Of a stretch of 64,000 bases of DNA, positions 1 through 64,000 are shown in pieces; the stretch's first letter is position 1, and every line of letters begins with the position of its first letter. A program made the position numbers and the translations under genes. Source of the stretch: Gemmatimonadota bacterium (GTDB taxonomy: Bacteria > Gemmatimonadota > Gemmatimonadetes > Palauibacterales > Palauibacteraceae); contig JBDHAC010000011.1 of the NCBI GenBank assembly GCA_039588275.1, positions 1 to 64,000 on the forward strand, in the 5' to 3' direction. The notes under the pieces are model-generated. The model did not search any database, was not told where the DNA came from, and worked only from the letters and a program-made list of their open reading frames with translations.

Positions 1-521
1 GTGGCTCCCTCGAAGACGAGGCCCGCTGCGTCCGCTCCCCAACGGTGCTTGATGATCGCGTTCTGTCCGCCGATCGGGTTCGCGCTCCCGTGCATCACGT
101 GCGAGACCGTGACCCCGCCGGCGGCCGCCCGATAGATGTTGACGTCGGTCGGATCGATCACGTCCATGATCGAGACCATCGCGGAGACCGCCACGCTCCC
201 TTCGTTGATCGCGTCGGCGGCGAGATGGGAGTGCGCATCGATGATCCCCGGGATCACGTACTTGCCGGTGCCATCGATCACCCGCGCGTCCCCCGGTGCC
301 GGGACTTCGGCGGCCGGTCCGACGGCCGTGATGCGGCCGTTCTCGAACAGGACAGCGCCATCCTGGATCGTGCCGTTCGTCGCGGTCATCACGGTCGCGT
401 TACGGATGAGCACCGGCTGGGCCTGTGCCGTGATGTGATCTGTTCCTGGGCCCACGATGAGCCCCATTGCGGCGAGCCACGGCACCGTACCCCGCCCGAT
501 TTGGATCGTTATGCGTCTCAT
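1..521 (-). CDS. Metal-dependent amidohydrolase, 5' part (runs off the window edge)
   Basis: Not in the ORF track. Manual translation from ATG 521: MRRITIQ...VLIRNATVMT...IDGTGKYVIPGIIDAHSHLAADAINEGS...GGVT...HGSANPIGGQ, with intact HxH motif. Start overlaps the upstream stop (ATGA, 518-521). Confidence 0.9.
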   Translation of the reverse strand, partial: MRRITIQIGRGTVPWLAAMGLIVGPGTDHITAQAQPVLIRNATVMTATNGTIQDGAVLFENGRITAVGPAAEVPAPGDARVIDGTGKYVIPGIIDAHSHLAADAINEGSVAVSAMVSIMDVIDPTDVNIYRAAAGGVTVSHVMHGSANPIGGQNAIIKHRWGADAAGLVFEGA

Positions 522-2218
522 TGTCCCTCTCCCGGGCGGGTACCAGTGAATTCGCTCGAGAAGCGGCCGCCGAACGATGCGGTGCCGCTGACCTCCGTCC
601 CCTCCACGGTCCCGGTGTAGACCACCTCGGCCGTGCGGCCGCCCATCGGTTGCATCGCCGTGAAGCTGAAGTCGCTACCGCTCACCCAACCGTCCATGAT
701 CGTGGCGTCGCCGCGGTCGGTGGTAATGTCGCCTGTTAGCGTGCCATCCTCGCTCATCTCGAGATCGAGCGTGATCTCCTGCGTCTGGCGCGGCGTCGAG
801 ATGGTGAGGACCCAACGACCCGTCATGTCCACCGCGGGCGGAGTCGTGGGTCGCTCGGCTTCGCGCTCCTCGAACTTCCGGCCGTCCACGAAGACCATGT
901 TCACCTCCGTCGACTCATCGAACAGGTCGCCATCTGTGACGATCAGGTTCGCGATCTTCCCGGCATCGACCGATCCCAGCCGGTCCGCGACGCCGAAGAT
1001 CTCGGCCGGGCCCAGGGTGAGCGCCCGTAGCGCCGCATCCGCCGGGAGCCCCTTTTCGATCGCGACATTCACGTTCTCGATCACCTCGCGCGGGCTCCCG
1101 AGATCCCCCGAGTAGAACCCGAACGTGGCGCCCGCCGCGTGCAGCCGGGCGGGCGTCGTGGGTGCGTAGGCTCGCCGCCGAAGAGACGTGAGCGCCTCAT
1201 CAGCCTCCGGATCGGCGCTTCTGCTCCGCTCGGGCCAATCGAGGTTCACCAGGACGGGCACACCGCCGGCTGCGAGCTCGTCCACGATCTCGTACGCCTC
1301 GTGCGCACCGGCCACGACCGCGCGAGCCCCGGTGTCTTCGCCCAGCTTCACCGCGCGGCGTATCTCCTTGACCTCATCGCCGAGGAACACGGTCGGCCAG
1401 CCCTCGGCGACCGACCGTTGCACGGGGGCGAGCGCGCGGTCGTATTTGGGCCGCGCTCGTCCGGCGGGATTCGCTTCGTACGCCGCCTCGTACCGCGACT
1501 GGTGCTCGGCATCGGCGAACAGCTGCTTCACGTACGCCATGGTGCCCATGAGCGAGCTCGGAAACGAGCGAAATCCGCCCGCTCGATTCATGGTCACATG
1601 GAGTGCTGCAGGAGTCTTGACCACCATCTCCTGCGCGTCACCGCCGAAGCTGATGACGGCGGCCTGACCAGTGACGATCCCCTCGCTCGGGACGGCAAGC
1701 GCCGTCGTGAACCCTCCGTTACGCCATGTCTCGAGCCGGTCGTCTTCCGGATCGAGCATGTCCGCCGCGCTCACCCACGGGGTGGTCGCGGGACGGTCCT
1801 CGGGGCCAGCGGAGATCGGCTGGTTACCGCCGCCGACTCCACCGGGAGCTCCACCCTGGCCACCCCCTGTTTGCGCCTCTTCGAGCCCGACCGAAGAGAG
1901 ACCGTCGAACAGTCCTGGATACACCGTCATTCCGGAGCCGTCGATCACCCAGGCCTCGGGCGGGATCGACACGTCCGTGCCCACGGCTTCGATGAGCCCG
2001 TGGGAGATCACGACCGTGCCACCCTCGATCACGGGGCCCGAGACGGTGACGATGCGGGCGTTCTGGATCGCGTAGAACGGGGGTGGTTGGGGCGTGTTGC
2101 TGGGTTGCTGCGCGTCGGCCGCGGCGGGCAGTACCGCTGCGAGGCTGGCAAGCACGAGCTTCGTGCCCCTCGCTCCACGGCCCCGGCACGACCCCTGGTG
2201 GACGTCGTGGAATCTCAT
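518..2218 (-). CDS. Secreted amidohydrolase-family protein, probably non-catalytic, with C-terminal beta-rich extension
   Basis: Signal-like N-terminus, YAIQNARIVTVSG, VIDGSGMTVYPGLFD, ALRALTLGPAEIFGVADRLGSVDAGKIANLIV. HxH is replaced by GLSS. Start taken at MRFHD (2218); the ORF is open to 2332. Confidence 0.85.
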   Translation of the reverse strand: MRFHDVHQGSCRGRGARGTKLVLASLAAVLPAAADAQQPSNTPQPPPFYAIQNARIVTVSGPVIEGGTVVISHGLIEAVGTDVSIPPEAWVIDGSGMTVYPGLFDGLSSVGLEEAQTGGGQGGAPGGVGGGNQPISAGPEDRPATTPWVSAADMLDPEDDRLETWRNGGFTTALAVPSEGIVTGQAAVISFGGDAQEMVVKTPAALHVTMNRAGGFRSFPSSLMGTMAYVKQLFADAEHQSRYEAAYEANPAGRARPKYDRALAPVQRSVAEGWPTVFLGDEVKEIRRAVKLGEDTGARAVVAGAHEAYEIVDELAAGGVPVLVNLDWPERSRSADPEADEALTSLRRRAYAPTTPARLHAAGATFGFYSGDLGSPREVIENVNVAIEKGLPADAALRALTLGPAEIFGVADRLGSVDAGKIANLIVTDGDLFDESTEVNMVFVDGRKFEEREAERPTTPPAVDMTGRWVLTISTPRQTQEITLDLEMSEDGTLTGDITTDRGDATIMDGWVSGSDFSFTAMQPMGGRTAEVVYTGTVEGTEVSGTASFGGRFSSEFTGTRPGEGQ

Positions 2219-2507
2219 CGGCGCCTGAACCTCTGTCTCAGGTGTGGAAGTGTGGGCCGGCGACCACTCCCACCGAGAGGATCGGTCGGCACGCGGCCCA
2301 CGCGTGGCAACGACGTTTAGGGTATTGAACACGTGGAGGGCAATCTCCGCTTAGCCGGGAACCGGCGTCAACCGGCTCGCGCAAGGAGTGGCAGGTCCCC
2401 GAAGCGAGCGCTCGGACGCCTTGCGTCTGCAGCGAGCGAGGTGCGCCTCCCACCCTCGCGCTCTTCCGGCGTCGCGCGCGAACCTCGGTGAGTCCGATGC
2501 GGGAGGC

Positions 2508-3011
2508 TCATCCCTTCCGGAGAACCACCTCTATGCCGGGCGTGTCTGGATCGGACCCGGGGGGCACCGACCGGCCTCGCAGCTCGATCGCGAACTCATC
2601 TCGCGACGCCGGCCACTCGGAATCTCGCACGAACGTCTCCGCCTGCTGGACGAAGCGGACGATCTGCCCTACGAGATTGAACGTCCAGGCACCTGCCATG
2701 TCGGCGTTGATGTCCACGCCTGCCGGGCCCGCACCGGGGATGAACAGGCGCCCGGCAACGCCCGAGTTCTCACCCAGGGTGAGGTTGAAGAAAGCTCCGC
2801 CCGCGCGCAGGTCGGTGGTGTCTGCGCCATCGACGAAGACGATGGTCGTGGCGAGGTAGTCTCCCACCAACTCGGAACGATCGATGCGGCCGGTGCTACG
2901 CTCCACCTGGATCACCGAATCGGCGCTGCACCCTCCCATTCCGGCGACCGCGATCGCCCCCAGAACGAGGCGCACGCTCGTTGCCCGCGACCCCGACTTC
3001 CCGTTTGTCAT
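2508..3011 (-). CDS. Hypothetical lipoprotein
   Basis: GGAGG RBS before ATG 3011; hydrophobic stretch ending in lipobox-like GMGGC; beta-rich mature part. Confidence 0.7.
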   Translation of the reverse strand: MTNGKSGSRATSVRLVLGAIAVAGMGGCSADSVIQVERSTGRIDRSELVGDYLATTIVFVDGADTTDLRAGGAFFNLTLGENSGVAGRLFIPGAGPAGVDINADMAGAWTFNLVGQIVRFVQQAETFVRDSEWPASRDEFAIELRGRSVPPGSDPDTPGIEVVLRKG

Positions 3012-3198
3012 AGTTCCTCCTCGGCGCCCCGCCACCTGATCCCCGCCTTCCCCGCATCACGCTGGGATTCGTCAGGTCGAGTGCTGCCAGGCGCCCGGAT
3101 GAGCAGTATTCTAGGGCGTACGCCTCGGCGATCCAGACCCCGGGGCTCTGCCCACGGAGATGCGCCATCTGACTCGAGCCTTCAGCGGGAGTCGGCCC

Positions 3199-4503
3199 AT
3201 GTACACGCGTCGCAACTTCCTCGGCACCATCGGTGGTCCCGCCATCGCGGCCGGCACGTTGGCCAGCGTTCCTATTCGGTGGAGCGACGCCCTCGCCGCC
3301 GCCCGGAAGCTGGCCGCGACGCCTGGCTCGCCGGACGAGATCGCACAGGAGGAGGACTTCTGGGTCGGCATCCAGCGAGCGTTCACCACCGACCGGTCGC
3401 TGGTGAACCTCAACAATGGCGGCGTGAGTCCGACTCCCGCCCACGTGCTCGAGGCGATGAAGCGCGATCTGGACTTCGCGAATCAGCTGCCGGTCTACTT
3501 CGGGTGGCGCATCCTGGAGCCGCAGCGGGAGGGCGTGCGCCAGCGACTCGCGCGGGAGTGGGGAGTGGACCCGGAGGAAGTCGCGATCACCCGCAACGCC
3601 TCCGAGAGCCTCCAGACCCTTCAGTTCGGCTACGACCTGGAACCTGGTGACGAGCTTCTGACCACGACCCAGGACTACGGGCGCATGCTGACCACCTTCC
3701 GACAACGGGAGCGGCGCGAGGGCGTGGTCCTGCGGGAGATCGTGATCCCCATACCGGCTGAGGACCCGGCGGAGGTGGTTCGCCGCTTCGAAGAGGGCAT
3801 CACCGAGCGCACCCGGCTCATCCTCATGTGCCACATGATCAACATCACCGGGCAGATCCTCCCCGTGCGCGAGGTGGTCGCCATGGCGCGGAAGTACGAC
3901 ATCCCCGTGATCATCGACGGGGCGCACGCGCTGGCCCACTTCGACTTCAAGATCTCGGACCTGGACTGCGACAACTATTCGACGAGCCTGCACAAATGGC
4001 TGTTCACGCCGATCGGGAACGGGCTCTTGTACGTGCGCCGCGAGAAGATTCCCGAGATCTGGCCGCTCATGGCGGCGCCGGCGGCCAGGGATGACGATAT
4101 CCGAAAGTTCGAGGAGATCGGGACCCACCCGGAGGCGAACTTCCTCGCCGTGGGCGAGGCGCTCACGTTCCACCAGCTCATCGGTGGGAAGCGGAAGGAG
4201 GCCCGCCTGATCCGCCTGCGAGATTACTGGGCGAAGCAACTGCTCGAACACGATCGAATCCGGCTCCACACCAGCCTCGAGCCCGGCTTCGCGTGCGGCA
4301 TCGCCACGGTCGAGATCGAGGGGATCGAGCCGGGCCCGCTCAACCAGTGGCTGTGGCAGCGGCACAAGATCTACACGACGCCGATCAACCACCCCGAGTT
4401 CAAGGGCCTACGAATCTCGCCGAGCGTCTACACCACGCTCGAGGAACTCGACCGTTTCGTGGATGCGATGGTGCACGCCACCCGGCACGGGATCCAGACC
4501 TGA
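3199..4503 (+). CDS. PLP-dependent aminotransferase class V (isopenicillin-N epimerase/cysteine desulfurase-like) with Tat signal
   Basis: TRRNFLG twin-arginine signal; LNNGGVSP, NASE, IDGAHA, SLHKW (PLP lysine), RISPSVY. Confidence 0.9.
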   Translation: MYTRRNFLGTIGGPAIAAGTLASVPIRWSDALAAARKLAATPGSPDEIAQEEDFWVGIQRAFTTDRSLVNLNNGGVSPTPAHVLEAMKRDLDFANQLPVYFGWRILEPQREGVRQRLAREWGVDPEEVAITRNASESLQTLQFGYDLEPGDELLTTTQDYGRMLTTFRQRERREGVVLREIVIPIPAEDPAEVVRRFEEGITERTRLILMCHMINITGQILPVREVVAMARKYDIPVIIDGAHALAHFDFKISDLDCDNYSTSLHKWLFTPIGNGLLYVRREKIPEIWPLMAAPAARDDDIRKFEEIGTHPEANFLAVGEALTFHQLIGGKRKEARLIRLRDYWAKQLLEHDRIRLHTSLEPGFACGIATVEIEGIEPGPLNQWLWQRHKIYTTPINHPEFKGLRISPSVYTTLEELDRFVDAMVHATRHGIQT

Positions 4504-4594
4504 GCGCGTTGGATCGATCTGTCGCGTGGGCCGCGCGGGTTATACGCGCGAGCCGCGAGGATCCCGAGCGCCGCGTTCTTGACGCGGCCCCGAG

Positions 4595-5533
4595 GTGATC
4601 GCGAGAGGATTGTCGCCGGGCCTCCGCTTCATGGTGGCGGCCGCCTTTTCGTTCAGCATCATGAGCGCCCTCGCGAAAGCCGTCGGGCGCACGATCCCGA
4701 GCCAGGAGATCGTGCTCCTGCGCGGAGTGTTCACCGTCGCGCTCAGCTTCGGGACGCTGCGCGTGATGGGGATTCCGGCGAGGGGCAGCCGGCCCCGGCT
4801 CCTCATCGTGCGGGGCCTGTTCGGATTCGCGGCGTTGAGCGCGTTCTTCTACGCGATCGTGCACCTCCCGCTCGCCGCCGCCACGGTGATCCACTTTACG
4901 AACCCCGTATTCACGGCGCTGATCGCTGCGATCGTGCTCGCAGAGCCGATCCGGCTGCGCGATTCGGCGAGCGTGGTCGCAAGCCTGACGGGCGTGGTGT
5001 TGATCGCGAGACCCGACTTCCTATTCGGAGGGACCGGGGCCGGTCTCGACCCGCTGGGGGTGGGCATGGCCCTCACGGGCGCGGTTCTGAGCGCGTGTGC
5101 GTACGTGACCGTGCGCCGGCTGAGCGCCACGGAGCACCCGCTCGTGATCGTACACTACTTCGCGGTCGTCACGACGCTCGGCGCGATCCCGACGGCCGCC
5201 CCCAACCTCGTGTGGCCCTCCTCGGGCGCTTGGCTCGGGCTGGCGGGCGTCGGGCTGGCGACGCATGTGGCGCAGTTCTGCATGACCCGCGGTCTGGCCC
5301 TGGAGCCCGCGGGGCGGGCGATGGCGGTCGGCTACCTGCAGATCGTGTTCGCGGCCGTGTGGGGATTACTGTTCTTCTCGGAGCGACCGGACGCGTTGAG
5401 CGCGGTCGGCGCCTTCCTGATCATCGGGAGCACCGCCGCGCTCGGACGCAGGCGCGCGGTCGCTCAGGCGGGGGCACCGGGGGGAGAGGGGCGCGCGCCG
5501 ATTGCCCGGTCGGAACAGAAAGAAGAGCCATGA
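4595..5533 (+). CDS. DMT/EamA family transporter
   Basis: About 10 hydrophobic segments in two repeats; LPLAAATVIHFTNPVF..IVLAE and YLQIVFAAVWGLLFFSE. Confidence 0.9.
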   Translation: MIARGLSPGLRFMVAAAFSFSIMSALAKAVGRTIPSQEIVLLRGVFTVALSFGTLRVMGIPARGSRPRLLIVRGLFGFAALSAFFYAIVHLPLAAATVIHFTNPVFTALIAAIVLAEPIRLRDSASVVASLTGVVLIARPDFLFGGTGAGLDPLGVGMALTGAVLSACAYVTVRRLSATEHPLVIVHYFAVVTTLGAIPTAAPNLVWPSSGAWLGLAGVGLATHVAQFCMTRGLALEPAGRAMAVGYLQIVFAAVWGLLFFSERPDALSAVGAFLIIGSTAALGRRRAVAQAGAPGGEGRAPIARSEQKEEP

Positions 5534-6339
5534 GGGAATCGGAGATCGAGCGCGCCAGGAGACTCCTGGCGGAGGCGGCCGAGGTTGTCGTGCTCACCGG
5601 GGCCGGGATCAGCGCGGACTCGGGCGTCCCGACGTTCCGGGGACCCGACGGCCTGTGGAAGCGGCACCGCCCCGAGGAGCTTGCCACGCCTGGGGCTTTT
5701 GCCCGCGACCCAAGGTTGGTGTGGGAATGGTACGGCTGGCGCAGGGAGGTGGTGGCCGCCTGTCGCCCCAATGCCGCGCACATGGCTCTCGCCCGGTGGG
5801 CCCTGCGTAGAGCCGGCGTCCACATCGTGACCCAGAACGTCGACGGCCTGCATGGCCTGGCTGCGGACGAGGCGGCCACGGATTCGGGAGCCGCGACTTC
5901 AGGATCCCCAGCGCTCCGCTCGTCTCGCGGCGCGGAGCCGATCGAACTTCACGGCTCGTTGTTTCGCGTGAGGTGCACGCGGTGCAGGGAGCGCTACGCG
6001 CACCGCGAGCCCATCGACGCGACCTCGGCGCAGACGCTCCCGGCTTGCCGCGCTTGTGGAGCTCTGCTGCGGCCCGACGTCGTGTGGTTTGGAGAGCCGC
6101 TGGACGAGTCCGTGCTGTCCAGAGCGTTCGAGCTCGCCGCAGGCGCTGGAGCGTGCCTGGTGGTGGGTACGAGCGCGGTCGTGCAGCCCGCCGCGAGTCT
6201 GGCCACCGTGACTGCGCAGTCGGGCGGAGGGGTCATCGAGGTCAATCCGGACGCGACGCCCCTGACCTCGGCGACCGCAGTGTCGATCCGGGCGAGCGCG
6301 GCCGAGGCCGTACCGCTACTCGTGGGCGAACCCGCGTAG
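5530..6339 (+). CDS. cobB: NAD-dependent protein deacylase (class III sirtuin)
   Basis: LTGAGISADSGVPTFRG, WYGWRR (YxxR), TQNVDGLH, ELHG, CxxC...CxxC, RPDVVWFGE, GTSAVVQPAA. ATGA overlap with the DMT stop. Confidence 0.92.
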   Translation: MRESEIERARRLLAEAAEVVVLTGAGISADSGVPTFRGPDGLWKRHRPEELATPGAFARDPRLVWEWYGWRREVVAACRPNAAHMALARWALRRAGVHIVTQNVDGLHGLAADEAATDSGAATSGSPALRSSRGAEPIELHGSLFRVRCTRCRERYAHREPIDATSAQTLPACRACGALLRPDVVWFGEPLDESVLSRAFELAAGAGACLVVGTSAVVQPAASLATVTAQSGGGVIEVNPDATPLTSATAVSIRASAAEAVPLLVGEPA

Positions 6340-6343
6340 CCGG

Positions 6344-7558
6344 TCATGGCACGGGAATCAGGCGCAGGACGCGGTCGTCCTCGGGGGCTGCCGCGCCGCG
6401 CCCGTCCCGGTTGCTCGTGGTGATGTAGAGGTAGCCGTCTGGTCCCATCGCGACCGCGCGGATCCGCCCCAGCTCCTCGTCCAGGAAGACCTCCTCGCGG
6501 GTGACCTGCCACGGAGGTCTCGTGCCCGGGGACCGGGCCAGGGCGAGCCGTTGCAGCTGCTGCCCTCGCAACATCCCGACGAATGCGCTTCCCTGCCACG
6601 GCTCGTGGAGCCCATTGTAGATGGCGACGCCGGATGGGGCGACGGCCGGACTCCAGACGGCCAGCGGGAGCACGAAGCGATCACCGCCGCGGGCACCCGC
6701 CACGGCTGGCCACCCGTAGTCCGCCCCACGCAGGATCACGTTCACTTCGTCATCGTTTCGCCGGAAGCGCTCGTCGGGGAAGCCGCTCGGTCCGTGCTCC
6801 GTCGCGAACAGATCGCCGGTCTGCGGGTGCCACGCGAGTCCTTGTGCGTTGCGTAGCCCGGACGCGTACACGGGTGAGTCCGGGAACGGGTTGTCCGCGG
6901 GGATCCCGCCCTCCGCGGTATACCGCAGGAGCTTGCCGACCAGCGACCCCTGTCGTCCGGCCTCGCTCGGCCGCCGTGCATCGCCGGTCGTGACGTACAG
7001 CATCCGGTCGGGCCCGAAGCCGACCGCGCAACCGGCATGGAACATGGCTGCCGGCAGATCCATCACGACGATGGTGGGCTCGGTCCCGCTTCCGTCACGA
7101 TCCGTGAAGCGCATGACGTCGTTGGCCGCGCCGCCGGGTACCCGCCTCCGTTGCGTAACGCAGGCGAAGACGTGACCCGTCCGGGCGAAATCGGGCGCGA
7201 CGGCGATTCCCATGAGCCCGGCTTCGCCGGTCGTGGCGACGCTCCCCTGCAGGTTGGTCCACGGTTCCGGGCGTAACACCCCATCCTCGATGACGCGGAT
7301 GCGTCCGGGACGCTCCGTGACGAAGATCCGGCCATCGGGCGCGAACGCGATCCCCCACGGAACCAGCAATCCTTCTGCCACGGTCTCGACCCGCACCGAC
7401 CCCGTGGCAGGAGGCGCTCGGTTCCCGACATCGGTCTCGCGGAAGCACCCGCTCGCGATCGACAGTGCGCCCACGGCGACGGCGACCCACCACCCCAGCG
7501 GGAAGGTCCCGTTTCGCCCCGGCGGCACCGGCTCTGAAGCCCGACGGCGGATACTCAC
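6344..7558 (-). CDS. PQQ-dependent sugar dehydrogenase (GSDH beta-propeller), lipoprotein
   Basis: PWGIAFAPDGRIFVTERPGRI, FGPDRMLYVTTGD, GLRNAQG, EHGP, GRIRAV..GPDGYLYITTSN; lipobox IASGC. Start is GTG 7558 (GTGA overlap) or ATG 7573. Confidence 0.88.
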   Translation of the reverse strand: MSIRRRASEPVPPGRNGTFPLGWWVAVAVGALSIASGCFRETDVGNRAPPATGSVRVETVAEGLLVPWGIAFAPDGRIFVTERPGRIRVIEDGVLRPEPWTNLQGSVATTGEAGLMGIAVAPDFARTGHVFACVTQRRRVPGGAANDVMRFTDRDGSGTEPTIVVMDLPAAMFHAGCAVGFGPDRMLYVTTGDARRPSEAGRQGSLVGKLLRYTAEGGIPADNPFPDSPVYASGLRNAQGLAWHPQTGDLFATEHGPSGFPDERFRRNDDEVNVILRGADYGWPAVAGARGGDRFVLPLAVWSPAVAPSGVAIYNGLHEPWQGSAFVGMLRGQQLQRLALARSPGTRPPWQVTREEVFLDEELGRIRAVAMGPDGYLYITTSNRDGRGAAAPEDDRVLRLIPVP

Positions 7559-8465
7559 TCTTCTCCGAGCCATTCTTCGATCAGTCGGCGCGCGATCGAG
7601 ACGCGACCGGGCAGCCTCAATTCCCCCGCCGCAACCAGCTCGCGTATGCGTGAGCGTTCGAACCACCGCGCATCCTCCAACTCGTTCGAATCGACTCGCA
7701 GCTCGCCCCTGACGCGGGTGGCCGTGAAGCCGAGCATGAGCGACGACGGAAAGGGCCACGGTTGCGAGGAGTGGAATGCCACGTGGCCGACCTCGATCCC
7801 GGTCTCCTCGTAGACCTCTCGCACGACCGCTTCGTTCAGGTCTTCACCCGGCTCGACGAAGCCCGCGATGGTGGAGTGCATGCCGGTCGGCCATTCGGGT
7901 TTGCGCGCCAAGAGACACCGGCTCCCATCCGCCACGAGGACGATGATCGCGGGATCCGTGCGCGGGTAGTGTTCGGCGCGGCAGCTCTCGTTCGTACAGC
8001 GGCGGAGATGTCCGCCCTCGGCCATCTCCGTTCGATGCCCACAGTTGCCGCAGAAGCGGTGCCGTTCGTGCCACTCGACCATCGCCCGGGCGTAGGCCAA
8101 CAGCGCGCCCGCCTCCTGTCCGAGCAGGGCGCCTATGCGGTGCAGGTTCTTGAACTCGCCCAGGTCCTCGAGGGGTGGGGGGCCGTTGCCCTCCGTCGGC
8201 AAGCCCACCGCGAACAGCGCTCCACTCCGTCCAAACCCAGGAAGATCGGACCCAGGGCGTCCGCGGCCCGGAGCGCGGGGTGGTCGATGGGAACGAGGAT
8301 CGGATGGAGTGGCTCTTCCCGACTCACGAGGCTGTGCGCCTGCCACACGGGCACGGCGCGCGTAGTCGGATCCTCGAGCCGTCCCTCCAGCCACGCGGCG
8401 TCTGCTCGCCGATCGGCTGCGCGATCCAGGGCGGCTCCGGCGAGACGGTTCAGGGGTTCATTCAC
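7555..8465 (-). pseudogene. nudC: NADH pyrophosphatase NudC split by a -1 frameshift near 8232-8238
   Basis: N-terminus (LDRAADRR..WL..PVW..PIFLGL) is in ORF 8133..8465. Zn finger (FCGNCG..C..C), YPRTDPAII, Nudix box GFVEPGE..REVYEETG and SQPWPFPSSLM are in ORF 7555..8394. Could be a real pseudogene, a sequencing error or recoding. Confidence 0.85.
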
Positions 8466-8593
8466 GGCGGCGGTTTCTGCACCTTCCGAGAGCGACTAGC
8501 TTGCCCCGCCCGAAACCCCCTTGCGTGGTTCGGGCGAGTGTCCAGAGACCACGGCGGTACCCGCTCGCGCGGGGCTCGCGGAGGAGGAAGCTA

Positions 8594-9214
8594 GTGGCCT
8601 CTCAACCAGAAGGCATGGAGAAACTCGAGCGAAGCTCGACGCGGGCACGGCTACGAAGCTACCCGGAGCGCTCCGTACCCGAGGAGATCCCGGACATCCT
8701 CGCGGCGGGGCAGGTAGCGCATCTCGGGTTCGTGATCGACGGACAGCCGTTCGTCATCCCGTTCTCCTACCACTTCGAGCCACCCGCGAGCGACGAGCCC
8801 GATCGGGTCGGCCGGCTTTTCCTGCACGGCTCGACCAAGGGGCGTGCAATACGGCACCTGGCGGGCGGAGCAAGCGTGAGCGTTGCCGTCACGCACCTGG
8901 ACCACCTCGTCTACTCTCGCACGGCCCTCGATCACTCGATGAACTACCGCAGCGTCGTATGCTTCGGGCGGGGTCGTCTGATCGAGGACGAATCCGAGAA
9001 GGCGAGGCTGCTCGAGCGCATGGTGCGGCGTTACTTCCCGGGACGCGAGGAAGCCGTCGATTACGCCCCCCCGCCCGAAGGGCACCTGAAGGCGACCGCG
9101 CTCGTCGAAGTGGTCATCGAGGAGGCGAGCGCGAAGGTGCGCCGGGGTGGACCCAATGGACCGCTGGACGACGATCCCGATGCGCTCGGGAGCGCCGGTC
9201 TGATCGAGCTCTGA
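8594..9214 (+). CDS. Pyridoxamine 5'-phosphate oxidase-like flavin-binding protein (NimA-like)
   Basis: VAHLGF..GQPFVIP, LFLHGS, HSMNYRSVVCFG, ASAKVRRGGP. GGAGG RBS before GTG 8594. Confidence 0.88.
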   Translation: MASQPEGMEKLERSSTRARLRSYPERSVPEEIPDILAAGQVAHLGFVIDGQPFVIPFSYHFEPPASDEPDRVGRLFLHGSTKGRAIRHLAGGASVSVAVTHLDHLVYSRTALDHSMNYRSVVCFGRGRLIEDESEKARLLERMVRRYFPGREEAVDYAPPPEGHLKATALVEVVIEEASAKVRRGGPNGPLDDDPDALGSAGLIEL

Positions 9215-9233
9215 GAGCAGCCCCGAGACCGAG

Positions 9234-9914
9234 ATGCGACCTGATCTCCTGACCTTCGACTGCTACGGTACGCTGATCGACTGGAACCGCGGCATCGCCG
9301 GCGCCGTGCGAGCGGCATGCCCCGAGGCGGCCGGTCTCTCGAACGAGGCGTTGCTCGGCTCGTTCTACGCGATTCAGGACGGCCTCAAGACGAGCGAATA
9401 CCGGCCGTATCGACAGCTGCTTACGGAAGTCACGCTCGAACTGGCACGGCGGAACGGGTGGACGATTAGCCAAGAGAGCGCGAGACAGGTACCGGCGAGC
9501 ATCCCGGATTGGACGCCCTTCGATGACACGAACGAGGCGCTGGCCCGACTGGCGAGCGCCGGGTTTCGCCTCGGTATCCTGTCGAACATCGATGACGATC
9601 TCCTGTCGGGCACGCTACGGCACTTCGACGTCGCCTTCGACCTGCTCGTGACCGCTCAGAGCCTCCGCAGCTACAAGCCGGCGAGGGCACATTTCGATCG
9701 GGCCCTGGAAGAAGTGGGAGGTGAGCGTGACCGCCTGCTGCACCTGGCTCAGAGCCTGTTCCACGATGTCCGGCCCGCCACACAGCTCGGGCTCGACGTG
9801 GTCTGGGTAAACCGGGCGAGCGAGCCGCACCCCGCGGACGTCGAGCCGCTTGTTGTCACCCCGGATCTGTCGAGCGCGGTGGATTGGGTGCTCGGGCGCT
9901 CCGGGGCCGCATAG
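9234..9914 (+). CDS. HAD-superfamily hydrolase (haloacid dehalogenase type II-like)
   Basis: TFDCYGTLIDW, LSNID, YKP, HLAQSLFHDV. Confidence 0.9.
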   Translation: MRPDLLTFDCYGTLIDWNRGIAGAVRAACPEAAGLSNEALLGSFYAIQDGLKTSEYRPYRQLLTEVTLELARRNGWTISQESARQVPASIPDWTPFDDTNEALARLASAGFRLGILSNIDDDLLSGTLRHFDVAFDLLVTAQSLRSYKPARAHFDRALEEVGGERDRLLHLAQSLFHDVRPATQLGLDVVWVNRASEPHPADVEPLVVTPDLSSAVDWVLGRSGAA

Positions 9915-10076
9915 CTACGGACGGACAGGATCTCCCGAACCGGGAACCGGCCGCCGGCCCAGCCAGTTCCACAGCAGCACGCCCACCCCGACGAGCGCCG
10001 AAACGATCAGCGCTGGACGCGCGGGTACGCTTCCGGCAACGGCGATTCCCGCCGGGAATCCGGCGAAGACGATCAT
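9915..10076 (-). CDS. Possible small two-helix membrane protein (53 aa) or 3' remnant of a membrane-protein gene
   Basis: Manual translation MIVFAGFPAGIAVAGSVPARPALIVSALVGVGVLLWNWLGRR...; fills the gap between convergent genes; no clear RBS. Confidence 0.35.
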   Translation of the reverse strand: MIVFAGFPAGIAVAGSVPARPALIVSALVGVGVLLWNWLGRRPVPGSGDPVRP

Positions 10077-10162
10077 GCCGCTCACCCACCCCCATACGTG
10101 ATCCGGTTGGTTTACCGGACCGCGACGGCACCGCCCGCATTGCAGACCGGATCCAATCCGGA

Positions 10163-12787
10163 TCAGCCGCGAAGTCGGGCGGATCGGAAGAGCATGTCGG
10201 CCGATTGGAGGATCTTGGCTTTCAGACGCGGTGGGTAGTCAGGCCGCTCGTCGAGAAAGACGCGCACGATCTCGGCCGCGTCGTTCGATGCGTGTCCACC
10301 GAGCGTCCCGTCGAGCCACCGCTTGGGGAAGAAGATGTCCCCGGTACGCTGGATCTCCTCCAGGAGCTCAAGGCTAGGGAGCACGTAGCGCAGCGCATGC
10401 TCGGCGCGTAGCGGGTGGTTGAGGAACCCGACGGCCTGCAGCACCCAGGGCTCCCGTTCGCGGTTGACCGGATCGGACAGCGACTCGAAGAAACGATCGC
10501 GGGCAGCCGGGTCCGCGGAGAGCGACGCACGCATGAACCCGAAGCGGGCCGCGCGGTCAGGGTTCTCGATACGCTCCTGCTGGCGGGCGAGAATTTCTTC
10601 CGCGTCGGGCACTTCTCGAAGCGCGAGCTCGTACGCGAGACCCATGTAATCGGGCTCGGACAGCGGAAGCCCGGGGATGTCCAGGTCTTCGCGCCAGATG
10701 GCCTCCAGCCTGCCGATGGCTTCCGCGCTCAGGCCCAGGCGCCTGTAGGTCCGGAAGTAGCTCGCCTTGAGAGTCGAGGTCGGTGCCATCTCGAGGCTCG
10801 ACCACAGAAGTCGCTCGATCGTCGGCCCGACCGAGGCCCGTTCGGCCGGCGCGAGAAAGCGCCAGTAGGCCGTTTCCAGGTCCGCCAGCATACGGGAGAG
10901 GAGCAGCTCCTCCGTCTCCGACTCGATCGCGCGCTCAGCCAGCTCGACGAACGCGGTCGGAGACACTGTCCCTTCGAGCAGCTCGTCCCAGAGGGACAGC
11001 CAGGCGACCGCGCGAGGGATCGGGTCCCCCACTGCGGGGAGGTCTTTCAGCAGGCGCTCGCGGGTTTCCGGATTCAACCGGAACAGCCCGTACCCGGCCC
11101 CGCCGCCGTTGGCCAGTACGAAGTCGGGCTCCTCCGGCCCGATCTCGAACGACGCTCTCTCTGCCTCGAGACGCACGTCGGTGGTGATCGCTCGTCCGGC
11201 TGTCACGGCAGTGAAGCCGAGCGGTTGAGACCACACGAGACCGCGACCCAGCGGATCGCTTTGCGAGACCGTGACACGGGGGCGCTGTCCGGCTCCGTCC
11301 CCTTCCCGCCCTCTCCGGGGTACCGGGCCGATGTCCACGGTGACCGTGGGTCGACCGGGCTCGTCCACCCAGGCGCGGCTCCATGCCGCGAGGTCCAGCG
11401 GCGACCGACGATCCAGAATCTCGATCAGATCCGGCCAGCTCGCGTTTCGGAATCGATACGTGGCCAGGTACTCGCGCAGTCCGTCCCGCAAGGCCGTCTC
11501 GCCCACGAGCCGTTCGAGCTGGCGCATCACGATCGGCGCCTTCTGGTAGATGATCGCGCCGTACAGCGTGCCGGCCTCGTTCAGGTTGTCGAGCGACTGC
11601 CGGATGGGATTCGCACCCGCGGTCCGATCTACCGAATAGGCAGCCGGATAGTGGGCGAGCAGAAAGCGCAAATCGTGATTCAGCTCGGGGAACGAGGGAT
11701 TCACGATCTTTGCGGCCATGAAGTTGGCGAACACTTCCTTCATCCACACGTCATCGAACCACCGCATCGTCACGAGATCGCCGAACCACATGTGCGCGGT
11801 CTCGTGCGCGATCACGCTCGCCCGACCCAGAAGCTGGGCCTGCGTGGTCGATTCCTCCAGAAAGAGGCTCGAGGCGCGGTACAGGATCGCTCCCGCGTGC
11901 TCCATTCCGCCGTACTGGAACGACGGTACGGCCACGAAATCGAACTTCCCGAACGGGTACGGGATCCCCGTGTACTCCTCCAGCCACGCCAACGCCGTGG
12001 CATGCAGGTCGAAGATCGCGTCCAGATTGCGCGCCACGTTCGTCGAGTCCGTCTCGCGGTGAAACAGCCGCAGCCGCCGACCGTCACGCACCGCCTCTTC
12101 CACCTCGAAGCGCCCCGCCGCGAACGAGAACAGATACGTGCTGAGCGGCTCCGTCTGCGCGAACCGAACCGAGGTCTTTCCCGGACCATCGGGGGCCGGC
12201 TCCTCCGTGACCTCCTCGAGCGCCGCCCCGTTCGCGACCGCGCGCCATCCCCCGGGCACGTGCAGCGTGAGGGAGTAGCGCGCCTTCAGGTCGGGCTGGT
12301 CGAAGGAGGGAAACGCCCAGCGCGCGCGGTCGGGGACGAACAGCGTGTAGAGGAACTCTTCGTTTCGATTGAGGGACCCGTCGCCCGCCTCGAACTCGAT
12401 CTCGACGACGTTGCCTCCCGATTCGAGGAGCGTCGAGGGGATCCGAAGGTGCTCATCGCGAAGATCCACACCGACCGAGTCACGACCGTTCACCCGCAGC
12501 GAGCCGACTCGATCCGGGGTCGACGCGAAGTCCAGCAGGAGAGGCCCTTCTCCACTCCACTCGAAGCGGAGCTCGGCGCGCCCGGTGACGGGATCCGTGA
12601 GCGCCCCGGGGATCCAGAACTCCAGGTCATACCGCAAGTCCGAGATCGACCCGACCCGCTCTTGCGCCAGGCTGAGGGACACACCCCGCTCCGACTCGGA
12701 CCCCGTCGGCGACGCTCGGTCACACGCTGCCATCGCCAATGGATGGATCGACGTGACGGCGAGGAGTGCGGCGGCTCGCGAGCTCAG
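10163..12787 (-). CDS. M1 family aminopeptidase (PepN-like) with ERAP1-like C-terminal domain, probable lipoprotein
   Basis: GGMEH, HETAH..W..E zinc motif, IYQKAP. Lipobox-like LAMAAC. Start uncertain: CTG 12787, GTG 12844 or ATG 12733. Confidence 0.92.
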   Translation of the reverse strand: MSSRAAALLAVTSIHPLAMAACDRASPTGSESERGVSLSLAQERVGSISDLRYDLEFWIPGALTDPVTGRAELRFEWSGEGPLLLDFASTPDRVGSLRVNGRDSVGVDLRDEHLRIPSTLLESGGNVVEIEFEAGDGSLNRNEEFLYTLFVPDRARWAFPSFDQPDLKARYSLTLHVPGGWRAVANGAALEEVTEEPAPDGPGKTSVRFAQTEPLSTYLFSFAAGRFEVEEAVRDGRRLRLFHRETDSTNVARNLDAIFDLHATALAWLEEYTGIPYPFGKFDFVAVPSFQYGGMEHAGAILYRASSLFLEESTTQAQLLGRASVIAHETAHMWFGDLVTMRWFDDVWMKEVFANFMAAKIVNPSFPELNHDLRFLLAHYPAAYSVDRTAGANPIRQSLDNLNEAGTLYGAIIYQKAPIVMRQLERLVGETALRDGLREYLATYRFRNASWPDLIEILDRRSPLDLAAWSRAWVDEPGRPTVTVDIGPVPRRGREGDGAGQRPRVTVSQSDPLGRGLVWSQPLGFTAVTAGRAITTDVRLEAERASFEIGPEEPDFVLANGGGAGYGLFRLNPETRERLLKDLPAVGDPIPRAVAWLSLWDELLEGTVSPTAFVELAERAIESETEELLLSRMLADLETAYWRFLAPAERASVGPTIERLLWSSLEMAPTSTLKASYFRTYRRLGLSAEAIGRLEAIWREDLDIPGLPLSEPDYMGLAYELALREVPDAEEILARQQERIENPDRAARFGFMRASLSADPAARDRFFESLSDPVNREREPWVLQAVGFLNHPLRAEHALRYVLPSLELLEEIQRTGDIFFPKRWLDGTLGGHASNDAAEIVRVFLDERPDYPPRLKAKILQSADMLFRSARLRG

Positions 12788-13638
12788 CCCGCGCCCCTGG
12801 TGCTCATGATCACTCCGTGCGTGAAGCGATACATCTCCTTCCACAGCCCCTCGTGCGCGAAGATGTCGTTGTGGCCGGCGCCGTCGGCTATGTACCACTG
12901 CTTGGGCTCACGGCCCGCGTCGAATACCCGCTTCGCCTCATCGGGCGGGATGACGTCGTCATCGGCCCCTACGGCCATGAACAGGGGCGCTCGCACCCGA
13001 CCGATCCGCTCCAGCGAATCGAACCGCGTCTCATCCCATTCCAGAAACCACGAGGGAAGCCAGCGAAGACGTCGCCGAGCGATGGCCGGCGTATTCGTGA
13101 ACGCCCCGAGGAGGACCAGACCGGCGATTCTTCGTTGCGTCGCCAGGTCCACGGCGACGGCGCTCCCGAGCGAGTTGCCGATGAGGAACAGGCGACCTGG
13201 CTCTACTCCGCGCTCGTCGACCAACCAGCGATACACCGCGCGAGCGTCGGAGTACAACCCCTCCTCGGTCGGTCTTCCTTCGCTCAGCCCGTACCCCCGG
13301 TAGTCGGGGAGCAGGACGTCCAGCCCGAGACCCGCGAGCGCGGCTGCCACGGTGCCGCGGTCACCAAGGTGCCCGGCGTTACCATGGAAGTAGACCGCCG
13401 CGCCCGAGCTCGGTTGCGCCGACAGGGCCGGGAACCACCACCCATGCAGGAGCGGTCCGTCGAACGTCGGGATACGGACCTCGGTCGCGTCCGGAAAGCC
13501 CCAGTAGCGCGGGTGGCTCTCCTGAGGCTCGAGCGGCTCCGGGTAGAAGACGAAGAAAGGCACCATCCGCGGGAGCAGTAGGCGCAGTCCGACGCCCGCC
13601 CCGATGACCACTGCCGCCAGGATGGCCAGGATCTCCAC
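12784..13638 (-). CDS. Alpha/beta hydrolase (ABHD13/BEM46-like) with N-terminal membrane anchor
   Basis: YFHGNAG, DYRGYGLSEG.PTE.GL, GNSLG nucleophile elbow, D..IP, GAGHND. Confidence 0.9.
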   Translation of the reverse strand: MEILAILAAVVIGAGVGLRLLLPRMVPFFVFYPEPLEPQESHPRYWGFPDATEVRIPTFDGPLLHGWWFPALSAQPSSGAAVYFHGNAGHLGDRGTVAAALAGLGLDVLLPDYRGYGLSEGRPTEEGLYSDARAVYRWLVDERGVEPGRLFLIGNSLGSAVAVDLATQRRIAGLVLLGAFTNTPAIARRRLRWLPSWFLEWDETRFDSLERIGRVRAPLFMAVGADDDVIPPDEAKRVFDAGREPKQWYIADGAGHNDIFAHEGLWKEMYRFTHGVIMSTRGAG

Positions 13639-13690
13639 GTCTCAGAACACCTCGCGCCAAAGCGCGTATAAGCTCATCATTAGAAACCGG

Positions 13691-14536
13691 TTATGGCATT
13701 ACACCTGAAGCATCGTATGCGGCCCAATCCCTGTAGAGATCGGGTCGCCGGTCGCGCCAGAACAGGCGCCGGGCGGTCGACGTTTCGCACGCGGTGAGGT
13801 CCAGATCCGCGACGATGATCTCCTCGACCAACGTCCCTCCGCGAGCAATCACGCGTCCTTCGGGATCCGTCACGAAGGACTCCCCCGCGAACGTGAGGCG
13901 TTCCTCATCACCCACTCGATTGCAGAGGGCCGCGTAGTACCCGTTCTGGAACGCGGCCACACGGACCTCGGCCTCGTACAGGCCCTCGGGCCACTCCCCG
14001 ACCGAGCCCGCCTGTGGGATCACCACGAGTTGAGCCCCCTGCTCCCCGAGTCGACGCATGTACTCGGGATAGTGTCGGTCGTAGCAAATGGCGACGCCGA
14101 CTCGACCGACCGCTGTCTGGTACACGGGTGCACCGCGATCCCCTTCCGCGTAGTAGGCTTGTTCGTGAAAGCAGGCGTAGTCGGTGATGTGGGCCATGCG
14201 AGTCACGCCCAGCAGGCTCCCGTTCGCATCGAACACCGGGGAGCTGTCGTAGCACCGCCCGTCATCGGCTCTCTCGTACATGTTGAAGACGGTGACCAGA
14301 CCCAGCTCGAGAGCCCGCGCGCCGATGCGATCCGCGGTCGGGCCCGGGATGGATTCGGCGACATCGGCCGCCGAGCGGTCCGCCTCGCGCTGGGGGAAGA
14401 AACGGTCGACGGCCAATTCCGCGAAGGCGACGAGATCGGCCCCGAGGTCCTTCGCTCGCCCCATGGCCTCGAGCGCGCGAGCCAAGTTCTGGCCACGGTC
14501 CTCTGCCGCTGCCTGCTGTACGAGCGCGATGCGCAT
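13691..14536 (-). CDS. Carbon-nitrogen hydrolase (N-carbamoylputrescine amidase-like)
   Basis: MRIALVQ, FAEL, FHEQAYY, AICYDRHYPE (catalytic Cys), NRVGDE...FAGESF. Confidence 0.9.
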   Translation of the reverse strand: MRIALVQQAAAEDRGQNLARALEAMGRAKDLGADLVAFAELAVDRFFPQREADRSAADVAESIPGPTADRIGARALELGLVTVFNMYERADDGRCYDSSPVFDANGSLLGVTRMAHITDYACFHEQAYYAEGDRGAPVYQTAVGRVGVAICYDRHYPEYMRRLGEQGAQLVVIPQAGSVGEWPEGLYEAEVRVAAFQNGYYAALCNRVGDEERLTFAGESFVTDPEGRVIARGGTLVEEIIVADLDLTACETSTARRLFWRDRRPDLYRDWAAYDASGVMP

Positions 14537-14716
14537 GTGAGACTCCGTGGATGCCAGTCTGGCAGGTTGCGGCCAGGCGTGGAGCCGGCATCGAAACCGG
14601 CGTGCCGTGGGATCTTCGGTCGGCGGGAGACAACCCGCAACGGCTTCATCGCCGCCTGTCCTTCTGACGGGCGGGGCGGGCGGCCCCGATTCCGATCCCG
14701 ATGTAGATTCGTACTC

Positions 14717-15484
14717 ATGTGTGGACGCTTCACGCTGCAGACTCCGGTTCCCGAGCTGGTCGAGTTGTTCGAGGTCGATCACGTGCGAGCGACGCCCTCC
14801 GGACCGCGCTTCAACGTGGCTCCGACCGACGCCGTGGCCGTGGTTCGGCAGCGACCGGACGGCGGGAGGGAGCTGGATGCCCTGAGGTGGGGGTTGATCC
14901 CGGGCTGGGCGCGTGATCCGGCGGAGCTTCCGATGCTCATCAACGCGAGGAGCGAGACACTCGACAGCCGGCCCGCCTTCGAGGAATCGACGCGCTCTCG
15001 CCGCTGTCTCGTGCTCGCGGACGGGTTTTACGAATGGCGAACGGAGGGTGGACGCCGTCAACCGTACCTGGTCCGCCTGAGGGGCGGCGGGCCATTCGCG
15101 TTCGCCGGTCTGTGGGACCGCTGGTCCGGCGACCCGGAAGGCCCGGTCGAGTCCTGCGCCATCATCACCACGGATGCGAATGATCTCCTGCGACCCGTCC
15201 ATGATCGGATGCCGGTCATACTCGCACCCGCCGATGTGTCACATTGGCTCGACCCGGAGGTGCGGCTGTACGCAGAACTGGCCCCCTTGCTCGAGCCGTT
15301 TCCCTCCGATGCCGTCGAGCTCGTACCGGTCAGCCCGCGCGTGAACCACATCCGGAACGACGACGCAGCGTGCGTCGAACCGCTCGGCCCTTTGATCGGG
15401 ACGCCGTCCGAATTGGCGGAGCGGATTGCGGATCGGCCGCCTGACGCGCCGGCGCCACCACCCGACCAGCTCGATCTCCTGTAA
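14717..15484 (+). CDS. SOS response-associated peptidase (SRAP/YedK/HMCES; abasic-site crosslinking)
   Basis: N-terminal MCGRF, FNVAPT, INARSET, GFYEW, HDRMPVIL. Confidence 0.93.
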   Translation: MCGRFTLQTPVPELVELFEVDHVRATPSGPRFNVAPTDAVAVVRQRPDGGRELDALRWGLIPGWARDPAELPMLINARSETLDSRPAFEESTRSRRCLVLADGFYEWRTEGGRRQPYLVRLRGGGPFAFAGLWDRWSGDPEGPVESCAIITTDANDLLRPVHDRMPVILAPADVSHWLDPEVRLYAELAPLLEPFPSDAVELVPVSPRVNHIRNDDAACVEPLGPLIGTPSELAERIADRPPDAPAPPPDQLDLL

Positions 15485-15730
15485 CGGGCCCACTCGCTGT
15501 CGCGAGTCCCGCGGGCGCGGTTCCGAGGAGGGCTTTATTGCATTCGCGCGACAGAACCTCGGTTCCGGCGTGCTACACTCTGCGTTCAGAACACGACCTT
15601 GATCCGCGCATGTCCCGTTCTCATAACGAGTTGAAGCGCGCTCGGCCGGGGAACGCCAATTGCTCCGCCACACCTGCTGGAGTCGGGCCATCCCGGGCGG
15701 GTGGCAGGCGTCGCCAGGAAGCGGGTCGCC

Positions 15731-18187
15731 ATGACATACACCCTCTGGTACTCGGACCTCGATCGGCACTCGATCGAGAGGGTCGGAGGCAAGAACGCGT
15801 CGCTCGGCGAGATGATTCGGGCGCTGAGGCGTGAAGGCATTCGAGTGCCCGAAGGCTTCGCTCTGACTGCCGGCGCGTACACCGACTTCGTTCACCACAA
15901 CGAGTTGGGCGCAGCGATCCGCGCCCACCTGGAGGAGCTGGAAACGGGGGCACGCCCCCTCGCGGAAGTGGGCGCGTCCATTCGCGAGCTCTTCCTGCGC
16001 TCCGAGTTCCCCGCCCCGATCGCAGAGGCGGTGCGCGAGGCGTACGCCGAGTTGAGCCGGAAGAACGGCGTCGGGGAGCTCGACGTGGCGGTCCGGAGCA
16101 GCGCGACCGCGGAGGACCTTCCCGAAGCCAGCTTCGCAGGCCAGCAGGAGACTTTTCTGAACGTATCGGGTGCGAGCGACGTGCTGGACGCTTGTCGCCG
16201 CTGCTACGCCTCGCTGTTCACCAACCGGGCGATCGCGTATCGGACCAAGCAGGGCTTCGACCACCTCGATGTCGCGCTCTCGGTCGGAGTCCAGCGGATG
16301 GTCCGATCGGACCTGGCTAGCGCCGGCGTTTGCTTCTCCATCGATACCGAGACCGGCTTCCCGGACGTCGTGCTGATCAGCGCCGCGTGGGGTCTCGGGG
16401 AGACAGTCGTGCAGGGGAGTGTGACGCCCGATCAATACACGGTGTTCAAGCCTCTGCTGGAGCATCGGAAGCTCACTCCGATCATCGACCGAACCCTGGG
16501 CACCAAGGAGATCAAGCTCGTCTACGGGGACGAGATGGAGACGCCCACGCTGGAGGTCCCCACGGAGCCCTCGGAGCGTGACGCCTACGTGCTCGACGAC
16601 GAGGAGATCCTGCAACTCGCTCGCTGGGTGTCGAGAATCGAGACGCATTACGGCTGTCCGATGGACATCGAGTGGGCGAAGGACGGGCGCACGGGCGAGC
16701 TGTTCATCGTCCAGGCCCGACCCGAGACCGTCCAATCGCGTCTGGACGCCGGAGTGCTCAAGACGTACACGCTGGAGGAGGTGGGGCGGGAGCTCGTGGC
16801 CGGACTCAGCGTCGGTCAGGCGATCGCGACGGGACGCGTGTGCGTGATCGAGGATGCCCGCAACATCGACCGCTTCGAGGACGGAGCCATCCTCGTGACC
16901 GAGATGACGGACCCGGACTGGGTACCGATCATGGAGCGGGCGGCAGGAATCGTCACGAACTCGGGCGGCCGGACGTGCCACGCGGCCATCGTGAGTCGCG
17001 AGCTCGGGACGCCGGCCGTGATCGGGACGGGGAACGCGACAGACGTCCTCGAGGACGGACAAGAGGTGACGCTTTCGTGCGCCGAAGGCGACGAAGGGTT
17101 CGTGTACGAAGGGGTCCTTCGGTACCACGAATCCGAGGTGGATCTGGATGACGTCCCGGAAACTCGAACGCGCATCATGCAGAACGTCGGCAGCCCGTCC
17201 GCCGCCTTTCGCTGGTGGCGGCTGCCGTCCGCGGGAGTCGGTCTGGCTCGGATGGAGTTCATCATCAGCAACCACATCCAGATCCACCCGATGGCGCTCG
17301 TGCACTACGAGGATCTGGCGGATGAGGAAGTCAAGGCCAGGATCGCCACCCTGACACGGGGCTACGAGACGAAGACGCGTTACTTCGTCGACCACCTGGC
17401 ACGTGGTATCGCCAAGATCGCCGCCGCGCAATGGCCGGAGCCCGTGATCGTGCGGATGAGCGACTTCAAGACGAACGAGTATGCCGACCTGATCGGAGGC
17501 GACGAGTTCGAAACCCCGGAGAGCAACCCGATGCTCGGATTCCGGGGCGCCGCCCGTTACTACAGCGATCGTTACCGCGAGGGCTTCGCGCTGGAATGCG
17601 AGGCCATCCGCTGTGTCCGAGAGGAAATCGGGCTACGCAACGTCCTCATCATGATCCCGTTCTGTCGTACGCTCGCCGAGGCCGAGCGCGTGCTCGAGGT
17701 CCTGGCGGACAACGGTCTCCGGCGAGGAGAGTCGGACCTCGAGGTCTACATGATGGCCGAGGTCCCGTCCAACGTCATCCTCGCCGAGGAGTTCGCCCGG
17801 CTGTTCGATGGATTCTCGATCGGGAGCAACGACCTCACGCAGCTGATCCTGGGCGTGGACCGGGACTCGGCAGAGCTGGCGAGCCTGTTCGACGAGCGCA
17901 ACGACGCGGTGAAGCGAGCGATCCGCGACCTGATCGACCGAGCGCACCGGCATGGCCGCAAGGTGGGGATCTGCGGTCAGGCTCCGAGCGACCACCCGGA
18001 GTTCGCGACGTTCCTGGTCGAGGCCGGTATCGACTCCATCTCGTTGAATCCCGACAGCATCGTGGACGTCAAGCACCGGGTCGCCGAAATGGAGGCGGAA
18101 CGCGACGCGACCGCGACGCGCCCCTCGCGGCCGCGCGTACGAATGCCGGCCGCGGCGCGCGGCCGGCGGCCGCGGCACTCGTACTAG
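15731..18187 (+). CDS. ppsA: Phosphoenolpyruvate synthase
   Basis: VGGKNASLGEM, RSSATAEDLPEASFAGQQET, QARPETV, GGRTCHAAIVSRE, NPMLGFRGA, DGFSIGSNDLTQ, GICGQAPSD. Confidence 0.97.
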   Translation: MTYTLWYSDLDRHSIERVGGKNASLGEMIRALRREGIRVPEGFALTAGAYTDFVHHNELGAAIRAHLEELETGARPLAEVGASIRELFLRSEFPAPIAEAVREAYAELSRKNGVGELDVAVRSSATAEDLPEASFAGQQETFLNVSGASDVLDACRRCYASLFTNRAIAYRTKQGFDHLDVALSVGVQRMVRSDLASAGVCFSIDTETGFPDVVLISAAWGLGETVVQGSVTPDQYTVFKPLLEHRKLTPIIDRTLGTKEIKLVYGDEMETPTLEVPTEPSERDAYVLDDEEILQLARWVSRIETHYGCPMDIEWAKDGRTGELFIVQARPETVQSRLDAGVLKTYTLEEVGRELVAGLSVGQAIATGRVCVIEDARNIDRFEDGAILVTEMTDPDWVPIMERAAGIVTNSGGRTCHAAIVSRELGTPAVIGTGNATDVLEDGQEVTLSCAEGDEGFVYEGVLRYHESEVDLDDVPETRTRIMQNVGSPSAAFRWWRLPSAGVGLARMEFIISNHIQIHPMALVHYEDLADEEVKARIATLTRGYETKTRYFVDHLARGIAKIAAAQWPEPVIVRMSDFKTNEYADLIGGDEFETPESNPMLGFRGAARYYSDRYREGFALECEAIRCVREEIGLRNVLIMIPFCRTLAEAERVLEVLADNGLRRGESDLEVYMMAEVPSNVILAEEFARLFDGFSIGSNDLTQLILGVDRDSAELASLFDERNDAVKRAIRDLIDRAHRHGRKVGICGQAPSDHPEFATFLVEAGIDSISLNPDSIVDVKHRVAEMEAERDATATRPSRPRVRMPAAARGRRPRHSY

Positions 18188-18223
18188 CAGACCGACGGTT
18201 AGATCCAGCCCGCGTCCAGGGGC

Positions 18224-18472
18224 TCAGAGGTTCCCGAGCACCTCCCGGATCCGCGCCTCGAGCCGCTCACTCCGCTCGGGCCGCAGCCCCTTGCTCCGAA
18301 TGTGGTCGAGGAAGATTCGCTCGAAGTTGAAGTAGGGGTAGCACCGCTTGCATACCTCGATGTGCTCTCGGACCTGTTCCGTCATCTCGGCGTCCAGCTC
18401 GCCATCCAGGAACTCGTATACCCGCTCGACAGCCTGTTCGCAGCTGATCATCTCTCGATCGCGATCGCTCAT
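18224..18472 (-). CDS. Cytoplasmic zinc anti-sigma factor (ZAS/zf-HC2, RsrA/RshA-like)
   Basis: C..(V)YEFLDGEL...HIEVCKRC (HxxxCxxC); no TM segment; ATGA overlap with the sigma gene. Confidence 0.9.
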   Translation of the reverse strand: MSDRDREMISCEQAVERVYEFLDGELDAEMTEQVREHIEVCKRCYPYFNFERIFLDHIRSKGLRPERSERLEARIREVLGNL

Positions 18473-19041
18473 GACAGGTAACCCATGTCGCGCGCGTAGG
18501 TGTACAGCCGCTCCTGAAGGCGCTTGCGGGCTCGAAACAGGCGCGACTTCACCGTCCCGACCGGGATCTCCATGATCTCCGCCACCTCCTGATAGCTCAA
18601 CCCCTCGAGATCCGACAGCACGACGGGGATCCGAAACTCGTCCGGCAGCTCGTCGATCGCGGTAATCACTTCCTCATCGATGATTCGGTCGAAGAACCCG
18701 CCGACGGGGTCGGTGTCCTTGACCTCCGCGAACACCGAACGGTCGGCCACGTCATCGAAGTCGACGGTCTGGGGCCGCCTTTGCTGGCGACGGAAGTTGT
18801 TGATGAACGTGTTGCGAAGGATGGTCATCAACCAGGCTCGGCAGTTCGTACCCAGCTGGAAATCCTCCCAGGCTCGGTACGCCTTGAGCAACGCCTCCTG
18901 GACGAGATCCTCGGCTTGCGACGCGTTGCCGCCCGTAAGACGGAGTGCCAAACCGTACAGCGAATCGACGTGGACGAGGGCCTCGGCCTCGAACTCCGCC
19001 TTCTTGGCTCGCTCTCGTCCTGCGTCGTCTCGATCCGTCAT
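18469..19041 (-). CDS. ECF sigma factor (SigR/SigH-like)
   Basis: LYGLALRLT..AEDLVQE.LLKAY..F..GTN.RAWL.TILRNTFIN; LSYQEVAEIMEIPVGTVKSRLFRAR. Confidence 0.93.
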   Translation of the reverse strand: MTDRDDAGRERAKKAEFEAEALVHVDSLYGLALRLTGGNASQAEDLVQEALLKAYRAWEDFQLGTNCRAWLMTILRNTFINNFRRQQRRPQTVDFDDVADRSVFAEVKDTDPVGGFFDRIIDEEVITAIDELPDEFRIPVVLSDLEGLSYQEVAEIMEIPVGTVKSRLFRARKRLQERLYTYARDMGYLS

Positions 19042-19069
19042 ATCCCATCTTCCACGATCGATCACCGCG

Positions 19070-19101
19070 CCAGCACCGCTCCAGCACCGCTCCAGCACCG
19101 C
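19070..19101. repeat. Tandem repeat CCAGCACCGCT x3 (11-bp unit)
   Basis: Read directly; lies about 30 bp upstream of the sigma start codon. Confidence 0.9.
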
Positions 19102-19110
19102 GTTCTCCAA

Positions 19111-19136
19111 GGACACGCGGACCTCTCCGGAGTTCC
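19111..19136 (-). promoter_or_regulatory. Possible autoregulatory ECF promoter GGAAC-N17-GTC
   Basis: Minus strand GGAACTCCGGAGAGGTCCGCGTGTCC, about 70 nt upstream of the sigma ATG; imperfect match to the SigR-type consensus. Confidence 0.35.
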
Positions 19137-19216
19137 CGATCCCGCCGATGCCTCCACCTCCGAGCGTGCGCCCGGGGCATGCGCCTTCGGAACCCGTGTC
19201 CCGTTCGCCGACCTCC

Positions 19217-19242
19217 GGAACCTCACCTTCATGTTCCTTGTT
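19217..19242 (+). promoter_or_regulatory. SigR/SigH-type promoter GGAAC-N18-GTT for the DUF3179 gene
   Basis: GGAAC CTCACCTTCATGTTCCTT GTT, 100 nt upstream of ATG 19342; matches the actinobacterial SigR/SigH consensus GGAAY-N18-GTT. Confidence 0.5.
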
Positions 19243-19341
19243 CACCCGGGCAAGCTCGTGATCCGCGGCCGCTTCTTTCGGCACGCCGTCGACTGCCGCC
19301 ATCTTTTCGAGCCCTACCAGTTCGTGAACGATGGAGCGAGA

Positions 19342-20499
19342 ATGATCGGACGAACAGGCCTTCTGTCGGTGGCCGCCCTGACGCTCGCCGCGCTGCCGGC
19401 GTGCGCGCAAGACGGAGGCGGGTCGTCCGACTCGGCGAGCGTGGCGAGGAGGTTGGGGGTACGGGCCGTGGAGCGCTGGGCCACAGACTTCTCGCGCATC
19501 GCCGTCCCCATCGAGGAAATTGCATCGGGCGGCCCCCCGAAGGACGGCATCCCGGCCATCGACCGGCCGAAGTTCGTCGAGGTCGATGCGGCAGACGAGT
19601 GGCTGGGACCTACGGAGCCCGTGCTGGTCGTCGAGTACGCAGGCGTCGTGAAGGCCTACCCGTTCCAGATCCTCATCTGGCACGAGATCGTGAACGACGA
19701 GGTGGGCGGACGGCCACTGTCCGTCACCTTCTGTCCCCTGTGTAACACGGCGTTGGTGTTCGAGCGTCGCGTGGGGGAGCGTGTGCTCGACTTCGGCACC
19801 ACGGGGCGGCTCCGCTTTTCCGACCTGGTGATGTACGACCGGCAGACCGAGACCTGGTGGCAGCAGGCGAGCGGCGAAGCGATCGTGGGGACGCTCGTGG
19901 GCACGAGACTCAAGTTCTTCCCCGCGAACACGCTTTCCTGGGAGAAGGCGCGCGAGCTTCATCCCCGGATGCAGGTGCTCTCCCGCGACACCGGGTACGA
20001 TCGCCGATACGGCCAGAATCCGTACGCGGGGTATGATACGCAGGGCGGTCCCATCGGCCCGTTCTTCAATGCCAGCGTGGACCGGCGCTTCCCGGCGATG
20101 GAACGGGTGGTGGGACTGGACATCGAGGAGGGCTGGGCGGCTCCCTTCTCCGAGCTGTCGGAAGTCGGCGTCATCAACGCGGAGTTCGCGGGCACCGAGT
20201 TCGTCGTCTTCTGGACGCCGGGGGCGTCGAGCGCGCTCGACGAGAGGCTCATCGCCGAGGGTCGCGACATCGGGCAGAGCGCCGTCTATGCACGCACGCT
20301 GGGAGAGCGCACGCTGACCTTCGAGCGCGACGGAGACCGGTTCCGGGACCGGGAGACCGAGTCGACGTGGGACCTCGCGGGTCGCGCCGTCGATGGCCCC
20401 CTTGCCGGTGAGCGCCTGGCGCCGATTCCGCATGGAAACCATTTCTGGTTCGCGTGGGCTGTGTTCAAGCCCGACACCGAGGTGTGGCAACGGCCCTGA
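19342..20499 (+). CDS. DUF3179 family protein (CxxC), lipoprotein
   Basis: GGPPKDGIPAID.P.F, AYP..IL.WHEIVND, TFCPLC, G.LRFSDLVMYDRQTE.WWQQ, FWFAW; lipobox LPAC. Confidence 0.88.
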   Translation: MIGRTGLLSVAALTLAALPACAQDGGGSSDSASVARRLGVRAVERWATDFSRIAVPIEEIASGGPPKDGIPAIDRPKFVEVDAADEWLGPTEPVLVVEYAGVVKAYPFQILIWHEIVNDEVGGRPLSVTFCPLCNTALVFERRVGERVLDFGTTGRLRFSDLVMYDRQTETWWQQASGEAIVGTLVGTRLKFFPANTLSWEKARELHPRMQVLSRDTGYDRRYGQNPYAGYDTQGGPIGPFFNASVDRRFPAMERVVGLDIEEGWAAPFSELSEVGVINAEFAGTEFVVFWTPGASSALDERLIAEGRDIGQSAVYARTLGERTLTFERDGDRFRDRETESTWDLAGRAVDGPLAGERLAPIPHGNHFWFAWAVFKPDTEVWQRP

Positions 20500-20591
20500 G
20501 GCTCGCGGCCCGTCGCTGATGTGGCGCCGACCGCGGGGCTTGACGACCTTGCCGGGTTACCGAAGGACTCCAGCAGCGAGCGGCTATTCGC

Positions 20592-21653
20592 ATGACACCG
20601 ACGGTCGCGTTACTCGGACTCCTCGTCCAGGTCGCGCCGGCCTGGGGTGAGGCACCCCGGCTCCCGACCCCGCTCGCGAACAATGCGGTCGCCGCCGTGC
20701 GGACGCCCGACGGTCCCGCGGTCTTCTCTTTCCTCGGAATCGATTCGACAAAGGCGTGGGACGGCCGCCCCCCCATCGCGCTGCGCTGGGACCTCGGCTC
20801 AGCAGAGTGGCGCGCGGTACGTGAGGTCCCCGGCGCGGGCCGTCTGGCCGCGACCGCGGAGGCCGTTCGGGGCAAGATCTACCTGTTCGGCGGTTACACC
20901 GTGGCGGATGACGGGAGCGAGCGGTCGCTTCCGAACGTCGACATCTACGACCCCGAGACCGATCGATGGAGCTCCGGCGCTCCGATTCCGGTCCCGGTCG
21001 ACGACGCCATATCAGGCGTATGGCGCGACTCACTCATCTATCTGGTCTCGGGGTGGCACGATCGGGACAACGTGGCCGATGTCCAGATCTATGACCCGTC
21101 TGAAGATCGATGGATGGCGGCGACGCCCATCCCGGGAACGTCCGTCTTCGGCCACGCGGGAGGCCTGGCGGGGAATACGATCGTCTACATCGACGGCACA
21201 CGCACGCTGTCAGAGGGGCAACCGCGCTTCCGCATCGAGGGCTCGGCCTGGGCGGGCGACATCGATCCGGATCGCCCAGAGGACATCAGATGGCGGCGGC
21301 TGCCGCCGCACCCGGGTCCCCCGCTGTATCGTGCCGCAGCCACGGGTGTCCCGGACCGATGGGTGATCTTCCTGGGCGGCTCGGACAACCCGTACAATTA
21401 CGATGGCCAGGGGTACGACGGCGTTCCCTCCGAGCCCCGCGCCGCGGTCTTCGCCTGGGACATCCGGGCGGGGCGCTGGCTCACGCTGCCGCCTCTCTCG
21501 GTCGCGACCATGGACCACCGTGCAATCGCCATCGTAGGACCCGAGCTGTTCGTGGTCGGCGGGATGGAGGCCGGCCAGCGAGTCACGCGGCGCGTGGTGC
21601 GCGCTCACCTGGGTGACTTGTTGTCCGCCGGAGCCCGGCAGCGGGAGCCCTGA
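20592..21653 (+). CDS. Secreted Kelch-repeat beta-propeller protein
   Basis: Signal peptide; repeated IYLFGG..YDP...W units. Confidence 0.85.
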   Translation: MTPTVALLGLLVQVAPAWGEAPRLPTPLANNAVAAVRTPDGPAVFSFLGIDSTKAWDGRPPIALRWDLGSAEWRAVREVPGAGRLAATAEAVRGKIYLFGGYTVADDGSERSLPNVDIYDPETDRWSSGAPIPVPVDDAISGVWRDSLIYLVSGWHDRDNVADVQIYDPSEDRWMAATPIPGTSVFGHAGGLAGNTIVYIDGTRTLSEGQPRFRIEGSAWAGDIDPDRPEDIRWRRLPPHPGPPLYRAAATGVPDRWVIFLGGSDNPYNYDGQGYDGVPSEPRAAVFAWDIRAGRWLTLPPLSVATMDHRAIAIVGPELFVVGGMEAGQRVTRRVVRAHLGDLLSAGARQREP

Positions 21654-21686
21654 CCGGCCGACGGATACCCGCATCCCGCGCGCGCC

Positions 21687-24152
21687 TCAGGGGGTGTGGA
21701 ACAGCCACTCCGACGGGATTGGCCGCCAGCCTTCGCCGGCGCCGCTGACCTCCAGTTCCAGCACCCGGCGGCCACCGGCATCGAAGTACCGCGCCTCGAC
21801 CTGGTGCAAGCCCGCACGGAGGGCCACGGCCCCCGATCGCTCGGTGGCGGCGTGCCGGCCGTCGTGGTCCACGGTCACCTCGCCTGCGACCGAGAGCCGG
21901 CTTCCGTCATCGGATGTGAGGCGGAAGGAATAGATGCCGTCCTGCGGAATTCGCAGGTAGCCCGTGAACCGAAGACCGAACCCGCTCTCCCGCGGTTCGC
22001 GCCCGGTCAGCCGCACTCCGCCCGCCGGACCGCGGGCGCCTGCGACACGACCGTCCAGGTCCTGAACCGAATCGAACTCACCCTCGTACAGCTCGAAGCG
22101 CAGACCCGACACGAGCCGGTCCTCGACGACGACCGCCGGGTCTCTCAGCCGGGCGCGGGTGAAACGAGCGGTGGCCATCGGGCCCGCGCGACCGTCCGGA
22201 AGGAAGACCCGCGCCCGAACCGGGACCCCGTCCTCCGAGAGCGAGAGCTCGATCGGGCCCGCATAGCGCGTCGATACGCGCGTCGGCTCCGATCCGTCGG
22301 TCGTGTAACGGATCTCGCCCGCGGCGACAGGCGCGTCCAGAGTCAAGCTCACCCGATCGGCCAGCAGGAGTCCATCCCCCTCCAACCCCCGCACGTCGGG
22401 GATGCGGTAGTTGACGCCTAACGCATCCAGCCTCGACAGGTGTGCGGGGAGACGCCCGAGGAAATGCGGCCAGCTGCGGGAGGTGCGCGGCGACCACACG
22501 ACCTCCGCCAACGCCAGCAGACGTGGAAAGACCATGTACTCCACGTGCTCCGAGGTCTTCATGTACTCCGTCCACACGTTCGCCTGTGCCCCGAGGACAT
22601 GCCCGGCTTCCTCTCGTGTGAGCTCGGCGGAAACCGGCTCGAACGCGTACACCTTCTCCAGCGGGGTGAAGCCCCCGATGGCGAGCGGCTCCTGACTTCG
22701 ATCGCGACTCTGATAGTAGTCGAAGTAGACGTGGCTGGACGGCGTCATGATGACGTCATGGCCCTGCCGGGCCGCCTCGATCCCGCCCGCGGTTCCGCGC
22801 CACGACATCACGGTCGCTTGCGGAGCGAGGCCGCCTTCCAGGATCTCGTCCCAGCCGATCAGCCGGCGTCCGTGCTCGAGCAGGAAACGCTCGATCCGGC
22901 GGATGAAGTAGCTTTGCAGCTCCTCCTCGCTCGCCAGACCCTCGCGGGCCAGCACGGCCTGTGCGATCGGACTCTCCTCCCAGCGCACCTTGGGCGCCTC
23001 GTCACCTCCGATGTGGATGTAACGGCTCGGGAAGAGCTCGAGGACCTCGGTCAGGACGTCCTCGAGGAACGCGAACGTGGCCTCGGACGGGCAGTACACG
23101 TCGTCGTATACGCCCCAGCGAGTTCCGACTTCGAACGGACCCTCGGTGCACGCCAGCTCCGGGTACGCCGCGAGCGCCGCGAGCGAATGTCCCGGCATCT
23201 CGATCTCGGGGATGACCGTGATGTGACGCTCCGCCGCGTACGCCACGACGTCGCGGATCTCCTCCTGCGTGTAGAATCCTCCGTACGGGACGCCGTCGCC
23301 CACGAACGGCTCGAAGTTCTTCTCGAGGATCGTCTCCCGGCGATACGCGCCGATCTCGGTGAGGCGCGGGTACTTCTCGATCTCGATCCGCCAGCCCTGA
23401 TCTTCGGTCAGGTGCCAGTGGAATGTGTTCAGCTTGTAGAGCGCGAGGAGATCCAGGTACTTCTTGATGAACTCGACCGGGAACATGTGCCGCCCCACGT
23501 CGAGGTGCATGCCGCGATACCGGAAGCGCGGGGCATCGGCGATCTCGACGGCGGGAATCGACCAGCCGTCGACCAGGCCGTCGCCCGCGAGTCCCCCTTC
23601 GACCTCGACGGGAAGGAGCTGTCGCAGGGTCTGAGTCGCGTAGAAGATCCCGGCCGGCGTGGCGGCGGACAGTACGACGGCGGTTGGATCGACGCGCAAG
23701 CGATAGGCCTCGGCGTTGACCGCCACACCGGGCTCGGGGTCAACCTCCGCACCGGGCTCGGCGGCGACCTCCGCGCCGGTCTCGGCGATGGCGTCATCCA
23801 GAACGAACGAGATCGTCCGAGGCGAGCCCGGCTCGACATCCTCGGCAATCGGGAGCCGCAGACCCGTACTGGCCCGCACGGCGGCGAGCCAGGATTCGGC
23901 CGCCGCTCGAAGCTCGGCGTGGCCGGGGTCGGAGAGCACCGCCCGAACCCGATCGTCGAGCGTAAAGGCACCCTCGATCGGAGCGAGCGCCGCCGGGCGA
24001 GGGACGATTTCGTATGCCTGCTGACCCGCGAGCCCGGCGCCTGCCAGCGGCGCGATGAGCGACCCGATCGCCAATCCGCCCCCGATTCGCTGGACCCGCC
24101 GCCCGAGGCCGACGGCCCGAGGCCTATCCCTGCCGTCCTTCGACGTCACCAT
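21687..24152 (-). CDS. Beta-N-acetylhexosaminidase (GH20) with Fn3-like/CHB_HEX_C and PA14 domains
   Basis: YRGMHLDVGRH, FHWHLTEDQGWRIE, PEIEMPGH, HIGGDE, IRYTTDGSEP, F.LTSDDGSRL (PA14). Confidence 0.95.
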   Translation of the reverse strand: MVTSKDGRDRPRAVGLGRRVQRIGGGLAIGSLIAPLAGAGLAGQQAYEIVPRPAALAPIEGAFTLDDRVRAVLSDPGHAELRAAAESWLAAVRASTGLRLPIAEDVEPGSPRTISFVLDDAIAETGAEVAAEPGAEVDPEPGVAVNAEAYRLRVDPTAVVLSAATPAGIFYATQTLRQLLPVEVEGGLAGDGLVDGWSIPAVEIADAPRFRYRGMHLDVGRHMFPVEFIKKYLDLLALYKLNTFHWHLTEDQGWRIEIEKYPRLTEIGAYRRETILEKNFEPFVGDGVPYGGFYTQEEIRDVVAYAAERHITVIPEIEMPGHSLAALAAYPELACTEGPFEVGTRWGVYDDVYCPSEATFAFLEDVLTEVLELFPSRYIHIGGDEAPKVRWEESPIAQAVLAREGLASEEELQSYFIRRIERFLLEHGRRLIGWDEILEGGLAPQATVMSWRGTAGGIEAARQGHDVIMTPSSHVYFDYYQSRDRSQEPLAIGGFTPLEKVYAFEPVSAELTREEAGHVLGAQANVWTEYMKTSEHVEYMVFPRLLALAEVVWSPRTSRSWPHFLGRLPAHLSRLDALGVNYRIPDVRGLEGDGLLLADRVSLTLDAPVAAGEIRYTTDGSEPTRVSTRYAGPIELSLSEDGVPVRARVFLPDGRAGPMATARFTRARLRDPAVVVEDRLVSGLRFELYEGEFDSVQDLDGRVAGARGPAGGVRLTGREPRESGFGLRFTGYLRIPQDGIYSFRLTSDDGSRLSVAGEVTVDHDGRHAATERSGAVALRAGLHQVEARYFDAGGRRVLELEVSGAGEGWRPIPSEWLFHTP
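23719..23790. repeat. Degenerate in-frame 24-bp tandem repeat x3 in GH20
   Basis: Encodes AETGAEVA/AEPGAEVD/PEPGVAVN. Confidence 0.75.
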
Positions 24153-24297
24153 CCTCGCCCCTCCCTCCCGAACGCGATCCCGACACTCTGGAGAGCAGGG
24201 CCCGGGACGGACAAGACCCGACCGTGAGGGCCGGGTCTGACCGTCGGACCCTGAGGATCAGGACCTGGTAACCGGACCCGAAGACGGTGGCCTCTGG

Positions 24298-25176
24298 TCA
24301 GAAGGTGGCCACCAGCGCCACGCTCAGGACCGTGTCCAGCTTGTCGAGCTCCACGAAGATCGTATCTCCCGTCGGCGTTCCGAGTGGCTGCTCGAGCAGC
24401 ACGCCGGCGAGCGACGGCTGGTTGTCCCACAGGAGCTGCAGGCTGGTTCGAAATGCCAGGTTGTCGCTGATCGCCACCGAGAGCGCATTGGTCAAGTCGC
24501 CGCGCAGATCATCGGTATCGTTCAGGTTCTCGTCCACGATCAGCATGCTGATGAAGTTCGTCGACTCCGTCAGCCGTTGCCAATAGTCCCACGAGAAGCG
24601 GGCGCCGGCGAACGTGTCCGAGCCCGAGCTCGCGACGTCGTCCTGGATCGTGTACGTGACACCGTAGTCGGTACGGAAACGGGTGCGTTCTTTCTCGACC
24701 CAGATGTTCCCGAGACCACCCGCGAACGAGGTACGGTTGTCAAAGCCCGCGAACGTGTTCCTCTCCCACCCGGCCCCGCCGTACGCGAAGAACGCTCCGG
24801 AGAACGCGTAGTCGTATCGGCCACGAGCGTAGTAGTTCTCAGCGGTCAATTTACTGTCGGACTGCTCGTTCACCTGGAAGTCGGTCGTTGTACCGACCGC
24901 CGTGCGAGTGGTCGTCGAAGACTCGCTACGCAGCCCACCTGCATTGAACCGAAACTCGGAGCTTTCCCAAACCTTCCGCAGCCCCGCGCCGAGCCCGAAC
25001 GTGTTCGCCTCCGCGTTCCCGCCTGTAAACAGGAACGACACTTCGGCCGTGTAGAACCAGCCGAGCTCCTTCTCGTCCTCCTGCCCCTGCAATGGGGCGG
25101 TCGTAAAGCAGAGCGCTGCTCCGACCACGGCCGTCGCGACCGCACCACCCCAACCCCTTAATGACGTCCGAACCAT
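24298..25176 (-). CDS. DUF481/YdiY-like outer-membrane beta-barrel
   Basis: Signal peptide, TGGNAEANT, AENYY.RGRYDY, W.RNTFAG.D.R...GG.G, amphipathic strands, terminal Phe. Confidence 0.8.
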   Translation of the reverse strand: MVRTSLRGWGGAVATAVVGAALCFTTAPLQGQEDEKELGWFYTAEVSFLFTGGNAEANTFGLGAGLRKVWESSEFRFNAGGLRSESSTTTRTAVGTTTDFQVNEQSDSKLTAENYYARGRYDYAFSGAFFAYGGAGWERNTFAGFDNRTSFAGGLGNIWVEKERTRFRTDYGVTYTIQDDVASSGSDTFAGARFSWDYWQRLTESTNFISMLIVDENLNDTDDLRGDLTNALSVAISDNLAFRTSLQLLWDNQPSLAGVLLEQPLGTPTGDTIFVELDKLDTVLSVALVATF

Positions 25177-25240
25177 GGGCGTGTGACCTCCGTATTTTGG
25201 GCGGCGTTTGCCGCCAGTGTGACGCGCGTGCCACACCGTA

Positions 25241-25268
25241 AGATCGCGACGCCGCGTAAAAGTCACAT
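25241..25268 (-). promoter_or_regulatory. Candidate ECF promoter ATGTGACT-N16-ATCT for the DUF481 gene
   Basis: Same -35 element and spacer length as the motifs at 27046-27073 and 27114-27141. Confidence 0.5.
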
Positions 25269-25276
25269 GGCGCCGA

Positions 25277-25315
25277 GCGGCCGAATCAGGCGGCCGAATC
25301 AGGCGGCCGAATCTG
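25277..25315. repeat. Tandem repeat GCGGCCGAATCAG x3 (13-bp unit)
   Basis: Read directly; one mismatch in the third copy. Confidence 0.9.
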
Positions 25316-25332
25316 GTTTGGCCTGGACCCGT

Positions 25333-26145
25333 CTACTGCCTCGCCACCTCCTCGAGGAAGGCGCTGTTCGCCACCGTGACGATTCCATCGTCGTGCTCCA
25401 GAATCGTCTGCGTGGGCGTGATCGCGCTCAGGCGGCCGCGCGCACCCGCAATCTCGAGCTCCTCTCCCATCCGGAACGTCTTCCGCGCGTAATAGCCCGC
25501 CAGGATGTTTCGCGTGATGTCTCGCGAGCCAAGCCCGAAGGACAGACCGAACGCGAGCGCGAAGCCGGCCAACACGCCCGTGGTGACCAGACGGACGATC
25601 TCGGTATCGATCCGCAGCTGTCCGATCGCCATGATGCCCAGCACGAAGAAGAGCACCGCGGTCACCACACCGCCGAGAGACGAAGCGAACTCGATTCCAG
25701 AGTTTTCCGCCGCGCGTGTGACGGCCCCACCAGCCGCCTGAGCCGCGATCGCACCCAGGACGAGGATCAAGACCGCCGCGACGACGTTGGGCAGGTACGA
25801 GAAGAACGAGCCCACTGCGCTGGATATCGCCCCCAACCCCAGAGCATCGGCCGCTGTCCGCAAGAAGAGCAACAGCAGGAGGAAGTAGGCCAGGCGAGGC
25901 AACAGCTGCGACATCTTCTTCTGCACGCCGATGCGACGAAGGGCCTGATCGACTCCCATCCTCTCGATCGCCGCATCCAAGCGCGCGCGGACGAGGAGGC
26001 CGCGCAGTAACCGCTCGAAGAGCTTGGCGACCAGCAGGGCCAGCAGGAGCAACACGATGCCGACCACGACTCGCGGCGTCATGTCGATAAGCGAATCCAG
26101 AAGCTGACGGAACGCGTCTCCGAGACGTTGTTGTATCTCCTGCAT
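25333..26145 (-). CDS. CmpX-like small mechanosensitive channel (MscS family, TM-helix repeats)
   Basis: P..VVGIVLLL and YLPNVVAAVLILV.G repeats; LAFGLSFGLG.RD...NILAG.Y; beta domain G.ELEI.G.RG....I...T...V.VAN. Confidence 0.85.
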   Translation of the reverse strand: MQEIQQRLGDAFRQLLDSLIDMTPRVVVGIVLLLLALLVAKLFERLLRGLLVRARLDAAIERMGVDQALRRIGVQKKMSQLLPRLAYFLLLLLFLRTAADALGLGAISSAVGSFFSYLPNVVAAVLILVLGAIAAQAAGGAVTRAAENSGIEFASSLGGVVTAVLFFVLGIMAIGQLRIDTEIVRLVTTGVLAGFALAFGLSFGLGSRDITRNILAGYYARKTFRMGEELEIAGARGRLSAITPTQTILEHDDGIVTVANSAFLEEVARQ

Positions 26146-26399
26146 CAGCCATCCCTCCTATCCTGGCTGCCGCCAATGACACCGAAGAGTGCCGGCAAGT
26201 ACTCGAGCAGCGCGTGCGCCATCGCCGACCAAGAGAACGTCGCGACGTCGGACACGAGCGTCCGTCGCTGAATCCGCCCGCGCAGCCGGCTCATGAAGCC
26301 GAGCTCCGGCTCCAGGGTCAGGCTGCCTAGCAGGTGGATCGGCTCGCCCGCATCGTCCATGTCTTCGACGCCCTCCGGTGGACCCTCGCGGTCGGTCAT
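26145..26399 (-). CDS. Small protein, putative CfrX-like anti-sigma/regulator
   Basis: 84 aa, translationally coupled to both neighbours; acidic N-terminus and hydrophobic C-terminal helix. Confidence 0.65.
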   Translation of the reverse strand: MTDREGPPEGVEDMDDAGEPIHLLGSLTLEPELGFMSRLRGRIQRRTLVSDVATFSWSAMAHALLEYLPALFGVIGGSQDRRDG

Positions 26400-27031
26400 T
26401 CCCCCTCGCCCTCTCCCTCGATCAAAGCGTCCTCGTTCCCCTCAGCAACACCGGTCAACTCCTGGTACCGTTCCCGAAACTCCTCACGTGCTCGTTTGAT
26501 GCGCATCTTGACCGCCGACAGCCCAATCTGCAGGTGCTCCGCGATCTCTTGATAGGAGAACCCGTCCAGGTCGCGCATCAACAGTGGTACCCGCAGGGTC
26601 TCCGACATCGAATCCAGGACGGCCTCGATCTGCACCCCTTCTTCCGTCGCCACCAGCCGGCGCTCGGCCTTCGGCTCCCTGCGCATCGCCTCGTGTGCCT
26701 GCACGGCGGGCGCGTCCGCATCCACACGATCGGGTTGTCGCTGCCGCTTCTTCAGGAAATTGATGCAGTGATTGACCTTGATCCTCTGCAACCAGGTCCC
26801 GAAGGCGGCCTGCCCGCGGAAGCTCTTGATGCCGAAGAACGCTCGCGTGAACACCTCCTGCGCGAGGTCTTCGGCATCATCGGGCGACCGCGTCATATAG
26901 CGACAGTTCGCCAGGATGCGGCCGCGGTGGCGTTGGACGAGGACCTCGAACGCCCGCAGATCGCCCGCACCCGCCTCCTGCACCGTCTCGACCAGCACGT
27001 CGTCGGCGACCGAGTCGTATTCGTGTGCCAT
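26396..27031 (-). CDS. ECF sigma factor, SigX-like
   Basis: RAFEVLV.RH, DAEDLAQEVF...FFGIKSF.G.AAF.TWL, YQEIAE.L.IGLSAVKMRIKRA; the GLSAxKMRxKRA region-4 pattern recalls Pseudomonas SigX. Confidence 0.9.
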   Translation of the reverse strand: MAHEYDSVADDVLVETVQEAGAGDLRAFEVLVQRHRGRILANCRYMTRSPDDAEDLAQEVFTRAFFGIKSFRGQAAFGTWLQRIKVNHCINFLKKRQRQPDRVDADAPAVQAHEAMRREPKAERRLVATEEGVQIEAVLDSMSETLRVPLLMRDLDGFSYQEIAEHLQIGLSAVKMRIKRAREEFRERYQELTGVAEGNEDALIEGEGEGE

Positions 27032-27045
27032 GATTACACCCTCAT

Positions 27046-27073
27046 GGACACGACTGCTGCCCGAGGGTCACAT
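27046..27073 (-). promoter_or_regulatory. Candidate autoregulatory ECF promoter ATGTGACC-N16-GTCC
   Basis: Immediately upstream of the sigma ATG; shares ATGTGACCCTCG with the divergent copy. Confidence 0.6.
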
Positions 27074-27113
27074 GAATCAAGGGTGTGCTACCCGGGATCG
27101 CCTGGATGCCCGG

Positions 27114-27141
27114 ATGTGACCCTCGCGCGGTGGGATTGTCT
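27114..27141 (+). promoter_or_regulatory. Candidate ECF promoter ATGTGACC-N16-GTCT for mscL
   Basis: 50 nt upstream of the mscL ATG; same -35 and spacer length as the sigma promoter. Confidence 0.6.
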
Positions 27142-27191
27142 GATGCACGTTGATTGGATCTCACCGACCCGTTCGCGAAAGGAGCACCGAG

Positions 27192-27626
27192 ATGCTCAAA
27201 GAGTTCAAGGAGTTCGCCATCAAGGGCAACATGCTCGACATGGCCGTCGGCATCATCATCGGCGCCGCGTTCGGCACCATCATCACCTCGTTGGTCAACG
27301 ACGTGATCATGCCGCCGATCGGTCTGGCGCTGGGCAACGTCGACTTCTCCCAGCTTCACGCGGTCCTCCAGCAAGGCGACCCGGCGGGGCCGTACGCCAC
27401 GCTCGCGGCGGCCGAGGAGGCCGGCGCCGTCACGCTCAACTGGGGCGCGTTCATCAACTCCGTTCTCAGCTTCTTGATCGTCGCGTTCTCCGTGTTCATG
27501 GTCGTCCGCAGCTTCAACAAGCTGCGCGCTGAACAGGAGGCTCCGCCCGAGGAAGCACCACCCGAGCCTTCCGCGGAAGAGACCCTGCTCGGAGAGATCC
27601 GGGATCTCCTCAAGGCGGGAGGATAG
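27192..27626 (+). CDS. mscL: Large-conductance mechanosensitive channel
   Basis: [59 protein letters not shown]. Confidence 0.97.
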
Positions 27627-27664
27627 CGACCCGTCGTCGACGAAAGCCAGCGACAAAAGCCAGC

Positions 27665-27720
27665 CGGACGTCATCAAGCGGCCCCATCGGCGTCACGTCG
27701 ACGGGGCCGTTTGACGTCCG
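27665..27720 (+). terminator. Long hairpin downstream of mscL
   Basis: CGGACGTCA..AAGCGGCCCC..loop..GGGGCCGTTTGACGTCCG; no long U tract. Confidence 0.55.
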
Positions 27721-27811
27721 TGCGCGGGATACAGGGTTCGAAACCCGCCGCTCCTGGCGCCCGTAGGGGGTGTCGAGCCGACTGCACCTACTCAGCCCCT
27801 CGGAGTGGATC

Positions 27812-28123
27812 ATGGATGAGATTGCCCCGATGCTCGTATTGCTCACGCTGATCCTCACGACCGGTGGGGTCATCCTGTTCCGCCCGCTCGCGAAGCGCCT
27901 CGGGGATCTCCTCGAGATCATGGCCCAGCAGCGGCGCGCGGTCCGGGAGAACGACGCGGGCGTGCAAATGCGCGAGGTGGTGGAGACGCTGAACGCGCGA
28001 ATCGCACTGCTCGAAGAGCGTCAGGATTTCACCGACGCGCTCCTATCGGCGTCCCGGTCAGGGGCGGCCTCGGAGCTGTCGGACCCCACAGCGCGGAGCC
28101 TGCCACAGCGACCCGTATCCTGA
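27812..28123 (+). CDS. Small single-TM coiled-coil protein (PspB-like)
   Basis: GGAG RBS; N-terminal TM, then RIALLEERQDFTDALL. Confidence 0.7.
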   Translation: MDEIAPMLVLLTLILTTGGVILFRPLAKRLGDLLEIMAQQRRAVRENDAGVQMREVVETLNARIALLEERQDFTDALLSASRSGAASELSDPTARSLPQRPVS

Positions 28124-28209
28124 ATCGCGCGCCGGCCACGGCCCGGCGCCCGACGCCCTCCGCCGAGGGGCAGGCGGGCGGTTCGCCCGCGGAGACGCTC
28201 CCGGATGTA

Positions 28210-28239
28210 CGAAGGGCCCCGGATCGCCGGGGCCCTTCG
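28210..28239. terminator. Intrinsic terminator hairpin between convergent genes
   Basis: CGAAGGGCCCCGG-ATCG-CCGGGGCCCTTCG perfect 13-bp stem followed by GTTTCT. Confidence 0.75.
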
Positions 28240-28278
28240 GTTTCTGGATGCCGTATCCCGCGGGGCGAGCGCGGGGAA

Positions 28279-29454
28279 TCACTCCACCAATCTGAGGTAT
28301 TTCACCACGGGCCCCGCGTTGCTGCCGCTACCACCGCCGATCGCCAGAAGGGGCATGATGCGACCGTATATGTTTGCCGCCCCGGGTGGACCCGGATCGA
28401 CGTCCTCGATGAAGACCCCGACGAAGTGGCTGATCTCGAAGTGCGGACCGGACCCCTGCTGCGTGTAGGTGTTGGGGTCGAACACCGGCATCGCGCGGTA
28501 TCGCAACCCACCCGTCACGACCTGGTTGCCGTTGAGCGTGTCAATAATGCATTGACAGGACGAATTGTACTCTTGCCCCGGGTATAGGTTGATGATGTCC
28601 CGGAACGTTTCGGCGAGGGTCTGCCGGTTGCCCGACTCTCGATAGAGCGAATCGCCGGCAACGTAAGCGGAGTCCTCGCCGTCGGGGCAGCCCAGGATCC
28701 GCTCACGGATCGGCGGGACGCCGTTGTTCTGTGGCGGGAGCCACAGCTCCCACATCCCGGGCATCAGGCGCGTGCTGGGCGGCGGGCCGGGCGTCGATCC
28801 TCCTTGCGAGGGGAGGAGCACGAACGGCTCGTAGAGCTGCCACCCGGTATAGGCCGCCTCGGGCGTGATGCCATCGGCCTGGTACGGTCCAATGTAGTAA
28901 TCCCCGTCCAACGGTTCCCATTCGGGTGTGCCGATCGACACCGGTTCGGGGGGCGAGTAGAAGGTGTCATACCACCTGTCCGGGAGCGCGACGGGTAGCA
29001 CACAGCTTACCGAGCTCGGTCCGGTTGCAGCCTCCGCTGCCGCCACCGTCCCGACGTCCACGTCGTTCATCCCGAACAGGCGAGCGAACAGCGTGCTCAC
29101 GGGTCCGCCATAGGACTGGCTGCGCAGGACGCGAACCCGAACCGTATCCGGGAGAATCACATCGATGTCCTGATCGCGTAGCAGGATGTTGCTGGTTCCG
29201 ACATCGTTGGAGTCGGCGTACGCCTTGGCCCAGTCTCGAGCCTGGGAGCCGTCCGGTACGTAGATGAGTGATGCCGCGCCCGCGAGCGCCGCTCCGTCGG
29301 CGGTGCGTTGGGCTTCGGTCCGCCGCTGCATGAGCATTCCGAGGTCGATGGACAAGGCCGCCATCGAAAGGAATACGACGATGCCAAGCGCCAGAAAGGC
29401 GCTGATTGCCCCCCGCTCGTCCCCACCCCGCCCCAGGCCATGAGAGACTCGCAT
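28279..29454 (-). CDS. TadG/TadE-like Flp pilus pseudopilin with large C-terminal domain
   Basis: ERGAI + hydrophobic helix + ALSIDLG...R.EAQRTADGAALAGA; V.TLFARLFG....V...A.A. Confidence 0.8.
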   Translation of the reverse strand: MRVSHGLGRGGDERGAISAFLALGIVVFLSMAALSIDLGMLMQRRTEAQRTADGAALAGAASLIYVPDGSQARDWAKAYADSNDVGTSNILLRDQDIDVILPDTVRVRVLRSQSYGGPVSTLFARLFGMNDVDVGTVAAAEAATGPSSVSCVLPVALPDRWYDTFYSPPEPVSIGTPEWEPLDGDYYIGPYQADGITPEAAYTGWQLYEPFVLLPSQGGSTPGPPPSTRLMPGMWELWLPPQNNGVPPIRERILGCPDGEDSAYVAGDSLYRESGNRQTLAETFRDIINLYPGQEYNSSCQCIIDTLNGNQVVTGGLRYRAMPVFDPNTYTQQGSGPHFEISHFVGVFIEDVDPGPPGAANIYGRIMPLLAIGGGSGSNAGPVVKYLRLVE

Positions 29455-29672
29455 GGGTCTGCCTCGGGATTCGGGTGATGCCGCTATTATTCTCGCGCCT
29501 TGCCGCCGCTTCACTCCCGCGGACTCGTGCGCCTCGGCACTGGGCTGTTGCTGCGGATCTCCACCACCTACTGCGGACGCCCGGGAGCGGCTGCTCCCGC
29601 GACGAGAAAACCGCGTGGGTGGTCCCAACTGAGGGACCCGGTCCGACGACTGATGCTCACCGGACTCGCAAT

Positions 29673-29701
29673 AATCTAGGGAAGCGACCGGTGGCTGTCC
29701 A
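29673..29701 (-). promoter_or_regulatory. Candidate sigma70 promoter TGGACA-N17-TAGATT for the tadG-like gene
   Basis: Read on the minus strand with a 17-nt spacer. Confidence 0.4.
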
Positions 29702-29874
29702 CTTCCCCCCGCCTATGACTGGCAAACTGCGAGCCTATCTTGTTGCGAAACGCGCGTTTGCGGGATCGGGTGGCTTGCGGCGTAGCAGCCTCGGGACACC
29801 TGGCGGGGGCTCGGCGTGGCCTCGGACACTCTGTTAGGGCTCGGCGTGGCCTCGGAGGGAGACCTCCAGACAGG

Positions 29875-31365
29875 TCAGCGAACGCGCACTCTCGGCGCCC
29901 GAGACCCGTACGCCGTCGCTGCTACGATGCGACCTGAGGCGTCCCGCTCGAATCGGCCCGGGGCGCCGTCTGACATGATCACGAAGCGGTCACTCCCTGT
30001 CAGCACCAGCTCGCTCGCGGGCCGCTCACCGACTCGAAGCTCGAGGCGGCCGCGCCGCCAGCGGATGGTCACAGCCATGTCGGGGGCATCCGCCAGGCGG
30101 TAGTCGCCCACGTACTGCCGCGCCTCGTCCGAGGTCAGGGCGCGGCTCCGCACGCTGCGCGGAGCATATCCTGGCCACTCGTACGCGGCAGCGATCGCGT
30201 ACAGGATCTCCTGCACCAGGGGCTCGCCGGTGTCCCCGTTCGTCATCACGACGGCCCCGAGTCCGCGGCGCGGGTAGACGATGAAGCCCCCGCGAAATCC
30301 CTCGTTCGCACCTCCGTGCCCGAACAGGAGATCGGGGCCGGAATCTTCGAGCCTGGGTCCGAGCCCCCAGCCGTTCAACCCCGGCCTCAGCATCTCCGCG
30401 CTCATCGATGGCGTGAGCACTCCGTCCGTGGCTCCCTCGAGCCAACTGCCCACCGCGAGGGCATAGCGCACGAGCTCCGAGGGCGTGGTCCAAAGCCCGG
30501 CGGCCGCCTTCTCCGGGTACGTGTGCCAGGCCCCGACTACCGGTGTCCCATCGGCTTTGTAGCCGGTCGCCGCCGCACCCCGCAGTTCCTCGGGGAGTGG
30601 TTGCTCGTAAGTGCTCGCCCGCATCTCGAGCGCATCCAGCACCTCGCGCATGACGACCTCGAAGGAGCGACCGGTGATATCCTCCACGAGTTGCTGCATG
30701 ACCGTGTAGCCACCTCCCGAGTACCTCCACTCCGTGCCCGGCTCGAGGTCGACGCGCACGGGGTCCGAATTGGCCGGCGGGACTCCGTCCAGCACCTGGA
30801 CCGTGCTCGGCAGCCGCTCACCCTCCGCATAACCCCGAAACCCATGCACCGTGAGCCCCGCGGTGTGCATGAGTAGCTGCCGCAGCGTGACGGGCGCTTC
30901 CCGGTAGGGGTCGTCACGCGGGATCCGCCAGGAAGAGAGGTGCCCTCCGATATCCTGGTCGAGGTCGATACGACCCTCCTCGACGAGGCGGAGGGCCGCG
31001 AGCGCAGCCACGGGCTTGCTCATGGAGGCGGCCTGAAACAGCGTCTCCGACGTCACGGTGCGGTCCGACTCGAGGTCCGCCTCACCGTATCCCCGGGCCC
31101 ACTCGAGCCTTCCCCCGTTGATCACGGCGACGCTCACTCCCGGGACGCCGTGGAGCGCCATTCGATCGGCGAGCCGGAAGTGGCGCGGCCCGCGACCCTC
31201 GATCTGGACGGGACCCAGGAGGCCCGACTCGACGCGAGCGATGCGGGCCTCGATCTCCGCCGCGCTCGGAAGGGGGAGCTGGCCGCCGGACGAATCGCAG
31301 GCCCCTGCCAGCAGGCAAAGACCGACGGTACCGGTCGCGAGTCGTGACGAGGCTCTTCCGCTCAA
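29875..31365 (-). CDS. Serine hydrolase, beta-lactamase/AmpC-like family, lipoprotein
   Basis: FQAASMSK (SxxK), LLMHTAG, YSGGG, HGG.NEGF; AAGGAGG RBS before TTG 31365; lipobox LAGAC. Confidence 0.9.
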   Translation of the reverse strand: MSGRASSRLATGTVGLCLLAGACDSSGGQLPLPSAAEIEARIARVESGLLGPVQIEGRGPRHFRLADRMALHGVPGVSVAVINGGRLEWARGYGEADLESDRTVTSETLFQAASMSKPVAALAALRLVEEGRIDLDQDIGGHLSSWRIPRDDPYREAPVTLRQLLMHTAGLTVHGFRGYAEGERLPSTVQVLDGVPPANSDPVRVDLEPGTEWRYSGGGYTVMQQLVEDITGRSFEVVMREVLDALEMRASTYEQPLPEELRGAAATGYKADGTPVVGAWHTYPEKAAAGLWTTPSELVRYALAVGSWLEGATDGVLTPSMSAEMLRPGLNGWGLGPRLEDSGPDLLFGHGGANEGFRGGFIVYPRRGLGAVVMTNGDTGEPLVQEILYAIAAAYEWPGYAPRSVRSRALTSDEARQYVGDYRLADAPDMAVTIRWRRGRLELRVGERPASELVLTGSDRFVIMSDGAPGRFERDASGRIVAATAYGSRAPRVRVR

Positions 31366-31458
31366 AGGCTCGACCTCCTTGGTCTCTCCTACCGGCGGGC
31401 ATCCGCGAAGGTTTCGCGAGCGCTGGACCCGAGGCGCCGCCCGACCGACCTTATGGCC

Positions 31459-32196
31459 ATGAGAATCGTCTACTTCGTGCCCGGGCCATTGTCTCTCGGA
31501 CCGCTCGGGCCCGACGAGCTGGTCCGTCGCGGAGAGTTCCTCTCGGCGCACGCGTTCGCCGGAACGGAGATCGCGGTGCGCGAGACGTCGTCGGGACCCG
31601 CCTCGGTGGAGTCCTCCGTGGAGGAGCACCTGGCAGTGCCCGGGCTCCTCGAGGCGGTCCCCGAGCTGGAAGCGGAAGGCTTCGACGCGATCATCATCGG
31701 CTGCTATGGGGATCCGGGATTGGCCCCCGCCCGGGAGCTGGTCGGCATCCCGGTCATCGGACCCGGCCAGGCGAGCGGACACGTGGCCGCGCAGCTGGGT
31801 GAGAGGTTCGGGATCCTGACCGTTGTCCGGGAGGTGGTCCCGGCGATTCGTCGCCAGATGCGTGGCTACGGCCTCGACCCGTTCCTCGCCGACGTTCGCG
31901 CCGTGGACGTCCCCGTCCTGGAGTTGCGAGAGCGCGCGGGGGAAGTCCTCGACACGCTGGAGGAAGAGGCGAGGCGCGCGGTGGACGCCGGCGCGGACGC
32001 TCTCGTCCTCGGCTGCATGACGATGGGGTTCCTGGATGCGGCGAAAGATCTCCAGGAGCGGGTGGGGATCCCCGTCGTGAATCCCGTGCTCGCGGCCCTC
32101 CGGTCTGCGGAGAGCACAGTGGCCCTCGGGCTGGCGCACTCGCGACGCGCGTACCCGGTCCCCAGGAAGCAGGGGGCGGCCACTCCGATCAGTTGA
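31459..32196 (+). CDS. Asp/Glu/hydantoin racemase family protein
   Basis: GP.SVE, IIGCYGDPGL..ARE, LVLGCMTMG (two catalytic Cys), IPVVNP. Confidence 0.9.
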   Translation: MRIVYFVPGPLSLGPLGPDELVRRGEFLSAHAFAGTEIAVRETSSGPASVESSVEEHLAVPGLLEAVPELEAEGFDAIIIGCYGDPGLAPARELVGIPVIGPGQASGHVAAQLGERFGILTVVREVVPAIRRQMRGYGLDPFLADVRAVDVPVLELRERAGEVLDTLEEEARRAVDAGADALVLGCMTMGFLDAAKDLQERVGIPVVNPVLAALRSAESTVALGLAHSRRAYPVPRKQGAATPIS

Positions 32197-32219
32197 GGGA
32201 GGCGACGGCAGACGACGCC

Positions 32220-33653
32220 CTACGGCCGGATCACGCCGACTCCGCCCTCGAGCCGAACCCCCGTCCCGAATGCTTCCGAGAGATCCGCGAGTCCATCGAG
32301 GATGGCACTCGCGTGCTCGCCCGTCGCCAGTTGAGGTCGGCCGCGCTGCGGGCGGTCCAGCCCGTGACCGAGCGTGACAGGGTAAAGACGAACCTCGTGC
32401 AGCGCGCCGCCCCGGAACTCCGTCATGGCGAGGATCCCATCCCAATACGCCGGATCTCCAGGGAACCCTCCCCCTCTCGAGCGCTCGATGCGCCGATCCT
32501 GAAACTCGCCGGGGAGCGCGTCCGGAGGCAGGTCGTACGCTTCGTAGTTATCGGCGGGTTGAAGCTCCACCGTTTCGTTCTGGAAGATGAAGTCCCCGAG
32601 GCTGTAAAAGATCGGTTTACCCTGATAGATCTCGATGCCCCGTAACACATGGGGGCCGTGCCCGGCGAACACATCCGCGCCGGCATCGATGACGGCGTGC
32701 GCCGCCTCGATCAGGAAGTCGGCCGGAATCTCCCGCCGGCCCGCGGACTCGTGCGTGTGGCTGGTCACCAGGACGAAATCCGCCTGGCGCGCAGCGTCCT
32801 GCACGGTCCGGACGATGTGCTCGAGGTCGTCTGGGTTGGCGCGCGTCTCCTGCCGTAACTCGTCGCCGCGCACGAATCGCGCTCCGCCGAACGTGAATGA
32901 ATCGGCATCTTCGCGCAGACCCGGTCGGAACCCCCGCAGGATATCCAGCAGGGTCGCGAACCGGTCTTCCGGCAGGATGTAACGACGGCTGAACCGAAGC
33001 GGGCTGAGCCCGGGCCGCCCTCGCATGTCCTTCCGCTGCTCGCCGGCGCGCATCGCATCATCGAACGTGGATGCGATCGAGATGAGCGCGACGCGTCCGC
33101 CCGGGGTCTCCAGATACGCCGGCGCGCGCGCTTCGGCGAGGTTCTCTCCCACTCCCGCGTGCACGAGCCCCGCCGCCTCCACCGCGCGGGTCGTCGCTCG
33201 CATGCCGCCGACCCCGAAGTCCATCGAGTGGTTGTTCGCTCGGCTCACCAGATCGAACCCGAACCATGCCAGCTCGCCGGCCATTCTCGGCTCCGCCCGC
33301 ATGTACGTGCCGCCCGGCGCCGCGGCCGGAATCACGTCTTCCTCGTAGTCGTGGAACAGCACCTCGAGGTTCGTGAACGCCGCGGTCGCGCCGCGGACGA
33401 GCTCGCGCAGGGTGAGGAAATGGGGCTCCCGGTAAGGGCTCAGAGCCCGGGTGATGATGGCATCGCCGGTAAGTGCCAGCGTGATGTCGCCGCGCGCGTC
33501 CTCGAAAGACTGCGCGACGACCGCCGTCGAGTCCGCCGCGAGCAGGATCCACCCCGTGAGCAGGAGCGCCGAGGCCCACGAAAGGTTGGCGCGCGCGGGG
33601 CCGTCGTGGCGGCCGTGCGAGTGGCCGGGGTCGTCAGGCGAAGTGTCCGTCAT
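32220..33653 (-). CDS. CapA/PgsA family metallophosphoesterase-fold protein, secreted
   Basis: TGD, TNLE, ANNHSMDFG, SHTHE, IDAGAD.F.GHGPHVL.GIEIY.GKPIFYSLGDF. Confidence 0.9.
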   Translation of the reverse strand: MTDTSPDDPGHSHGRHDGPARANLSWASALLLTGWILLAADSTAVVAQSFEDARGDITLALTGDAIITRALSPYREPHFLTLRELVRGATAAFTNLEVLFHDYEEDVIPAAAPGGTYMRAEPRMAGELAWFGFDLVSRANNHSMDFGVGGMRATTRAVEAAGLVHAGVGENLAEARAPAYLETPGGRVALISIASTFDDAMRAGEQRKDMRGRPGLSPLRFSRRYILPEDRFATLLDILRGFRPGLREDADSFTFGGARFVRGDELRQETRANPDDLEHIVRTVQDAARQADFVLVTSHTHESAGRREIPADFLIEAAHAVIDAGADVFAGHGPHVLRGIEIYQGKPIFYSLGDFIFQNETVELQPADNYEAYDLPPDALPGEFQDRRIERSRGGGFPGDPAYWDGILAMTEFRGGALHEVRLYPVTLGHGLDRPQRGRPQLATGEHASAILDGLADLSEAFGTGVRLEGGVGVIRP

Positions 33654-33762
33654 GCCCACCTCCGGAGCGCGTTACGCTGAGGTTCCTTGTCCGTTTCCGG
33701 GTTCCGTCGACACATTCGGGTAGCTCGGTCGACACCTTCCCACGGTCCGGTCGAGCCCCCAG

Positions 33763-33777
33763 GATCACATTGTGATC
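33763..33777. promoter_or_regulatory. Perfect 15-bp palindrome GATCACA-T-TGTGATC, candidate operator
   Basis: Centred in the divergent intergenic region between the CapA-like and VPS10-like genes. Confidence 0.45.
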
Positions 33778-33891
33778 AACATAGTCCCGCGAACGCGCTC
33801 CACGCAGCAGCTCTCGGAGCGCCGCGAGGCGGGCGGCGCCCATACTGTCACACTTTATGTACATGGACTCAAGTACTTACCGGACAATAAC

Positions 33892-36800
33892 ATGAAACAT
33901 GTCCACGCCATCATCGTCGCGCTCGCCTCAGTCACGGGAGTCGCCGCGGAAGTCGGCCTCGCGCGCCCACTCCTGGCGCAGGACCCGGTGGACCGGGCCG
34001 GGGCTGCCGACACGCGGCCCGAAGAGTCACAGGACGCGAACGTCATCGTCGACCCCGCCCTGTTCGCCGGGCTGAAGTACCGCATGGTGGGCCCGACGCG
34101 GGGCGGGCGCGTCACGACCGTGGAGGGCCACCGCGCCCACCCGTACACCTTCTATATGGGAACCGTGGGTGGCGGAGTCTGGAAGACGGAGAACTACGGA
34201 CAGGAGTGGCGCCCGATCACGGACGGCCACCTGGAGACGGGATCGATCGGCTCGGTGGAGGTCGCCGATTCCGACCCGAACGTCATCTATGTCGGCACCG
34301 GCTCGGACGGGATCCGGAGCAACGTCATCACCGGGCGGGGGATCTACAAGTCGACGGACGCGGGTGATACCTGGACCTTCCTCGGACTTCGGCAGGCGGG
34401 TCAGATCGGGGCGGTCAAGGCCCACCCGGAGAATCCCGACCTGGTATACGTCGCCGCCCTCGGACACCCGTTCGGACCGAACGAAGAACGGGGAGTGTTC
34501 CGGTCGAAAGACGGCGGGCTGAGTTGGGAGAAGGTGCTGTTCGCGTCCGACAGCGTCGGGGCGATCGACCTCGAGCTCCATCCCACGAACCCCAGCACGA
34601 TCTACGCGGCCATGTGGCGGGGCGAGCGCAAGCCGTGGACGATCATCAGCGGGGCGCGCGACGAGGACGGCATCTGGCGGTCCACGGATGGTGGGGATAC
34701 CTGGGAGCGGATGACGAACGGGCTGCCGCCGGACCTGATCGGAAAGATCGATCTCGGCGTCTCGCCGGCCGACCCCGATCGCGTGTACGCGCTCGTGGAG
34801 GCTCCGGAGCCCCTCGAAGGACTGTACCGCTCGGACGACCGGGGCGTCTCCTGGCGACTGGTGAACGACCGCTCGATGGAGCTGATGCGACGGCCGTTCT
34901 ACTACACGAACGTGACCGCCGACCCCACGGACGCCGACGTCGTGTGGGTCAACAACGAGCGCCTGTGGAAGTCCACCGATGGCGGTGAATCGTTCGAAAG
35001 GGTTTCGACGACGCACGGGGACAACCACGACCTGTGGATCAACCCCGACGATTCGCGGATCATGATCCAGTCGAACGACGGCGGCGCCAGCGTGACCCTG
35101 GACGGCGGGAGTACCTGGTCGACGATCCACAACCAGCCGACCGCGGAGCTGTACCAGGTCGATGTCGACGACGACTTCCCGTATTGGCTGTATGCCGGGC
35201 AGCAAGACAACTCGACGATCGCCGTGCCCAGCCTGCCTCCGGCGGAATCGGCGCCAGGTGGTGCCGAGGCCTGGTGGAAATCGATCGGCGGTTGTGAGAC
35301 GGGTCCGGCAGTTCCGAGGCCGGGAGATCCCGGTGTCGTGTATGCGAACTGCAAGGGCCGCTTCGGGCTGTACAATGCGCGCACCGGTCAGGAGCAGCGG
35401 TACTACGTGGGCGCCGTGAACATCTACGGCCACAACCCGGGGGATCTTCCATATCGCTTCCAGCGAACGGTCCCGATCGAAGTGTCGCCGTTCGATCCCG
35501 ACGTGGTCTATCACGGGTCGCAGTACGTGCACCGCACGGTGGACGGCGGACGCACGTGGGAGCGGATCAGCCCCGACCTGACGGCCTTCCGCCCCGAGCG
35601 CCAGGTCGTCTCGGGTACCCCCATCACGCGCGACATCACCGGCGAGGAGCACTACAGCACGCTGTATGTGATCGAGGCTTCGTCACACGATCGGCGCGAG
35701 ATCTGGGCCGGGGCCAACGATGGCCCGGTCCACCTGACCCGCGATGGGGGCGAGAGCTGGACGGACGTGACGCCGCCCGACATGCCCCCCGAGGGGCGGA
35801 TGAACGCGATCGCGATCTCGCCGCACCAGCCGGGCAAAGTGTACATAGCCGGGTATCGGTTTCAGCTCGATGACTGGGCCCCATACATCTACCGTACCAC
35901 GGACTACGGCGAGACCTGGACCCGGCTCACCGACGGGACGAACGGGATCCCCGCCGACTACCCCGTGCGCGTCGTGCGCGAGGACCCGGACCGCGAGGGC
36001 TTGCTGTATGCGGGAACCGAGTTCGGGATATTCGTCTCGTTCGACGACGGAGCCCACTGGCAGAGCCTCCAGCTCAACCTGCCGGCCACCCCGATCACCG
36101 ACATCGAGCTCGTCTACGGCGATCTGGTTTTGTCGACGATGGGCCGGTCTTTCTGGATCCTGGACAACGTCACGCCGTTGCACGCGCTCTCGCCGGAGCG
36201 GAGCGCGGAGCTCGCGCAGGCGGACGCTCACCTGTTCCCGCCCCGTTCGACCTACCGCATGCGATACCGAACTCCGGGCGGGTCCGGCGCGCGCAGTCCC
36301 GGTTCTCCCGAGTATCCATCGCCCGGCGCCACGATCGATTACTACCTGGGCTCGGCTCCGGACGGTGACGTCGCCCTCGAGATCCTCGATACGACGAGAC
36401 AGCTCGTGCGGCAGTTCGAGGGCGGCGCCGGTGAGGCGCCAGCGATCGAGCCAGGCGGAGCCGGCGGCGGTGGCGGTTTCGGGAGTGGCGGTGCCGGCGG
36501 CTCCCGGCTCCGGGCGTCGGCGGGCATGCACCGATTCAACTGGGATCTTCGACACGCGGGACCCGAGGGCGCCGATCGCGGGCCCCTCGTCCCACCCGGC
36601 GTTTACACGGCGCGGCTGAGCGTTGGCGACTGGTCGAAGGAGTACGGGTTCGACGTCCGTATCGATCAGCGCGTGTGGGCCGAGGGGGTGACCCAGGAGG
36701 ACCTCGAGGCTCAGTTCGAGCTCGGCATGGAGGTCGTGCAGACCCTGGTGGAAGCGGAGGATCTGGCGGCGAGCGTGGAGGCCATGCTGGAGGAGCTCGA

Positions 36801-37065
36801 AGAAGCTGCCGAGGCGGGAGAGCCGGCCGAGGGCATGGGAGCGCTTCGCGAGGAGTTGATCGGCTTGAGGGCGTCGCTCGTCGACGAGGACGGCAGCTAC
36901 CCCCAACCCATGCTCATCAGCCAGATCGAGTACCTGAACGACATGATCTCGCGCGCCGACCAGCCGCCCGGACGTGACGCGTACGAACGCCTCGAGCAGC
37001 TGCAGACGGAGCTCGCCCGCGCCGCCGAAGCGTTCGCCGAGTTGCGGGGCACGCAGGAGCGCTAG
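33892..37065 (+). CDS. Secreted VPS10/sortilin-like BNR (Asp-box) repeat protein with C-terminal helical domain
   Basis: Signal peptide; many S.DGG.TW Asp-boxes; GGRV, HGDNH.LWINP, LYAGTEFG, T.GRSFWILD. Confidence 0.88.
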   Translation: MKHVHAIIVALASVTGVAAEVGLARPLLAQDPVDRAGAADTRPEESQDANVIVDPALFAGLKYRMVGPTRGGRVTTVEGHRAHPYTFYMGTVGGGVWKTENYGQEWRPITDGHLETGSIGSVEVADSDPNVIYVGTGSDGIRSNVITGRGIYKSTDAGDTWTFLGLRQAGQIGAVKAHPENPDLVYVAALGHPFGPNEERGVFRSKDGGLSWEKVLFASDSVGAIDLELHPTNPSTIYAAMWRGERKPWTIISGARDEDGIWRSTDGGDTWERMTNGLPPDLIGKIDLGVSPADPDRVYALVEAPEPLEGLYRSDDRGVSWRLVNDRSMELMRRPFYYTNVTADPTDADVVWVNNERLWKSTDGGESFERVSTTHGDNHDLWINPDDSRIMIQSNDGGASVTLDGGSTWSTIHNQPTAELYQVDVDDDFPYWLYAGQQDNSTIAVPSLPPAESAPGGAEAWWKSIGGCETGPAVPRPGDPGVVYANCKGRFGLYNARTGQEQRYYVGAVNIYGHNPGDLPYRFQRTVPIEVSPFDPDVVYHGSQYVHRTVDGGRTWERISPDLTAFRPERQVVSGTPITRDITGEEHYSTLYVIEASSHDRREIWAGANDGPVHLTRDGGESWTDVTPPDMPPEGRMNAIAISPHQPGKVYIAGYRFQLDDWAPYIYRTTDYGETWTRLTDGTNGIPADYPVRVVREDPDREGLLYAGTEFGIFVSFDDGAHWQSLQLNLPATPITDIELVYGDLVLSTMGRSFWILDNVTPLHALSPERSAELAQADAHLFPPRSTYRMRYRTPGGSGARSPGSPEYPSPGATIDYYLGSAPDGDVALEILDTTRQLVRQFEGGAGEAPAIEPGGAGGGGGFGSGGAGGSRLRASAGMHRFNWDLRHAGPEGADRGPLVPPGVYTARLSVGDWSKEYGFDVRIDQRVWAEGVTQEDLEAQFELGMEVVQTLVEAEDLAASVEAMLEELEEAAEAGEPAEGMGALREELIGLRASLVDEDGSYPQPMLISQIEYLNDMISRADQPPGRDAYERLEQLQTELARAAEAFAELRGTQER

Positions 37066-37238
37066 CGCGTCGCTGACGAAGCTCCCACAGACCGGCCAGC
37101 GACGCGAGCAACGGTCCGTTCCGGCCTGCGGACCGTTGACGGGACTCCCACGCTCGGGCACTCTTGGACAGGCGGCGGTCCCGTCGCCACCCCCAGGGCT
37201 CCGGGGCTGCCAGATGTTCGTGCGGCTAGGAGGTCCCC

Positions 37239-38027
37239 ATGAAGCGGTTCACTCTCGGTGGTCCTGTCGCGATCCCCCTCATCCTGTTCGCTGGCCAGCT
37301 CTCGGGTCAGGAAGTCAACCACCCGATGTACCTCGTGTACCAGGAGTACGTTAGAGCGGCACAGACGCCCCAGTATGAGGAGGCGACGCACACCCTCCTC
37401 GATCGCATGCTCGAGACGCCGATCTCGAGCCAGGTTCAATTCGTGACCATCGCCGGCCCGGAGCTCGGATACGCGTTCGTCGTTCCCATCGACGGCTTCG
37501 CGGGTATCGATGCGTTCAACCGGAATTTAGCGGCGGGGGCCGGGCACATCGGGCTCGATGAATGGACAGGACTCGAGGATAAGATCGGTCAGGCGATCGA
37601 CCACCGGAAGTCTATCGTGATCGAGCTCCGGCCGGACCTGTCCTACCTGCCTGACCTGGTCGACCTGACTGCCGAGCTACCGTTCCGCAACTACCACTGG
37701 TACTACACGATCCCGGGGAAGCAGCAACAGCTCGAGAGCGTCGCGCTGGAGCTGGTGGCGTTGTACGCGGCAAACGGAATCGGACACGGATTCCGGTTCT
37801 ATCAGATCCTGCTCGGCGACGACCTTCCCGGGTACGTCGTGGTCGAGCGGGCGGAGAGCGAGGCCGATTATGCGGCCCGCACGGCAAAGATCCGCGAGAC
37901 GGTCGGTGGGGACGCCGATGCGTTGCTCGGGAAGGCGCTGGCGTTCACGCGCCGGATCGAAGTCATGGAAGGACTGATCCGGCCCGACCTCTCGTTCCCG
38001 CCCGTCGACGTACACCCTCGAGACTAG
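37239..38027 (+). CDS. Secreted hypothetical protein with two internally repeated domains (NIPSNAP-like)
   Basis: AGGAGG RBS, signal peptide; both halves end in RPDLS[Y/F]. Confidence 0.7.
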   Translation: MKRFTLGGPVAIPLILFAGQLSGQEVNHPMYLVYQEYVRAAQTPQYEEATHTLLDRMLETPISSQVQFVTIAGPELGYAFVVPIDGFAGIDAFNRNLAAGAGHIGLDEWTGLEDKIGQAIDHRKSIVIELRPDLSYLPDLVDLTAELPFRNYHWYYTIPGKQQQLESVALELVALYAANGIGHGFRFYQILLGDDLPGYVVVERAESEADYAARTAKIRETVGGDADALLGKALAFTRRIEVMEGLIRPDLSFPPVDVHPRD

Positions 38028-38040
38028 GAGGCTCGCGCTC

Positions 38041-38104
38041 GCGGGCTGGCTCTCGAAGCAGGCTTTTGCGGGCTGGTCTCGCAGCAGGCTTTTACGGGCT
38101 GGCT
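38041..38104. repeat. 26-27 bp direct repeat, about 2.4 copies
   Basis: GCGGGCTGGCTCTCGAAGCAGGCTTTT / GCGGGCTGGTCTCGCAGCAGGCTTTT / ACGGGCTGGCT. Confidence 0.85.
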
Positions 38105-38114
38105 AGCCGTTGCT

Positions 38115-38377
38115 TCACCCGGCGGGGGCCAGCGCCAGTACTCGGAGCGGGCTCCCGCTGCCGTCCACGATCTTGAGCGGCGCGGCGATCACCACCGAAC
38201 CGGTGGGTGGAAGCTGATCCAGATTGCACAGGCTCGCCAGCCCGAACTTGCCCGCCCCGTGCATGATCGAGTGATTCGGGAACGGGGGATCGAAGCCGCC
38301 GGCCTGGCCCGCATCGGTCCCCACCGTCTCGACCCCCACGCCGAGCACGTCGCGCTCGTGTGCCAGGGACAGACGCC
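38115..38377 (-). pseudogene. 3' fragment of a cyclase-family (kynurenine formamidase/isatin hydrolase-like) gene
   Basis: ERDVLGVGVETVGTDAGQ..PPFPNH..H...L.NLDQLPPTG..IAAPLKI..GSGSPLRVLA. No start codon and no N-terminal HxGTHxD motif. Confidence 0.8.
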
Positions 38378-39826
38378 TCAGTCCTCTCCGAAGAAGACTT
38401 CGAGCTGCTGCGTCGGCGACGGTTTCGTCAGGCGCGAGACGATCACGAACAGAGCAAGGCTCGTCACCACTCCCACCTCGACCGCGTCGATCCCGAAGCG
38501 TGGGAAGAGGTGCTCCTGCGCGAACAGCTCCCACAGGAGGCACGACAGAAAGCCGCCCAGCATTCCCGTGACCGCACCCACCGCCGTCCCGCGGCGCCAG
38601 TTGAGGCCGATCACGACGGGGACGAAGAAGAACGAGGCGATGAACTTCGCCTGCTCGAGCACGATCCCCTGCACGTCTCCGAGCTTCTGAAGCGCGAAGA
38701 AGACGGGGATGATAGCGAGCACCACGATCGCGACCCGGTTCACGTTCACGAGGTGCTTCTGGCTCGCGTCGGGGCGGAGGAACTTCCCGTACAGGTCGTG
38801 CGCCACACCGGCGCCGGTCACGAGCAGCACGGAGTTCACCGTCGACATGATCGCCGACAGCATGGCCACGAGCAGGAGCGCGCCGACGACCGGTGGGAGC
38901 ACCTGAAACGCCATGACGGCCGTCGCCTGATCCTGCGAGGGGAGGCTCGGGAAGAGCACCCGCATGAGGAGACCGATCGACATGATGCACACGCTGATCA
39001 CGACCTGGAAGCCGATCGACACGAAGATGGCGCGGCGCACCGTGCGCTCGTCGCGCATCGAGTAGAAGCGGGTGAGCTCGTAGGGCGCCGCCGCGATCGA
39101 AAGCCCGAAGGCCACCGCGAACGCGAGCAGCTCCAGCGGGCTGAAGTACCAGCCGATCAGCCGATCATCGAGTGACTCGAGGAACCGAAACGAGCTGCGG
39201 ATCGCATCGACGTGGTTCAGCCCGCCGACCTGGTCCAACAGCACGGGCACGGCCACCAGCAGCGCACCCACCATGATGAGGGTCTGAAGGAACTCGATGT
39301 AGGAGCTGGAACGAACGCCGCCGAGCAGCGTGTAGATGGCGGTGCTCGCCACGATCAACAGCATCGCGGTGATCGGGCGAATTCCGAACACGACCTCCGC
39401 GATCTCTCCACCCGCCTGAAACTGCGCCACCAGGTAGATGGTGTACGCCACTACGATGAGAACGCCCGCGAGCGCACCCGCCCGGTCGCTCCCGTAGCGG
39501 ACCGAGATGTAGTCGGGGACGGTGAGCGCACCCAACCGTCGGAGCTTCGGAGCGACGAAGAAGGCGGAGACGAGCCACCCGGTCCACAGGCCGAGCCATG
39601 GAACCCACCACGAGATCCCGGTGAGGTAGTGGCGGCCCGCGGTGCCCACGAAGGTGCCTGCGCTGATCTGCGTGGCGGCCAGCACCGCCCCACCGACGAT
39701 CGGTCCGATCGAGCGGCCCGCCGCCAAGAAGTCGACCTCGGTCTCCGTGTGGAAGTAGCTCCATACCGAGATCCCCATGATGACGACGAGGTAGACCCCG
39801 AGGACTACATAGAAGGTGGGCCCCAC
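38378..39826 (-). CDS. Sodium:solute symporter (SSS/PutP family)
   Basis: DFLAAGRSIG, ISAGTFVG, TVPDY...RY, YTLLGG, LSAIMST..S; about 13 TM. Confidence 0.93.
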   Translation of the reverse strand: MGPTFYVVLGVYLVVIMGISVWSYFHTETEVDFLAAGRSIGPIVGGAVLAATQISAGTFVGTAGRHYLTGISWWVPWLGLWTGWLVSAFFVAPKLRRLGALTVPDYISVRYGSDRAGALAGVLIVVAYTIYLVAQFQAGGEIAEVVFGIRPITAMLLIVASTAIYTLLGGVRSSSYIEFLQTLIMVGALLVAVPVLLDQVGGLNHVDAIRSSFRFLESLDDRLIGWYFSPLELLAFAVAFGLSIAAAPYELTRFYSMRDERTVRRAIFVSIGFQVVISVCIMSIGLLMRVLFPSLPSQDQATAVMAFQVLPPVVGALLLVAMLSAIMSTVNSVLLVTGAGVAHDLYGKFLRPDASQKHLVNVNRVAIVVLAIIPVFFALQKLGDVQGIVLEQAKFIASFFFVPVVIGLNWRRGTAVGAVTGMLGGFLSCLLWELFAQEHLFPRFGIDAVEVGVVTSLALFVIVSRLTKPSPTQQLEVFFGED

Positions 39827-39829
39827 CGG

Positions 39830-40012
39830 TCAGGCGCTTCCCTCGGTGCTGTCGTCCTCTTCCGTGTCCGGGTCCGCGTCGGAAAGGAGGCGTGCGATTC
39901 CCTCGTCCAGCTCATCCTCGAGCTTCCAGAAGTGCCGTACGCTGATGAGGATCGTGCCGGCAATCAGGATGGCCGAGAGGGACACGAGGACGATCAGCAA
40001 GCCGGTGCTCAA
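39830..40012 (-). CDS. Small single-TM protein, putative SSS accessory subunit (60 aa)
   Basis: TTG start overlapping the upstream stop (TTGA); TM helix then acidic tail; 3 nt before the SSS start. Confidence 0.6.
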   Translation of the reverse strand: MSTGLLIVLVSLSAILIAGTILISVRHFWKLEDELDEGIARLLSDADPDTEEDDSTEGSA

Positions 40013-40674
40013 GCGACATCTCCGTTGCGGGGGCTGCGTGTCCCTGCGGTCAGGACATCGGAGCGGCGGGCAGTGCGCCACGCCCACACGGCCGCGAGAA
40101 GGATCAAAACGACCACTGCCAGGTCCGCGGCCCTCGCGAAAGACAGGCCGCCCGCCGGGTCCAATCGAACGAAGGTCGGGGTGCTCGAGAGGGTCGCGGT
40201 GAGGGTTCCCTCTGAACTTCGCCGGAATCGCGGGAGGCTCGTCCCCAGGTCCAACCCCTGCGACGAAGCCGGGGTCAGCTCGACGCGCAACGTCACGGGG
40301 GCGGATGCGAGCTGCGCCTCGGGAGATGAAACGAACAGGGGGATGCGGTCCAGCCGTCCGGTCACGCGATACCGCAGGTCGACCGGTACCCGTCCGCTGA
40401 TCCGGAGGTGGTATGCGCCGGGAAGGCGCTCGATTCCTGGAGAGTACAGGGGCTCACCGGCTCTAGCCGCCCCATCGACGCGGAGCTCCTGACCGTCGAG
40501 CCTGATCGCATGCGCGTCGACCACGCCGTCCAGCGCCGGGAGCCGCTGCGTAACCGTGGCTGCGTCCGGGCTGAAGCGAATCACCACCGTGTCTGCCGGA
40601 ACCGCCGCGGCGGGCGGCCCGATCCAGCCGCCGGCGACGACGAGGAGGCCGACCTGGGTCCCTAAAAGCGACAT
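40009..40674 (-). CDS. Hypothetical exported protein with C-terminal membrane anchor
   Basis: Signal-like N-terminus, beta-rich body, LAVVVLILLAAVWAWR anchor; tightly packed in the operon. Confidence 0.65.
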   Translation of the reverse strand: MSLLGTQVGLLVVAGGWIGPPAAAVPADTVVIRFSPDAATVTQRLPALDGVVDAHAIRLDGQELRVDGAARAGEPLYSPGIERLPGAYHLRISGRVPVDLRYRVTGRLDRIPLFVSSPEAQLASAPVTLRVELTPASSQGLDLGTSLPRFRRSSEGTLTATLSSTPTFVRLDPAGGLSFARAADLAVVVLILLAAVWAWRTARRSDVLTAGTRSPRNGDVA

Positions 40675-40682
40675 CCGACTTC

Positions 40683-42512
40683 CTACTCGCGCGCCAGGCG
40701 CACCACCTGCCCCGCCTCGTATAATCGGTTGGCGACCTGATTCACCCGCCGACGCAGACCAGTCTGCAGGAACGGAAGCCGATCGGGGTCGTCGGCCGCG
40801 ACGGCCGCGAGCGCCTTCACCGCGGCCAACCTCGGGATCACGGCGCGCGGCAGGGCCGGGTCATGCTCGAACCGTTCGCCCTCCGCGTACCCGAGCGGCA
40901 CGAGGATCCGAGCGAGCTCCACGAGCATCGTGTTGACGCGATCCGCGGTGAGAGATTCGGGCGTCGTTCGCTCGTCCTCCACATCGCTGGCGGGCGGGCG
41001 GCCGTTCCCGCTGATGGGGATATCTTCGTCGTACAGCCAATCGAGCTCCCTGCGCAGTCCTGCCAACTCGTCGAGCGCAGGAGACAGGTCGAGCCACTCC
41101 GCGGCCGCCACGGCGTACTGTTCCAGAGCCTCGCCCAGCTCCTCGACGGTACCGCGGAAGTCGAACGGAAGGATCACCGCGTTCAGGACCCTCGTAAGCA
41201 CGGTCACGTACACGGCGAGATCCCGTTCGAGGTTGGAGCGCTCGGCCACCTCGAGCACGTCATCCTCCGTGTGCCAGGCGATGTTGCCGCCACAACCGCC
41301 GGTCGGGTAGAAGCCGAGCGCCTCGCGCTCCTCGGTGGGAATGTTCGAGAGGAGCATGAAGAAGGAGGTGAGACCGATCTGGTTGAAGGAGTAGTCACCC
41401 GCCCGCAGCGGCCGCCGGCCGACCGCTTCGCACTCCGTGGCGTCGCGGATCGCACCACGGCACAGGGCTTCGGCTTCGGTCATCCACATCACTTCCTCGT
41501 ACGCGGTCGCGTGCCAGCAGCCAGGCGAGTCGATGTTCACAGCGGCGACGCACCGTTTTCGAAGCTCGAGGGCGAACGCGTCCGCGAACCACGTGGACCC
41601 CCCGTAACGTCCCGTCGAGTGCGCCGGCCACCAGGCCACCTTGAGCGTGCGGTGGAGCCCTTCCCTCCCTTCGTGGAAGATGCGGGCGAGCTCGAGCAGA
41701 GTCGCATCGCCCACCGCATTGTCTCCGATCCCCACGTCCCACGAGTCGTAATGGCCGTGGACGAGCATGAAATCGTCCGATGCGCCCCTGACCGTGGCGA
41801 CCGGAAGCTTGCACGGGTACCAGCCCTCTTCGAGCTGGACGTGCAACGTCAGCTGGACACGTGCACTCGCCCCGGCGTCCGCTGGCTCGGAAAGCAGCGC
41901 TCGCAGCCGCTCCCCGTCGGGGTTGCTGATCGCGACGACCGGCGTCGTCGGCTTCGATGCCAGGTTCTCGACGGTCGGCGTGCCCCAGATCGGTGTGCAG
42001 ATGCCCCAGTGGATGTTCTCGCCCGGGTTGATGTAGATCTGCCCGGTCGCGCCCGCGGCCTCGAAGCGCTGGACCGTCAGCGGCATCGCATATCCTTCGG
42101 TGACGATGATCTTCCCCGCCACGTCGGGGAGCTCGGGCCCCTGGCGGCTCTCGAACAGGTCGCCCGTCCCCCGCATCCGGTCGGCGGGCACGTAGACGGC
42201 CGTCCCCGAGAGTCCCACGGTCGTGGTCGAGGCCGAGAACGAAGGCGGCTTCGCACGAAGGCGGTCACCGTCCATCTCGACCCACGACTCGCGTGGAAGC
42301 GACAGGTAGAGGGTCGGCTCGTGCACCTTGTGCTCGATCCCGAGCGCGGTGAGCTGTGCCGCGATGTAGTCCGCCGCCTCGTGCTCATCCGGCGCGCCTG
42401 ACTCCCGTACGAGGGTCGAGAAACGCTGGATCAACCCCCACCCGTGGTCGAAGTCGACTCGCTGGAGCAGATCCCGCTCGAGAGCAGTCGCGGGAGACGG
42501 TGTCGGCGTCAT
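40683..42512 (-). CDS. M28-family peptidase-like hydrolase with PA domain and atypical active site
   Basis: HGHYDSW, GIGDNAVG, NIDSPG, WHTEDD; WWPAHS where EE is expected; no signal peptide; AGGAG RBS. Confidence 0.85.
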   Translation of the reverse strand: MTPTPSPATALERDLLQRVDFDHGWGLIQRFSTLVRESGAPDEHEAADYIAAQLTALGIEHKVHEPTLYLSLPRESWVEMDGDRLRAKPPSFSASTTTVGLSGTAVYVPADRMRGTGDLFESRQGPELPDVAGKIIVTEGYAMPLTVQRFEAAGATGQIYINPGENIHWGICTPIWGTPTVENLASKPTTPVVAISNPDGERLRALLSEPADAGASARVQLTLHVQLEEGWYPCKLPVATVRGASDDFMLVHGHYDSWDVGIGDNAVGDATLLELARIFHEGREGLHRTLKVAWWPAHSTGRYGGSTWFADAFALELRKRCVAAVNIDSPGCWHATAYEEVMWMTEAEALCRGAIRDATECEAVGRRPLRAGDYSFNQIGLTSFFMLLSNIPTEEREALGFYPTGGCGGNIAWHTEDDVLEVAERSNLERDLAVYVTVLTRVLNAVILPFDFRGTVEELGEALEQYAVAAAEWLDLSPALDELAGLRRELDWLYDEDIPISGNGRPPASDVEDERTTPESLTADRVNTMLVELARILVPLGYAEGERFEHDPALPRAVIPRLAAVKALAAVAADDPDRLPFLQTGLRRRVNQVANRLYEAGQVVRLARE

Positions 42513-42692
42513 TTCGAGACTCCTGGGGTTTCGGCCAGCGCTCGGCCAGGGTGGCCTGACTCCCTGGTCGGGGTCCAGCTATATTGACATCCCCACGCGT
42601 CACTGCAACCGTTCGGCGAACCGGCACCGGTCGCGGCGCGTTGTCCGTCGGGGCCGTATGCCGCGCAAACACCCACACGGAGTCCAATTCGA

Positions 42693-43751
42693 ATGAGCCG
42701 TCGTTCCGGTTTCTGGGGCTCTCCATTCCTGCGCCTCACCGGCTACTACATCGTCGCCGCGGGGCTCCTGTACGGCGTCGCCATGGTGTTCCCGGTCATC
42801 CTCGATTCCTTCTCTGGTGGGCGTCTGAGCGACCTGGCCCAGCGAGGCTTTCTTGGTGGAGGGGACCCGGTCGGCGTGAGCGAGGGGTCGATGCGTGGGC
42901 CGGTGGAATCGATCCTGTTCGCGACGCTGGCCATGATCGGGAGCATGGTCCTGCTCGCGCCCGTGGTATGGGTATACATGATCACCCGCCAGCGGGAGGG
43001 TTACGACGAGTCAGTCGTCCACACGGTCATCATCCTGCCGATCGCGGTCACTGCGCTCGTGATCGTGGTGCAGGACAGCGTGGCGCTCGCCTTCAGCCTG
43101 GCCGGGATCGTCGCCGCGGTCCGCTTCCGGAACACCCTGAAGGACACCAAGGACGCGGTGTACATTTTCCTGGCGATCGGGACCGCTCTCGCGGCCGGGG
43201 TCCAGGCGCTCGGGATCGCTGCGGTGGCGACGGTGCTGTTCAATTACCTCGTGCTGTTCATGTGGAGGTTCCAGATCGGGAACATCTACGCGGATCAGCT
43301 CGGGCGGGCGCCCAAGATGCGGCTGGGTGACGTGCTGGCCGGTGCGGGGCGCACGCCCGGGGCCGGATCCGGCAACCTCACGATCGGCGATCCCAACGCG
43401 CTCGCGGCCCTGACGCCGGACAGCCTCACCGAGATCGTCGAGCGCAGACAGCGCTTGCGGGAGCAGATCGCCGGCGGGGGCAAGGTCGCGAAGAAGTACA
43501 ACGGGCTGCTGGTCGTGCTCTCCCCGGATACCGAGGAATGCATCGAGGCGATCGAGGAGGTGCTGGAAGAGGGCACGAAGCAATTCCAGCTCGCCGAAAG
43601 CACGGCTACGCCGGAAGGAGAGTGGACGCTCGAGTTTCTCATCGGCCTGCCGAAGAACGCCTCCGGGCAGGACCTGATCGGCACCCTTCGCCAGCGAGTC
43701 GGCCAATGCATCGTCGCGGCCGAGTTCCGCAACCTGAAGCTCGAGAAGTAG
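42693..43751 (+). CDS. DUF4956 family membrane protein
   Basis: ALAFSLAGIVAAVRFRNTLKDTKDAVYIFLAIG..LAAG; C-terminal ACT-like soluble domain. Confidence 0.82.
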   Translation: MSRRSGFWGSPFLRLTGYYIVAAGLLYGVAMVFPVILDSFSGGRLSDLAQRGFLGGGDPVGVSEGSMRGPVESILFATLAMIGSMVLLAPVVWVYMITRQREGYDESVVHTVIILPIAVTALVIVVQDSVALAFSLAGIVAAVRFRNTLKDTKDAVYIFLAIGTALAAGVQALGIAAVATVLFNYLVLFMWRFQIGNIYADQLGRAPKMRLGDVLAGAGRTPGAGSGNLTIGDPNALAALTPDSLTEIVERRQRLREQIAGGGKVAKKYNGLLVVLSPDTEECIEAIEEVLEEGTKQFQLAESTATPEGEWTLEFLIGLPKNASGQDLIGTLRQRVGQCIVAAEFRNLKLEK

Positions 43752-44707
43752 TGCCGCGTACGCCCCGGATTCCGCCGCTACTACGCCCCGTCCTGTTCGT
43801 GGCCGCGCTGCTGGCGTGTCGACCCGATCCCGCCATCGAGGCACAGGAGCGCCAAGCCCAGCAGCCTGAGGCGCCAGCGAACGAACTGCAGGAGAGTCCG
43901 ACGGTGCTACCGGACTACGGCCTGTCGGCAGAGCCTGACGTGCAATGGAGGCTCCCCGGGCGACTGCGTGAGATCTCCGGGCTGGCGGTTACGGCGGATG
44001 ACCGGATCTTCGCGCACGATGACGAGCGCGGAGTCATCTACGAGATCGATGCCGCCGAGGGGCGGCTCGTCAAGGCATTCGCTCTGGGCGACATCACCGC
44101 GGCGGACGACTTCGAGGGCATCGCCGTGGTCGGGGACAGGTTCTACCTCGTGTCGAGCAGCGGTCGCCTGTACGAGAGCTTTGAGGGTGAGGACGGCGAG
44201 CGCATGCTGTTCAACACCTACGGCACGGGCGTCGGGCGGCGGTGCGAGGTGGAGGGTCTCGCGTTCGAGCCGGCGGACCGGACGCTGCTGCTCCTGTGCA
44301 AGGCGCCCCGGGACCCGGAGCTAGGGGAATCCGTAGACGTTTACCGCTGGTCCGTAGACGAGCGCGCCATGGCGAGCGATTCGTTGATCAGGATCTCCCG
44401 CGCGGCGCTCACCGAGGGCCTATCGGGGAGCCGATTCTCTCCCTCCGGCATCGAGCGCCACCCGGAGACGGGACACTACTTCATCGTGGCCGCCCGTGAG
44501 GCGGCGATCGCGGTGGTCGACGCCGCCGGGGGAGTCCTCTCGGTGGAGGCGTTCCCCGAAGGCGCCCACCGCCAGGCCGAAGGAATCAGCTTCACCTCGG
44601 ACGGCTCGCTGCTCATCGCTGACGAGGGAGGCGCGGGGCGCGCCCGGCTGAGCCGATACGAGCGACCTCCACCCGAAGGGCCGGGAGACGCGGAGGACGA
44701 CGCCTAG
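43751..44707 (+). CDS. SdiA-regulated (YjiK-like) beta-propeller lipoprotein
   Basis: LREISGL, H.DE.G.IY, DFEGIA, EVEGL, FSPSGI..HP, QAEGI.F...G.L.IADEG; lipobox LLAC; GTG overlaps the upstream TAG. Confidence 0.8.
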   Translation: MPRTPRIPPLLRPVLFVAALLACRPDPAIEAQERQAQQPEAPANELQESPTVLPDYGLSAEPDVQWRLPGRLREISGLAVTADDRIFAHDDERGVIYEIDAAEGRLVKAFALGDITAADDFEGIAVVGDRFYLVSSSGRLYESFEGEDGERMLFNTYGTGVGRRCEVEGLAFEPADRTLLLLCKAPRDPELGESVDVYRWSVDERAMASDSLIRISRAALTEGLSGSRFSPSGIERHPETGHYFIVAAREAAIAVVDAAGGVLSVEAFPEGAHRQAEGISFTSDGSLLIADEGGAGRARLSRYERPPPEGPGDAEDDA

Positions 44708-47391
44708 AAGGCCATCCCGGCCCGGAGGTAGACCCCCGTCAGATCATCGCCGTTCACGATCCCGAGGCTCAGCGTCTGCAGTCGGTTCATGAACGAGAGC
44801 CACAGCCCACCCCCAAAGCCGGTGTGCCAGGTGTCGGCATCCTCGGGGTCCCCGTCGAAGAACACGCGCCCCGCGTCCGCCGCGCCGAACAGACCCAGCT
44901 GGGTCGGGACGAGCATGTTGAAGGTGGCGACCGGGAGCCGGAGCTCGGCGTTCCCGTACAGCGAGGCATCCCCCGCGAATCGGCTGGTCCTGAAGCCACG
45001 CACCGAGCGTCCACCGCCCAGGTACGCGGCTTCGTGGTAGGGGAAGGTCCCGAAGACCTTCTGGCCGCCGACACGCAACGCGAGCGTCGGCTCGACGGAG
45101 ATCGGAGCGGTCAGATAGGCGCTTGCGGACCCGTGGATCTCGCCGAAGGTGGATTCGACATCCAGGATCGAGGGATAGATCGCGCCGGCCGCCTCGAGCA
45201 GCACACCCCGCTTCGCGTAGCCCGTGTTGTCACGCGTGTCGATCGCGAACCATGCCTGCGCGCCGATCTCGCTGAAATTCCCGAAACCGTAGGGGGGCGG
45301 GTCCAGGCTCCCGATGAAGCGATCCGCGTTGTCATCGGCTGGTGCGCTCGAGTGCTTGAGGACCGGTCCAAAGCCGATCTTGAAGGTCGGTCGCAGTGGG
45401 TCGGTCCCCGCAGCAGGGTCGCCTCCCCGGTCCTCACCCATGTGCCACTCCAGGCCGAGGCCCACCTCGAGCTCGCGGTGCTGCACCTTGAAGAACCGGC
45501 TGGCTTCGGTGGCCAGGGTCTCGTTCCCGAACCCGTAGAAGCGGAGCTTGTTGATCCCGGTGTATTCGACGTGGATCAAGCCGTCGACGTGCGACCACAT
45601 GTTGCGGAAGCGGGCGTCGTACCCGAGGAGTATCTCCGGTCCGACGGTGGCGAGCCCCGCGCTGAACAGGTGGTACGTCTTGAATGGCACCTTCCGGAAT
45701 CCGTATCGCTCCACCCCCCGGCGCAACCCGAACCACAGACCGAGGTCCGGGCTGTAACCGAAGATCGGGAATCCGACCACGTTTCCGCCCCAATCCAGCG
45801 CGTACCGATGCGCAAGGTCCTTGGAAGGCGGGCGTTCGAACGGGCGCTCATCGACGCGGGCGCCGCGACCCGCCTCGAACACGTTGTCGCCCCTATCGTC
45901 GTGGAAGTGGACTTTTCCGGCCGGGGCACGCGATTCGTTGACGAAGTGGTCATCGCCGCCGCCTCCGATCACCCGCACCGTGATCCGGGCTCGGTCACCC
46001 GAGATCTCGGCCCGGTCGTCGCCTCCCCGTAGATACAGGCGTATCTGCCGTGTGACGTCGGGGTCGAACGTGCGGCGGAACCAGGGCGGCTCACGCACCC
46101 CCTCACCCTCGCCGAGCAGTCCGATGTGGACCCGCAGCTCACCGGTCGGCAGGTGCTCGATCTCGGCGTACTCGTCCCGATCCGTCGCGTAGATGTCCGC
46201 CCAGCGAGTGATGGTGCGGTGGAATTTCCGCGCGGCTTCGCCCAGTTCGTCGCGGCGCTGCTTGAGCGCGTTCTCGATGCGCGCTCCGACGAGGGCGAAG
46301 TGCTCCGGAGGGAGCCGACGGACGGCTTCTTCGATCACCGGGTCCGTCAGGTCTCGCCGGATCTCGAAGACGACCGAATCCCACACCGGCCATTCCAGCT
46401 CCACGAGGACCTCTCGATCGAGCTCCCACCCGTTGAAGGTGAGCCCACCGATGTGGGGGTAGTCGGCCTCGAACTTCGTCTGCTGCGGGCGCGTCCGCCG
46501 GTACACCCACATGATGAACCCGTCGTAGTCCACGAACGCCTGATCGCGGTCTTCGGGGATCGGTATCCAGATGCGGCAATCGCCGCGCTGTTCCTCACCC
46601 CACCTCCACTGGCCCGCGTGCCGGTCGCGATCTCCGATGACCATGTCCATCAGCCGCGCCTTGAGGTATGCGCGCGCGTCGGGGCGGTCGCACGGACCCT
46701 CTTCGATCGCATCCCGGAAGTTGTCCGTGCCGCTGATGCGGCGAAAACCGCCCCAGCCGGGCGTGTTGTCCGGCCCCTCCTCCGGCCGCTCCACCAGCAT
46801 CCCGATCAGTCCGGCGTACTCCTCGCGATACTCCCCCAGACGCGGGTCGTCCGGGACGACGACGAGCTGGTGCGTGGGGTAGAGGATGCCGGTAGCCTCC
46901 ATGAGGGGATCCACGATCAGGCCCGCCGTCGGGAGGAGCGCGCTGATCTGATCCTGGATGATGTCCTCGACGAAGGTGCCCTTGAGTTCGGGAAGCAAGC
47001 GCTTCGTGGGGTCCTTGTCCATCGAGCGGACGGCGTACTCCAGCCCGTCTCGGCCGACGAACTCGAGCGTGACGGACTGGCCAAACCCGCCGGTGTCTAT
47101 CGGGGTGAGCCCGCCGCCGACCGCATCGAGGTCCAGAACCGGTACCTCGATCTGCCTGATCCACACATCGCGGTAGTCATCGCCATGCAGCCAGCGACCG
47201 AACGCGCCGGCCCGGTAGCGCTCGCCGGGCACGACCGTGTGCGTCGTCGCCCCGGGTGGAGGTGGTGACTTGACGATCTGTGCGGCCAGCGTCGTCCCGG
47301 AACACGCGAAGAGCGCCGATGCGACGAATCCGATACGAGGTGCTCGGATCCGGGCTGTGCCACGGCGTGCCCGGAGGATGCGGAACTCCAT
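44704..47391 (-). CDS. Omp85/BamA-TamA-type outer-membrane protein with N-terminal atypical kinase-like domain
   Basis: Signal peptide; GGFGQS, IGDRDRHAGQW, IPEDRDQAF; GGDD/GGGGDD/RGDN repeats; barrel with VRGF, ELRLP, G.GGG.W and terminal Phe. Confidence 0.82.
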   Translation of the reverse strand: MEFRILRARRGTARIRAPRIGFVASALFACSGTTLAAQIVKSPPPPGATTHTVVPGERYRAGAFGRWLHGDDYRDVWIRQIEVPVLDLDAVGGGLTPIDTGGFGQSVTLEFVGRDGLEYAVRSMDKDPTKRLLPELKGTFVEDIIQDQISALLPTAGLIVDPLMEATGILYPTHQLVVVPDDPRLGEYREEYAGLIGMLVERPEEGPDNTPGWGGFRRISGTDNFRDAIEEGPCDRPDARAYLKARLMDMVIGDRDRHAGQWRWGEEQRGDCRIWIPIPEDRDQAFVDYDGFIMWVYRRTRPQQTKFEADYPHIGGLTFNGWELDREVLVELEWPVWDSVVFEIRRDLTDPVIEEAVRRLPPEHFALVGARIENALKQRRDELGEAARKFHRTITRWADIYATDRDEYAEIEHLPTGELRVHIGLLGEGEGVREPPWFRRTFDPDVTRQIRLYLRGGDDRAEISGDRARITVRVIGGGGDDHFVNESRAPAGKVHFHDDRGDNVFEAGRGARVDERPFERPPSKDLAHRYALDWGGNVVGFPIFGYSPDLGLWFGLRRGVERYGFRKVPFKTYHLFSAGLATVGPEILLGYDARFRNMWSHVDGLIHVEYTGINKLRFYGFGNETLATEASRFFKVQHRELEVGLGLEWHMGEDRGGDPAAGTDPLRPTFKIGFGPVLKHSSAPADDNADRFIGSLDPPPYGFGNFSEIGAQAWFAIDTRDNTGYAKRGVLLEAAGAIYPSILDVESTFGEIHGSASAYLTAPISVEPTLALRVGGQKVFGTFPYHEAAYLGGGRSVRGFRTSRFAGDASLYGNAELRLPVATFNMLVPTQLGLFGAADAGRVFFDGDPEDADTWHTGFGGGLWLSFMNRLQTLSLGIVNGDDLTGVYLRAGMAF

Positions 47392-47469
47392 GCTCTCCTC
47401 GCCCTTTGGATAAACGTGATGACCGCCGGGATCAACCAGCCGGTCGATTGGCGTGCGGCCGGAGCGGTT

Positions 47470-48696
47470 CTAGCGGACCCGCATGGGCACCGAGAAACGA
47501 GTGCGGTCCCAGGTCAGCTGCAGGATCCCACCGTCCTCGGTCGGCTCGATAGAGATCGTGAAACGATCCACCGGCCCTTGGATCCGCTCGGTGGTCAGCG
47601 GGACGCGGACGAGATCCTGCGCCTCATCGTACTGCGTGCCCCACTGGCCGGTCTGCGAGTTGATGATGAGCGTCGCCGATTCGGCCGTGTACGTGCTCCA
47701 CAGGGTGTAGTCACCGGCGGGCACCTCGGCTTCACCGATGAGCAGATCGCGGTCCGTGCTGAACTGCGTCGCCGCGTTGGCGCCCGTCCGCCACACCTCG
47801 TCGTACGGGACGAGACCTCCCCAGATGTCGCGACCGCGCTTCGCCGGACGGCTGTACGCGATCTCGAAGGTGGCGCCACCGCCACTCTCGGTAACGGTCG
47901 CGCCGGGTGACGGAGTCCCCACACCCTCCCCTCTCGCATCGCGGGCCGCGAAGTCGGCCGCGAGCCTCACCAGATCGGGTGGCTCGATCGGCTCGATCTC
48001 CACCTTCATCGTGGTCTCGCTACCGGTGATGGACGTGATCCTGCCGCTGTCGTCCACGCGCGCGATGAGCGGATTCCCGAAGTAGTCCAGCGATACTTCA
48101 CCCGGGCCCCGGTGGCTGATGGCGTTTGGGGACGACCGGCCGCGAAGGGGCCACAGCATCGTGAAGCCGAACGGCTCCTCTCCAGAACCAGCCGCCAGCG
48201 CCAGTTGGACGGCATGCTCGAATAGACCCACGGCCAACGGGACGCGGCCGGTGGTCGGGACCGGATTCGGCGACGCCACCACCTGCTGTGTGACGGTCTC
48301 GCCCTCGCTCCGCCGAACGATCGTGGCGCTGTCGCCGGCCACGTCGATCGTGATGCTCGACGGCGCCGGCCCATCCGGATTCTCGGGGGGTGTCTCCCAC
48401 TCCAACCCGAAGTGCGCGATCGACCCATCCTCGGCGAAGCTTACCGCATAATGTCCCACCAAGGTCACGGGGCTGCGCGCCAGCATCTCGCCTTCCAGCC
48501 CGTCCGCCGTCCGACGAAACACCTCTATGGCCAACGTGTCGGAGCCGAGCCGCTCGACGAAGGCGCGATCCTCGGGCTCTCCCGCGCAACCCGCCATGGC
48601 GGTGACGAGGAGTCCGGGGAGCCCGAGTGCCGGGAGACCGAACGTCGAGTGCCGCGATGGGCCGCGACCGTGATGTAGGCGTGGACGGTGAATCAT
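47470..48696 (-). CDS. DUF2911 domain lipoprotein with N-terminal extension
   Basis: YSRPAKRGR.IWGGLVPY..VWRTGAN.AT, PAG.Y.LW, QWGT.YD; lipobox MAGC. Confidence 0.85.
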   Translation of the reverse strand: MIHRPRLHHGRGPSRHSTFGLPALGLPGLLVTAMAGCAGEPEDRAFVERLGSDTLAIEVFRRTADGLEGEMLARSPVTLVGHYAVSFAEDGSIAHFGLEWETPPENPDGPAPSSITIDVAGDSATIVRRSEGETVTQQVVASPNPVPTTGRVPLAVGLFEHAVQLALAAGSGEEPFGFTMLWPLRGRSSPNAISHRGPGEVSLDYFGNPLIARVDDSGRITSITGSETTMKVEIEPIEPPDLVRLAADFAARDARGEGVGTPSPGATVTESGGGATFEIAYSRPAKRGRDIWGGLVPYDEVWRTGANAATQFSTDRDLLIGEAEVPAGDYTLWSTYTAESATLIINSQTGQWGTQYDEAQDLVRVPLTTERIQGPVDRFTISIEPTEDGGILQLTWDRTRFSVPMRVR

Positions 48697-48830
48697 GTGG
48701 AATCTCCTTCGTGGGTTCCTGCCGGAACTTAGCACGCGGGGCCTCATCGCGCGGCGTGTGCCTCGCCGACCGCTTCGGCCCGGCCTAGCTTGGAATGGCC
48801 GCAGGGCTACAGGAATGGAGGTCGGGTGTG

Positions 48831-50318
48831 ATGAAGCGGGGCAAGATGACGGTGAGGTCGGGTGCGACGGGACCGTTCCGACTGGTCGGGGGCGGGGCGT
48901 GCCTGGCCTCTGTCTCCGCGCTCCTGGCCATCGGGACGATGAGCCTGGCCGCCGGCTCTACGGACCTGGCCGCGCAGGAACCCGACCCGGTCGCCCCGCC
49001 GGCTACCGAGCGGCAACGCGCACCGGAACACCTGTTCGATTGGACCTCGCTCCAGTTCCCGGCGGAGGAGTACGCGTTACGAAGGGCAGCTGTGATCCAG
49101 GCGCTGCGCGATTCGGGCGGCGGCGGCCTGCTCGTGCTCAGCGCGCACGGGCTGAGCCACGGCGAGACGTTTCGTCAGGCGGATGACTTCCTCTACCTCA
49201 CCGGACTCGAGCTTCCCAGCTCCGCGCTGTTCCTGGACACGGAGGACGGTTCCGCGATGCTGTTCGTGCCGCGCGGAGACTTCCGGTTCGAGAGCGCGAC
49301 GCGACCCAATGACTTCCCGGGCCGCCCACTGGCCGATGACCCCTCGCTCGGCGAGCGCTCCGGGATCGCGACCGTCCTACCGATCGCCGAGCTGGACCGC
49401 CTCCTCCTCGCATGGGCCGACGGGGGGCGCACCTTGCGGTTCAACCCGGGGCGGGCGGGCCAGATACGCCGCGTCGAGACGTCGCTGATCCCCGATTGGG
49501 ATCCAGGTTTGCTCTCGCTCTATCACCTCCAGCAGGCGTACCCCAACCTCACGATTCGGAGCGCCTACGCGGACATGGCGCGCGTCCGCATGGTCAAGAG
49601 CCCGCTGGAGATCGAGGCCATGCGCCGCTCGGCGACGCTCACGCAGGACGCGATCCGAGCGGCGGCGGGTGCGATCCGCGACGGCGTCACCGAACGGGAG
49701 CTGGAGGCCGCCTTCGAGGCCGCCTGCAAGGAAGGCGGCGCACAACGGGTCGCGTTCTCTTCGATCATCAAGTCCGGCCCGAACTCGTTGTGGCCGTGGC
49801 GGATCCTGGCGGCGCATTACGATCGTCGGAATCGGCTCATGCATGACGGCGACCTCGTCATCTTCGACGTCGGGTGCGAGCTGGACTACTACGTGAGCGA
49901 CGTGGGCCGCACGTTTCCCGTCTCGGGCAGCTTCTCGACCGAGCAAGCTGCGATTCTCGCGATGGAGATCGCGGTCGCGGACGCGATCATCGCAGCCGTC
50001 CGGCCCGGTGTGACTCTCCGGGAGCTGCGGGCCGTAGCGGAATCGGTGATCCTCCCCGACCACCGGCCCTACATGCAGACCGGACTCTTCTTCGGACATC
50101 ACCTGGGGCTGTCGACGGGGGACCCGAGCCTGGCGGACATGCCGCTGGCCCCCGGCATGGTGTTCACGGTCGAGCCCTGGTACTACAACCACGATCGCGG
50201 GATCTCGGTGTTCACCGAGGACGAGGTGCTGGTCACCCAAGACGGGGCCGAGCTACTGACCGCGGGACTCCCACGACGGCTTACCGACCTCGAGCGCATG
50301 GTCGAGACCCGCCCCTGA
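48831..50318 (+). CDS. Secreted Xaa-Pro aminopeptidase (M24B)
   Basis: FRQ..DF.YLTG, R.VKS..EI..MR, D.G..Y.SD..RTFP, GHHLGL, TVEP, EDE. Confidence 0.9.
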   Translation: MKRGKMTVRSGATGPFRLVGGGACLASVSALLAIGTMSLAAGSTDLAAQEPDPVAPPATERQRAPEHLFDWTSLQFPAEEYALRRAAVIQALRDSGGGGLLVLSAHGLSHGETFRQADDFLYLTGLELPSSALFLDTEDGSAMLFVPRGDFRFESATRPNDFPGRPLADDPSLGERSGIATVLPIAELDRLLLAWADGGRTLRFNPGRAGQIRRVETSLIPDWDPGLLSLYHLQQAYPNLTIRSAYADMARVRMVKSPLEIEAMRRSATLTQDAIRAAAGAIRDGVTERELEAAFEAACKEGGAQRVAFSSIIKSGPNSLWPWRILAAHYDRRNRLMHDGDLVIFDVGCELDYYVSDVGRTFPVSGSFSTEQAAILAMEIAVADAIIAAVRPGVTLRELRAVAESVILPDHRPYMQTGLFFGHHLGLSTGDPSLADMPLAPGMVFTVEPWYYNHDRGISVFTEDEVLVTQDGAELLTAGLPRRLTDLERMVETRP

Positions 50319-50403
50319 CTCCACCGGGGGCTTGTCGGGAATCCCCGTCCCCACGACCTTCCGTCGCGTCCGCGCCACCGTCGTTACAGCCGCAGGAGGC
50401 ACC

Positions 50404-52071
50404 ATGCCGTCGACGTCGTATTTTAGCGCCCGTAGCACGTTCCCCGCCCATAGCACCTTCCCCGCCCGTAGCACCTTCCCCGCCCTGGCCCTCACCATCT
50501 GTTTGACCGCGGCGGCCTGCCAGGCCCCGGACTCCGAATCGGCCTCAGGCACGTCGGAGATCGGTTCGCCCGAGACCGAGATGGCCGCACCCAGCACCGC
50601 ATCGTTCGAGTTCACGACGGACGAGAAGTTCGACGCCTCGTCAATCGCGGCGTACACGGGCGATCACGCGGAGGTCTACGCCCACATCGACGCCAACCTG
50701 GACGCGCACATCGGGAACCTGCAGCGCTGGATTCGACAGCGATCGATCAGCGCCCAGAACGACGGCATCCAGGAGATGGCCGAGATGCTGCGCTCCGATC
50801 TGGAGGGCATGGGCTTCCAGGAGGCGGCGGTCGTTCCGACTGACGGGCATCCTGGCGTGTGGGGCTACTACGACGCGGGCGCCGAGCAGACGCTGCTCGT
50901 CTACCTCATGTACGACGTCCAGCCCGTAAACCCGGAGGACTGGAGGTCGCCGCCGTTCGAGGCCAACCTGATCGACAGTGACCTGGGCACGATCCTCATG
51001 GGGCGAGGAGCCACGAACCAGAAGGGGCCGGAGCGTGCCTTCTTCAACGCAGTCCAGTCGATCATCGAGACGACGGGGACGCTGCCCGTGAACCTGATGG
51101 TGACAGCCGAAGGCGAGGAGGAGATCGGGTCGGTTCACTACCCTCAGATCGTCGACGCCTACGCCGACCGACTCGCCGAGGCCGACGGCGCGCTCTTCCC
51201 GATGAACAACCAGGGCGCACAGGGCGGGATGCGGATGAGTCTGGGGGTGAAGGGCATCATCTACATGGAGGTGGAGTCGAAGGGCGGCGACTGGGGCGGA
51301 CCCGGGACCGCGGAGATCCACGGCTCCTACAAGGCCATCGTGGACGCCCCCGCGTGGCGGCTCGTGCAGGCGCTCTCTTCGATGACGAGCGAGGACGGCA
51401 ACACGATCCTCATCCCCGGCTACTACGACGACGTGCGCCCGCCCACGCTCGAGGAGCAGACGCTGATCAACGGACTCGTGGATGGCTGGGATGACGCCGA
51501 GCAACACGAGATCCTCGGCGTGGACCAGTGGATCGACGGGCTCACCGGCCGCGACGCGGTCCTCCGCTACCTATACGAGCCCACCCTGAACATCGACGGA
51601 ATCTGGGGCGGCTACGACGGACCCGGCGCGAAGACGATCCTCCCCCACATGGCAACGGCCAAGGTGGACTCGCGCCTCCCGTACGGGATCGATCCCGAGC
51701 AGGCACAGCAGAAGATCGAGGACTATCTGGTCGAGCAGGGGTTCCCCGATGTCGTCGTGCGTTCGATGGAGGGGTATCCGGCGGCCCAGACCTCGGTCGA
51801 GAACCCGCTCGTTCAGGCGGCGATCGGCGTGTTCAACAAGTACGGGCACACGCCGACGGTCATGCCGCGACTGGCCGGGAGCGCCCCCTTCTATCAGTTC
51901 ACCGAGCGGCTGGGGATACCGATGGTGTTCTCGGGGCTCGGGCACGGCTCGGGCGCCCATGCGCCGAACGAGTACATGGTGATCCACCCGAAGGAAGGCT
52001 CGACGGTCGCCGGGCTTGCGGAGGTCGAGAAGGCGTACGTCGACCTCCTGTACGCGGTGGCCGGGCAGTAG
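50404..52071 (+). CDS. M20/M25/M40 peptidase-like lipoprotein with degenerate metal site
   Basis: YDVQP, GRGATNQKG, EGEEEIGS, HG, G.KTILP, AHAPNE; lipobox AAAC; AGGAGG RBS. Confidence 0.88.
   Translation: MPSTSYFSARSTFPAHSTFPARSTFPALALTICLTAAACQAPDSESASGTSEIGSPETEMAAPSTASFEFTTDEKFDASSIAAYTGDHAEVYAHIDANLDAHIGNLQRWIRQRSISAQNDGIQEMAEMLRSDLEGMGFQEAAVVPTDGHPGVWGYYDAGAEQTLLVYLMYDVQPVNPEDWRSPPFEANLIDSDLGTILMGRGATNQKGPERAFFNAVQSIIETTGTLPVNLMVTAEGEEEIGSVHYPQIVDAYADRLAEADGALFPMNNQGAQGGMRMSLGVKGIIYMEVESKGGDWGGPGTAEIHGSYKAIVDAPAWRLVQALSSMTSEDGNTILIPGYYDDVRPPTLEEQTLINGLVDGWDDAEQHEILGVDQWIDGLTGRDAVLRYLYEPTLNIDGIWGGYDGPGAKTILPHMATAKVDSRLPYGIDPEQAQQKIEDYLVEQGFPDVVVRSMEGYPAAQTSVENPLVQAAIGVFNKYGHTPTVMPRLAGSAPFYQFTERLGIPMVFSGLGHGSGAHAPNEYMVIHPKEGSTVAGLAEVEKAYVDLLYAVAGQ
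50427..50485. repeat. In-frame 18-bp tandem repeat x3 in the signal-peptide n-region
   Basis: CGCCC[G/A]TAGCAC[G/C]TTCCC encoding ARSTFP/AHSTFP/ARSTFP. Confidence 0.9.
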
Positions 52072-52231
52072 AGCCGCAAGCTGAAACGCGAGGCCCGATA
52101 CCCGGGTGTTACTGGGGCGCGACGATCCGGGTACGCGGCGAGATGAAGCGCTTCAAGCCGCGAGCTCGGCCTCTTCGGTTTTCACCTCTTGGGTCGGGAC
52201 CGATAAGGCGATCGGCCTTCTCCTTCTTCGA

Positions 52232-52687
52232 CTATTCCGCCGGTTCTGGCTCGTCCAGGGCATCCCGGATCGCGTCCAGCAAGGCTTCGTCGTCGAAGGG
52301 CTTCGTCAGGTAGCGAACCGCGCCTGCGGCCTGAGCCGCCGCCCTCGTCACGGGGTCGTCATCCGCGGTGATGATGATGGTGGGGATGGTGGACCCTTCC
52401 GCGTTGAGAACTCGCTGAAGGGCGAGGCCATCCACGCCCGGCATCCGAATATCCAGGACGAGGCAGGAAGGGGCGGTCGGCCCGGGGGGCGGCAGGAACT
52501 CTACGGCGGACGTGTACGTCATCACTTCGTACCCTGCCGATCTCAACAGCCTGTCCAGCGCTCGGCAGACCGATTCATCGTCATCGACCACGTATACGAG
52601 AGGGTGCGAACCGGTCAGTGGTGCCTCCTTGCTCGGTGGGCCGGCAGTATCCGCTCGCCCCGCACCGGTGGGATCTCCAGACATCAC
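52232..52687 (-). CDS. Single-domain response regulator (FixJ-like receiver, no output domain)
   Basis: VVDDD, LVLDIRMPGVDG, IITA, KPF. Confidence 0.9.
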   Translation of the reverse strand: MMSGDPTGAGRADTAGPPSKEAPLTGSHPLVYVVDDDESVCRALDRLLRSAGYEVMTYTSAVEFLPPPGPTAPSCLVLDIRMPGVDGLALQRVLNAEGSTIPTIIITADDDPVTRAAAQAAGAVRYLTKPFDDEALLDAIRDALDEPEPAE

Positions 52688-53865
52688 TCAGCCGGTTGGC
52701 CAGCCACCGGCAGCGCGAGCCGGAGGGTGGTCCCACCGTCGGGGTTCGGCGTGGCCCACAGTCGTCCGCCGTGCATGTCCACGATCCATCGGCTGATCGA
52801 TAATCCTAACCCCATGCCGTCGGATTTGGACGAGACGAAAGGCTCGAACATCTGGTCGAGGGCTTCGGGTGCGAGCCCAACCCCGGTATCGCTAACGGCG
52901 ATCTCGATGGCACTTCCCTCCCCGGCATCCGAACCGAGAGGGCGGCTGCGCACGGTGAGCCGACGATTGCCCTGCTCGCTCGTTTCCATGGCATCGCAGG
53001 CGTTTACGAGGAGGTTGAGCAGGACCTGCTGAAGCTGCACACGGTCACCGACGATCGGACCCAAATCGGGGGCGAGATCGAGCGTCAGGTCGATATCGCT
53101 ATCGCTCACCCTGATCCTGATCAGGGGCACGATCTCACGGATCATGGCGTTTACGGCGACCCGTTCGCGGTGGGTCTCTCTCTTTTCGAGCAGGGTGCGA
53201 AGCCGCTGGATGATCTCGGCGGCCCGCATGCCATCGGCGGCGATGTCGGAGAGGGCGTCGCGGATCTGCTCGGCGTCGACGGCGTCCGTGTCCAGAACCC
53301 GGTGGCTCGCTTGTGCGTTCGAGACGATCGCTGTGAGGGGTTGGTTGAGCTCGTGAGCCAGCGAGGCCGTCAACAGGCCCATGGTGGTCACCCGTGAGGC
53401 GTGAGCGAGCTCGCTGCGCAGCTCGTCGATGTGCTCATCCCTGCGCCACCGGTCCGTGATGTCGAGGTGCGAGATCACGGCTCCGACTCTGGCGCCTTTG
53501 AGGGCCACGGCGCGCATCAAGAACCACCGCTCGACTTCGGGGCCATGGCACGGATATTCCAACTCCATCCACGGCTCTTCCCCTGCCAGCACCGGCTCGA
53601 GCTTCTCCAGGCAGTCTCCTGCACTGTGGTCCCCCGCCTCGTACGCCTGTCGCACCGCCAGCAGGTAGTCGACACCGACGCCCGCGGTCAAATCCTCCTG
53701 GGCATCGTTGGCGGCGGCATTCCGCTTCCAGGACTCGTTGACGCGGAGGATGGTGCCGGTCTGGTCCACCACCGCGACCTGTTCCGTGAGGGAGTCCAAC
53801 GTCGCCGCGATCAGGGCCTCGCCGGCTATTGGTGACGTGTTCGCGTGGTTGTCTAAGTCCCGCAC
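52684..53865 (-). CDS. Cytoplasmic PAS sensor histidine kinase (FixL/NtrB-like)
   Basis: PAS (VVD..G.I..VN..W, EYPCH), AHELNQPL, QQVLLNLLVNA, DTGVG, FEPF..K..GMGLGLSI. Start uncertain (53865 or 53913). Confidence 0.9.
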   Translation of the reverse strand: MRDLDNHANTSPIAGEALIAATLDSLTEQVAVVDQTGTILRVNESWKRNAAANDAQEDLTAGVGVDYLLAVRQAYEAGDHSAGDCLEKLEPVLAGEEPWMELEYPCHGPEVERWFLMRAVALKGARVGAVISHLDITDRWRRDEHIDELRSELAHASRVTTMGLLTASLAHELNQPLTAIVSNAQASHRVLDTDAVDAEQIRDALSDIAADGMRAAEIIQRLRTLLEKRETHRERVAVNAMIREIVPLIRIRVSDSDIDLTLDLAPDLGPIVGDRVQLQQVLLNLLVNACDAMETSEQGNRRLTVRSRPLGSDAGEGSAIEIAVSDTGVGLAPEALDQMFEPFVSSKSDGMGLGLSISRWIVDMHGGRLWATPNPDGGTTLRLALPVAGQPAE

Positions 53866-53991
53866 TGAAAGACACCCCTGGTCAGTTGTCCGGCCGCCAG
53901 CAACCTGGAACACGAGCTCGAGCCCGCAGATTGGGCTGCGGATGGCGATATCATATTGTCGACTGGAGAGTGATGCCGCGACCTGGTCGGT

Positions 53992-54663
53992 CTAGTCGCG
54001 GACAAGCCTCGCCATGTAGAGACCCACGAGGCGGGCGATCACGATCGCCATGTAGAGCACGCCGGTGACAGCCTCGACGATCGCGAGCGAGCGGGCCTGC
54101 GCGCTGACGGGCGTCACGTCACCGTATCCCAGCGTGGTGAGCGTTACGTAGCTCAAATACATCAGGTCCTGGTGGCGTGTCGTGGTGCTCGCATCTGCCC
54201 AGCCAGCGCCGGCGAACGCAGCGGGATCGGTCCATAGCACCGCTTTGTACAGGATCCACCAGAGGACCCCCAGCAGCATGTACACGCACGCTGCGCCCGC
54301 GAGCGTATCGGCGGTGACTTCGGGGCTTCGGAAGACCTTGGCGCCGATGACCCACGTCGCGTAGGCGTAGAACGCGAACGGGAAGAGGAGGCTGATCCAC
54401 CAGACGAGCGGGGAGTCGACACCCTCCCGTACGATCGTGGCCGCCACCGCCGGGATCACCAGCGCGATCGCGACGAACATATGCCGCCGACTGTCGCCCA
54501 CCGAGTAGATCCCTGCCAGCGGGATGGCCGCGCCAAACATCCAGCCCAGGAGGCGGCCGCCCTGGAGGTGTTGAAGTGCGGGGGCCACCAGGAGGAGGAC
54601 GACGATTGCACCGAGCAGGATTGCGAAGCGATTATCGGAGAGGCGCGTGCTGAGTGTCGGCAT
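53992..54663 (-). CDS. Ion_trans_2 potassium-channel-like membrane protein
   Basis: Pore motif YLSYVTLTTLGYGDVTP; several N-terminal TM helices; IARLVG. Confidence 0.88.
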   Translation of the reverse strand: MPTLSTRLSDNRFAILLGAIVVLLLVAPALQHLQGGRLLGWMFGAAIPLAGIYSVGDSRRHMFVAIALVIPAVAATIVREGVDSPLVWWISLLFPFAFYAYATWVIGAKVFRSPEVTADTLAGAACVYMLLGVLWWILYKAVLWTDPAAFAGAGWADASTTTRHQDLMYLSYVTLTTLGYGDVTPVSAQARSLAIVEAVTGVLYMAIVIARLVGLYMARLVRD

Positions 54664-54775
54664 GTCAACGTCCTGCCTCAAGTGAGCGGGATTGCACATG
54701 GACGGCCGCCGTAGGTGATAACGACACACCTGCTCCCCCTCAACCCCCTCTCGAGCCCCGGAAAAGGGAAGAACG

Positions 54776-57085
54776 ATGGGCAGACGAATCACCCTGGGTT
54801 GCTTCTGCCTCTTGACTGCGGCCTCGGGAATCAGCGCCCAGGCGACCGATCCCGAGACCCGTTTCGCGTCGTGGGAAGCTCATGTGCGACTCGAGGAAGG
54901 GTCGCCCTTCGAGGACCTCCAGTGGCGACCGGTCGGACCCCGCCAGGCCGGGGTGAGGGTCGAGGCGATCGCCGTTCCCTCGGGAAACCACGGGACGATC
55001 TACGTCGGCATCGGGTCGGGGAATCTCTGGAAGACGGTGAACAACGGAGTCACGTGGACACCGATCTTCGAAAAGGAATCCACGTTCACCATCGGCGACG
55101 TCGCGGTGTCGACGGCCGACCCGAGCATCGTCTGGGTGGGGACGGGCGAGACGCAGCCACGGCACAGCGGATACTCCTACGCCGGCACGGGTGTGTTCAA
55201 GTCGACCGACGCCGGCGAGAGCTGGACCAACGTCGGCCTGCACGACACGCACCACGTCGGGAAGGTGGTCATCGACCCGCTGGATCCGAACGTGGTCTAC
55301 GTTGCGGCGCTCGGTCACTTCTGGTCGCGCAACGAGGAGCGCGGCGTGTTCCGGACCCGGGACGGCGGCGCGACCTGGGAACGGGTGCTGTACGTCAGCG
55401 ACCGGACGGGAGCGGTGGACCTCGTCATGGATCCGGCCGACCGGTCGACCCTTTACGCCGCGACCTGGCAGGCGGTGAGCGGCGAGCCGACCGTCAGCGG
55501 TGAGGAGAGCGGCATCCACAAGACCACCGACGGTGGCGACACCTGGACCGAGCTCACCGTGGGGCTTCCCTCCGGCCCCCTGGGCCGGATCGGGCTGGAC
55601 GTCGCGCCGACCAACCCCGACGTCGTCTACGCCTTCATCGACAATTGGGCGCCCGGCGACGTGGAGGACCGTGACCTCGTCGGTGGTGAGGTCTATCGGT
55701 CCAACGACCGGGGCGACTCGTGGCAAAGGGTGAACGAAGAAGACACCTACCCCGTGTTCGGCATCTTCGGCTGGAAGTTCACCGACATCCGCGTGTCACC
55801 GGAGAACGAGGACGAGATCTTCATCCTCGGGAATCGCGCTTTCCACTCGATGGACGGGGGACGGACCTTCGAGCGAATCGGTGAGCGAATCGTTCGGATG
55901 GACGACACGCGCGGGCTGATCATGCACCTCGATCACCACGAGATCTGGATCGACCCGCTCAACCCGGACCGGATCCTGCTCGGGAACGACGGCGGTCTCT
56001 TCCAGTCGTACGACCGCGGCGAGAGCTGGCTGCACATCAACAACATCCCGGGGGCGGAGTTCTACTCCATCTCCACCGACATGGCCACGCCATACAACAT
56101 CTACGGCGGCACGCAGGACAACGCCGCCCTCTATGGGCCGAGCGACGTCGACATCCGGGACGCCGCGAACGATCCATGGGAGAACGTCTACCTGGATCGA
56201 TGGACGGGTGGTGACTCGTTCGACACGTACCTCGACCCCACCGATAGCCGGATCGTGTACTACGAGCACCAGCACGGTAACATGCGGCGCATGGACATCA
56301 CCGGCGATTCGGTCCAGACGCGGGGACCGGACTCCGAGACCATCCGCCCGTACCCTCCGGAAGGCGAGGAGGAGTGGCGGTTCGGTTGGTACACGCCGTT
56401 CGTCATCTCGCACCACGATCCGAGCACCCTGTACGCGGGCGCCAATCGACTTCTCAAATCGACGACCCGCGGTGCGGTCTGGCGCCCGATCAGTCCTGAC
56501 CTGTCGGATCCACCCGGGGGCGAGCGCGCGGTCATTCCGTTCGGGACGATCACGATGATCGCGGAGTCAGAGGTGCAGCCGGGACTCCTCTATGTAGGAA
56601 CCGAGGGCGGCGGCGTGTGGAGGACCGAGGATGATGGCACGACTTGGACCGATGTCCGCCAGGGACTGCCCCGGAAATGGGTCAGTCGTGTGGTGACATC
56701 GAAGCACGACGTCGGCACCGTGTACGTGTCTCTGACCGGCTTCCGCGAAGACGACTTCGCTGCGTACCTGTTCGCATCAGAGGACTCGGGGAAGACCTGG
56801 ACACCGATCGCGGGCAACCTGCCCGCGGAGTCGGTAAACGTGATTCGGGAGGACCCTCTGCACGCCGGAGTTCTCTACGTGGGCACCGACCTCGGGGTCT
56901 ATGTCTCGATCGACCGGGGAGTGACATGGCACTCGCTGTGCGCGAACCTACCCACCACTCCCGTCCACGACCTTCGTATCCACCCCCGGGATGGAGAGCT
57001 GGTGATCGGGACTCACGGCCGGAGCGTCTTCGTCGCCGATCTCGATCCGGTCCGGGCGCTCATCGATGCGGGGATCACGCGCTGA
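54776..57085 (+). CDS. Secreted VPS10/BNR-repeat beta-propeller protein
   Basis: Signal peptide; Asp-boxes; DHHEIWIDP, GGTQDN, LYVGTDLG, GTHGRS. Lacks the C-terminal extension of the 33892 paralog. Confidence 0.88.
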   Translation: MGRRITLGCFCLLTAASGISAQATDPETRFASWEAHVRLEEGSPFEDLQWRPVGPRQAGVRVEAIAVPSGNHGTIYVGIGSGNLWKTVNNGVTWTPIFEKESTFTIGDVAVSTADPSIVWVGTGETQPRHSGYSYAGTGVFKSTDAGESWTNVGLHDTHHVGKVVIDPLDPNVVYVAALGHFWSRNEERGVFRTRDGGATWERVLYVSDRTGAVDLVMDPADRSTLYAATWQAVSGEPTVSGEESGIHKTTDGGDTWTELTVGLPSGPLGRIGLDVAPTNPDVVYAFIDNWAPGDVEDRDLVGGEVYRSNDRGDSWQRVNEEDTYPVFGIFGWKFTDIRVSPENEDEIFILGNRAFHSMDGGRTFERIGERIVRMDDTRGLIMHLDHHEIWIDPLNPDRILLGNDGGLFQSYDRGESWLHINNIPGAEFYSISTDMATPYNIYGGTQDNAALYGPSDVDIRDAANDPWENVYLDRWTGGDSFDTYLDPTDSRIVYYEHQHGNMRRMDITGDSVQTRGPDSETIRPYPPEGEEEWRFGWYTPFVISHHDPSTLYAGANRLLKSTTRGAVWRPISPDLSDPPGGERAVIPFGTITMIAESEVQPGLLYVGTEGGGVWRTEDDGTTWTDVRQGLPRKWVSRVVTSKHDVGTVYVSLTGFREDDFAAYLFASEDSGKTWTPIAGNLPAESVNVIREDPLHAGVLYVGTDLGVYVSIDRGVTWHSLCANLPTTPVHDLRIHPRDGELVIGTHGRSVFVADLDPVRALIDAGITR

Positions 57086-57088
57086 GGA

Positions 57089-57130
57089 CGGAAGAAGACG
57101 GGTCGTAACAACGACTCGTACCCCCTTCCG
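57089..57130 (+). terminator. Hairpin just after the VPS10 gene stop
   Basis: ACGGGTCGT-AACA-ACGACTCGT closed by CGGAAG/CTTCCG; no U tract. Confidence 0.35.
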
Positions 57131-57228
57131 AGACAGCCCCCCCAGTGAGAGTTTTCCTACTTGTTCGGGGCGCATGACTCGTACTCCCCGAAGTGTCTTC
57201 AATCTTGTCTCTGAATGGCCTTGGTATC

Positions 57229-59697
57229 ATGACTCGCGTGCCGCTTCTCGATTGGATCCGGTCGTCGGTCCTCGCTTCGGCTGTCCTCGTTTCAGCTTGC
57301 CTCGTTCTCGTCCTCTCTCTGCTCGTCCTCGGCCCGTCGTTGGTGATGGCGCAGGAGCCCGCGGCCACTGGGCCGGCGGAGCCAGAAGTGGTCATCGGGA
57401 TGGTGATCGACGGCCCGTGGGAACGAAACGACGAGCTACTCCCTCTGTTCCGCGGCGAGATCGAGGAGCTGGTGAGGGAGGACTTCGGCGCAGCGGTTCC
57501 GGATGAGCAGGTTCTGATCGCCGACTGGACGCGGGCGGGCGTCCGGGCCGCCATCGATCGCCTGTTCGCGGACCCGGACGTAGACATCGTCGTCGGATTG
57601 GGGGTCTTGGCCTCGCATGAATTGACCCAGCGCGAAACCCTGCCGAAACCGGCGCTGGCCCCGGTCGTTATCGATCCCGATGCCCAGGGGCTGCCGGATG
57701 CCGGGGGCAAGAGTGGTATCCCGAACCTCAACTACCTCGCCATCCCGCTCACGCTCGAGACCGATATTCGCTCTTTTCTCGACATCGTCCCCTTCCAGCG
57801 GATGGCTGTATTGATGAGCCGGCGGGTGATGGACGCGATTCCGGCACTCGGTGAGGGGATTCCCGAGGCAGCCGCCGACCTGAACATCCAGGTCGACGTG
57901 ATCTCGGTCACGTCTGCGCAGGCCGCCCTCGACGCGATCCCCGGAGGCACCCAAGCCGTGTACATCGCTCCCCTGCATTCGTGGGCGGCGGGTGAGCTGG
58001 ATCACCTGGTGCGCGGGCTGATCGACCGTCGTCTCCCGAGCTTCGCGCGGCTCGATGAGCGCGAGGTCGAGCGCGGATTCCTGGCCACCAGCACTCCCAC
58101 CGCGTTCTTCGATCGGCTGGCCCGCCGGCTGGCCCTCAACGTTCAGAGCGTGTTGTTGGGGCAGGATCCTGGCGAGCTACGCACCGACTTCACGGTCCCC
58201 GCCCGGCTCACGATCAACATGGAGACCGCCCGCGCCATCGGTACCTACCCGCCGTGGGAGGTGGTTACCGAGTCCGTGCTCCTCAACGAGCGCGCGCAGG
58301 AAGTCGCTCGGACCTGGAACCTGGGCAATGCGGTGCGCGAGGCCGTGCAGGTGAACCTCGACCTCGCGGCTCGCAACCAGTTCGTGTCGGCTGGCGAGTC
58401 GGACGTGACCCGGGCCCGTGCGCGCCTCCTCCCTCAACTGGAGATCTCTTCCTTCGGGGCGGTGATCGATGAAGACCGGGCCTCGGCGAGCTTCGGACAG
58501 CAGTCGCAGCGGACTCTGTCGGGCTCGGCGACCTTCAGCCAGCTCCTGTTCTCCGAGTCGGCGTGGGCGGACTACTCGGCGCGACGATCGCTCCAGGACT
58601 CCCGCGAATACGACCGCGACGCCCTGGCGCTGGACATCTCTCTCGAGGCCGCAACCGCGTATTTGAACGTGCTCCGGGCCAAGACCTTCGAGCGCATTCA
58701 GCAGGAGAACCTTCGACTCACCCGCACCAACCTGGAGGATTCCCGTCTGCGTGAGCGGATCGGCGCGGGTCGGCCGGCTGAGGTCCTCAGGTGGGAGAGC
58801 CAGATCGCCATCGATCGGCAGGCGGTCATCAGTGCCTCGGCTGAGCGCAACGTTGCCGAGATGGAGCTCAACCGCCTCCTCAACCGACCCCTGGAGGAGC
58901 GCTTCGCCACCGAGGACACAGATCTCACCGATCCGGAGATATCGTTCGTCGGCCGGCTGTACCCGTACGCGGACGATCAATGGTCGTTCGACGTGTTCCG
59001 CCGCTTCATGGCGGCCGAAGCGCTCGCCAACGCCCCGGAGCTCCGCGCCTTCAGCGAGGCGATCGAGGCGCAGAACCGATTCCTGAGCTCGACCCGGCGC
59101 GCCTATTGGCTGCCGACGTTCGCGCTCCAGGCGGAGGTCACGAACGTGCTCAAACGGGGCGGCGCCGGCAGCGCGGGTTTCGCCGGGGGCGCGGCGCTGG
59201 ACAGCCTCGGGTTTGGCTTCACGGAGACCGACGACCTGAGCTGGAGCGTGGGTCTCGTCGGCTCACTCCCCCTGTTCGAGGGGGGGAAACGCTTTGCCGA
59301 GACACGTCAGGCTTCGCGCGAGCTCGAGAGGCTGCAGTTCGAACGCGGAGCCGTCGCCGAGCGAGTGGAGCAACGGGCCCGGATCGCGCTCCACAGGGCC
59401 GGGGCGTCGTACGTGAACATCGACCTCTCGCGCGCGGCCGCCAATGCCGCGCGCCGGAACTTCGAGCTCGTGCGGGACGCGTACGCCGAGGGAGCTGCCA
59501 CCATCCTCGACGTGCTGGATGCCCAGAACGCGTTCCTCGTCGCCGAGCTCGCGGCCGCCAACGCCGTATACGACTTCATCATCGACTTCATGCGGGTGCA
59601 GCGCGGTGTGGGCGGTTTTTTCTTCTTGATGAGCCCGGAAGACAGAGACGTCTTCTTCGAGCGATTGGATCGATTCATGTCGGAGAACCAACCATGA
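57229..59697 (+). CDS. TolC-family outer-membrane efflux protein with N-terminal ABC substrate-binding-like domain
   Basis: N-terminal region with YIAPL, LPSF, INMETARAIG; C-terminal OEP repeats (N.DL, LLPQL, AYLNVL, Y..G....LDVLDAQ). Confidence 0.85.
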   Translation: MTRVPLLDWIRSSVLASAVLVSACLVLVLSLLVLGPSLVMAQEPAATGPAEPEVVIGMVIDGPWERNDELLPLFRGEIEELVREDFGAAVPDEQVLIADWTRAGVRAAIDRLFADPDVDIVVGLGVLASHELTQRETLPKPALAPVVIDPDAQGLPDAGGKSGIPNLNYLAIPLTLETDIRSFLDIVPFQRMAVLMSRRVMDAIPALGEGIPEAAADLNIQVDVISVTSAQAALDAIPGGTQAVYIAPLHSWAAGELDHLVRGLIDRRLPSFARLDEREVERGFLATSTPTAFFDRLARRLALNVQSVLLGQDPGELRTDFTVPARLTINMETARAIGTYPPWEVVTESVLLNERAQEVARTWNLGNAVREAVQVNLDLAARNQFVSAGESDVTRARARLLPQLEISSFGAVIDEDRASASFGQQSQRTLSGSATFSQLLFSESAWADYSARRSLQDSREYDRDALALDISLEAATAYLNVLRAKTFERIQQENLRLTRTNLEDSRLRERIGAGRPAEVLRWESQIAIDRQAVISASAERNVAEMELNRLLNRPLEERFATEDTDLTDPEISFVGRLYPYADDQWSFDVFRRFMAAEALANAPELRAFSEAIEAQNRFLSSTRRAYWLPTFALQAEVTNVLKRGGAGSAGFAGGAALDSLGFGFTETDDLSWSVGLVGSLPLFEGGKRFAETRQASRELERLQFERGAVAERVEQRARIALHRAGASYVNIDLSRAAANAARRNFELVRDAYAEGAATILDVLDAQNAFLVAELAAANAVYDFIIDFMRVQRGVGGFFFLMSPEDRDVFFERLDRFMSENQP

Positions 59698-60812
59698 TGC
59701 CCAGAGGTTCTGCGGTCAGTATTCTGGCGGCCGCCGGGTGTGCCATTCTGACGTCGGTCGGCTGCGGAGATGGTGAGCCACCTCCGGAGACCCTGCGCCC
59801 GGTGCGCACCCAGCAGGTGTTTTCCACCGGAGGCGTTCGGGTCCGTTCGTTCTCTGGGAGCGCCCGCTCGGGCACTGAATCCCGGCTGAGCTTTCGCGTC
59901 ACCGGATCGATCGTCGAGCTGCCGGTCCGGGTCGGTGACAGTGTCGGCGTCGGCCAGCTCATCGCGCGTCTGGACGCGGAGGATTACCGACTGGCGATGC
60001 GCGAGGCGGAAGCCGGGCTGGCGCAGGCTCGCGCCCAGGCGCAGAACGCGGAGAGCAACTACGAGCGCGTGCGCGAGCTGTACGAGGCGGACAACGCGTC
60101 GCGCGCCGATCTGGACGCGGCGCTCGCGGGCTTTCAGTCGACGGAGGCGAGTGTTCGGGCGTCCGAGCAGCGTCTCCAACTCGCACGCCAGCAACTCTCG
60201 TACACGCGCCTGACCGCCCCCACGACCGGCGCGGTGGCCGCCGTCCCCGTGGAGGTGAACGAGAACGTCCAGGCCGGGCAGGTCGTCGTCTACCTCAACT
60301 CGGGCACCGACCTCGAGGTGGAGGTTGGTGTCCCCGGGGTGCTGATCTCGCAGGTAACCGAGGGCGACATGACCGAAGTCACCTTCGACGCCTTACCCGA
60401 CCGGGCATTCATGGCGACCGTGAGCGAAGTGGGCGTGGCCGCCACCGGCACGGCCACGACCTATCCGGTCACGGTCGTCTTGCTCGATCCCGATCCCGAT
60501 CTGCGCTCCGGGATGGCGGCGGAAGTCGCGTTTCGGTTCGAGTCCGGCGAGGGACGCGAGCTGTTCATCGTGCCGTCGATCGCGGTGGGCGAAGACAGGG
60601 GTGGACGCTTCGTGTACGTGGTCGAGCCCGAGGAGGGAGCGGTCGCCGAGTCGGGTGTGGGCATGATTCGGAGGCGTCCGGTCCGCGTCGGCGAGATGAC
60701 GACGCAGGGGTTCGAGATCCTCGAGGGGCTGTCCGACGGCGAGCACGTGGTCGTGGCCGGCGTCAGCCGCATCGAGGACGGCCTGCGCGTCCAATTCCGG
60801 TTGCCCGGGTAG
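59694..60812 (+). CDS. RND periplasmic adaptor (membrane fusion) lipoprotein
   Basis: Lipobox SVGC; LSFRV.G.I..L.V.VGD.V..GQLIA.LD; L.YT.L.AP..G; LRSGM.A; ATGA overlap. Confidence 0.93.
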   Translation: MMPRGSAVSILAAAGCAILTSVGCGDGEPPPETLRPVRTQQVFSTGGVRVRSFSGSARSGTESRLSFRVTGSIVELPVRVGDSVGVGQLIARLDAEDYRLAMREAEAGLAQARAQAQNAESNYERVRELYEADNASRADLDAALAGFQSTEASVRASEQRLQLARQQLSYTRLTAPTTGAVAAVPVEVNENVQAGQVVVYLNSGTDLEVEVGVPGVLISQVTEGDMTEVTFDALPDRAFMATVSEVGVAATGTATTYPVTVVLLDPDPDLRSGMAAEVAFRFESGEGRELFIVPSIAVGEDRGGRFVYVVEPEEGAVAESGVGMIRRRPVRVGEMTTQGFEILEGLSDGEHVVVAGVSRIEDGLRVQFRLPG

Positions 60813-60824
60813 GCGGGGATCGCC

Positions 60825-63800
60825 ATGAACATCACCCGCTTCGCGATCGAGAAGAAACGCATCACGGGAACGGCGCTGGCGGTCGTCTTTCTCGCCGGCA
60901 TCGGCGCGTACCGCACCATGTCCCGGGCGGAGGACCCCGGCTTCATCATCCGTACCGCCCTAGTCCAGACGATCTTCCCCGGCGCCAGCCCCGAGCGCGT
61001 CGAGCTCCTGGTCACCGACAAGCTGGAGAAGTCGATCCAGGAGATGCCCGAGCTCGACTTCATCAGCAGCGAGTCGAAGACCGGCGTTTCGGTCATCTAC
61101 GTGAACATCCAGGAAAGCTACCGGGAGATGCGCCCCATCTGGGACGACCTGCGCCGGAAGGTGGAGGACGCCCGCGACGAGCTGCCCGAGGATGTGATCG
61201 GCCCGTTCGTGAACGACGAGTTCGGCGACGTGTTCGGCATCGTGGTCACGCTCACCGGCGAGGGCTACACCTACGCCGAGCTGAAGGACATCGCCGATGA
61301 CATCCGCGACGAGTTCCTGCTGATCGACGAGGTTGCCAAGGTCGATCTGTTCGGAACGCAGGAAGAGCGGATCTTCGTCGAGTACGACAACGCCCGGCTG
61401 GCCGAGGTGGGACTCTCGCCCTTTCAGCTCGTCCAGCTCATGGAGAGCCGCAACATCATCATCCCCGGCGGCGAGCTGACGACCGAGGATGAGAAGATCG
61501 CGCTCGAGCCCTCGGGCAACTTCGAGACGGTCGACGACCTGCGGCGCAGCGTGATCACGGTGCCGGGGAGCCCGGATGTCCTCTACCTGGAGGACATCGC
61601 GACCGTGACGCGCGGCTACATCGATCCCCCGGAGAGCAAGGTCACGGCGACGGGCGAGCCGGCGATCGCGCTCGCGATCTCCATGCGTGAGGGAGGCAAC
61701 ATCATCACGCTCGGCGAGCGGGTCCAGGTCACGCTCGAGCGGCTCAAGGTGCTCTATCCGTACGGGGTCGAGCTCGAGTTCGTCGCGTTCCAGCCGTACG
61801 AGGTCGAGAAGAAGGTCCAGGACTTCCTGGGCAACTTGATTCAGGCGGTCGTCGTCGTGACGGCCGTGATGCTCCTCTTCCTCGGTCTCCGGACCGGGCT
61901 TGTGGTCGCCACGCTGGTGCCGGGTGCGATCATCTCCGCCTTCTTCGTGATGGGGATCTTCGGGATCGGGCTCGACCAGGTGTCGCTCGCCTCGCTGATC
62001 ATCGCGCTCGGCATGCTAGTCGACAACGCGATCGTCATGTCGGAGTCGATCATGGTCCAGATGGGCGAGGGGAAGCCCCCGATCGAGGCCGCGGTCGACT
62101 CCGCGAAGGAGCTGCGCGGCCCGCTCCTCATCGCCTCGCTCACGACCGCGGCGGCGTTTCTCCCGATCTTCCTGGCCGAGTCTTCGACCGGCGAGTACAC
62201 GGCTCCACTCTTCAAGGTGGTGACCATCACGTTGCTGTGCTCGTGGGTGCTGGCGCTGACCATGATCCCGCTCCTGTGTGTGCGGTTCATTCGGGTGAAG
62301 CGGCAAGAGGGGCCCGAGGAGCGCGCGTTCGATACACGATTCTACCGCTCGTACCGGGGATTCCTCACGTGGATGCTGCAGAATCGCGCCGCCACGATCG
62401 GCGTGGTCTTGCTGGTGTTCTTCGTATCGATGATGGGGTTCCGGTTCGTCCCGGCCCTCTTCTTCCCACCCACCGACAAGGCATTCATCAAAGCCGAGCT
62501 CGAGCTCCCGATCGGGACGCCCATCGAGCGCACCGAGCGCGTGGTGCACGAGGTCGAGCGCTTCATGCTCGACTCGCTAGCCCCTTCGGATGAGACCCCT
62601 GGAGTCGTGAGCTGGGCGAGCTTCATGGGGAACGGAGGCCCGCGCTTTCTTCTGGCGCACAACCCGGAACCGCCGAGTCCCAACTACACGTTCATGATCG
62701 TCAACGTCAGCGATCAGGCCGCCATCGAGTCGATCATCGAGCGCATCGAGGGCTTCACCTTCGCACGCTTCCCCGACCTCGAGGCAACGCTTCGGCGGCC
62801 CGAGAACGGACCGCCGATCAACACGCCTGTGGAGGTGCGGATCTCGGGCCGCGAGACGGATCAGATCTTCGCGATCGTGGACCAAGTGAAGGCTCGTCTG
62901 AGCGCGATCGCAGGCACAAAGAACGTCAACGACAACTGGGGAGCACGCACCAAGAAGCTGTTCGTGGAGGTGAGCCAGCCGCGCGCGCGGCGGGCCGGCG
63001 TCACGAGTCAGGACGTAGCCGTGTCGCTCCAGACCGGGCTGAGCGGAATCGAGCTCACCGAGTACCGCGAGGATGACAAGCTGATTCCGATAACTCTCCG
63101 CTCACAGGGCGCCGGTCGCCGGGATGTCGACAAGCTCGAGAGCTTCGCGGTGTTCGCGCAGGCGACCGGGCGCTCGGTGCCGCTCAAGCAGGTCGCGGAC
63201 GTGCGGGTCGAGTGGGAGCCTGCGAAGATCCTGCGACGCGACCGGTTGCAGACCGTTACGGTCGGCTCGCAGCTGGAGCCCGGCTATACGGCGACACAAG
63301 TCAACCGCGAAATCCAGCCGTGGCTCGAGGAGGAGAGCAGCACGTGGCCGCTCGGGTACCGGTGGGAGTTCGGTGGCGAGGCGGAGACGTCGGGGGAGGC
63401 CAATCAGTCGATCGCCGAGAAGCTCCCCATCGCCGCAATGATTATCATCCTTCTGCTGGTCGCCCAGTTCGATTCGATTCGCAGACCGCTGATCATCCTG
63501 ATGACCATCCCGCTCGGCATGATCGGCGTGATCATCGGCCTGCTGGTTGCGCGTTCCTACTTCGGGTTCATGACGCTGCTCGGGATCATCTCGCTTGCCG
63601 GGATCGTGATCAACAACGCGATCGTGCTCATCGACCGGATCCGCATCGAGGTCGAGGAGAATGGTCACGCGCCGCCCCGCGCGATCATAGAAGCGGCGCA
63701 ACGACGCCTGCGGCCGATCCTGCTGACGACCGCGACTACGATGGGCGGGCTGATTCCGTTGTGGCTGGGTGGAGGCGCGATGTGGGAGCCGATGGCGATC

Positions 63801-63914
63801 GCGATCATCTTCGGGCTCGCGTTCGCCACCACGCTTACGTTGGGCGTGGTGCCGGTGCTGTACTCGCTGTTCTTCCGGGTGAGTTTCAGGGGGTTCCGAT
63901 ACGGTGTCGGCTGA
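60825..63914 (+). CDS. RND efflux transporter permease (AcrB/AcrD/AcrF family)
   Basis: PGASPERVE..VT..LE, LGMLVDNAIV, GIVINNAIVLID, RLRPILLTT.TT.GGL.PL. Confidence 0.96.
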   Translation: MNITRFAIEKKRITGTALAVVFLAGIGAYRTMSRAEDPGFIIRTALVQTIFPGASPERVELLVTDKLEKSIQEMPELDFISSESKTGVSVIYVNIQESYREMRPIWDDLRRKVEDARDELPEDVIGPFVNDEFGDVFGIVVTLTGEGYTYAELKDIADDIRDEFLLIDEVAKVDLFGTQEERIFVEYDNARLAEVGLSPFQLVQLMESRNIIIPGGELTTEDEKIALEPSGNFETVDDLRRSVITVPGSPDVLYLEDIATVTRGYIDPPESKVTATGEPAIALAISMREGGNIITLGERVQVTLERLKVLYPYGVELEFVAFQPYEVEKKVQDFLGNLIQAVVVVTAVMLLFLGLRTGLVVATLVPGAIISAFFVMGIFGIGLDQVSLASLIIALGMLVDNAIVMSESIMVQMGEGKPPIEAAVDSAKELRGPLLIASLTTAAAFLPIFLAESSTGEYTAPLFKVVTITLLCSWVLALTMIPLLCVRFIRVKRQEGPEERAFDTRFYRSYRGFLTWMLQNRAATIGVVLLVFFVSMMGFRFVPALFFPPTDKAFIKAELELPIGTPIERTERVVHEVERFMLDSLAPSDETPGVVSWASFMGNGGPRFLLAHNPEPPSPNYTFMIVNVSDQAAIESIIERIEGFTFARFPDLEATLRRPENGPPINTPVEVRISGRETDQIFAIVDQVKARLSAIAGTKNVNDNWGARTKKLFVEVSQPRARRAGVTSQDVAVSLQTGLSGIELTEYREDDKLIPITLRSQGAGRRDVDKLESFAVFAQATGRSVPLKQVADVRVEWEPAKILRRDRLQTVTVGSQLEPGYTATQVNREIQPWLEEESSTWPLGYRWEFGGEAETSGEANQSIAEKLPIAAMIIILLLVAQFDSIRRPLIILMTIPLGMIGVIIGLLVARSYFGFMTLLGIISLAGIVINNAIVLIDRIRIEVEENGHAPPRAIIEAAQRRLRPILLTTATTMGGLIPLWLGGGAMWEPMAIAIIFGLAFATTLTLGVVPVLYSLFFRVSFRGFRYGVG

Positions 63915-64000
63915 GGACCGCTCCGGGCCGATGCCGACTCGTGCCGATGCCGTTTCGTCTGGACTAGAGATGCGGCGTGCCGACCGATAAGACCCTGCGG

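Follow-up and report, generated by a model that had tools for sequence, protein, structure and literature searches.

A candidate self-activating ECF sigma factor module with a truncated MscS-like protein beside mscL and a DUF481 barrel gene in a Gemmatimonadota bacterium

Little is understood about the routes by which membrane tension alters gene expression in bacteria. To our knowledge, SigX of Pseudomonas is the only studied ECF sigma factor linked to an MscS-like protein, and we know of no defined promoter consensus or agreed mechanism for it. The window (the whole 64,000-nucleotide stretch of Gemmatimonadota DNA that was analysed) contains genes for an ECF sigma factor, a small protein and an MscS-like protein between mscL and a DUF481 barrel gene, which raises the question of what circuit these genes form. 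The locus probably encodes a self-activating ECF switch, in which the small protein holds the sigma factor, a membrane signal frees it, and mscL and the barrel gene are direct outputs. The gene content, overlaps, conservation, shared motif and genome-wide motif ranking described below were read from sequence and comparison.

Three overlapping genes on the minus strand form the core of the locus. The ECF sigma factor gene (26396..27031, 211 aa) is followed by a small gene (26145..26399, 84 aa), a predicted anti-sigma factor from co-folding and conservation, and by the gene of a CmpX-type truncated MscS-like membrane protein (25333..26145, 270 aa), with overlaps of 4 and 1 bases, respectively. 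The ATG of the small gene overlaps the sigma stop codon (ATGA), and one base is common to the small-gene stop and the channel ATG (TGATG). The DUF481 (YdiY-like) outer-membrane beta-barrel gene (24298..25176, minus strand, 292 aa) comes after the channel gene. mscL (27192..27626, plus strand, 144 aa) is divergent, separated from the sigma gene by 160 bp of intergenic DNA (27032-27191). All five genes were found as an earlier note on this DNA had described them, including the coupling of the first three through overlapping codons, the barrel gene next in line and the divergent mscL at the stated distance of 160 bp. No sigma-70-type promoter was found in 24100-27800.

The conservation of this arrangement was analyzed across 65 genomes that hold a channel orthologue (41-66% identity). 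Directly upstream of it, with the order kept, the sigma gene was present in 59 loci and the small gene in 60; five of the six loci without the sigma gene had less than 140 nt of DNA upstream. Among related loci with enough upstream DNA, 59 of 60 carried the sigma-small-channel triad, and they came from Gemmatimonadota, Acidobacteriota, Eisenbacteria and Myxococcota. Since dozens of genomes repeat this gene order, the arrangement exceeds chance. When 400 genomes of its own phylum were sampled, 5 had the module and 395 lacked it, and it is therefore an accessory circuit.

The earlier note had also named synteny of mscL and DUF481 with the sigma gene in relatives as a check, and the survey bore it out in part. 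Of 59 triad loci, 22 had mscL and 25 had DUF481 at a distance of no more than 3 kb, and 19 had both, but mscL was not universal: it was absent within 3 kb in 37 of 59 loci, and DUF481 in 34 of 59. By group, mscL was near the triad in 8/15 Gemmatimonadota, 11/34 Acidobacteriota, 1/4 Eisenbacteria, 0/2 Myxococcota and 2/4 other loci. Its placement varied, with mscL either upstream in divergent orientation or downstream in the orientation of the triad, and one genome of the same family had a layout identical to that of the window. All-against-all clustering of the flanks found no family besides mscL and DUF481 that came close in frequency. Ten triad genomes without a nearby mscL were inspected; three showed no mscL at all and seven had it elsewhere.

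The 211-aa protein is an ECF (sigma-70 group 4) sigma factor with regions 2 and 4 only, as it matched Pfam Sigma70_r2 (PF04542, 1.7e-16) and r4_2 (PF08281, 8.5e-15) and scored 89.3 bits on the NCBIfam ECF superfamily model TIGR02937 (cut-off 42.9). On the SigX equivalog model NF007222 it reached 98.2 bits, below the cut-off of 194, and both RpoE TIGR02939 (122.6) and PRK11922 (116.2) scored higher. Its own genome gave 19 ECF-like matches, and of these the window sigma factor scored best on the SigX model, with 97.8 bits compared to 70.6 for the next. In eight orthologues and more distant relatives of other phyla, the SigX model ranked first for two (119.9 and 102 bits) and between second and sixth for the other six, and none of the eight reached 194 bits. 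The published ECF102 group, as given in the available part of a supplement, holds Bacteroidetes (66%) and Gammaproteobacteria (34%) only (PMC7826278 supplement). The context of the window sigma factor is like that of ECF102, with a small putative anti-sigma factor, an MscS-like channel and an outer-membrane protein beside the sigma gene. The description as a distant SigX-type system in the earlier note was thus supported by the genomic context, but the equivalog model gave no support for membership of the SigX group.

A bipartite promoter-like motif, cATGTGACTTT-N12-14-yKGTCTA, was found upstream of the sigma gene in 45 of 60 loci (PWM at least 14.7). The 15 regions without it belonged mainly to an Acidobacteriaceae clade. 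The core GTGAC...GGTC occurred in 22 of 60 sigma-upstream regions compared to 6-9 at most in five shuffles. In most loci the match ended 6-110 nt before the sigma gene, and the motif was strand-specific with a fixed spacer of 12-14 nt. ECF promoters are typically bipartite with a GTC-type -10 part, and autoregulated ones lie just before the sigma gene. The motif may accordingly be read as the promoter of this sigma factor, a reading drawn from sequence.

In the window, the motif precedes three transcription units. The sigma operon carries CATGTGACCCT-N12-GTGTCCA (27045..27074, minus strand, PWM 20.8), which ends 13 nt before the sigma ATG, and mscL carries GATGTGACCCT-N12-TTGTCTG (27113..27142, plus strand, PWM 20.2), which ends 49 nt before its ATG. 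Both exact patterns were found by DNA search, and the two share the 12-nt string ATGTGACCCTCG. The DUF481 gene is preceded by CATGTGACTTT-N12-CGATCTT (25240..25269, minus strand, PWM 19.9), in which the -35 part is perfect and the -10 part deviates, with GATC compared to the consensus GGTC or TGTC. The four best matches in the 4.1-Mb genome, both strands included, were the sigma site (20.8), an unrelated site on contig C10 (20.6), the mscL site (20.2) and the DUF481 site (19.9), so that three of the four cluster in about 2 kb of this locus; the PWM was derived and thresholded after the fact, and its 45 training sites included the sigma site of the window and neither its mscL nor its DUF481 site. 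Block-shuffled DNA gave no match at 20 or above. At lower scores the genome showed no excess (25 real and 39 shuffled matches at 15 or above, 7 and 6 at 18 or above), and only the top few genome matches carry information.

When 742 kb of loci were scanned, both strands included, 118 matches scored 15 or above. These included 46 before sigma, 15 before mscL, 10 before DUF481, 6 before DUF4332 and 4 before MscS-like paralogues, and 37 were unassigned. A downstream ORF was obtained for 32 of the 33 unassigned matches that were examined; Pfam assigned two of these ORFs to MscL, one to DUF4332, one to a full MscS, two to BON+LysM and two to PilZ, while eight belonged to single families and 16 had no family. 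Of 23 loci with an adjacent mscL, the window included, 17 had the motif immediately before that gene. For mscL unlinked to the triad, the motif was in front in two of seven genomes, once directly upstream (27.1) and once before a DUF481-mscL-MscS-like gene string (19.9), and the other five had no motif nearby. The earlier claim of MscL as a direct output is consequently favored by the sigma-type motif before mscL, and likewise before DUF481, but it did not extend to most of the unlinked mscL genes.

Both putative output genes were confirmed with family models. MscL matched PF01741 (3.9e-45), TIGR00220 (138 bits, cut-off 71) and NF001843 (177.6, cut-off 142), and its start was set at ATG 27192 because the alignment to these models begins only at residue 14-15 when the longest ORF is used. 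YdiY is annotated as salt-induced, and the YdiY-like DUF481 protein of this locus matched PF04338 (5.3e-29, 102.2 bits compared to a gathering threshold of 21.1). Its longest ORF opens at GTG 25266, but this codon falls within the promoter-like motif. A GGAGG stands 10 nt before ATG 25176, which is followed by an N-terminus that reads as signal-peptide-like.

The 84-aa protein had no Pfam or NCBIfam family match and no zinc motif. Its alignment showed an acidic N-terminus and a conserved segment, D-x-GEP...L...P..GF..R.R..I.RR.L, and its C-terminus is an amphipathic or hydrophobic helix with a conserved Glu and no ordinary transmembrane helix. A search of 1.84 billion representatives gave 157 relatives at E<=1e-3, nearly all of 66-135 aa, and 60 of the 65 channel loci had the small gene. 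Among named Atlas clusters, zf-HC2 was the nearest, a weak lead with a score of only 0.79.

Co-folding of the sigma factor with the 84-aa protein, part of a check named in the earlier note, supported their pairing. Three runs gave ipSAE values of 0.77, 0.76 and 0.77 compared to 0.02 for the best control; 116 of 157 solved complexes reached the mark for this assay, as did 2 of 215 mismatched pairs (rough counts, own alignments used), and a pass may partly reflect likeness to ECF/anti-sigma complexes, for which solved structures already exist. The runs shared at least 85% of contacts, with a partner pLDDT of 64-66. Residues 16-50 contacted sigma residues 22-66 (region 2) and 131-189 (region 4), and residues 51-84 had no confident contact and would be free to reach the membrane. 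The 84-aa protein is therefore predicted to clamp the sigma factor between regions 2 and 4 in an anti-sigma-like manner. Classical ECF pairs likewise place the anti-sigma domain between these two regions. However, the 84-aa protein is far shorter than classical anti-sigma domains and lacks both a zinc motif and an ordinary transmembrane helix.

The operon of sigma factor, 84-aa anti-sigma factor and CmpX-type protein would then form a self-contained ECF signalling unit. The sigma factor would recognise the promoter cATGTGACyyT-N12-14-yKGTCta, and its targets in this genome would be its own operon (positive autoregulation), the divergent mscL and the downstream DUF481 gene. At rest, residues 16-50 of the small protein would be wedged between sigma regions 2 and 4 and keep the sigma factor from RNA polymerase. 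Release would come from a signal at the envelope or membrane, for which membrane tension or hypo-osmotic stress is the most plausible candidate, and the freed sigma factor would raise the levels of MscL as an emergency valve, the barrel protein and the module itself.

The 270-aa protein is the candidate for the sensor of this signal. It matched PF05552 in two stretches (4.7e-15) and part of the MscS beta-domain (PF00924, 1.4e-4, residues 210-266), and Pfam gave no match to the C-terminal MscS domain (PF21082). Its AlphaFold model (mean pLDDT 79.9) ends after the small beta-domain. The best Foldseek match was E. coli MscS (4agf_A; 155 aligned columns, E 4.3e-7), and the 137-aa T. cruzi MscS (9bgq) matched at 1.5e-3. 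The model superposes on the transmembrane helices, pore helix and beta-domain of E. coli MscS (4agf, 2vv5, 2oau) and 9bgq. Unlike E. coli MscS, it has long extra N-terminal helices carrying PF05552 and no C-terminal alpha/beta domain. The nearest Atlas clusters were 274-aa PF05552+PF00924 proteins of Pseudomonadota (a lead only), and a 285-aa Pseudoalteromonas protein had an identical Pfam make-up with 34% identity over 167 residues. The CmpX-type class comprises proteins of about 270-285 aa with PF05552 helices, an MscS pore helix and beta-domain, and no C-terminal MscS domain, and the 270-aa protein is such a short MscS homologue by domain make-up and fold.

As the earlier note proposed, this MscS homologue could be the tension receptor. 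The free C-terminal helix of the small protein would dock on the channel, gating would alter the hold on the sigma factor, and tension would be passed to mscL and barrel transcription. We regard this step as possible but tentative. It seems unlikely, though worth weighing, that the channel-like protein is instead an output, an extra valve or tension buffer with MscL, in a regulon otherwise as proposed, with the signal read elsewhere, for example by the C-terminal amphipathic helix of the small protein or by anti-sigma proteolysis. As the third gene of an autoregulated operon, the channel gene would itself be induced, and motif-preceded genes in relatives encode ordinary MscS-family proteins (a full MscS at one locus, paralogues at three others). 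The uncontacted residues 51-84 of the small protein could reach the membrane by themselves. However, the channel gene is tied to the sigma and small genes far more tightly, with overlapping codons and linkage in 59 of 60 loci, compared to 22-25 of 59 for the output genes, as would be expected of a signalling partner. The available text of one P. aeruginosa study points both ways: cmpX overexpression left sigX and cfrX expression unchanged, and a cmpX mutant reportedly had lower sigX transcription (PMC10965496).

A second alternative, which we consider quite improbable, is that the motif is the site of another regulator or sigma factor, so that the sigma operon, mscL and DUF481 are merely co-regulated neighbours and the ECF sigma factor has its targets elsewhere. 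The motif-to-sigma link is read from sequence, moderate-score sites show no genome excess over shuffles, and TGTGAC is reported as the -35 element of ECF118 and ECF278 in the accessible portion of a supplement (PMC7826278 supplement). Against this, the motif travels with the triad across phyla, is strand-specific with its spacer fixed at 12-14 nt, ends 6-110 nt before the sigma gene in most loci, as autoregulated ECF promoters do, and has the GTC-type -10 part typical of ECF promoters. An incidental neighbourhood, with a housekeeping mscL and DUF481 beside an ordinary envelope-stress ECF module and no functional link, would fit the 37 and 34 of 59 triad loci without nearby mscL and DUF481 and the five of seven unlinked mscL genes without the motif, but is hardly credible and largely refuted by the cross-phylum recurrence of the neighbourhood, where mscL, usually a single-copy gene, is no more than 3 kb from the triad in 22 of 59 genomes that span several phyla and differ in arrangement, together with the shared motif, three of whose four best matches in the 4.1-Mb genome lie within about 2 kb here.

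The self-activating switch was compared with the cmaX-cfrX-cmpX-sigX-oprF cluster of P. aeruginosa, where SigX is ECF102s1 (PMC7826278, PMC8999054, PMC7641640, PMC10965496; available excerpts). As far as these excerpts describe it, both systems combine an ECF sigma factor with a small proposed anti-sigma protein, 84 aa in both by a comparison of length alone (CfrX, PA1774; PMC7641640). Each cluster further encodes an outer-membrane protein and a truncated MscS-like protein of roughly 270 aa. A 'mechanosensing complex' is proposed there too, and the sigma factor controls the small-protein and channel genes. The likeness to SigX, CfrX and CmpX is one of gene content, context and length, and in this sense the module looks related in design to the Pseudomonas SigX system.

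The differences, within the same excerpts, are several. In Pseudomonas, cfrX-cmpX lies upstream of sigX, whereas the order here is sigma-small-channel with overlapping codons; the Pseudomonas system is gammaproteobacterial, and the present one occurs in Gemmatimonadota, Acidobacteriota and others. OprF is the outer-membrane partner there and DUF481 here; DUF481 may 'replace' OprF. The ECF102 promoter is described as lacking conservation, and the SigX consensus is called 'not precisely defined', while the motif here is sharp and apparently autoregulatory. In P. aeruginosa, AlgU is reported to modulate mscL (PMC10965496), whereas here mscL carries the motif of the module. Because of this AlgU modulation and because cmpX overexpression changed neither sigX nor cfrX, the SigX system, so far as described there, gives the sensor model and the mscL output no direct support. 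In Bacteroidetes, ECF102 s2 and s5 similarly have a conserved mechanosensitive-channel gene near an ECF sigma gene; the descriptions available for them differ in phylum and give no small protein, mscL, DUF481 or promoter motif (PMC7826278). Our literature search found no paper describing the sigma-small-channel module.

The compact, translationally coupled three-gene module, with its sharp motif, offers a testable handle on the tension question. Its predicted output set is small and interpretable, namely MscL and the DUF481 barrel and, in relatives, MscS, BON-LysM and DUF4332 proteins, and judged by motif position it would give DUF481 and DUF4332 proteins their first regulatory context. If the channel is indeed the receptor, the module would be a tractable model for SigX/CmpX mechanosensing with a promoter conserved across Acidobacteriota, Gemmatimonadota and allies, and the first transcriptional tension regulon with MscL as an output. 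Its reach is modest, since it is an accessory circuit found in uncultured bacteria of soil and water, and it is predicted throughout.

A minor feature was observed between the channel stop codon and the DUF481 motif. Tandem Repeats Finder detected a perfect 13-bp tandem repeat of 2.8 copies at 25277..25313 (GCGGCCGAATCAG on the plus strand; 100% matches, score 74), and a plus-strand terminator-like hairpin overlaps it.

The five genes described from the sequence between 24298 and 27626 were all confirmed. The ECF sigma gene (26396–27031, minus strand) encodes 211 aa with matches to Sigma70_r2 (1.7e-16) and r4_2 (8.5e-15), and scored 89.3 bits against the ECF superfamily model TIGR02937 (cut-off 42.9). 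The ATG of the small gene (26145–26399, minus strand, 84 aa) overlaps the sigma stop codon (ATGA), and its own stop codon shares one base with the ATG of the channel-like gene (TGATG; 25333–26145, minus strand, 270 aa). The DUF481 gene, with its most likely start at ATG 25176, follows the channel-like gene after 156 nt (PF04338, 5.3e-29). On the plus strand, mscL starts at ATG 27192, 160 bp from the sigma ATG (PF01741, 3.9e-45; TIGR00220, 138 bits against a cut-off of 71). The gene observation of the earlier note therefore holds in full.

No sigma-70-type promoter was predicted in the region 24100–27800. A perfect 13-bp tandem repeat of 2.8 copies lies at 25277–25313, between the channel stop codon and the promoter-like motif of the DUF481 gene, and is overlapped by a terminator-like hairpin on the opposite strand. 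A 117-aa ORF with one hydrophobic stretch (27770–28123, plus strand) is located 143 nt 3' of mscL on the same strand; neither Pfam nor NCBIfam has a family for it, and it may share a transcript with mscL. The flanking genes at 21687–24152 and 28279–29628, both on the minus strand, encode an 821-aa GH20 beta-hexosaminidase with a PA14 domain and a TadE/G-like pilus-assembly protein, and neither the motif nor a conserved link to the module was seen for them.

The best-supported reading of the locus is a positively autoregulated ECF switch, predicted throughout by computation. The 84-aa protein, as a predicted anti-sigma factor, would hold the sigma factor, and the sigma factor would drive its own operon, mscL and the DUF481 barrel as direct outputs in this genome.

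Related loci were collected by scanning all prokaryotes with one genome per species, which returned 80 loci, and in 65 of these the channel was 41–66% identical. Their six-frame ORFs were searched with purpose-built HMMs. Of the 65 channel genes, 59 have the sigma gene immediately upstream and 60 the small gene. Where sigma was missing, five of the six loci offered less than 140 nt of upstream DNA. The sole true exception, the Longimicrobiaceae-labelled L082, has 6.8 kb of upstream DNA and a channel without an adjoining sigma or small gene; a motif match of 23.6 lies 59 nt upstream of this channel.

Flanking ORFs were then clustered all-against-all and the clusters named by Pfam. Only three further neighbours of the sigma–small gene–channel triad recurred, namely mscL (within 3 kb in 22/59 loci, and in 15 of the 35 with at least 3 kb on both sides), DUF481 (25/59 and 17/35) and the helix-hairpin-helix protein DUF4332 (10/59 and 4/35). 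The DUF481 neighbours fell into two size classes, both matching PF04338 at 1e-31 to 1e-36, and mscL and DUF481 were present together in 19 of 59 loci. The commonest layout was DUF481< (DUF4332<) mscL< | sigma> small> channel>, and in some loci DUF481 comes after the channel, as it does in the window. The DUF4332 gene, absent from the window, was observed in L041, L045–L047, L051, L052, L054, L056, L074, L084, L089 and L102. Since mscL and DUF481 recur near the triad and the layout is identical in G280, a genome from the same family as the window, their synteny with the sigma gene, on which the earlier note staked its proposal, was borne out, in a minority of loci.

To define a shared promoter-like motif, bipartite words were counted in 60 loci within 250 nt upstream of sigma. 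The word GTGAC...GGTC was present in 22 of these loci, compared to a maximum of 6–9 in five shuffles, and its reverse complement was enriched as well. The position weight matrix refined on these regions gave the consensus cATGTGACTTT-N13(12-14)-yKGTCTA and scored at least 14.7 in 45 of them. The motif was missing in the other 15, mostly from one Acidobacteriaceae clade. Five Acidobacteriaceae-labelled loci (L055, L078, L087, L091 and L093) lacked the usual motif directly before sigma and carried strong sites (24–27) before a divergent mscL.

The matrix was applied to both strands of the 65 loci and the window region (742 kb) at a threshold of 15. The 118 matches were located upstream of sigma (46), mscL (15), DUF481 (10), DUF4332 (6) and MscS-like paralogues (4), leaving 37 unassigned. 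Four low-scoring matches were left out, and 32 of the 33 taken further had an ORF within 300 nt. Pfam named these ORFs as MscL (2), DUF4332 (1), full-length MscS (1), BON+LysM (2) and PilZ (2), and as one each of dodecin, DUF937, M20 peptidase, a peptidoglycan-binding protein, a DPBB lytic-transglycosylase-like protein, an OMP barrel with TSP3 repeats, a flagellar rod protein and a response regulator; 16 of the 32 had no Pfam family. The motif-preceded BON+LysM, full-length MscS and PilZ-domain genes include L043:9707–10183, L085:10474–11028, L100:5013–5813, L041:5463–5930 and L102:5433–5933.

With the scan assignments and the Pfam-named MscL pooled, 17 of the 23 adjacent mscL genes, that of the window counted, had the motif immediately before them. 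In five of the other six (L061, L070, L071, L089 and L103), a motif-preceded gene comes first and mscL follows farther on in the same direction, and we infer that the two form an operon. The regulon differs between lineages, with a large share of envelope and osmotic-stress genes. In relatives, the motif-preceded set adds MscS, BON-LysM and envelope proteins to MscL and the barrel. An output set of this make-up suggests that the signal is membrane tension or osmotic downshift.

The whole 4.1-Mb assembly was also scanned on both strands. The sigma site (27045–27074, minus strand) was the best of the genome with a matrix score of 20.8. The mscL site (27113–27142, plus strand) ranked third with 20.2, and the DUF481 site (25240–25269, minus strand), which has GATC in its -10 part in place of GGTC or TGTC, ranked fourth with 19.9. 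The sigma and mscL sites have the 12-nt string ATGTGACCCTCG in common. Because the mscL and DUF481 sites were not included in the training set of the matrix, two of the three best non-training matches lie within 2 kb of the sigma gene. When the DNA was shuffled in 500-nt blocks, no match scored 20 or above, a threshold that, like all motif thresholds used here, was picked after the data were seen. There was no excess at lower scores, with 7 real and 6 shuffled matches at 18 or above and 25 and 39, respectively, at 15 or above. The exact pattern ATGTGAC-N16-18-GTC matched twice in the window, both times in the sigma–mscL spacer, which is weak evidence on its own because at least two matches were also reached in 6 of 100 shuffles. 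The second-best site of the genome (20.6; contig C10, about 70301, minus strand) is located 176 nt upstream of a secreted CARDB/BACON-domain protein (L135:939–1625), and could either belong to the regulon or have arisen by chance.

Ten genomes with the triad and no neighbouring mscL were searched for the mscL family; three gave no match and seven did, one of them below the family cut-off. L143 has a 27.1 site just upstream of its unlinked mscL, and in L142 a 19.9 site precedes a DUF481–mscL–MscS-like gene string. The remaining five of the seven had no site of at least 12 in the right orientation. Within the module family, mscL therefore appears to be a frequent, not a universal, output.

The small protein matched no Pfam or NCBIfam family. 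Its search among 1.84 billion representative proteins gave 157 relatives at E ≤ 1e-3, nearly all of 66–135 aa. An alignment of 55 relatives showed three parts, which were a variable acidic N-terminus, a conserved D-x-GEP...L..L...P..GF..R.R..I.RR.L segment (about residues 16–50 in the window protein), and, before a charged tail, a hydrophobic/amphipathic C-terminal helix in which a Trp and a Glu are conserved. The protein has no zinc motif. An Atlas look-up returned only unnamed acidobacterial clusters, and the nearest named one, a zf-HC2 anti-sigma at 0.79, is a weak lead.

Co-folding, as suggested in the earlier note, was performed for the sigma/small-protein pair with the 50-row sigma and 55-row small-protein alignments, and an interface was predicted. 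The ipSAE values were 0.77, 0.76 and 0.77, compared to 0.02 for the best of three controls. Of 157 solved complexes, 116 attain the same mark, as do 2 of 215 mismatched pairs; these counts are only a rough guide because our own alignments were used. The runs agreed in at least 85% of contacts, with a partner pLDDT of 64–66. Confident contacts joined small-protein residues 16–50 to sigma residues 22–66 (region 2) and 131–189 (region 4), and none involved residues 51–84. The predicted contact geometry is that of an anti-sigma factor, and the model supports binding of the small protein to sigma; part of this result may reflect likeness to sigma/anti-sigma complexes that are already solved.

The channel-like protein has two PF05552 matches and a PF00924 match (residues 210–266) that covers no more than the first part of the MscS beta-domain; the C-terminal MscS domain was not matched. 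AlphaFold modelled the protein (mean pLDDT 79.9) as five long helices plus a small beta-domain, after which the chain ends. In a Foldseek comparison, this model aligned with E. coli MscS (4agf_A) over 155 columns at E 4.3e-7, and less strongly with a 137-aa truncated MscS of Trypanosoma cruzi. Its gene context makes the protein a candidate sensor that would act via the small protein's free C-terminal helix. The main rival explanation is that it is merely another output of the sigma factor. In the excerpted text of PMC10965496, overexpression of P. aeruginosa cmpX left sigX and cfrX expression unchanged, whereas sigX transcription was lower in a cmpX mutant; that relative therefore does not decide between sensor and output. 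Here, the channel gene is tied to the sigma and small genes, by its presence with them in 59 of 60 loci and by overlapping codons, more tightly than any output gene, which suggests the sensor role.

Among described systems, the nearest is the P. aeruginosa cluster cmaX-cfrX-cmpX-sigX-oprF, whose sigma falls in ECF group ECF102 and for which a CfrX–CmpX–OprF "mechanosensing complex" is proposed in passages of PMC8999054 and PMC7826278. Both systems have the same design, and CfrX is also 84 aa in the text available from PMC7641640. However, the gene order and the phyla differ, and the outer-membrane protein is of the DUF481 family here and OprF there. The motif here is sharp and autoregulatory, whereas ECF102 promoters are predicted as "not conserved" in the supplement text of PMC7826278, and the SigX consensus "remains not precisely defined" in the quoted part of PMC7641640. 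As judged from the motif, mscL would be an output of the module, whereas the P. aeruginosa mscL is described as AlgU-modulated in the excerpt of PMC10965496.

Membership of the sigma factor in ECF102 was not established. The sigma factor scored 98 bits against the curated SigX model (cut-off 194), and RpoE-type models did no worse. Among eight orthologues and more distant relatives from other phyla, the SigX model ranked top twice and never reached its cut-off, which was also reached in none of 14 control genomes. In the portion of the classification supplement examined (PMC7826278), ECF102 comprises Bacteroidetes and Gammaproteobacteria and is the only group under which a mechanosensitive channel is named. 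According to the same portion, ECF118 and ECF278 share the TGTGAC -35 but have other -10 parts and contexts, and ECF270 and ECF271 have zinc-finger anti-sigma factors, unlike the small protein here.

The earlier note knew of no described sigX–mscL link, and none was found in the literature text available to us. Nor did the literature search return a comparable ECF module from Acidobacteriota or Gemmatimonadota, or a sigma–mscL–DUF481 link, with no DUF481/YdiY–sigma connection among the matches listed. Salt induction of YdiY is not addressed in the excerpted text of PMC5681696. The SigX/CmpX question becomes testable through this module.

The 65 channel loci are labelled as Gemmatimonadota, Acidobacteriota (Bryobacterales, Acidobacteriaceae, Vicinamibacterales and others), Eisenbacteria and Myxococcota/Bradymonadia, with a few unlabelled. 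Terracidiphilus and Paludibaculum are among the labels of the matched loci. For the window itself, the source names attached to close homologues indicate Gemmatimonadota. A channel-protein search of 200 same-phylum genomes gave just 27–36% identical paralogues, none beside a sigma or small gene. When 400 other genomes of the phylum were searched with a profile, true channel orthologues were found in only 5, so the module is rare and patchy in its own phylum; these were in 2/30 genomes of the window's family and 3/70 of the family f6, with 0/166 and 0/93 in the two largest families. By comparison, the module is present in many Acidobacteriota-labelled genomes. This patchy distribution suggests loss or lateral transfer.

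A tblastn search of plasmids for a CmpX-like gene gave only two Pseudoalteromonas chromid copies, with no adjoining sigma and no SigX in the record. Using the Pseudoalteromonas protein as a homologue-search query, the best 120 matches were from Alteromonadales and allies, with no Pseudomonas. In one chromid (L131, NZ_CP022523.1, 4680–7706), the 285-aa CmpX-type gene lies beside two MgtE-like magnesium-transporter genes with no sigma nearby, and these neighbours recall the CorA-like cmaX beside cfrX-cmpX in Pseudomonas.

Follow-up and report, generated by a model that had tools for sequence, protein, structure and literature searches.

A protein that joins a kinase-like domain to an outer-membrane barrel raises the question of what such an enzyme would do in the cell envelope, and where it would find its phosphoryl donor. 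The gene for one such protein (P0001, 895 aa) occupies nt 44704–47391, reverse strand, of the stretch of Gemmatimonadota DNA analysed here (64,000 nt in all, called the window). An initial annotation had read it as an outer-membrane-anchored kinase. The barrel and the kinase fold described below support an anchored kinase-like protein, with its activity predicted from fold and residues.

Architecture of P0001

The gene is open for 895 codons and is single copy in its assembly; in a scan for promoters and terminators at the locus, signals did not exceed those of shuffled sequences. From its N-terminus, P0001 has a signal peptide, then a domain with an atypical kinase fold, then one rich in beta-strands, and it ends in an Omp85 barrel of 16 strands; there is no POTRA domain. 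The AlphaFold2 model of the whole protein has a mean pLDDT of 86.4 and a pTM of 0.84. The probable Sec signal peptide (about residues 1–37; nt 47281–47391, reverse strand) has a basic n-region, a hydrophobic stretch and the sequence LAA-Q, and a simple heuristic for such signals was positive in 167/185 full-length homologs versus 76/925 internal control windows. Because of this signal peptide, and because all 120 homologs among the matches listed are shorter than 950 aa, the gene cannot be regarded as truncated. Searches of NCBIfam and Pfam gave the N-terminal domain no name, and Pfam found no metallophosphoesterase domain, as had been stated initially.

The N-terminal domain (about residues 40–396; nt 46204–47274, reverse strand) was modelled with a pLDDT of 93.4, and the predicted structure confirms the bilobed atypical kinase fold, of PI3/4K-CotH-HipA-Fam20 type, that had been proposed from sequence. 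The closest structures are PI4KIIalpha (Z 14.4, rmsd 4.8, 255 aligned residues), CotH (5jda; Z 14.3, rmsd 4.2, 247 aligned) and CtkA (Z 13.4, rmsd 4.3, 216 aligned), followed by HipA (Z 11.5) and Fam20 (Z 10.9); Foldseek returned the same families, and the top structural matches are all atypical kinases. Since the best matches are tied, a lipid substrate cannot be told from a protein substrate by the fold. P0001 shares the fold and a DRH-type loop with PI4KIIalpha/PI3K, CtkA, HipA/HipT and Fam20, but identity in the structural alignments is 9–16%, and there is no shared Pfam membership. Neither P0001 nor a profile of the domain gave a significant match in a PDB sequence search. The Pfam CotH model (PF08757) matched neither P0001 nor 67 family members, and in the latter no score exceeded the cut-offs for HipA (PF07804, PF20613) or PI3_PI4_kinase (PF00454); one of the 67 had a weak HipA_2 match below cut-off (E 0.061). 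The Atlas similarity of P0001 to CotH is only 0.76. Profile comparison of the domain with a CotH-like family, A6, was not significant (probability 0.2%, E 0.27), and comparison with a second exported kinase-like protein of the same genome gave no match. In the A6 alignment, both catalytic-loop motifs and both downstream Asp motifs are in register.

The three motifs picked out in the initial annotation are readily located, all on the reverse strand. The Gly-rich loop GGFGQS spans residues 101–106 (nt 47074–47091); among 474 aligned rows, G101 is kept in 427, G102 in 454 and Q105 in 432, and G104 is poorly kept family-wide (131/474). An N-lobe strand ends with R122 and K126 (nt 47014–47028), conserved in 466 and 465 of the 474 rows and candidates for phosphate-binding basic residues. 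The putative catalytic loop, D254-R-D256-R257-H258 (nt 46618–46632), is followed by AGQW, which includes Q261 (the DRDRHxxQW segment, from residue 254 onward). PI3K-type catalytic loops have the motif DRHxxN, and DRDRH...Q261 may be their equivalent, judging from motif spacing rather than residue-level superposition. Downstream lies IPEDRD (residues 278–283; nt 46543–46560), in which D281 (460/474 rows) is the candidate metal-binding Asp and is followed by R282 (459/474) and D283 (462/474).

Sequence alignment confirms broad conservation of the putative catalytic residues across a large family, as expected if the initial annotation was right about the DRH segment and downstream Asp. D249, D254, D256, R257, H258, Q261, D281, R282 and D283 are invariant in 121/121 aligned homologs. 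In groups fetched without any motif pattern, D256, R122 and K126 each occur in 284/284 database proteins and D281 in 279/284 (4 gaps); the corresponding figures for 74 phylum loci are 69, 67, 65 and 65. In a subgroup (loci L186, L188–L193 and L197), catalytic or ATP-site motifs are degraded. Compared by description, the SEAE1 family (bioRxiv 10.64898/2026.09.18.752743) resembles P0001 in being a bacterial kinase with a PI3K-like fold, mostly from Bacteroidota, and in the 25-residue spacing between its two catalytic Asp; it differs in its Lys-to-Asp spacing (76 residues versus 134 from R122 in P0001) and is described as intracellular, with a barrel unmentioned.

The kinase-like domain is connected to the barrel by a beta-rich linker domain (residues 397–514; nt 45850–46203, reverse strand), which contains only strands by DSSP of the model. 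The Asp/Gly-rich repeats reported initially do exist but amount to merely two or three loose units within this domain (e.g. GGDD at 456 and GGGGDD at 476). Pfam found no POTRA in P0001, and the region before the barrel is modelled as strands alone, so a BamA/TamA-type insertase was rejected. The barrel (residues 536–895; nt 44707–45786, reverse strand) has 16 strands spanning residues 536–891 in the model and its closest structural matches are BamA (Z 23.7) and TamA (Z 23.5). It scores above the Pfam Omp85 cut-off (PF01103; 29.7 bits, cut-off 24) and below those of NCBIfam NF047779 (88.7 bits, cut-off 200) and OM_YaeT (16.4 bits, cut-off 297). Both diagnostic features cited at the outset are present: the loop-6 motif VRGF lies at residues 797–800, and the last residue is Phe. 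A motif of the (V/L)RG(F/Y) type occurs in 226/239 homologs and a terminal F, Y or W in 224/239.

The kinase-like domain had been placed either in the periplasm or at the surface, and the periplasm is now favoured. When the barrel of the predicted model was superposed on that of BamA, residues 133–139 and 521–528 (aligned range ends only) came to lie on the part of BamA that precedes the barrel, which is its periplasmic POTRA region. Family members without a barrel (466–486 aa) carry, at the N-terminus, either a hydrophobic anchor or a Cys like that of lipoproteins. Together, the model and these anchored members suggest that the domain probably faces the periplasm. The patatin-Omp85 protein PlpD is a partial parallel, as its Omp85 barrel anchors an enzyme domain reported to be periplasmic (PMC11116518); the enzyme is a different one, and PlpD, which forms dimers, also has a POTRA domain.

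Relationship to the 'Metallo' Omp85 subfamily

The kinase-Omp85 family comprises 3,526 clusters at 50% identity. The gene is patchily distributed, being found in 0/11 other genomes of its own family (Palauibacteraceae), and a weak search for longer forms (1568–4475 aa) scored none. Environmental carriers that can be cultured include Fulvitalea and Hymenobacter. P0001 is 30% identical to, and homologous over its length with, a Fulvitalea 'metallophosphoesterase' (WP_338395284), and protein P0362 combines PF00149 with the same kinase domain and Omp85. Metallophosphoesterase-Omp85 proteins, cited in the initial annotation as a mere parallel, do exist, but the relationship is closer than analogy, as in them the same kinase domain lies between the phosphatase and the barrel.

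The kinase-Omp85 fusion does not represent a new protein type, since it is already in a supplementary table of 2014. In Data Sheet 3 of Heinz and Lithgow (PMC4104836), a match to 3akj (CtkA kinase) appears in 62 places at 99.6–99.8, and 17 of 59 rows examined have no phosphatase match, 15 of these being labelled 'truncated protein'. The main text of that study calls the group metalloproteases and does not use the word 'kinase', and Gemmatimonas is missing from its tables. As PF00149 is a phosphoesterase family, the name 'metalloprotease' was rejected. By sequence comparison, P0001 is a phosphatase-less relative of this subfamily: it shares the CtkA-like kinase domain, the beta-rich domain and the barrel but has no N-terminal PF00149, and the published cluster itself includes such members. 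Unlike the rows labelled truncated, the short form seen here comes with a signal peptide and is the usual one among close homologs, so that phosphatase-less members look like whole exported proteins rather than fragments. A search of openly available literature found no paper whose text describes this Omp85-linked kinase. The unnamed KINtaro families HOMD1, 2, 3 or 5, or the 17 undetailed families of a 2026 oral-microbiome preprint, could include the P0001 family.

Gene neighbourhoods

The main functional clue is provided by two genes that the initial annotation did not mention, on the forward strand and convergent with the kinase gene. The first (nt 42693–43751) encodes an inner-membrane DUF4956 protein (PF16316; 352 aa, four hydrophobic segments), of which no further copy was found in the assembly. 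The second (nt 43751–44707) encodes an SdiA-regulated/phytase-like beta-propeller (PF06977, PF13449) with invariant acidic residues, a probable lipoprotein (LLAC). The gene probably starts at a GTG that overlaps the stop codon of the DUF4956 gene (the listed ORF starts at nt 43538), and its stop overlaps that of the kinase gene (CTAG, nt 44704–44707). A complex prediction for the propeller with residues 40–535 of P0001 returned 'no answer' (score 0.00). Other neighbours in the window are peptidases and transporters; within it, no PPK1, VTC, NTT or metallophosphoesterase gene lies beside the kinase gene. The genome's own ppk1 is on another contig, and no VTC or CotH gene was found in the assembly (85.8% complete), nor does either adjoin the kinase gene.

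Gene context was compared at 79 close loci, 80 loci from the phylum and 80 metagenome loci of Bacteroidota type, the Bacteroidota contexts being metagenome contigs and five annotated plasmid regions. DUF4956 lies beside the kinase gene in 72/79 close, 32/80 phylum and 0/80 metagenome loci, the propeller in 62/79, 22/80 and 35/80, respectively, and PPK1, often with a CYTH-like extension, is nearby in 5/79, 17/80 and 11/80. A free metallophosphoesterase was found at 36/80 phylum loci, while the phosphatase is fused in about 49/80 metagenome loci (using a kinase domain start beyond residue 300 as proxy). NTT-like transporters occur at 14/80 phylum loci, never together with DUF4956 or PPK1, and 12 of the 13 NTT-flanked leaves group together in the tree; 21/80 phylum loci have no phosphate-themed neighbour. 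A cluster of 23 close loci has patatin-Omp85 genes directly upstream. At Bacteroidota-type loci, an adjoining gene encodes an HD-PycTM membrane protein, matching the PADLOC PycTM models, in 44/80 cases (3/80 phylum and 0/79 close loci) and an adenylate/guanylate cyclase in 15/80.

DUF4956 is itself fused to PPK1 at 6/20 fetched loci (six genomes; Pfam confirmed 3/3 of those checked), with CHAD and His-phosphatase genes flanking the fusions. Within 8 kb of 96 strong DUF4956 matches, this kinase was found at 37, a CotH-like exported protein at 33, both at none and neither at 26. All 77 genomes with a strong DUF4956 match hold either this kinase or the CotH-like one, versus 30/124 other genomes, and 21/70 kinase-positive genomes lack DUF4956. 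The genomes are related, both profiles (DUF4956 and CotH-like) derive from kinase neighbours, and the NTT leaves are clustered, so these counts do not represent independent events. A gene set of CotH, polyphosphate polymerase and DUF4956 has been published (10.1101/768473) and was also encountered in this study, at locus L311. The P0001 locus resembles it in having DUF4956 adjacent and, in the wider family, a polyphosphate-synthesis gene as partner; it differs in the barrel anchor of P0001 and, again in the wider family, in that PPK1 takes the place of VTC. By analogy, the kinase-Omp85 locus may work like this set, without being a member of it.

Possible function

These observations suggest a model in which P0001 leaves the cytoplasm, its barrel becomes embedded in the outer membrane, and the kinase, anchored by the barrel, works in the periplasm as the phosphotransferase of a phosphate module of the envelope. 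Both the fold and the residues are directly supported, the location comes from the model and comparative data, and activity would follow from these; that P0001 is an active, periplasm-facing phosphotransferase is considered likely. We infer the donor and acceptor as follows. DUF4956 with PPK1 would provide the periplasm with polyphosphate or ATP as a high-energy phosphoryl donor, perhaps by conducting it across the inner membrane, and the kinase would pass the phosphate on to a component of the envelope. A protein of the periplasm or outer membrane is the likeliest acceptor, ahead of a lipid or glycan. Dephosphorylation would fall to a metallophosphoesterase, either fused or encoded nearby, and perhaps to the acidic propeller. 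The active phosphotransferase combined with this donor supply is plausible, if slightly short of an even chance. Counting against it are the lack of PPK1 beside the P0001 gene, the lack of DUF4956 at Bacteroidota-type loci and in 21/70 kinase-positive genomes, the 26 DUF4956 matches with neither kinase nearby, the phylum loci devoid of phosphate-themed neighbours, and the subgroup with degraded motifs. We know of no kinase-fold enzyme that uses polyphosphate. A full trans-envelope relay is an unlikely extension: DUF4956, coupled or fused to PPK1, would make polyphosphate and export it to the periplasm, interchangeable Omp85-anchored or CotH-like kinases would use polyphosphate itself on envelope proteins, and the fused or adjacent phosphatase would reverse the reaction.

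Phosphatases, fused or free, are the most constant partners of the gene, the propeller is phytase-like by Pfam, and the DUF4956-PPK1 fusions have CHAD and His-phosphatase genes next to them, all of which would fit phosphate scavenging or recycling. Polyphosphate or phosphorylated compounds would then enter via the barrel, and the kinase fold would serve as a hydrolase or reverse phosphotransferase beside the phosphatases. This is doubtful, as every candidate kinase residue is kept, including both basic N-lobe residues, and DUF4956 alternatively pairs with a CotH-like protein, CotH being a proven ATP-dependent protein kinase acting on spore-coat proteins (PMC7821199). The domain might also bind nucleotides for other chemistry (e.g. 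AMP transfer), or gate the barrel as a sensor or scaffold without any catalysis. Kinases usually have N at the position of Q261, Lys at that of R122, and a DFG motif; the substitutions in P0001, its lack of a DFG-like motif, and the persistence of degenerate members with intact barrels would suit such a role, and kinase-like folds can perform AMPylation or glutamylation (PMC10870513). It is nevertheless improbable, given that genuine kinases give the best fold matches, that CotH is also described as lacking DFG (PMC12189002), and that degenerate members are few (D256 is kept in 463/474 rows).

Could the barrel instead export the kinase to the cell surface, as in autotransporters, to act on host or other external substrates with ATP from outside the cell? 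CtkA, among the top fold matches, is a secreted kinase, and the Gly/Asp beta-rich domain presumably resembles secreted beta-roll domains. Heinz and Lithgow did not commit to a topology (PMC4104836). Surface display is quite unlikely, since the domain is periplasmic in the model, some members lack a barrel and are anchored at the N-terminus, the gene's commonest partner at close loci, DUF4956, belongs to the inner membrane, and the same idea was reported as overturned for PlpD (PMC11116518). Least credible is a role in a nucleotide second-messenger or anti-phage system. The HD-PycTM and cyclase neighbours of Bacteroidota-type loci, with their PADLOC PycTM matches, and the patchy occurrence of the gene hint at it; but PADLOC matched none of P0001, DUF4956, the propeller and P0362, HD-PycTM is rare or absent at phylum and close loci, and the window neighbours are peptidases and transporters.

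The 'Metallo' Omp85 subfamily can be re-read as having the kinase as its constant enzyme domain and the phosphatase as an optional part, its short members looking like real proteins. The periplasm is generally held to be without ATP, and an exported kinase that is widespread and keeps its catalytic residues therefore poses the question of its phosphoryl donor, for which the gene neighbours offer two candidate routes, DUF4956 with PPK1 or NTT-like nucleotide transporters. If the polyphosphate relay were true, it would mean reversible phosphorylation in a compartment where ATP is thought to be absent, and a kinase fold with a non-nucleotide donor.

Architecture and fold of the kinase-Omp85 protein

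The gene at nt 44704–47391 (minus strand) is an open frame for an 895-aa protein, P0001, which contains all the motifs named in the initial annotation. The Omp85 barrel is the only domain that Pfam names in it, in keeping with the earlier remark that no metallophosphoesterase domain is visible. With 121 homologs as input, AlphaFold2 gave a high-confidence model (pLDDT 86.4, pTM 0.84), which has a signal-like N-terminus, an alpha/beta domain (residues 40–396), an all-strand domain (397–514) and a barrel of 16 strands (536–891). In structure comparisons the barrel matched BamA and TamA with Z scores of 23.5–23.7; no POTRA domain was found in P0001. Modelled alone, the N-terminal domain reached a pLDDT of 93.4, and a structure search of 48,161 chains returned PI4KIIalpha (Z 14.4), CotH (14.3), CtkA (13.4), PI4KIIIbeta (11.6), HipA (11.5) and Fam20 (10.9). 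Foldseek agreed with these atypical-kinase matches, and the nearest named clusters in the Atlas similarity resource were also CotH and HipA, at a similarity of only 0.76. The N-terminal domain, as modelled, thus adopts an atypical kinase fold whose best matches are PI4KIIalpha, CotH and CtkA, and the kinase-like fold proposed initially survived modelling and the Foldseek check; since the top matches are tied, the fold cannot decide between a lipid and a protein substrate.

An Omp85 subfamily termed 'Metallo' was defined by Heinz and Lithgow (2014; PMC4104836). In that source, Data Sheet 3 places a CtkA kinase match after the phosphatase and before the barrel, and one member in Data Sheet 2 has a Pfam CotH entry, while the word 'kinase' is absent from the main text, so the fusion was seen there and left undiscussed. 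Among 59 of the 62 matching rows in Data Sheet 3, 17 have no phosphatase; the label 'truncated' is attached to 15 of the 17. Later papers keep a 'metalloprotease' label (PMC11116518, PMC11358297); elsewhere, PMC7821199 and PMC12189002 treat CotH, PMC10870513 gives a kinase family list, bioRxiv 10.64898/2026.09.18.752743 concerns the bacterial SEAE1 family, which has a PI3K-like kinase fold, and the content of PMC13595192 is unrelated. Searches of the openly accessible literature turned up no text that describes this kinase. The initial observation was real and correctly read: P0001 belongs, as a variant without the phosphatase, to a known but uncharacterised Omp85 subfamily, the kinase domain of which is already in a supplementary table.

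Family distribution and conserved residues

In a homolog search with P0001, 2,067 of 8,000 candidates scored. A kinase-domain profile gave 3,526 clusters at 50% identity and was present in 70 of 201 genomes of the same phylum; it found the domain in none of the 11 other genomes of the same family. Named close relatives come from Gemmatimonadota (up to 87%), Latescibacterota, Acidobacteriota, Poribacteria and KSB1 assemblies, and Bacteroidota supply more distant ones. Three architectures occur: the kinase-barrel form of P0001, a metallophosphoesterase-kinase-barrel form (P0362, Fulvitalea and about 49 of 80 metagenome loci), and a barrel-less kinase of 466–486 aa that either has a hydrophobic anchor at its N-terminus or carries a lipoprotein-like Cys (P0186, P0190, P0195–P0198, P0200, P0205, P0208, P0209, P0212, P0213, P0215; P0192, P0237). 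A simple signal-peptide rule held for 167 of 185 full-length short-form homologs versus 76 of 925 control windows. Duplicate kinase-barrel genes, in tandem or nearby, occur at loci L040, L050, L067, L078, L172 and L175.

Residues were counted in 474 non-redundant rows out of 650, after dropping those with <90% of the core or >90% identity. The DRH and downstream Asp are conserved across homologs, as the kinase reading had implied: D249 is kept in 466 rows, D254 in 464, D256 in 463, H258 in 435, D281 in 460 and D283 in 462, with Q or N at position 261 in 465 and candidate N-lobe basic residues R122 and K126 in 466 and 465, although loci L001–L079 and L209–L288 were fetched by patterns containing the motifs, so that only 284 database proteins (top-scoring matches) and 74 phylum loci are free of this selection. 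Their spacing suggests that the motifs correspond to the DRHxxN loop and the metal-binding Asp known from PI3K-type kinases. A phylum subgroup of kinase-barrel homologs (L186, L188–L193, L197) has degraded catalytic or ATP-site motifs and contains possible pseudokinases; several share another, conserved neighbourhood.

Gene neighbours and DUF4956

In the window, the DUF4956 and beta-propeller lipoprotein genes are coupled and converge on the kinase gene. The propeller and kinase-barrel stop codons overlap in a single CTAG (nt 44704–44707), and a scan of this site found nothing terminator-like. The ppk1 gene of this genome lies elsewhere, away from the kinase gene. Neighbours were compared in three sets, many loci of which end at a contig edge: close loci (A, 79, drawn from the 80 top-ranking genome matches among 289), phylum loci (B, 80 of 102 places found) and metagenome loci (C, the 80 top-ranking of 549 matches obtained with a Bacteroidota-led alignment). 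DUF4956 was near the kinase in 72/79, 32/80 and 0/80 loci of A, B and C, respectively, the propeller in 62/79, 22/80 and 35/80, and PPK1 in 5/79, 17/80 and 11/80. In set A, the genes share a strand for 61 of 73 DUF4956 ORFs. The kinase is found in 29 of 30 propeller-positive genomes versus 70 of 201 overall.

PPK1 in set B mostly carries a CYTH-like extension; such proteins (about 1100 aa, N-terminal extension; L137:10460–13735, L118:5822–9121) often overlap the kinase-barrel gene end. Set B also has a free metallophosphoesterase in 36 of 80 loci and an NTT-like transporter in 14, the transporter never together with DUF4956 or PPK1; 21 of the 80 lack all of the listed neighbours. A 128-row tree grouped 12 of 13 NTT-flanked leaves and dispersed the PPK1-flanked ones across sets B and C. 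HD-PycTM occurs in 44 of 80 set C loci and a cyclase in 15; these membrane proteins, often with the cyclase gene, adjoin Bacteroidota-type kinase-barrel genes (L219:5686–6897 and 43 other metagenome loci), and DUF4956 was not found in these 44 loci. At L011:7137–9383 and other Latescibacterota loci (a cluster of 23), a patatin-Omp85 gene lies immediately upstream of the kinase-barrel gene, and in Acidobacteriota loci such as L057:5810–10780 the operon extends to genes for a free metallophosphoesterase and for a protein of about 1300 aa that has a TamB domain.

In kinase-less genomes, 13 of 18 DUF4956 loci adjoin an exported protein of about 340 aa, which looks CotH-like; this lead comes from a Pfam CotH match under the cut-off in one of eight (E 0.017) and an Atlas similarity of 0.97, the matched cluster being 17% CotH. 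These proteins (L293:7949–8965, L295:7923–8954; alignment A6) have invariant Cys residues and are frequently adjacent to DUF4956; 59 of the 201 genomes of the phylum have them. Of 96 strong DUF4956 places in the 201 genomes, 37 are within 8 kb of the kinase and 33 within 8 kb of the CotH-like family, while none is that close to both and 26 are that close to neither; 11 weak places were counted separately, and fragment rows (3 of DUF4956, 6 of the kinase) were dropped. All 77 genomes with strong DUF4956 have one or other family, versus 30 of the remaining 124, counts which include kin genomes that are not independent and use profiles built from kinase neighbours. Two weak DUF4956 copies accompany true CotH genes, with a VTC gene confirmed at one; these loci resemble the Gram-positive CotH/VTC/DUF4956 association described in 10.1101/768473. 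Twenty additional loci, 7 of them chosen for long frames, included 6 with a DUF4956-PPK1 fusion; the fusions (L312–L316, L318) are about 930–970 aa, one ORF being longer from an upstream start, and are flanked by CHAD-like and His-phosphatase genes. DUF4956 may link the kinase to polyphosphate.

Contig C83 of the same genome holds a candidate second exported-kinase module (L290:1730–8640). Its genes encode a 1063-aa NTT/TLC-like transporter that contains HEAT and cNMP domains, a response regulator and a histidine-kinase-like ORF, a 332-aa protein that has PI4K-like motifs, a signal-like N-terminus and a weak Pfam ABC1 match (E 0.022), and lastly a metallophosphoesterase. Sequence and profile comparison detected no link between the 332-aa protein and P0001.

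Membrane side and proposed function

The initial annotation had allowed either the periplasm or the surface. When the barrels were superposed, model residues 133–139 and 521–528 aligned N-terminal to the BamA barrel, which would place linker and kinase domain on the periplasmic side, modest evidence as it compares range ends on a predicted structure. The anchored barrel-less members likewise indicate this side, as does the PlpD precedent (PMC11116518). The periplasmic half of the earlier statement therefore stands and the surface is not favoured, display of the kinase domain there being improbable.

Fold (in the model), conserved residues, architecture and neighbours are the direct observations on the kinase-Omp85 protein, and an active phosphotransferase facing the periplasm is the probable reading, in which export, position and activity are deduced. 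That the fold performs other chemistry or serves as a sensor seems distinctly unlikely, a scavenging role for the module is slightly less so, and a defence role is the least credible of all. Beyond the periplasmic phosphotransferase itself, we tentatively propose, at somewhat short of an even chance, a scheme in which the protein would be exported with an active kinase domain in the periplasm, DUF4956 with PPK1 would supply polyphosphate or ATP, NTT-like carriers might alternatively supply ATP, and a phosphatase would reverse the phosphorylation.
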